A DNA stretch of 7,633 nt from a virus (taxonomy: Duplodnaviria; Heunggongvirae; Uroviricota; Caudoviricetes). Positions 1 through 7,633 of this stretch are shown here, piece after piece. The DNA lies in IMG/VR virus record IMGVR_UViG_2703718791_000016. The stretch is one strand, 5' to 3'. The translations under genes were made by a program, and so were the position numbers. Positions within the stretch are counted from its first letter, which is position 1. Each line of letters opens with the position of its first letter. Below the pieces are notes generated by a model. The model was given only the letters and a program-made list of their open reading frames with translations. It ran no database searches and was not told where the DNA came from.

Positions 1-1218
1 CGATGATGCCCCCGCGTTTAGCGCCACTCCTCCCGCATGGCGCAAAATCGCCGTTGCCAGACGGTCGGAAATAATCCCGCGGCGTGCCCAGGCGCTGAAA
101 TGGCTCGCCCTGTCCTGTGACGTCCAGGTGGCTGAGCTGTCACGCCATTTCGAACCGTAATATCCGATACCCGGAATGTCCGGGTCTTCTTCCGGTTTGT
201 TCGTCGGCACATTCACCCCGTTCTCATCCGTCATGAACGGTACGAAATGGATATTCTTTTCCGTTTTGTTTTTGTAGCTGCCGTACACCGTCTGGTACGA
301 GGATTCGTTCTTCTGCTTCCAGAAATACGTCGTGTCCCCGCATATCCAGGGAACACCGTCAGCAGATCCACCGACGCACTGACCTGCCATATCCGCCAGG
401 TCTGCACGGAATTTATCAACCAGCGCACCAAACTGTGCTGCGTGATTTGCCGGCGTACCGCCAAAATCAAATTCCCCCTGCATCCACACCACGGCAAGCA
501 GCACATTTTTCGGGTTCTTCTTCAGTGCTGCTTTTGTTCGACCGATAAGGTCCTTATACAGCGGCTTGTCCACACCCCAGCGGGTTGAATTCTCCGAAGC
601 ACCACTCGCGTCACTGTATGTGCCATCAGCTCCGGTGGTGAACGCTGAACCACCACGACAGCACGGAACCAGCAGAATGCCCGCATTCGCCGGTATAAAC
701 GGCAGCAGTTTTTTGGCGATATGCAGCCCCTGCCCCACGGTTCCGTACTGCCCCTTTGACAGGTCCGCTTTCGGATGGTTAAGGCGGCTCATGTCCTGCA
801 CATCATGCAGACAATGGTCCGCCGGAATGATGTCGTTATATTTGCATGCTGCACCGCCCGGTGTCACCGTACTGCGGCGCGCCAGCTGCTTAATACGCGG
901 GTCCGGACGGTCATATGTCTCCGGCAGCGGAAGGCCTTCACCATATGCCATGCTGTTTGACTGCCCCGCCAGAACCACAACAAAGTAATACTCCGGGTCT
1001 CTGGTGGCGCTGATTACTGTGCCTTCTCCATCCGACGGCTTCACCAACACAGGTGTGGTGACATCACCTTCCGCCGCAATGGCCTGCATCAGAGTATAAG
1101 GCGTGATGGCCACCGGGCTGCCAAATGGCTGCCACCCCTCCTTCAGTTTTTGTGTCAGCTTTTCCGCAAGATCTGACGGCGACGCCGCCCTGACCACATC
1201 GTAGTGTTTAAATACCAT
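1..1218 (-). CDS. nanS: Prophage NanS-p-type sialate (9-O-acetyl-Neu5Ac) esterase, YjhS/SGNH family; N-terminal ~406 codons, 3' end beyond window start
   Basis: Minus-strand frame is open from ATG at 1216-1218 (alternative in-frame ATG at 1234-1236) to position 1 with no stop. It is absent from the ORF track only because the window edge truncates it. Translation starts MVFKHYDVVRAASPSDLAEKLTQKLKEGWQPFGSPVAI and contains the SGNH-hydrolase block I motif VVVLAGQSNSMAYGEG. Identity as the stx-adjacent NanS-p family is from memory of that family, not a search. Confidence 0.8.
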   Translation of the reverse strand, partial: MVFKHYDVVRAASPSDLAEKLTQKLKEGWQPFGSPVAITPYTLMQAIAAEGDVTTPVLVKPSDGEGTVISATRDPEYYFVVVLAGQSNSMAYGEGLPLPETYDRPDPRIKQLARRSTVTPGGAACKYNDIIPADHCLHDVQDMSRLNHPKADLSKGQYGTVGQGLHIAKKLLPFIPANAGILLVPCCRGGSAFTTGADGTYSDASGASENSTRWGVDKPLYKDLIGRTKAALKKNPKNVLLAVVWMQGEFDFGGTPANHAAQFGALVDKFRADLADMAGQCVGGSADGVPWICGDTTYFWKQKNESSYQTVYGSYKNKTEKNIHFVPFMTDENGVNVPTNKPEEDPDIPGIGYYGSKWRDSSATWTSQDRASHFSAWARRGIISDRLATAILRHAGGVALNAGASS

Positions 1219-2441
1219 GACCTTTTCCACCATATAAAGGAACAATAAATTCTTTTCTGATAGAGATTTAAATAAAAATACATTATTTTACAAAAAAAAT
1301 AATATCCATTACAAAAACATCCGATTTTTTTATATTCCCGCTCATCCTGCTAATTTGTATTACAAAAAAATGAAACAACTTGAACCAAAGTGATACAAAA
1401 TTAGAAAAGAAAACCCCAGGAAGACAAAGAAGACGATCTTTTTCAATGAGTTACACTGATTTATTGACTATGATTTTTAGCAAAACAATCGAAAGCAATG
1501 TGTACCGAGAAGGTTAAAAGATGGAATGGATAGTTATTGACACAGTGATATGCCCATCAAGCGGAATAACGTTTTCAACTGTATGGTGTAAAATAAAGTT
1601 GATAATCTGGTATCAGTCAGATGTGTTCCTGCCACCCGGAAGTATTCTCACACCTGTTAACTCAGGTGTGATTATGGATAATAAGCTGCTTCCATTAACC
1701 ATTTACAACGTGACACCATTTAACAGAAAATTCTGGTTCCTTATCAGAAATCAAAAAGAGTGCCCCGGGAATTCAGTTAAAACAAAAATAAAATGCCATA
1801 ATAGTATGTGTGTACTGATGATATGCCCGTATGGATTATATAAGTAACAACATATGAATACATAACAGATAAACTATTGACCTTGAGGCTCATCCATATA
1901 AAGAAGAGCTCTCCGAAGAGGTGTGTATTTGCATGCACATTCCTTTTTTGCTCTATGTCATGACCTCCGGCGACTCTATCCCGGCACCAGCAAACCCGCA
2001 TCATTCTCGTTTCCGGTGTCTCTAAAACCACAGCACACCTGCCCCCCCGCTGAGGGAGGGAAGCACTGTATCCGTACACTCAGCAACAGAAATACCACCT
2101 GCTCACTGCGCTACATATCAGCAACAATTTTATACCCGAACATTATCATTCAACAGCATGGTTCACAACAACATCATAACCCAGGAAACGAGAATCAGAT
2201 CAAAAAAACAGAAATTTTACATGAAAAATACTTTTTATTAATATTGATAGCGTCGTACCACAAAATACGATGAATTATCCCTGAACTTAACATTAATGCC
2301 AGTATGTATTGCCCGCTGGTATCAGCGGGCGCTTTAAGAGATCGTATTCATGACTACCTGGGAAAAAGCTATTTTACTATTGTCAGTTTTTATTGCAGCC
2401 TTATCTGTCTACTTGCTTCACAGCCTGAACTGACCATATCT
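1219..2441. other. AT-rich, ORF-poor intergenic segment at the canonical late-region cargo (stx/moron) position between the methylase and nanS-p
   Basis: No minus-strand ORF of plausible composition lies between the methylase stop (2442) and the nanS start (1218). The sequence is markedly AT-rich (e.g. 1240-1420, 2150-2300) with repeated TACAAAAA-like motifs (~1288, 1309, 1360, 1393). The only ORFs are short or low-complexity. Confidence 0.6.
2350..2433 (+). CDS. Candidate small hydrophobic peptide (27 aa, MTTWEKAILLLSVFIAALSVYLLHSLN), convergent with and ending 8 nt before the methylase stop
   Basis: ATG at 2350 preceded by TAAGAG (2335-2340) at SD-like spacing. The 17-residue hydrophobic core would fit a single transmembrane helix. 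A GC-rich hairpin gcccgctg-gtat-cagcgggc (2311-2330) sits in the putative leader. Too short for composition statistics, so this is a candidate only. Confidence 0.2.
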   Translation: MTTWEKAILLLSVFIAALSVYLLHSLN

Positions 2442-3518
2442 TTATTCATCCTTCCCGTCATCAATTGAGCATGTAAGGATGTGACTAATCTCCTTAACGG
2501 TCTGCGCAAAACGTTCTGCCTCCAGTTCAACACCAGTTGCACGACGCCCGAGCGCCATAGCTGCTTTTATGGTTGAGCCAGAACCCATGAAAAAATCCGC
2601 CACCAGGTCACCCGGACGACTGCTCGCGCAGATTATCTGCCGCAGCATTTCTGCCGGTTTTTCGCACGGATGTTTCCCTGGATAGTACTGCACCGGTTTA
2701 TGCGTCCACACATCGGTGTACGGCACCTGCACCGTCACACCGAAATACCGCCGCAAATTTTTATATTCACTCAGCAGTTCCATGTACTGTCGGTTCAGCT
2801 CACTGTATGTGCTGACCAGTTGGTAATGGGACTTTTCCAGTTCTCCCCGCTGATGTTTCTCTTCTGCCACCCGGGCAAACAGCGACTGTAATTTCAGATA
2901 ATCGCTTTCGTTCGGTAGCTGCCACTGACTGGCACTGAACCAGTGCGACACCATGTTTTTCTTTCCTGTGGCATCTGCAATCTGTTTTGCTGTTATCCCA
3001 AGAGCAGCACGCGCATCACGAAAGTAAGAAATCAGCGGGGCCATCACATGCTGTTTCAGTGCCCTGCCCTTCGCCTCATCGCCATCATCTTTCGGACGAT
3101 ACGGCCCCTGATAATGTTCCGCGAACAGAATGCGTTCTGTGGCCGGAAAATACGCCCGCAGGCTTTCCTTGTTGCACCCGTTCCAGCGTCCGGACGGCTT
3201 CGCCCAGATAATATGGTTCAGCACATTGAAGCGTTCACGCATCATGATTTCAATGTCAGATGCCAGGCGATGGTCACAGAACAGGTAAAGACTTCCGGCA
3301 GGTTTCAGCACCCGCCAGAACTGCGCCAGACACTGGTCCAGCCACTTCAGGTAATCATCGTCGCCCTTCCACTGGTTATCCCAGCCCTCGGGCTTCACTT
3401 TAAAGTATGGCGGGTCTGTGACTATCAGATCGACAGAGTTTTCCGGTAAGGTCTGGATAAATTCCAGGCAATCAGCGTTGATTAACTCACAACTGGATAT
3501 TTTTACAGTATTAAGCAT
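2442..3518 (-). CDS. Beta-class N6-adenine DNA methyltransferase (N6_N4_Mtase type), apparently orphan
   Basis: 358-aa ORF with DLIVTDPPYF (catalytic motif IV) near the N-terminus and DFFMGSGSTIKAAMALGR (AdoMet-binding motif I, FxGxG) near the C-terminus; this motif order defines the beta class, and DPPY favours N6-adenine over N4-cytosine. No restriction endonuclease candidate is adjacent. Confidence 0.9.
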   Translation of the reverse strand: MLNTVKISSCELINADCLEFIQTLPENSVDLIVTDPPYFKVKPEGWDNQWKGDDDYLKWLDQCLAQFWRVLKPAGSLYLFCDHRLASDIEIMMRERFNVLNHIIWAKPSGRWNGCNKESLRAYFPATERILFAEHYQGPYRPKDDGDEAKGRALKQHVMAPLISYFRDARAALGITAKQIADATGKKNMVSHWFSASQWQLPNESDYLKLQSLFARVAEEKHQRGELEKSHYQLVSTYSELNRQYMELLSEYKNLRRYFGVTVQVPYTDVWTHKPVQYYPGKHPCEKPAEMLRQIICASSRPGDLVADFFMGSGSTIKAAMALGRRATGVELEAERFAQTVKEISHILTCSIDDGKDE

Positions 3519-3550
3519 GGATCATTAAGCCTGTCTCTGATAGGCTCATT

Positions 3551-3570
3551 CTGCTTTTGCGCAAAGCAGT
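3551..3570. promoter_or_regulatory. Inverted repeat CTGCTTT-TGCGCA-AAGCAG, 35-65 bp upstream of the methylase start; candidate operator or RNA hairpin
   Basis: A 7-bp perfect inverted repeat flanking the palindromic hexamer TGCGCA, read directly from the sequence between the 65-aa ORF terminator and the methylase ATG. Confidence 0.3.
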
Positions 3571-3656
3571 GGGCCTGAGGTTTGCTTGTGAACCCAACGC
3601 ATGAGCAGATGGCTGGTAGGTGCCCCTAACACCCACCAGCCGCCCATTTACCACAA

Positions 3657-3682
3657 ATAAAAAAGCCTTCACTGCGGAAGGC
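3657..3682 (-). terminator. Intrinsic terminator (minus strand) overlapping the stop codon of the 65-aa ORF
   Basis: On the minus strand: stem GCCTTC / loop CGCAGT / stem GAAGGC followed by TTTTTTATTTG. Confidence 0.5.
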
Positions 3683-3866
3683 GTCTGTAACAACCGAACT
3701 GATAGTCTGCCAGACCCGCCATAACAAGCTGGGTCAGTATTAACTGGCAGCGTTCGCGTGAAAGGTAAGTATTCTGCGCAATCTCCCCGACTGTCGCCGG
3801 GTCGGTAACGCTTAATTCATTAAACACCACTCTGGCGGTTTCTGTCATATCCTGCTGTTTTAGCAT
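3669..3866 (-). CDS. Small (65 aa) putative winged-helix / HTH DNA-binding protein
   Basis: ATG preceded by AAAGGGAAAAAAGAC (purine-rich SD-like). The segment TVGEIAQNTYLSRERCQLILTQLVMAGLA has a helix-turn-helix-like pattern. It lies between two intrinsic terminators, downstream of Q and upstream of the methylase. Confidence 0.4.
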   Translation of the reverse strand: MLKQQDMTETARVVFNELSVTDPATVGEIAQNTYLSRERCQLILTQLVMAGLADYQFGCYRRLPQ

Positions 3867-3986
3867 GTCTTTTTTCCCTTTTGGTTAACGTGACATACCA
3901 ATAACTCTTGTCCAAAAAGCCAGTAAGCAGAAAGACCGGTATTCGCAACCACCAGCGCATTTAACGCCCCGTGCCGTTTTTCAGTC

Positions 3987-4012
3987 ATAAAAAAACCCGC
4001 AAAAAGCGGGCT
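3987..4012 (-). terminator. tR'-like intrinsic terminator about 80-100 nt downstream of the Q stop codon
   Basis: On the minus strand: AGAGCCCGC-TTTTT-GCGGG followed by TTTTTTTA (5-bp all-GC stem plus a 7-8 T run). The position matches the short terminated late leader transcript that Q-modified RNA polymerase reads through in lambdoid phages. Confidence 0.55.
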
Positions 4013-4089
4013 CTTTCAAATGTCCATGTCTGCTATTCGCCTCGCGGTACAGCTTTGCGAAGCTTACCGGAATTGAAGCAGTTTTTACG

Positions 4090-4656
4090 TCAAAAAGCAA
4101 TAACTTTTTTCTCTATACCAAAAGCCATAACCATTGGTTTGTACAAAATAAATTCTGCCACCTTTAGCCAATGCTCAATGCGTCTTTCACAGGTTCTTAA
4201 ACTCCATTCCGGATGTGCATCATTCAGCAGTTCAGCCATTTTGCGCTTAGTCATCCCCCGCCCCACATAACGCTGACTCAGAACATTGAGCAGCCCGGGA
4301 TAACCTGCCAGTACTTCACCAATAACCCTGTCGATTATTAACGCCTCTGAATCGGTACAATGTGCCAGCCAGCTTTTTTGATTGCCGTTGATCATATCCC
4401 GCAAAAAAGCCTCAAGTTCAGGTTTGTCCAGACCCGCTTTTTTCATCCTCCGGAGCGCCTCGTTAATTGCCGTTTTTGTCAGCTTTTTAGAGGTCAGTAA
4501 TTGGTTGAACATATTTCCCGTCTTACCGTCGCCAATATACGACCAACGCCCCCACATACGCAGTTTCCCCTGGATCCAGACACTTTCCAGCGTTTTCAGG
4601 CGTAAATGCTCACCGCTTTTGCCTGTAATTTCCGGGTATATCATATTTATGCTCAC
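4090..4656 (-). CDS. Q: Late-gene antitermination protein Q, Q21/QuuD-like family
   Basis: Position immediately downstream of rusA (GTGA start/stop overlap; alternative ATG at 4644) and upstream of a tR'-like terminator. The segment LRMWGRWS...NQLLTSKK resembles the WGAW...GLITSK pattern I recall from DLP12 QuuD. Family assignment is from memory. Confidence 0.65.
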   Translation of the reverse strand: MSINMIYPEITGKSGEHLRLKTLESVWIQGKLRMWGRWSYIGDGKTGNMFNQLLTSKKLTKTAINEALRRMKKAGLDKPELEAFLRDMINGNQKSWLAHCTDSEALIIDRVIGEVLAGYPGLLNVLSQRYVGRGMTKRKMAELLNDAHPEWSLRTCERRIEHWLKVAEFILYKPMVMAFGIEKKVIAF

Positions 4657-5012
4657 TCACTTTCAATTTTGTAAATCTTCACGCCCAGCCGCCCACCAGA
4701 AACGAGCTGACCGCGCACAATATTGATTTCATCAAACTGCTCGTCGTCTATGAGAAGTCCGGCATGCGTCAGCGCATCCAGCGGTGCTTTCAGGATATTG
4801 TCCAGATCACGACGGCGCTTATCCGGTGGCTCTGCAATAATCTTTATCGCCAGCCTTCCGGACAGGCTTAATTTCAGCCGCTGCTGGCGAACAATAAGCG
4901 CCACAGCCCGGCGATAACGCTTTCCCTCCTCCGAGATAAAATATGTGCTGCCACGGCGTCGCCAGTAAGTGTTCACCGTCGGCGGGTAAGGTAAAACCAA
5001 ATCTATGAGCAT
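4653..5012 (-). CDS. rusA: Crossover junction endodeoxyribonuclease RusA (Holliday junction resolvase)
   Basis: 119 aa. Conserved RusA features are present: PYPPTVNTYW near the N-terminus and the acidic catalytic residues in RRRDLDN and LIDDEQ. The SD AAGAGGTG sits 6 nt upstream of the ATG. Confidence 0.9.
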   Translation of the reverse strand: MLIDLVLPYPPTVNTYWRRRGSTYFISEEGKRYRRAVALIVRQQRLKLSLSGRLAIKIIAEPPDKRRRDLDNILKAPLDALTHAGLLIDDEQFDEINIVRGQLVSGGRLGVKIYKIESE

Positions 5013-5024
5013 CAGTCACCTCTT

Positions 5025-6074
5025 TTACCCAAGCACGCCAGTTGCAAAGGCGTGATCAAGAAAACGAAAAATTAAATCAACCTGAGAGCCATGCTTTTCT
5101 TCGAACGCCAGCGGATCCGCATGAAGCTCGTTGTGATGCTCCCGACACAGCGGTAGCGTGAAAATATCGTGAGATTTTGTCCCCATTCCGCCCTGACCAT
5201 GACCAATCAGGTGATGGGGATCGTCGGCTGGCTTACCACAACACGCACACGGCTGAGTCTTCACCCAGCGTGTGTATTTCTCGTTAACCCAGCGGCGACG
5301 TTTAGGTCGTTTCATGAAAGATTCCGGAGACTCAGGATCAACGGCAATGCTGACCACCGTCTTTTCCTGTGGTGGGTTCTGTTGCTGGTGGACGTCAGGC
5401 AGTAACGCAATATTTTTTGTGCGCTGCTTCAGTATGCTGGTGGCGGTCTGCTCTCCCGGCACGATGTCGCTTTCACGGTACATTGAGCGGATTTTTTCCG
5501 CACGCACCCCCAGCGAACGACGTAATACCGCTTCCGGTAGCGCGTCCGCCACCTGATTGCGGACCGCCCACCAGGATAATTCAGCCAAAGATAATTCACG
5601 CTCCTGCGTACCGCTTATTGCGTGACCGATGACGTCAATCATCCATGCTGACAGGTTTTGATGAGCAAGTTGCTCGAGTGATTCGGATGTCTGGTCACGC
5701 AGCTGGTTGTCGCAGTGCCAGCACAACACCATTGCGCCGGTACCATAACGGTGAATGACAGTTTCGCTGTGATGATAATCGCCGTGTGGCCACTGGCAGG
5801 ATTTCACGTGACGCAACAGCCAGTCAGACAATGCACCAGCACCACCAGCAGCACGAATCACCCGTGCGTTACTGAAAAACGGCAGCAATGTTTTGTCTTC
5901 CACCAGCGGCTGGCGAACGGCAGGAACGACCCCGGACGGCAGATTACGCATGCTTTTCGGTTCCGGCTCCATCAATACCCGGGTATTGTGGAATACTGGC
6001 ATGGATTCACGGCCCGGCTTAACGATCACCAGCCCGAGTTCCGGTACCAGAACAGGTCGAAGTAATACCCGCAC
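5025..6074 (-). CDS. ydfU: DUF968 / YdfU-like prophage protein with C-terminal HNH-like zinc-binding nuclease motif
   Basis: 349-aa ORF with GTG start preceded by GGAGG. The C-terminal region CACCGKPADDPHHLIGHGQGG...LPLCREHHNELH carries a CxCC...HH...CxxHH arrangement typical of HNH-fold proteins. Length and synteny (upstream of rusA-Q, near rem-hokD) match Qin YdfU as I remember it. Confidence 0.75.
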   Translation of the reverse strand: MRVLLRPVLVPELGLVIVKPGRESMPVFHNTRVLMEPEPKSMRNLPSGVVPAVRQPLVEDKTLLPFFSNARVIRAAGGAGALSDWLLRHVKSCQWPHGDYHHSETVIHRYGTGAMVLCWHCDNQLRDQTSESLEQLAHQNLSAWMIDVIGHAISGTQERELSLAELSWWAVRNQVADALPEAVLRRSLGVRAEKIRSMYRESDIVPGEQTATSILKQRTKNIALLPDVHQQQNPPQEKTVVSIAVDPESPESFMKRPKRRRWVNEKYTRWVKTQPCACCGKPADDPHHLIGHGQGGMGTKSHDIFTLPLCREHHNELHADPLAFEEKHGSQVDLIFRFLDHAFATGVLG

Positions 6075-6075
6075 G

Positions 6076-6354
6076 TTACCTCCAGATGCGTTGCTGGAAT
6101 GTGCGAGACGGACGCGGTGGGCGTTCAGAGTAAGGAAGCCTGACGGAGATTATCCAGTGACGGTAGTCGAGACTAAGGGCTTTCTTAACCTCGTATCCGC
6201 GCCTGCGGTAACACTGAATTATCCATTCAGCCTGCTCTTCAGTACATGGAGGGTGTTGGAACCATTCAGACTTGAATGCGTGAGAATACCGCTCGTGCGT
6301 GCAGGCAAGAACGGGCGAATTATCAGAATTGTAATATTTTACGTTGCGTGCCAT
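6076..6354 (-). CDS. Hypothetical prophage protein (92 aa), translationally coupled to the DUF968 gene
   Basis: ATG at 6354 preceded by GGAGAAAACCG. Its TAA stop lies inside the GGAGG-TAA-c-GTG junction that provides the RBS and start of the downstream DUF968 gene. Protein composition is plausible, but I recognise no motif. Confidence 0.5.
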   Translation of the reverse strand: MARNVKYYNSDNSPVLACTHERYSHAFKSEWFQHPPCTEEQAEWIIQCYRRRGYEVKKALSLDYRHWIISVRLPYSERPPRPSRTFQQRIWR

Positions 6355-6420
6355 CGGTTTTCTCCGGTGGCACGGTGTTACTCAGCGGGAGTTCAGCCCC
6401 GCGCAAGATTGTAGATGAGT

Positions 6421-6672
6421 TTATTCTTCTGCAAAAGCTGAAAAGCCTGCTTTTATTCCGATCTCTTTCAGTGCCTGTAATGAAGTGACAAACTCACCTT
6501 CGCGCAAGATAAATCCGTCTGTCACTCGACCATCCACAAAATTAATTAACGCAGCCCCATTCTTTCGCAAACACATAATGCGGTAATGACTAACAAGATT
6601 TCCATTTTCAACGCACACAGCATAGAGGCCATCTTCACAAAAAATTTTACGCAGTTCTTCGATGTTCATCAT
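6421..6672 (-). CDS. rem: Rem-like small prophage protein (83 aa)
   Basis: ATG-ATG start preceded by GGAAGG. Length (83 aa) and position between the ydfU-like gene and hokD match the Qin-prophage rem locus as I recall it. The symbol rests on synteny and length only, not on a recognised sequence. Confidence 0.45.
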   Translation of the reverse strand: MMNIEELRKIFCEDGLYAVCVENGNLVSHYRIMCLRKNGAALINFVDGRVTDGFILREGEFVTSLQALKEIGIKAGFSAFAEE

Positions 6673-6785
6673 CAGAATCCTTCCGGATAATTAGCTCTCC
6701 CCTTTAAGGGACCATCCCTCTTATCCCTGCGCGCTACTTAAGTATTTTTGATTCTATTCCGGCGCCGTCCAGAACTTCAAACGCG

Positions 6786-6820
6786 TTGAAAATAAAAACA
6801 AAAACCCGCCGAAGCGGGTT
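6786..6820 (-). terminator. Intrinsic terminator of the hok mRNA (minus strand)
   Basis: On the minus strand: AACCCGC-TTCG-GCGGGTT followed by TTTTGTTTTTATTTTC, 70-100 nt downstream of the hok stop. Confidence 0.6.
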
Positions 6821-6888
6821 AAGTGCGGGTGCGTTGAGGATGCCTGCCACATCAGAGGTGGCGAGGGATTTCTCCCTCGCCGGGTCTC

Positions 6889-7044
6889 TTACTCCTCAGG
6901 TTCGTAAGCTGTGAAGACAGCGACCTCCGTCTGGCCGGTTCGGATTCGTACCTCGCAGAGGTCTTTCCTCGTTACCAGTGCCGTCACTATGACGGTTAAA
7001 CAGATGACGATCAGGGCGATTAACATCGCCTTTTGCTGCTTCAT
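6889..7044 (-). CDS. hokD: Hok/Gef-family type I toxin (51 aa), HokD/RelF-like
   Basis: Translation MKQQKAMLIALIVICLTVIVTALVTRKDLCEVRIRTGQTEVAVFTAYEPEE is unmistakably Hok/Gef family (single transmembrane helix, conserved C-terminal periplasmic tail). SD AAGGAGAAG lies 8 nt upstream of the ATG at 7044. The HokD assignment is from memory. Confidence 0.88.
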   Translation of the reverse strand: MKQQKAMLIALIVICLTVIVTALVTRKDLCEVRIRTGQTEVAVFTAYEPEE

Positions 7045-7101
7045 AGCCTGCTTCTCCTTGCCTTTCGGCACGTAAGAGGCTAACCTACATGTGTCTAGCA
7101 T
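6889..7101 (-). CDS. mok: Mok-like in-frame N-terminally extended reading frame (70 codons) overlapping hok
   Basis: ATG at 7099-7101 with GAGG 8-9 nt upstream, giving a 19-codon in-frame extension of hok. This parallels the mokC (69 aa) / hokC (50 aa) arrangement in E. coli K-12 as I recall it. Confidence 0.45.
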   Translation of the reverse strand: MLDTCRLASYVPKGKEKQAMKQQKAMLIALIVICLTVIVTALVTRKDLCEVRIRTGQTEVAVFTAYEPEE

Positions 7102-7167
7102 GAAATTGGCCTCAGATTAATGTTAAGCGTCTTGCAGGACGCGTAATGTTAACTGGGGCTTTTCTCT
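7093..7167 (+). ncRNA. sok: Candidate Sok-like antisense RNA covering the mok translation-initiation region
   Basis: Plus-strand promoter-like TTGCCT (7058-7063), 17 bp spacer, TAACCT (7081-7086). The predicted transcript is antisense to the mok SD and start. A nested hairpin (GCGTC/GACGC at 7127-7142, enclosed by 7109-7115 pairing with 7153-7159) is followed by TTTTCTCT. Boundaries are approximate and unverified. Confidence 0.3.
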
Positions 7168-7284
7168 ATCTGCCTTTGGTGTTCATGCCTGAGACAGATA
7201 GCCTCAAGCACCCGCAGCCATTCTACTTAACTCCCGTTACCCCGCCAATATGAAATCAGTCAGAAAGGCGATCCATAAGAATAA

Positions 7285-7312
7285 TGAACCGCCCCGGGTT
7301 TCCTGGAGAGTA
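7285..7312. repeat. Terminal inverted repeat (IRR) of the IS3-family element
   Basis: TGAACCGCCCCGGGTTTCCTGGAGAGTA lies at the element boundary, 15 bp outside the transposase stop. The exact IR length was not determined. Confidence 0.55.
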
Positions 7313-7326
7313 TTTTATCTGTGAAC

Positions 7327-7633
7327 TCAGGCTGCCAGATCATTATTTCCGATGGAAGCATAATAAGCTTTTTCTGCTTCTGCCGGAGGAATATGGCCCA
7401 GCCTTTCCAGCAATCGTCGATTGTTATACCAGTCCACCCACGTTCGTGTGGCCAGTTCCACTTCTGTCCGGTTTTTCCAGCTATTACGGTGTATTACCTC
7501 CGCTTTGTAAAGACCATTGATGCTCTCAGCCATCGCGTTGTCATACGAGTCGCCAGTACTCCCTGTTGATGCCAGTAATCCGGCTTCCTTAAGCCGCTGC
7601 GCGTAGGCCAGCGATACATACTGAGAACCTTTA
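7327..7633 (-). CDS. IS3-family transposase OrfB (rve/DDE integrase core), C-terminal ~101 codons; 5' part beyond window end
   Basis: Minus-strand frame is open from the window edge: KGSQYVSLAYAQRLKEAGLLASTGSTGDSYDNAMAESINGLYKAEVIHRNSWKNR...LGHIPPAEAEKAYYASIGNNDLAA, stop at 7327-7329. The DSYDNAxAES region carries the conserved third acidic residue of the DDE triad. The ORF track shows only the 68-aa Met-initiated tail. Confidence 0.85.
   Translation of the reverse strand, partial: KGSQYVSLAYAQRLKEAGLLASTGSTGDSYDNAMAESINGLYKAEVIHRNSWKNRTEVELATRTWVDWYNNRRLLERLGHIPPAEAEKAYYASIGNNDLAA

Follow-up and report, generated by a model that had tools for sequence, protein, structure and literature searches.

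The late region of this lambdoid prophage raises the question of what fills the place between the methylase gene on the Q side and the nanS-p-type esterase gene, a place that in Stx2 phages sharing this methylase is taken by tRNA genes and stx2AB. In the window (the whole stretch of DNA analysed, 7,633 nucleotides) this place corresponds to the interval 1219-2441. It is limited by the stop of a phage DNA methyltransferase gene (2442-3518, - strand; N6_N4_Mtase, Pfam E 6e-43) and by the start, at 1218, of a DUF1737+SASA esterase gene of the nanS-p type, a late-operon gene, the 5' part of which occupies positions 1-1218 of the - strand (Pfam DUF1737 E 8e-16, SASA E 3e-12; DUF6645/SASA esterase in the annotation of relatives). 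The sequence-only reading described an empty cargo slot, AT-rich, devoid of tRNA and stx, and with no convincing gene. The composition is as described: the GC content is 0.28 in 1219-1520, 0.36 in 1521-1847, 0.46 in 1848-2185, and 0.36 in 2186-2441, and the flanking genes have 0.51-0.56. ARAGORN finds no tRNA in the interval, and with blastn-short and tblastx neither stxA and stxB nor any stx remnant is detected between Q and nanS-p. The description fails for the gene content, as the ORF 1521-1847 (+ strand), antisense to the phage late operon, divergent from the esterase gene and convergent with the methylase gene, encodes a 108-aa protein of the IraM family of RssB anti-adaptors. Since the slot is occupied by this gene, its supposed emptiness calls for no new explanation, and the finding is largely ordinary: an intact, previously annotated IraM/IraL-type gene on the opposite strand.

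The identity of the ORF was settled by the NCBIfam and PDB searches and not by Pfam, the scan of which gave nothing at E≤0.01. The protein scores 144.2 bits with the NCBIfam model NF007393 (IraM; curated cutoff 121), with residues 1-107 aligned to profile positions 1-110 of 114, and phmmer matches it to the IraM of PDB entry 8TWD with an E value of 2e-29. For relatives of the 108-aa protein, despite the empty Pfam scan, the homolog database gives PF11183 (PmrD). The gene is of the kind that the sequence-only reading allowed it might have failed to recognise, a known and annotated one: PGAP names it iraM (RefSeq WP_001443281.1) in all 28 near-identical genomes, which are E. coli chromosomes with at least 99% identity over all 1223 bp; O111:H8 and O121:H19 strains are among the carriers. 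The finding is no surprise for specialists, and it makes a reasonable small experimental topic. This allele is known solely from chromosomal prophages; a megablast search of phage genomes with the interval gave no match. A Shine-Dalgarno-like GAGAAGG, read from the sequence at 1507-1513 (+ strand), lies 7 nt before the ATG and is identical in the window, in the O121 strain, and in STEC299. In a 100%-identical record the adjoining esterase is frameshifted and, given this, the prophage may be decaying.

In the AF2 model of the 108-aa protein the pLDDT values are between 73 and 91 across residues 1-79. Strands are formed by residues 3-11, 16-23, 25-32, 42-46, 49-52, 55-58, and 60-66, and a helix by residues 69-77. 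The model shows the antiparallel beta-barrel, the beta-hairpin, and the single C-terminal helix that define the PmrD-like fold in chain A of 8TWD. The same chain is the best PDB match found by Foldseek (8TWD_A; E 3e-8, TM 0.92, rmsd 1.1 Å), followed by the PmrD entries 4HN7, 2JSO, and 2RQX. As modelled, the ORF encodes a protein with the IraM (PmrD-like) fold. PmrD itself, a connector protein protecting phospho-PmrA, has the same small beta-barrel (target-normalised TM 0.70-0.74 for the three entries), but it is only ~20% identical to the window protein, its partner is PmrA and not RssB, and it lacks the Cys4 tail.

The residues in contact with RssB were taken, as three clusters, from the IraM-RssB crystal structure (PMC10844676). 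According to the alignment, 9 of the 14 contacts in the window protein are identical to those of K-12 IraM. Cluster I (I4, I6, W22, K26, I42) is kept in full (5/5). In cluster II, F18 and W30 are kept, with the replacements T13S, C14S, and L75I, so that both the T13 and C14 contacts are Ser in the window protein; in cluster III, I61 and Y62 are kept and H63N and I64V are found. N63, V64, and I75 are the residues of the IraL-type protein, a proven anti-adaptor. The C-terminal Cys4 ... CPYG tail (C81, C92, C97, C102), also present in K-12 IraM, is invariant in the window protein and its homologs (the Cys4 tail is absent from the crystal structure). The dN/dS of the window gene is 0.17 against its nearest relative, the STEC299 copy; in the comparisons with phage 1717 and with the IraL-type copy it is 0.10 and 0.14, respectively. 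The value for the 81%-identical STEC299 copy, together with the 0.07-0.19 found family-wide, shows that the protein has long been under purifying selection.

IraM and IraL each bind RssB and stabilise sigma-S (PMC4045071, PMC10844676), and judged by its sequence the window protein is a third branch of the IraM/IraL family. K-12 IraM (YcgW/ElbA), the Mg2+-starvation anti-adaptor of RssB, shares with it the NF007393 model, the PmrD-like fold, the length, and a gap-free alignment of residues 1-88, with 54.6% identity. The loci are different, as the window gene lies in a lambdoid late region and K-12 iraM beside e14 and ycgX. The region upstream of the window gene is not similar to that of K-12 iraM and has no PhoP box: the pattern KGTTTA-N5-KGTTTA occurs 21 times at ≤3 mismatches (19.5 expected) and never with fewer than three. 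Matches at chance level mean that the K-12 induction signal is not transferable to the window gene. The other locus, the identity of 54.6%, the dissimilar upstream region, and the chance-level PhoP-box matches speak against an orthologue of K-12 iraM.

The comparison with IraL, the log-phase anti-adaptor of UPEC CFT073 and Shigella (Hryckowian et al. 2014, PMC4045071), was made with the copy in AVS0756. The 5' UTR of this copy matches the RACE-mapped iraL mRNA in 30/32 nt, and its identity to K-12 IraM is 59.5% (58.9% was published for IraL), so that the AVS0756 copy can be taken as IraL itself. It occupies exactly the same slot in the same orientation, between the Q-side genes and the SASA esterase, and its protein is 60.4% identical to that of the window, with N63, V64, and I75 in common and the -10 hexamer at the same aligned position. 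The iraL promoter and 5' UTR are at least 96% conserved among iraL carriers (PMC4045071); with the RACE-defined iraL 5' UTR, however, the best local match in the window is 8/32, against 28/32 for the AVS0756 copy. With an unrelated promoter and 5' UTR, and the -10 position as the single shared element, the window gene was rejected as iraL sensu stricto. [quoted passage not shown]

The same arrangement is found in Stx2 phages. A paralog, an unnamed iraM-like ORF of Stx2c and Stx2a phages (1717, 2851, Stx2_EH2201, and others), the protein of which is 62% identical to that of the window, is found immediately upstream of nanS-p/yjhS, from which it diverges, on the strand opposite to the late genes. 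Some of these phages also have the same methylase upstream. Unlike the window, they carry stx2AB and tRNA genes between the methylase or Q and the iraM-like ORF, and their DNA similarity to the window gene is confined to 216 bp of the CDS (72%). The slot and the antisense orientation are alike in STEC299, Stx2c phage 1717, Stx2a phage EH2201, AVS0756, the O121 strain, and 2014C-3599; position and orientation, pointing away from nanS-p and towards the Q-side genes, are thus conserved across lambdoid prophages including those of the Stx2 type. The 46 phage records that encode a homolog are almost all Stx2-converting, for the most part Stx2a and Stx2c phages, and many leave the ORF unannotated; our literature search returned no paper on phage-borne IraM/IraL copies. 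IraM/IraL-type RpoS stabilisers are therefore recurrent antisense passengers of the lambdoid stx/nanS-p locus, with IraL itself among those that occupy the slot.

Among the possibilities listed in the sequence-only reading was a relative of a toxin-phage backbone that lacks stx, and the gene order and the methylase support it. In the Stx2a phage Stx2_EH2201 the order is Q, a 198-bp ORF, methylase, three tRNAs, stx2AB, iraM (antisense), and yjhS/nanS-p. The backbone of Q, small ORF, methylase, iraM (antisense), nanS-p, DUF1378, DUF826, and holin, with different contents between methylase and iraM, is common to this phage and to the 100%-identical chromosome. With those of Stx2a, Stx2c, Stx2d, and Stx2e phages the window methylase shares 84-93% identity, and the similarity to Stx2_EH2201 runs to about position 2491-2500. 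The window is an stx-free and tRNA-free relative of the Stx2 phage backbone. Another suggestion, a decayed moron, was correct for the kind of element but not for its state. The gene lies between Q/PR' and the lysis genes, the GC content of 0.28-0.36 contrasts with 0.51-0.56 around it, and its presence is variable, as expected for a moron; with its dN/dS against the nearest relative, it is nevertheless intact. In related prophages it is present in L002, L003, L006, and L007, a pseudogene in L009 and L012, and absent from L010 and L011, which makes it dispensable for the phage.

The opposite-strand orientation of iraM requires a separate promoter. The AT-rich divergent intergenic region 1219-1520, with several A/T tracts, can be described as the upstream regulatory region of iraM (+ strand). 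From 1373 to 1520 it agrees with STEC299 at 78%, and the block AACGATCTTTTTCAATGAGTTA at 1432-1453 is among the conserved sequences. A sigma-70 promoter is predicted at 1446-1474 (+ strand), with TATGAT (1469-1474) as the -10 hexamer and a weak and uncertain -35, either ATGAGT at 1446-1451 (17-nt spacer) or GTTACA at 1450-1455 (13-nt spacer). The prediction of the -10 hexamer is positional, as the alignment columns of TATGAT correspond to TATACT in the IraL-type copy, TATAAT in phage 1717, and TATACT in STEC299, so that the hexamer is aligned across all four prophage types, and in the IraL-type copy it is found 7 nt before the 5' end that RACE gave for the iraL mRNA (PMC4045071; 30/32 nt match). 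Transcription would be expected to start at ~1480, giving a predicted 5' UTR of ~40 nt. The poor predicted -35 and the very AT-rich surroundings suggest that the gene may be silent under most conditions. An H-NS-silenced regulatory region, as proposed in the sequence-only reading, is plausible for 1219-1520; the counts of the high-affinity H-NS motif TCGATAAATT are at chance level with no enrichment. The ORF 1380-1517(+) has no Pfam or NCBIfam match and was not accepted as a gene.

The remaining 594 bp (1848-2441) are non-coding. They comprise the 3' flank of iraM, 166 bp of filler specific to the lineage, and, downstream of the methylase, a conserved leader. The filler (1922-2087), found only in ~29 genomes that carry the same module at ≥99% identity, occupies the place of the tRNA array of relatives and of the tRNAs and stx2AB of Stx phages. 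The leader (2088-2441, - strand) precedes tRNA genes in relatives; its part 2186-2441 is 81-85% identical to relatives L002 and L009-L012, and for 2088-2140 the match is weaker yet still significant, with a score of 19 where shuffled sequences reach 17 at most. Of the 27 genomes carrying a full-length near-identical copy of 1848-2441, 26 have no PGAP annotation there. The overlapping ORFs 1923-2273(+) and 1777-2079(-) are without Pfam or NCBIfam match and were discarded, as was ORF 2304-2468(+), which also lacks such a match and in 3 of the 5 relatives loses its frame through 1-nt indels. A candidate weak intrinsic terminator of iraM is located at 1922-1949 (+ strand), with a 7-bp stem (1922-1928/1933-1939), a UUGC loop, and T6 at 1944-1949. 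It was missed by the terminator scan because the stem is GC-poor, the fold of the whole 1848-1960 is not unusual (z -1.3), and we assign it with low confidence.

The repeats noted in the sequence-only reading are present, but most of them do not stand as separate elements. TACAAAA occurs at 1289, 1310, 1361, and 1394. For this exact 7-mer 0.18 copies are expected and four or more are reached in 0 of 5000 shuffles, yet when any 7-mer is allowed, 17% of the shuffles of the AT-rich block contain one at least four times (P 0.17), and we do not regard it as a specific element. Of the four copies, only that at 1394 falls within the stretch shared with STEC299, which has CACAAAA there. The inverted repeat at 1648-1671 (+ strand) is real and slightly longer than described, with 9-nt arms (1648-1656/1663-1671) and a fold of -15.5 kcal/mol (z -4.1). 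It lies in the iraM CDS, where codons 43-50 encode L-T-P-V-N-S-G-V; it is imperfect in STEC299 and absent from K-12, phage 1717, and the IraL-type copy. Being coding and unconserved among homologs, it was rejected as an operator or RNA structure and is most likely a side effect of coding. The two copies of the 10-mer direct repeat TGATATGCCC start at 1546 (and not at 1544) and at 1819; both are inside the CDS and code for the (V/M)-I-C-P motif, which leaves no independent signal. The GC-rich hairpin GCCCGCTG-gtat-CAGCGGGC at 2311-2330 is confirmed by folding and by the alignment of relatives, with 8 bp and -17 to -18 kcal/mol, and is centred in a core of ~65 nt which is invariant in six relatives. 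On the 3' side of the hairpin, the + strand reads GCTTT(T)AAG and the - strand has no U-run; it could act as a weak terminator for + strand transcripts, i.e. in the direction of iraM.

We consider it highly probable that the slot holds a lysogenic-conversion gene (moron) on the strand opposite to the late operon, an intact member of the IraM/IraL/RssC anti-adaptors. By analogy with IraM (K-12) and IraL (CFT073), the protein would bind the adaptor RssB and block the delivery of sigma-S (RpoS) to ClpXP, which would lead to higher sigma-S and general stress resistance in the lysogen. Transcription in the lysogen would proceed from the gene's own weak sigma-70 promoter, with the predicted -10 TATGAT, independently of Q-dependent late transcription. 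In Stx phages, the PR'-tR' leader RNA (StxS) activates rpoS translation. The late region may thus hold two handles on the general stress response of the host, a leader RNA of the StxS type and an anti-adaptor. A more elaborate version would join all these features: a third and functionally distinct branch, responsive to some signal other than PhoP or log phase, with the antisense placement as a switch and the Cys4 as a possible sensor. In the lysogen, expression from its own promoter would let the anti-adaptor increase sigma-S in parallel with the PR'-tR' leader RNA; after induction, the Q-antiterminated late transcription would meet the gene head-on and shut it off, RssB would be released, and sigma-S would fall during lytic growth, with the invariant Cys4 tail as a zinc or redox sensor tuning the switch. 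In this complete form the proposal appears unlikely.

An intact gene can also be a silent passenger, kept down by xenogeneic silencing (e.g. by H-NS), of no benefit to the lysogen, and conserved by recent acquisition of the prophage only. The GC content of 0.28 upstream and the weak -35 agree with this, and the 28 carriers, being at least 99% identical, are uninformative on selection; in several relatives the gene is lost or a pseudogene, and in some carriers the adjoining esterase is frameshifted or has an internal stop. The distant comparisons tell against it: with the dN/dS given above for STEC299 and for the family, the RssB-contact residues and the four C-terminal Cys invariant, the -10 hexamer and the Shine-Dalgarno sequence conserved, and the homologous IraL expressed and active from the same prophage slot (PMC4045071), a purely passive role is quite improbable. 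A different proposal concerns only the spacer and is compatible with the moron, namely that 1848-2441 is a deletion scar, left when a tRNA array, possibly with stx, was lost from an ancestral phage of the toxin type. In relatives, the leader is followed after ~90-250 bp by 1-3 tRNA genes (from among Thr, Arg, Gly, and Ile), the 914 bp of L002 are replaced in the window by an unrelated 166 bp, and Stx2 phages with the same methylase have tRNAs and stx2AB here. Nevertheless, the homology to Stx phages stops inside the 3' end of the methylase and not at a tRNA/stx border, the junctions show neither direct repeats nor IS ends, and no stx fragment is seen. Local alignment to the three STEC299 tRNAs gives a single 12-nt identity as the only tRNA-like fragment, and comparison with the tRNA/stx segments of L002, L003, L007, and L008 by blastn-short and tblastx gives only 9-12-mers at chance level. 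These data fit either a loss in the window or a gain in the relatives. We regard the scar as possible but doubtful.

Finally, the ORF could be incidental and the interval serve mainly without coding, as an sRNA or antisense-RNA locus or by regulating the late operon in cis. The hairpins 1648-1671 and 2311-2330 exceed shuffled controls in stability, the ~65 nt around the latter are invariant in the six relatives with flanks differing by 15-20%, and iraM and the late operon, transcribed towards each other, would necessarily yield antisense RNA. However, the conserved core is only ~5% of the interval, the hairpin 1648-1671 is not conserved among homologs, 1922-2087 has no homolog beyond one lineage, and the protein-level signals in the ORF are strong, which makes this explanation very improbable in comparison with an anti-adaptor gene. 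The sRNA locus suggested in the sequence-only reading finds no support either, as the Rfam 15 covariance scan of 1219-2441 gave no match at E≤1. Elsewhere in the window, Rfam matches sok at 7213-7039 and gives weak isrK-like hits.

The window represents the Q-to-lysis part of a lambdoid prophage, with all recognisable neighbouring genes on the minus strand: an IS3-family transposase fragment (7327-7633), hok/sok (7213-6889; Rfam sok, 118 bits), rem, a DUF968 gene, rusA, a DUF1133/Q-type antiterminator (4656..4090), a 65-aa ORF (198 bp, 3669-3866) between tR' and the methylase, an N6/N4 DNA methyltransferase (3518..2442), and the 5' part of a nanS-p-type esterase (DUF1737 and SASA, 1218..1). 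The hok/sok module is a complete type I toxin-antitoxin (the Hok-like ORF reads MKQQKAMLIALIVICLTVIV...), and a second, weak isrK-like hairpin-plus-terminator is found at 6880-6799 (E 0.021). The 65-aa ORF, labelled "TrmB family transcriptional regulator" in some records, gives a TrmB-type HTH match below threshold (17.3 bits, cutoff 25.6). Its stop codon is overlapped by a hairpin like an intrinsic terminator, with T6 (3682-3665), and the same 198-bp ORF stands ahead of the methylase in Stx2a and Stx2e phages.

The 1223-bp interval between methylase and esterase (1219-2441) had been described, from the sequence-only reading, as holding no clear ORF and no convincing gene. It contains a plus-strand ORF of 108 codons (1521-1847), with GAGAAGG 7 nt upstream, and the search identified it as the known, annotated gene iraM, an outcome that had been named in advance as refuting that description. 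When 5,426 complete E. coli genomes are searched by megablast, the interval is found over its full length at ≥99% identity in 28 chromosomes (including O111:H8, O121:H19, O103, O39:NM and E110019), in each of which PGAP calls the ORF "iraM: anti-adapter protein IraM" (WP_001443281.1). The protein scores 144.2 bits against NCBIfam NF007393 (cutoff 121) and matches the crystallised IraM(1-78) (PDB 8TWD) with an E-value of 2e-29. The AlphaFold2 model, for which 19 homologs were used, is confident for residues 1-79, and its top PDB match is chain A of 8TWD (TM 0.92, rmsd 1.1 Å); the next-best matches are PmrD structures, in line with the IraM fold having been described as PmrD-like (PMC10844676). 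Nine of the 14 RssB-contact residues of IraM are identical, all five of cluster I included, and three of the five changes (H63N, I64V, L75I) introduce residues also present in the IraL type. Among the five gene copies available, pairwise dN/dS is 0.07-0.19, the value for the window gene and its nearest relative being 0.17. Taken together, the PGAP call, family score, 8TWD match, model, contacts and dN/dS show that the ORF is a genuine coding gene, kept under selection and belonging to a known family. Public records already carry its annotation; what is uncharacterised is just the branch to which it belongs. Pfam-A hmmscan gives no match for the protein at E≤0.01, at odds with precomputed annotations, which place PF11183 (PmrD family) in 26/26 homologs.

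The C-terminal tail of the family follows the pattern C81-P-x9-C92-x4-C97-x4-C102-P-Y-G (window 1761-1847, residues 81-108), the four cysteines and the ending being invariant in 19 sequences down to 44% identity (protein alignments A4 and A5). The crystal structure of IraM is that of a 1-78 truncation, and the tail has been called flexible and less conserved (PMC10844676); the AlphaFold2 pLDDT is <50 over this part. The cysteine spacing suggests a possible zinc knuckle or redox-sensitive site.

The sequence features noted earlier in the interval are real, and the observation as a whole is partly confirmed, its interpretation partly supported. The interval is AT-rich (GC 0.28-0.46 by part vs 0.51-0.56 in the flanking genes), and the inverted repeat (9-nt arms, 1648-1656 and 1663-1671), the 10-mer direct repeat TGATATGCCC (1546 and 1819) and the GC-rich hairpin at 2311-2330 (8 bp, -17 to -18 kcal/mol) are all present. 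The inverted repeat corresponds to codons 43-50 (L-T-P-V-N-S-G-V), is imperfect in the relative STEC299, and is absent in K-12, Stx2c phage 1717 and the IraL-type genes. At each of its two sites TGATATGCCC encodes (V/M)-I-C-P, one near the N-terminus and the other in the invariant C-terminal I-C-P-Y-G. These two repeats are by-products of the coding sequence. No tRNA (ARAGORN) and nothing stx-like is found in the interval, as had been stated; the suggestion of an sRNA locus is not upheld, the Rfam scan giving no match within the interval at E≤1.

An iraM-family gene is also found in this slot in STEC299, AVS0756, phage 1717 and Stx2a phage Stx2_EH2201, and in each of these relatives it runs opposite to the late genes and diverges from the esterase. 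The order is methylase, tRNA-Thr/Arg/Gly, iraM and esterase in STEC299; Q-type gene, small ORF, iraM-like gene and esterase in AVS0756; Q, stx2cAB, ORF and nanS-p in phage 1717; and Q, 198-bp ORF, methylase, tRNA-Met/Arg/Arg, stx2AB, iraM and yjhS in Stx2_EH2201. By tblastn, 46 phage records have a homolog; almost all of them are Stx2-converting, and many lack an annotation at that spot. By blastn, at least one family member occurs in 4,727 of the 5,426 genomes, in up to four places per genome. The window protein shares 62% identity with the Stx2c-phage type, 60.4% with the IraL type and 54.6% with IraM, and belongs to a separate branch with 77-82% relatives in E. coli.

The AVS0756 copy (L006 3741-4336) is IraL itself: 30/32 positions of its 5' UTR agree with the iraL mRNA start mapped by RACE, and its identity to K-12 IraM is 59.5% (published for IraL, 58.9%). 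The characterised IraL thus resides in this prophage slot. In the literature, IraL is placed on the "potB genomic island" of CFT073. The AVS0756 counterpart lies between Q-side genes and a SASA/nanS-p esterase in an ordinary lambdoid prophage, a position that makes IraL itself late-region prophage cargo.

The proposal of an stx-free relative of a toxin-phage backbone holds, Stx2_EH2201 sharing the order and carrying tRNAs and stx2AB besides. That of a decayed moron is right as to kind and wrong as to decay, the iraM-family gene being intact and selected. Homology to Stx phages ends ~50 bp inside the methylase 3' end, and neither junction repeats nor gene fragments are found, so an excision scar is not demonstrable; what is seen is no more than a backbone that has tRNAs and stx elsewhere and lacks both here. 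Among carriers of the identical allele the neighbourhood decays in differing ways (L013 5750-6906, L001 7064-9000, L004 1057-3015): 2014C-3599 (L013) has an IS600 insertion immediately downstream of iraM, and the nanS-p-type esterase carries a frameshift in OkiPb01713 and an internal stop in an O121:H19 strain. The iraM ORF is intact in all three.

The region upstream of the gene (1219-1520) is 72% A+T, with several A/T tracts and four TACAAAA copies (1289, 1310, 1361 and 1394). As a specific word, TACAAAA is expected 0.18 times and reaches four copies in 0/5000 shuffles; some 7-mer is present four times in 17% of shuffles of the A-rich block, and the repeat alone is therefore weak evidence. 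The upstream regions of K-12 iraM and iraL share no sequence with this region. STEC299 is 78% identical to it from 1373 on, a stretch that takes in both the block AACGATCTTTTTCAATGAGTTA and the Shine-Dalgarno region. In a four-way alignment, TATGAT (1469-1474) falls in the columns of TATACT (IraL type, STEC299) and TATAAT (phage 1717). In the IraL type, the hexamer precedes the start mapped by RACE by 7 nt; on this basis we infer a sigma-70 promoter whose -10 is TATGAT and whose -35 is poor, with ~40 nt of 5' UTR. No enrichment is seen upstream for the PhoP box or for the H-NS high-affinity motif. PhoP/PhoQ is the inducing signal of K-12 iraM, and it cannot be assumed for the window gene.

With its identity, fold, conserved interface, selection and conserved antisense position established, the protein would, by analogy with IraM and IraL, bind RssB and keep sigma-S from hand-over to ClpXP (PMC4045071, PMC10844676). 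Since the gene is on the opposite strand, it would need its own promoter, and could be expressed in the lysogen at a time when late-operon transcription stops at tR'. Upon induction, Q-modified polymerase would transcribe through it head-on, which, speculatively, silences it. Directly downstream of the Q-type (DUF1133) gene, a structured minus-strand leader (4089-3980) ends in the strong intrinsic terminator GCCCGCUUUUUGCGGGUUUUUUU (-37.6 kcal/mol, z -3.6), and within it Rfam gives 4063-3990 a weak score as isrK-like (E 0.72); it resembles the short PR'-tR' transcript that corresponds to lambda 6S RNA and StxS. Stx phages raise RpoS via the PR'-tR' leader RNA StxS, which activates rpoS (PMC7547250), and an anti-adaptor carried by the phage would reach RpoS by another path beside it. 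No paper on phage-borne anti-adaptor copies was found in the literature searches.

Downstream of the gene (1848-2441) there is no credible ORF, with no family hits and essentially no PGAP calls; the ORF at 2304-2468 is broken by indels in relatives. The iraM 3' flank (1848-1921) is conserved with STEC299. Directly after it comes a weak hairpin, AT-rich and with a T6 run (1922-1949), which might be the iraM terminator. The segment 1922-2087 has no homolog outside the ≥99% group, and 2088-2441 is homologous to the post-methylase DNA of stx-less relatives (81-85% over 2186-2441), where the next genes after it are tRNA genes, one to three in number. A core of ~65 nt (2285-2350) around the hairpin 2311-2330 is invariant in 6/6 sequences, with flanks differing by 15-20%; in relatives it stands after the methylase and before the tRNA genes, is kept even in strain SHP24 with its unrelated methylase 3' end, and has no Rfam match, ORF or phage-database match. 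The hairpin is followed by GCTTT(T)AAG on the plus strand and has no U-run on the minus strand; it is possibly a weak iraM-direction terminator, an RNA processing site or a protein-binding palindrome. In STEC299, a clean minus-strand terminator, GCCCCTCTCCGGAGGGGCTTTCTTTT, abuts the iraM 3' end; its window counterpart is decayed. The same relative (L002 5429-6470, minus strand) has two copies of a ~40-nt element, GCATGGTGAATCCCCCTGTGCGG(C/A)GGGGCATAATGAC, around the tRNA-Thr/Arg/Gly array, the first running into a tRNA-like 3' end (GGTTCAATCCCGGCAGGGGCCACCA).

Follow-up and report, generated by a model that had tools for sequence, protein, structure and literature searches.

A conserved RNA structure of approximately 140 nucleotides is located immediately in front of a beta-class N6-adenine methylase gene in the stretch of viral DNA analysed here (7,633 nucleotides, hereafter the window). 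This leader is apparently undescribed so far. Neither it nor the 65 amino acid open reading frame (orf65) that lies further upstream is described in the literature covered, mostly open-access, on M.EcoGII, M.EcoGI, the Stx pR' region, prophage small RNAs and structured-RNA surveys. On balance, we consider it probable that these parts constitute a late, Q-dependent anti-restriction module with post-transcriptional gating of a toxic enzyme, resembling the com-mom system in function. The features of the region are as follows.

2442-3518, minus strand: beta-class N6-adenine methylase gene, 358 amino acids (Pfam N6_N4_Mtase)
3519-3651, minus strand: conserved structured leader RNA, ~140 nucleotides, three-way junction P1-P3 plus hairpin P4
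3520-3524, minus strand: conserved UGAUC, one base 5' of the AUG
GUGAGCCUAUCAGAG...UGAUC, minus strand: conserved single-stranded leader tail before the AUG
3551-3569, minus strand: helix P4, earlier regarded as a palindrome, CUGCUUU-GCGCA-AAAGCAG (repeat I6)
3581-3609, minus strand: helix P3
3611-3641, minus strand: helix P2
3642-3646/3570-3574, minus strand: helix P1
3655-3682, minus strand: intrinsic terminator overlapping the orf65 stop codon, stem GCCTTC/GAAGGC (stem-loop 3665-3682), 6-nucleotide loop, tail TTTTTTATTT (inverted repeat I3)
3669-3866, minus strand: orf65, predicted stand-alone winged-helix protein, 65 amino acids
3989-4010, minus strand: tR'-like intrinsic terminator just downstream of Q, CCCGC-TTTTT-GCGGG then T7, read directly from the sequence
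4090-4656, minus strand: Q-type late antiterminator (Pfam DUF1133, E 3.7e-105; Phage_antitermQ, E 5.9e-08)

Representatives of the leader were found with nhmmer and a covariance model in about 45 species-level loci, and in these they abut the start codon of the methylase gene. The same arrangement is present in 118 of the 119 viral contigs with room to judge, and the one leader seen apart from a methylase is a truncated copy (L109). Within the window, covariance model R1 scores 149 bits at positions 3504-3664 of the minus strand. Rfam 15 gives no match in positions 3500-3700 on either strand at E<=1, and therefore AgvB, AsxR, STnc100 and all SAM and SAH riboswitch classes are excluded.

Covariation is evident in all four helices of the structural model. 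Two-sided (compensatory) changes are found in 25 of the 31 base pairs, compared with 5-9 in controls whose partners were slid, and 93.9% of the cells are paired, a proportion that drops to 29-43% once partners are shifted by 1-3 columns; because alignment A6 had been built to fit the covariance model, these pair counts are biased towards the structure. One pair occurs as C-G 30 times, as U-A 29 times and as A-U 22 times, and all six pairs of P4 exhibit two-sided changes. In the divergent leaders from Pseudocitrobacter, a Vibrio plasmid and metagenomes, the P2, P3 and P4 stems are rebuilt with different letters. Compensatory variants of P4 occur in three loci (L056, L065 and L055), and divergent copies preserve its pairing with altered letters, as in GCGA/UCGC and GCUCU/AGAGC. 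The covariation rests on relatively few divergent sequences because the element is highly conserved. U-G pairs are frequent, which places the structure on the methylase-sense strand.

While the stems covary, several junction and unpaired nucleotides remain constant, namely AAUGGGCG, CCAU, ACC-AAGGCCCAC and GUGAGCCUAUC. Nucleotide identity in the leader is 74-89%, versus 25-52% at the 4-fold degenerate sites of the methylase gene. The leader is under selection, being conserved where synonymous sites are saturated.

There is no canonical Shine-Dalgarno sequence before the methylase AUG in the window or in other leader-bearing genes. Almost all leader-bearing loci conserve GCTTAcTGATCtATG, whereas leader-less homologues carry AAGGA instead. 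A possible pairing partner of the UGAUC element is the GAUCA within the 3' end of 16S rRNA. Thermodynamic prediction yields a variable unpaired probability for the start region (mean 0.44), with no consistent sequestration. There is no covariation support for an extra helix or pseudoknot joining the leader to the start codon, and an all-against-all search for covarying columns returned no run of adjacent pairs. Alternative helices of 5' AUGGGC with GCUCAU, of the GUGAGC of the tail with GCUCAU or GGCCCAC, and of AUCAG with CUGAU near the start codon were each considered and rejected, with one or two sequences supporting them and several contradicting them. Coding by the spacer from the AUG in AAUGGGCGG was also rejected; this frame spans 32 codons in the window, its consensus reaches a stop after 7 codons, and the indels are not multiples of three. 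A 60 amino acid ORF at 3511-3693 has no family match and was not accepted as a gene.

The downstream enzyme matches Pfam N6_N4_Mtase (PF01555) over residues 29-340 (E 5.9e-43, 147.8 bits, cut-off 26.7). Its motif order is that of the beta class, defined by a catalytic DPPY located N-terminal to the AdoMet-binding FxGxG with the target-recognition region in between: DPPY occupies residues 35-38 and F-M-G-S-G lies near residue 310. Its relatives in the PDB are beta-class enzymes, M.RsrI, CcrM and MboIIA among them. The protein is ~91% identical to M.EcoGII (320 of 350 residues, relative to a machine-read print in the supplement of PMC11551740 that carries a few reading errors). It is 90% identical to the enzyme of phage 1720a-02, which carries the same orf65-leader-methylase cassette and was named as a close homologue by Murray et al. 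(PMC5778455). Judged by its sequence, the methylase is a member of the M.EcoGII family and not a new enzyme.

M.EcoGII and M.EcoGI are non-specific adenine methyltransferases of an E. coli O104:H4 prophage (Murray et al. 2018, PMC5778455), and the beta-class architecture and the prophage setting are common to them and the window enzyme. M.EcoGII is toxic and is silent in lysogens (PMC5778455 among other sources). Its substrates also include RNA and DNA:RNA hybrids (PMC5778455). By homology, the window enzyme should methylate adenine in almost any sequence context. Murray et al. describe neither the upstream leader nor the 65 amino acid ORF, and the word 'upstream' is absent from their text. 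M.EcoGII differs from the window copy in having a C-terminus that is nine residues shorter and in lacking a G82D change. This change qualifies a statement in the earlier note that the methylase motifs are intact: both motifs are present, but residue 82 is D only in the window copy among 190 homologues, and is G in 182 of them, including relatives that are 99% identical. G82D could lower the activity of the enzyme. The methylase had also been described as an orphan, and indeed there is no adjacent nuclease gene in the window or in an annotated identical locus (L001).

The methylase unit is located downstream of the Q-type antiterminator gene on the same strand. In the identical locus this gene is annotated as 'DUF1133 family protein', and genes for holin, lysozyme and terminase follow. 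Together with the tR'-like hairpin, which a simple terminator scan did not list, these neighbours bear out the proposed position of the methylase in a late operon. This position and the identity to M.EcoGII also agree with the suggestion that it is a Q-dependent late gene and plausibly anti-restriction cargo. A simple scan found no sigma-70-like promoter in positions 2300-4200, which include the leader spacer, and it did not recognise the late promoter PR'. No tRNA or tmRNA was detected by a scan of the window.

A sub-threshold Rfam match to isrK (positions 3990-4063, 19.8 bits, E 0.72) overlaps the tR'-like hairpin. The lambdoid late-leader RNAs that run from PR' to tR', such as lambda 6S RNA, StxS and Salmonella IsrK, occupy the same neighbourhood, and the weakly isrK-like element of the window likewise ends in a tR'-type terminator. 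However, this element precedes orf65 and is separate from the methylase leader.

The same cassette is preceded by four unrelated Q families in Klebsiella, Buttiauxella, Salmonella and E. coli, and about 40% of complete E. coli genomes contain it (2231 of 5426). Q also precedes it in phage phiP27, in phage 1720a-02 and in many Stx2 phages, where it is followed by the tRNA-stx genes, by stx2A and by the Shiga toxin genes, respectively.

The earlier note had recognized a winged-helix-like ORF of 65 amino acids with its own terminator, and both hold up. The ORF orf65 is a real gene, with homologues in at least eight enterobacterial genera. The AlphaFold model (pLDDT 93) is a winged helix with helices H1-H2-H3 and a beta wing, whose best structural matches are MarR, ArsR, IclR and Z-alpha winged helices. 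DpnI-type winged helices, relevant to the idea of an m6A reader, are absent among the best structural matches listed. As modelled, orf65 has a generic winged-helix fold like those of MarR, ArsR and Z-alpha, not that of an Xre-type C protein. The only family that matches it is phrog_331 (function not assigned); TrmB (PF01978) gives 17.3 bits (E 0.0044), below the Pfam cut-off of 25.6, and no NCBIfam model matches. The name assigned to orf65 by NCBI is TrmB family regulator. The protein has two cysteines, and it has no zinc ribbon and no homology to Com. Some E. coli gene calls fuse an in-frame segment ('orf42', 3860-3988) to orf65, giving a product of 106 amino acids (phrog_331); this extension is not conserved in other genera and is therefore probably not coding.

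The TGA stop codon of orf65 is located inside the terminator hairpin, and a hairpin of varying sequence is present at this position in 49 of 49 aligned loci. Conservation of the ORF with the methylase, which the earlier note had proposed as a test, proved to run in one direction. Every orf65 homologue examined, down to 42% identity, is found directly upstream of such a methylase, but methylase genes often lack the ORF. Among the species-level loci that carry the leader, 18 of 45 (~40%) have no orf65, and therefore orf65 is not an obligatory activator. Conservation of the leader and its P4 helix is just as strong in these 18 loci. Conversely, a Proteus-type clade has orf65 and lacks the leader, so the two elements are separable. 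The gene association suggests that orf65 is a partner dedicated to this methylase family.

A precedent for such an arrangement, as we read it, is the com-mom operon of phage Mu. There, too, the gene for a toxic DNA-modifying enzyme of broad spectrum is expressed late, has RNA structure at its start and follows the gene for a very small protein that binds nucleic acid. True Com genes are found beside distant homologues of the window methylase. Homologues at 40-53% identity from Shewanella, Vibrio and Acinetobacter have Com-family zinc-ribbon ORFs upstream, and Com (PF10122) exceeds its Pfam cut-off in two of the four upstream ORFs (33 and 48 bits; L059 and L069), whereas those of L060 and L065 fall below it. 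A Com gene also precedes the non-specific methylases Hia5 and Hin1523 of Mu-like prophages (Drozdz et al. 2012, PMC3299994). There are differences, however. Com is a Cys4 zinc ribbon and orf65 is a predicted winged helix, the com-mom RNA is a short stem-loop rather than a 140-nucleotide three-way junction plus hairpin, and orf65 is dispensable in many loci. In addition, promoter control of the Dam/OxyR type, known for com-mom, is not evident in the window.

In the module that we favour, the region would be the leading cassette in the late operon of a lambdoid prophage. The gene layout and the literature suggest that transcription from the late promoter would halt at tR' unless Q modifies RNA polymerase, and that any read-through would meet a second stop at the terminator that overlaps the end of orf65. 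Once modified by Q, polymerase would pass both terminators and yield one mRNA carrying orf65, the folded leader and the methylase gene. By homology, the methylase would protect the DNA of progeny phages against many restriction systems while being toxic to a living host. The leader would then act in cis as a post-transcriptional gate, setting the timing or amount of methylase translation or the lifetime of the message. In the weakest step of this proposal, orf65 would be an accessory nucleic-acid-binding partner that plays the part of Com, most likely by modulating the leader or the enzyme.

Several other roles for the leader can be considered. It might be an autogenous operator, such that the methylase binds or methylates its own leader and thereby caps its own synthesis. 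The activity of M.EcoGII on RNA and its toxicity when overproduced (PMC5778455) would suit such a role, as would the linkage of leader and enzyme, which is almost absolute and tighter than that of leader and orf65. However, there is no direct evidence for this function, and leader-less homologues with an ordinary Shine-Dalgarno sequence manage without a leader. We therefore consider it rather unlikely.

The constant unpaired nucleotides set among covarying stems form a pattern typical of aptamers, and the gene whose start codon adjoins the element encodes a SAM-dependent enzyme. These characteristics would fit a riboswitch-type sensor of SAM, SAH or a lytic-growth signal that switches methylase translation. 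We judge this to be decidedly unlikely, given that the leader matches no known SAM or SAH class or other Rfam family, that no expression platform or alternative helix has covariation support, and that transcription, rather than metabolites, usually sets the timing of phage late genes.

Less likely still is a role of the leader in processing or stability, or as a trans-acting small RNA derived from the late transcript, with the methylase merely as a constant neighbour. Small RNAs are abundant in the late regions of prophages, a terminator-like hairpin immediately precedes the leader in every locus, and in Stx phages the leader comes before the tRNA-stx region. On the other hand, the leader lacks a terminator of its own because no U-run follows P4, it runs gap-free to the start codon, and its sole occurrence away from the methylase is the truncated copy mentioned above.

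The earlier note had instead compared the locus with the controller-protein/operator arrangements of restriction-modification systems, based on a 20-bp palindrome at 3551-3570. The inverted repeat is real, but it consists of 7+7 nucleotides (3551-3557/3563-3569, 100% complementary) with a 5-nucleotide spacer and is not a perfect 20-mer. According to this explanation, orf65 would be a controller-type transcription factor that binds the repeat as double-stranded DNA to set methylase transcription, as could be expected from its DNA-binding type of fold and its occurrence only next to these methylases. The locus does resemble type II systems with C proteins and C-boxes in having a small protein of DNA-binding type beside a methylase and an inverted repeat nearby. 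However, C proteins are Xre helix-turn-helix proteins of ~80 amino acids with a C-box ahead of their own gene and an endonuclease that is co-regulated, and the window has none of these: its repeat is downstream of an ORF whose predicted fold is not of the Xre type, and there is no nuclease whose timing needs control. Moreover, the repeat is the P4 helix of a larger covarying RNA fold, divergent loci keep its pairing while changing its sequence, it is kept where orf65 is missing, and the spacer has no predicted promoter. The comparison is therefore not supported, and we regard this explanation as very improbable.

Lastly, the cassette is mobile and very common, and its spacer could have been conserved by recent horizontal spread or as a DNA-level site with no RNA function, but the compensatory changes in four helices, the strand-specific G-U pairs and the identity of the leader beside saturated synonymous sites largely refute this account, which we find barely credible.

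A more far-reaching proposal, possible though somewhat unlikely in our estimation, is that the leader represents a new class of RNA switch, responsive to a ligand or protein (SAM/SAH, the methylase or orf65), that permits a genome-wide hypermethylating enzyme to be translated only in lytic growth. The leader lies between Q and stx in many Stx2 phages, and therefore it could have a further influence on the late transcript that encodes the toxin, or on the toxin mRNA. Chromatin and RNA mapping make wide use of M.EcoGII, and a folded leader with a dedicated winged-helix partner offers a concrete, testable answer to how its toxicity is naturally restrained. The Com zinc ribbon in some phages, and the winged-helix protein and/or structured leader in others, suggest that unrelated phage lineages have arrived at different solutions for the late and limited expression of a broad anti-restriction methylase.

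The real finding in this stretch is the spacer in front of the methylase gene rather than the methylase itself. An inverted repeat that the earlier note read as an operator is part of a conserved and apparently undescribed structured leader RNA (3519-3651, minus strand), which consistently accompanies methylases of the M.EcoGII type in prophages of enterobacteria. All genes of interest in the window lie on the minus strand, in the following order.

Features of the window, in gene order
6889-7213, minus strand: hokD/sok, first in the listed order
between hokD/sok and Q, minus strand: rem, then a DUF968 gene, then rusA
4090-4656, minus strand: Q-type antiterminator gene (Q)
3989-4010, minus strand: GC hairpin and T7 run (tR'-like), after Q
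3669-3866, minus strand: orf65, 65 aa
3655-3682, minus strand: second terminator, after orf65
between the second terminator and the methylase, minus strand: spacer of 150 nt
2442-3518, minus strand: methylase, 358 aa
past the methylase: AT-rich island with an iraM homologue on the opposite strand
beyond the AT-rich island: frameshifted esterase-like gene

In E. coli OkiPb01713, genes for holin, lysozyme and terminase come after an identical stretch, which identifies the region as the beginning of a lambdoid late operon. Of 5426 complete E. coli genomes, 2231 carry a 1.8-kb stretch of the region, as do many Stx2 phages; in phiP27, Q lies on one side of this stretch and the tRNA and stx genes on the other. 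There are also several features at the margins. The hokD toxin gene at the prophage early-late junction (6889-7213, minus strand) is complete and accompanied by the Sok antisense RNA (Rfam RF01794, 118 bits), and a fragment of an IS3-family transposase occupies the right end of the window (7284-7633). Two matches to IsrK, a Salmonella prophage sRNA, fall below its gathering score of 50 (3990-4063, 19.8 bits; 6799-6880, 25.7 bits; both minus strand); the first spans the Q stop codon to the tR'-like terminator, where a short late-leader RNA of the StxS/6S kind would be produced. Past the methylase, the AT-rich stretch (about 1220-2300) holds, on the opposite strand, a homologue of the IraM anti-adapter (1521-1847, plus strand; NCBIfam PRK09919, 144 bits; phrog_4407), a moron that might stabilise RpoS. 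The tRNA and stx genes occupy this slot in phiP27 and other Stx phages. The gene at 1-1218 (minus strand), downstream of the island, encodes a DUF6645 protein with a frameshift according to the annotation of the identical locus; it has the position of the nanS-p-type esterase in Stx phages and is probably a pseudogene.

All the features named in the earlier note are present. The methylase was correctly recognized there as a beta-class enzyme with DPPY and FxGxG motifs. It matches PF01555 (E 5.9e-43), the DPPY motif precedes FxGxG as is characteristic of this class, and no nuclease gene is adjacent, in agreement with its description as an orphan. It shares about 91% of its residues with M.EcoGII, as judged against a supplement-printed, machine-read and slightly imperfect reference sequence, and 90% with the enzyme of phage 1720a-02, a close M.EcoGII homologue (PMC5778455). 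M.EcoGII methylates adenines in any context and accepts RNA as a substrate; its constitutive expression is toxic, and in lysogens it stays silent (PMC5778455). Thus, an anti-restriction role for this late methylase is a reasonable proposal, as had been suggested, but one that is already known. Codon 82 (3273-3275) carries a G82D change (FCGHR to FCDHR) private to this copy; the residue is G in 182 of 190 homologues, including two relatives with 99% identity, and S in seven distant ones. The substitution may be hypomorphic or may inactivate this toxic gene, and therefore intact motifs do not guarantee full activity.

When the spacers between orf65 and the methylase from E. coli, Klebsiella, Buttiauxella and Salmonella are aligned, their conservation exceeds that of the flanking genes. 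A protein-based scan that took a single genome for each species yielded 80 methylase loci, and in nearly all of those from Enterobacterales, profile searches place an element of about 138 nt directly against the methylase start codon. Two divergent copies came from a covariance model and 121 further ones, in viral contigs, from a DNA-pattern scan; in these contigs the methylase follows directly in 118 of the 119 with room to judge, and the exception is a truncated copy. The leader has no match in Rfam at E<=1 or in a tRNA scan, and no account of it was found in the literature searched. Between genera its identity is 74-89%, versus 25-52% (saturation) at 4-fold degenerate sites of the neighbouring gene.

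Helices of the leader RNA
P1: UGGGC/GCCCA, closing the junction
P2: 12-bp hairpin
P3: hairpin with a small internal loop
P4: separate hairpin (3551-3569), the palindrome of the earlier note, with arms of 7+7 nt and a 5-nt spacer rather than the 20 bp claimed

The four-helix model is supported by covariation. Standard pairs fill 93.9% of cells among 88 distinct sequences, versus 29-43% after the pairing partners are shifted by 1-3 columns. In A6, the alignment fitted to the model, 25 of 31 pairs show two-sided changes versus 5-9 in slid controls and 5.8 in shuffles; A5, made with MAFFT, has fewer such pairs (8) but shows the same tendency. One P3 pair occurs as C-G (30), U-A (29) and A-U (22). 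Read from the opposite strand, the many U-G pairs would turn into C-A mismatches, and therefore the fold belongs to the methylase-sense RNA. In divergent leaders (Pseudocitrobacter, a Vibrio plasmid, two metagenomic contigs), the helices are formed by different bases (P2 as GCGGGA/UCCCGC, GGCCAG/CUGGCC or GACCGU/ACGGUC; P4 as GCGA/UCGC or GCUCU/AGAGC), and the junction nucleotides are the same as elsewhere.

The 65-aa ORF in which the earlier note saw a winged-helix-like segment, orf65, is a real conserved gene whose model is a confident winged helix (pLDDT 93), and a terminator scan confirms its terminator, which overlaps the orf65 stop codon. The family is tiny (61 clusters among 1.8 billion representatives), and every homologue examined, down to 42% identity, lies directly upstream of such a methylase; the divergent Pseudocitrobacter leader has a remote winged-helix ORF upstream. 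However, the suggested controller-operator mechanism is not supported. Orf65 is absent from 18 of 45 species-level leader-bearing loci, where the leader follows Q directly or unrelated genes, and P4 is equally conserved there, so the repeat is not kept for orf65. Conversely, the leader is missing from a Proteus-type clade in which orf65 and a terminator are present and the ribosome-binding site is an ordinary AAGGA. Thus, leader and orf65 are separable accessories of one enzyme family. In L022 and L026, two loci without orf65, the place immediately before the leader (2558-2797) is taken by a 79-aa protein that has three CxxC pairs (zinc-ribbon-like) and no Pfam match; it may be another small nucleic-acid-binding partner. 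The T-run of tR' is directly followed by a 42-codon frame (3860-3988, minus strand) that runs into the start of orf65 (overlap at ATGCTAA). Elsewhere among E. coli prophages, this frame and orf65 form single in-frame gene calls of 106 aa, some named 'lipoprotein', and phrog_331 covers both, but this extension is probably not coding because it is not conserved outside Escherichia.

The Com protein of phage Mu is a translational activator of the toxic mom gene. Methylase homologues from Shewanella, Vibrio and Acinetobacter (40-53% identity) have small zinc-ribbon ORFs directly upstream, two of which match the Mu Com family above the Pfam cut-off.

Com-type zinc-ribbon ORFs upstream of and overlapping methylase homologues
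L059: 2877-3044
L060: 2880-3041
L069: 2820-3008
L065: about 2835-2945, a Com-like ORF combined with a divergent leader

One Vibrio plasmid carries leader, Com-like ORF and methylase in a row. Leader-bearing methylase genes lack a Shine-Dalgarno sequence; instead, a conserved UGAUC (3520-3524, minus strand) stands one base before the AUG in nearly all such loci, and it might base-pair with GAUCA in the tail of 16S rRNA. This UGAUC contains a GATC (Dam) site. In Mu, Dam sites govern the transcription of mom, and by analogy a DNA-level role may apply here too. The com-methylase arrangement of the distant homologues is also in print for Hia5 and Hin1523, two non-specific methylases (PMC3299994).

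No covariation-supported helix that hides or exposes the methylase start codon was found. The leader could be a translational gate or a ligand sensor; an autogenous operator and a processing or stability element are further candidates. The part assigned to orf65 is the least secure step of our proposal. Two terminators would provide transcriptional silence in the lysogen, and the Com-type ORFs before homologues, the absent Shine-Dalgarno sequence and the conserved UGAUC lead us to favour an additional, post-transcriptional gating of this dangerous methylase.

Follow-up and report, generated by a model that had tools for sequence, protein, structure and literature searches.

Does an insertion sequence (IS) that ends just upstream of a toxin gene silence it, activate it or leave it as it was? 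The question is raised by a 7,633-nt stretch of DNA from a virus of the Caudoviricetes (IMG/VR record IMGVR_UViG_2703718791_000016; the whole stretch is referred to as the window), in which a hok/mok/sok-type locus at 6786-7284 abuts the end of an IS element. The preliminary description of this DNA located the IS end roughly where the hok promoter would be expected, and offered two readings: another hok locus inactivated by an IS, as reported for Escherichia coli K-12, or an outward promoter supplied by the IS. We assign 6786-7284, on the strength of its sequence and with high confidence, to a complete and canonical hok/mok/sok type I toxin-antitoxin cassette of the hokD type, an accessory module of a prophage. 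The same high confidence covers, jointly, the intactness of the cassette, a mechanism like that of plasmid R1 and a simple insertion of the IS. Nothing in the sequence suggests that the IS damaged or rewired the cassette. The hokD-type cassette is a well-known element, seen here in its ordinary state.

Results

Anatomy of the hok cassette

The carrier is an E. coli lambdoid prophage, in which the genes follow the order Q-like antiterminator, RusA, DUF968, Rem and hokD. Going by how near-identical relatives are annotated, the window begins on its left with part of a frameshifted DUF6645/SASA-type gene (1-1220), and iraM (a PmrD-family anti-adapter) lies at 1521-1847 on the plus strand; a tRNA scan of the window returned no tRNA genes. 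At least 80% of 6680-7290 is held by 2385 of the 5426 complete E. coli genomes. What could be established directly are the anatomy of the sequence, its homologies, its predicted folds and the structure of the adjoining insertion; these define the following features, given in window coordinates with their basis in brackets.

6793-6820, minus strand: intrinsic terminator of the hok mRNA (terminator scan)
6797-7213, minus strand: predicted full-length hok mRNA, ~417 nt (5' end from Rfam position 1 and the conserved GGGTGCTTGAGGC; 3' end from the terminator)
6827-6839, minus strand: fbi (fold-back inhibition) element CCUCAACGCACCC (MFE and centroid structures)
6860-6881, minus strand: stem-loop of the 3' UTR (predicted fold)
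6889-7044, minus strand: hok ORF, HokD type, 51 aa plus stop (ORF list, Pfam, RefSeq)
6889-7101, minus strand: mok ORF, 70 codons, in frame with hok (ORF list; alignment with the K-12 mokC start)
7058-7086, plus strand: Sok promoter TTGCCT-17-TAACCT (read from the sequence)
7093-7169, plus strand: Sok antisense RNA, ~76 nt, with 5' tail, long hairpin and U-tract (coordinates transferred from K-12 sokC/sokE)
7110-7113, minus strand: mok Shine-Dalgarno (SD) sequence GAGG (read from the sequence)
7155-7161, minus strand: ucb (anti-SD box, AAGCCCC) (predicted folds)
7202-7213, minus strand: tac (translational activator) element (predicted folds, mRNA 5' end)
7220-7248, minus strand: hok promoter TTGGCG-17-TAGAAT (promoter scan, 9/12 matches)
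7249-7284, minus strand: cassette DNA between the -35 box and the IS, 36 bp (identical in IS-free relatives)
7285-7633, minus strand: right end of a 1310-bp IS3-family element, IS629/IS1203-like (terminal repeat, rve_3, transpos_IS3)

The intact 51-residue Hok of the preliminary description is borne out. The protein matches the Pfam family PF01848 HOK_GEF with 82.9 bits (cutoff 22; E=1.2e-23), which places it in the Hok/Gef family of small hydrophobic toxins, and the identical protein is named HokD by RefSeq in thousands of E. coli genomes. The in-frame Mok extension of 70 codons stands as well: its start codon, at 7101-7099, aligns with the annotated mokC start of K-12, and the GAGG that stands 8 nt upstream corresponds to the GAGG described as the mok SD of R1 (PMC9841398), so that an overlapping mok frame with an SD of its own lies upstream of hok. 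The codon for Tyr47 of Hok (TAC, 6904-6906 on the minus strand) occurs in a UACG context (CUUACGAA). For the hokC, hokD and hokE mRNAs, A-to-I editing by TadA has been reported to change Tyr to Cys, equivalent to Cys46 of HokB, with a reported editing of ~6% for hokD in K-12; Tyr47 corresponds to this position.

A conserved, structured hok mRNA leader precedes these frames. Rfam model RF01794 matches 7213-7039 on the minus strand over all of its positions (1-157 of 157) with 118.3 bits (gathering score 59; E=3.1e-27). This model is labeled 'sok', yet its match is to the hok-sense strand and runs up to the hok AUG; the Rfam model is in effect the hok mRNA leader, to part of which Sok is complementary. 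The leader begins at 7213 with GGGTGCTTGAGGC, a block common to hokC, hokE and plasmid hok. Upstream, the -10 box TAGAAT aligns with TATAAT (hokC), TAAGAT (hokE) and TACAAT (plasmid hok), each 6 nt ahead of the conserved GGGTGCTTGAGG. Homology served to place both the mRNA 5' end (~7213) and the ends of Sok. Thus, alignment with intact hok loci, which the preliminary description had named as the way to see if promoter and 5' activator element are missing, finds both the promoter (7248-7220) and tac (7213-7202) in place.

The candidate antisense RNA of the preliminary description is likewise recovered. Transferred to the window, the ends given for sokC and sokE in the K-12 annotation fall at 7093/7094 and 7168/7169 of the plus strand, and the RNA so delimited is predicted to form a stable hairpin (-30.5 kcal/mol, z=-5.9) and overlaps both the mok start codon and its SD. 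The putative Sok promoter lies 7 nt upstream of the position aligned with the annotated 5' ends of sokC and sokE; its -10 box, TAACCT, is a weak match to the consensus and falls below the threshold of the promoter scan. At the level of sequence, then, a cis-antisense Sok with a putative promoter of its own covers the mok translation start. A literature search on 'sokD' found nothing relevant.

Predicted folds of the hok mRNA

Downstream of hok, the terminator anticipated by the preliminary description was returned by the terminator scan, as a 7-bp stem at 6820-6803 on the minus strand (5 G-C pairs) followed by a T-run. The hairpin that had been put forward as a possible fold-back element is also present, at 6860-6881, with a 9-bp stem and a GAAA loop. 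Its proposed role did not hold: the fold rules it out as the fbi, as in the MFE structure it is 6827-6839 that pairs with the mRNA 5' end. Judging from R1 (PMC9841398), the hairpin probably forms the stem that protects the processed mRNA at its 3' end. A promoter-like site, TTGAAG-18-TAGAAT (6751-6780, minus strand), directly follows the hok terminator; rem (6421-6672) lies downstream of it and may be transcribed from there.

For the transcript of 417 nt (7213-6797), the predicted fold has an energy of -172.4 kcal/mol; compared with shuffled sequences, its z is -8.4. In both the MFE and the centroid structures the fbi forms 12 base pairs, with one bulge, with nucleotides 1-12 of the mRNA (7213-7202), and in the full-length fold the mok SD GAGG (7113-7110) is paired to the GCCCC of ucb, at ~7155-7160. 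Removal in silico of 45-50 nt from the 3' end changes this picture: nucleotides 1-8 now pair with nucleotides 53-59 (tac/ucb), and the mok SD pairs with GCCUC (dcb, 7076-7080). A long-range tac/fbi pairing that switches to tac/ucb on 3' trimming is thereby reproduced in silico, and the tac/ucb and SD/dcb pairings predicted for the trimmed hok mRNA are those of the switch described for R1 hok mRNA (PMC9841398). Given the E-values of the Rfam and Pfam matches and the z-score of the mRNA fold against shuffles, these features of the cassette lie far beyond chance.

Identity and insertion of the IS element

The IS3-family end that the preliminary description placed about 240 bp upstream of hok is there: the terminal repeat TGAACCGCCCC starts at 7285, and 240 bp (7045-7284) separate the IS from the hok ATG. 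The terminal repeat TGAACCGCCCCGG is found at both ends of the element in two related loci, L009 and L011; rve_3 and the NCBIfam model transpos_IS3 match the minus-strand translation of the IS, and relatives of the element are annotated with a programmed orfA/orfB frameshift. With terminal inverted repeats, a DDE/rve transposase made by frameshifting and a 3-bp duplication, the element belongs to the IS3 family. It agrees with the IS629/IS1203-type elements of Shiga-toxin-producing E. coli (STEC) in its length of 1310 bp, its TGAACCGCCCCGG ends, the orfA/orfB frameshift, the 3-bp duplication and an abundance of tens of copies per genome; its identity is ~92-94% with annotated IS1203 copies and 99.4% with those carried by O26 and other STEC genomes. 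Thousands of copies of this IS occur in E. coli. Its transposase gene is co-directional with hok, and orfB stops at 7327.

An exact-protein look-up with the DUF968 protein identified two genomes, GCA_003015285.1 (L011) and GCA_026134195.1 (L012), that match the window from 1 to 7633 in one piece, at 99.95-99.96% and with the exact junction included. In both, the 1310-bp IS is flanked by TAA (...aagaaTAA, then the element from TGAACC to GGTTCA, then TAA and tgaattctg), after which the IS-free sequence resumes. The last 3 bp of cassette DNA, TAA at 7282-7284, are the target-site duplication, repeated at the other end of the IS in L011. Beyond the IS lie PtuB (PADLOC, 1.1e-83) and PtuA (1.2e-165), a Septu defence operon co-directional with hok; in L011 it occupies 5409-7404, past window position 7633, and encodes a PtuA of 457 aa and a PtuB of 211 aa. 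The preliminary description had pointed to the sequence beyond 7633 as a place to inspect for relBE; in L011 and L012 that place is taken by PtuB and PtuA, not by relBE. The IS landed in the spacer that runs from the end of the Septu operon (PtuA/PtuB) to the point where the hok cassette begins on its upstream side. A Septu operon adjoins the hok cassette in only 19 of the 5426 complete E. coli genomes. The same 9-kb stretch of L011 and L012 holds two further IS copies.

A different origin of the junction has to be weighed, in which an IS-mediated adjacent deletion removed ~4.2 kb (Septu, an integrase fragment and DUF5677) between the cassette and an IS copy found upstream in the closest complete genome. 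That genome, strain 2013C-4974, does carry the same type of IS in the same orientation 4211 bp upstream, and the window matched it as two pieces that overlap by TGAA at the junction; the 4.2 kb between the two matched pieces hold an HNH endonuclease, an AAA ATPase, the integrase fragment and DUF5677, and the IS follows. Scans for the junction pattern in genome contigs and viral contigs gave no match, and none of the complete E. coli RefSeq genomes contains the junction in one piece. L011 and L012 are decisive here, as both carry the exact junction in one piece with a complete IS, the TAA repeats and PtuB/PtuA on its far side. A deletion of 4211 bp with TGAA microhomology was rejected on these grounds, provided that the window comes from a genome of the L011/L012 type, and we regard it as most improbable. 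The junction arose by simple transposition, in which 3 bp (TAA) were duplicated, since L011 and L012 show the complete IS, the duplication and the PtuB/PtuA sequence continuing beyond.

The IS element and the hok transcription unit

Whether this IS took anything from the cassette can be read from where the cassette ends. Counted from the mRNA start, the IS sets in at -72, with 36 bp between it and the -35 box. Over 6680-7288, the window and the IS-free locus of strain 2013C-4974 share 100% identity. To define the edge of the cassette, E. coli genomes were searched with the IS-free sequence extended past it. Similarity is lost at 7280-7285 in most genomes and earlier (7267, 7249, 7242, 7232) in others; in plasmid hok loci it extends no further than 7225, where the -10 box ends, and only 19 of the 5426 complete E. 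coli genomes continue into the flank on the PtuB side. As judged from these alignments, no conserved part of the cassette lies to the right of 7285, and the IS removes none. Since IS-free homologues share the same upstream sequence, with a promoter located wholly to the left of 7285, the IS end does not coincide with the expected site of the hok promoter, as had been supposed: both the promoter (7248-7220) and the mRNA 5' end (~7213) are clear of it. The idea of the IS as a source of an outward promoter fares no better. Neither the promoter scan nor manual reading found a promoter, outward or hybrid, at the IS end or across it; this candidate was rejected, as no promoter-like site spans or leaves that end.

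Could the IS nonetheless perturb hok, through the loss of upstream promoter elements or the supply of an outward or read-through promoter, and so create an IS-inactivated or IS-activated gene? Its closeness, at -72, speaks for such an effect, as do the direction of the transposase gene, which is that of hok, the lack of any predicted minus-strand terminator from the orfB stop (7327) to the hok promoter, and the precedent of K-12, in which IS elements do inactivate hokA, hokC and hokE. Against it, both promoter boxes (-35 and -10), tac and the 36 bp that precede the -35 box have been kept and do not differ from those of IS-free relatives; the conserved cassette ends at 7280-7285 elsewhere, so nothing conserved has been lost; and the scan offers no promoter-like site that spans or leaves the IS end. 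The K-12 elements, for their part, each interrupt the transcription unit itself, within either the 3' UTR or mok. Some read-through from the transposase gene into the cassette may occur, but ptuB was also read toward hok in the IS-free ancestor, so the potential for read-through is not new. Measured against the class of IS-inactivated hok genes, the locus has its IS outside the transcription unit, with 71 bp separating it from the mRNA 5' end on the upstream side, and no loss of conserved cassette sequence relative to IS-free homologues. We consider a perturbation of hok by the IS unlikely, and favor an intact cassette with the IS beside it.

The insertion point falls within 0-4 bp of the point (7284-7288) at which hokD cassettes diverge among prophages, and the first four bases of the IS, TGAA, equal the four bases after the insertion site in the empty locus. 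Both the TGAA match and the agreement of the IS site with the divergence point are probably coincidence. A recombination or insertion hotspot at the cassette edge, or an IS that uncouples hok from Septu read-through, is a very unlikely reading that nothing here supports; if true, uncoupling would change the co-regulation of two defence-type modules.

Comparison with chromosomal and plasmid hok loci

The closest counterpart in K-12 is hokD (relF) of the Qin prophage. The alignment shows no difference in the hok ORF and 1 in the 3' UTR (hairpin, fbi and terminator), and the downstream neighbors (rem, DUF968/ydfU and a Q-like antiterminator) are the same. The two differ upstream, where homology begins only ~15 bp before the hok ATG and K-12 has relB-relE in place of the promoter, tac, ucb, the mok start and sok; relE ends 71 bp upstream of hokD. 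In agreement with the preliminary description, the relB-relE-hokD arrangement is absent from the window, whose ORF list contains no relE-like frame in 7045-7284 that would end just upstream of hokD. The literature states that K-12 hokD is a rearranged form. By this alignment, K-12 hokD is a truncated, leaderless form and the locus of the window the complete one. In strain PE164 (NZ_CP114128.1, L005, 1691-3180), an IS481-family element lies between the hokD ORF and a detached fragment of hok leader, with a homology breakpoint ~15 bp upstream of the hokD ATG, as in K-12 hokD; this breakpoint may be recurrent.

The K-12 loci hokC/sokC (gef) and hokE/sokE share a homologous -10 box, tac, leader and Sok region with the window, and K-12 mokC is likewise an in-frame extension of hokC, both coding sequences stopping at 16751. 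Their 3' UTRs are interrupted by IS186, 19 bp (hokC) and 18 bp (hokE) past the stop codon, with the removal of fbi (PMC3562002), whereas the 3' UTR of the window is intact and its Sok hairpin is 18 nt longer. K-12 hokA/mokA resembles the window in having an IS on the upstream side of hok; this element, IS150, sits inside mokA, 32 bp from the hokA ATG, and cuts off promoter, leader and sok, whereas here the distance is 240 bp and the IS is outside the promoter. The analogy with K-12 was therefore imprecise: it is right that IS elements inactivate hokA, hokC and hokE, but in all three the IS lies inside the transcription unit, unlike here, and the window does not provide another IS-inactivated hok of the K-12 kind. 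A true analogue of the IS186 disruptions is the insertion in strain OkiPb01713 (NZ_AP042682.1, L010, 12891-14200), where another IS3-family copy, with 92% identity, has been inserted at the hokD stop codon (window ~6881-6890) and separates the hokD ORF from the 3' hairpin, fbi and terminator.

Plasmid loci are the likeness from which the mechanism is drawn. The tac/fbi, ucb/SD, tac/ucb and SD/dcb pairings and the position of Sok over the mok start, all predicted here, are shared with hok/sok (parB) of plasmid R1 and related plasmid loci (PMC9841398). Plasmid pTB-nb1 hok aligns from the -10 box through the hok ORF into the 3' hairpin; the copy of the window differs from plasmid hok in being chromosomal and prophage-borne, and has diverged upstream of the -10 box. 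For K-12 hokC (L006) and pTB-nb1 hok (L020), homology to the locus stops inside the 3' hairpin, at an IS186/IS421 insertion. The hairpin at 6860-6881 (GGGG..N..CCC), with its G-rich and C-rich arms, resembles a G/C-rich IS186 target. IS186 prefers G/C-rich targets, and this preference could be the cause of the recurrent insertions just after hok genes.

Discussion

How the cassette would work can be proposed from the plasmid R1 system. The sigma-70 promoter at 7248-7220 would yield the mRNA of ~417 nt, and tac at its 5' end would pair with the 3' fbi and close the molecule, with ucb hiding the mok ribosome-binding site. Slow trimming from the 3' end would then remove fbi, allow tac/ucb pairing and expose the mok SD, upon which translation of Mok would drive that of Hok. 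The short-lived Sok (7093-7169, plus strand) would bind the mok start region of the processed mRNA and so lead to its destruction; Hok, a small membrane toxin, would be made only once the supply of Sok stops. By homology, the cassette should work like R1 hok/sok. It is from this likeness that we infer transcription, processing and toxicity, and also any role in prophage maintenance or phage defence.

An intact structure is no proof of biological activity, because chromosomal hok loci that have been tested lack post-segregational killing: this killing was shown for plasmid hok loci and not for chromosomal ones, and native chromosomal hokA, hokB and hokC were without it when tested (bioRxiv 10.1101/2025.08.07.668861). 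The cassette may thus be structurally intact and biologically silent, with neither post-segregational killing nor any other phenotype, like those loci. We hold this to be a real, if lesser, possibility; against it stands the toxicity reported for the HokD coding sequence when overexpressed (bioRxiv 10.1101/2025.08.07.668861). The intactness of the cassette itself is common to both views.

A locus that had been flagged as a possible IS-inactivated toxin is an ordinary, intact hokD-type cassette, and the adjoining IS is a routine insertion of the STEC kind. Near-identical hokD-type cassettes occur in ~2,400 of 5,426 complete E. coli genomes, and the locus of the window is the full-length version of which the K-12 hokD (relF) gene is a truncated remnant. 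Where an IS has truly disrupted a hok locus, it is found within the transcription unit, frequently in the 3' hairpin, which provides a simple rule for judging such cases.
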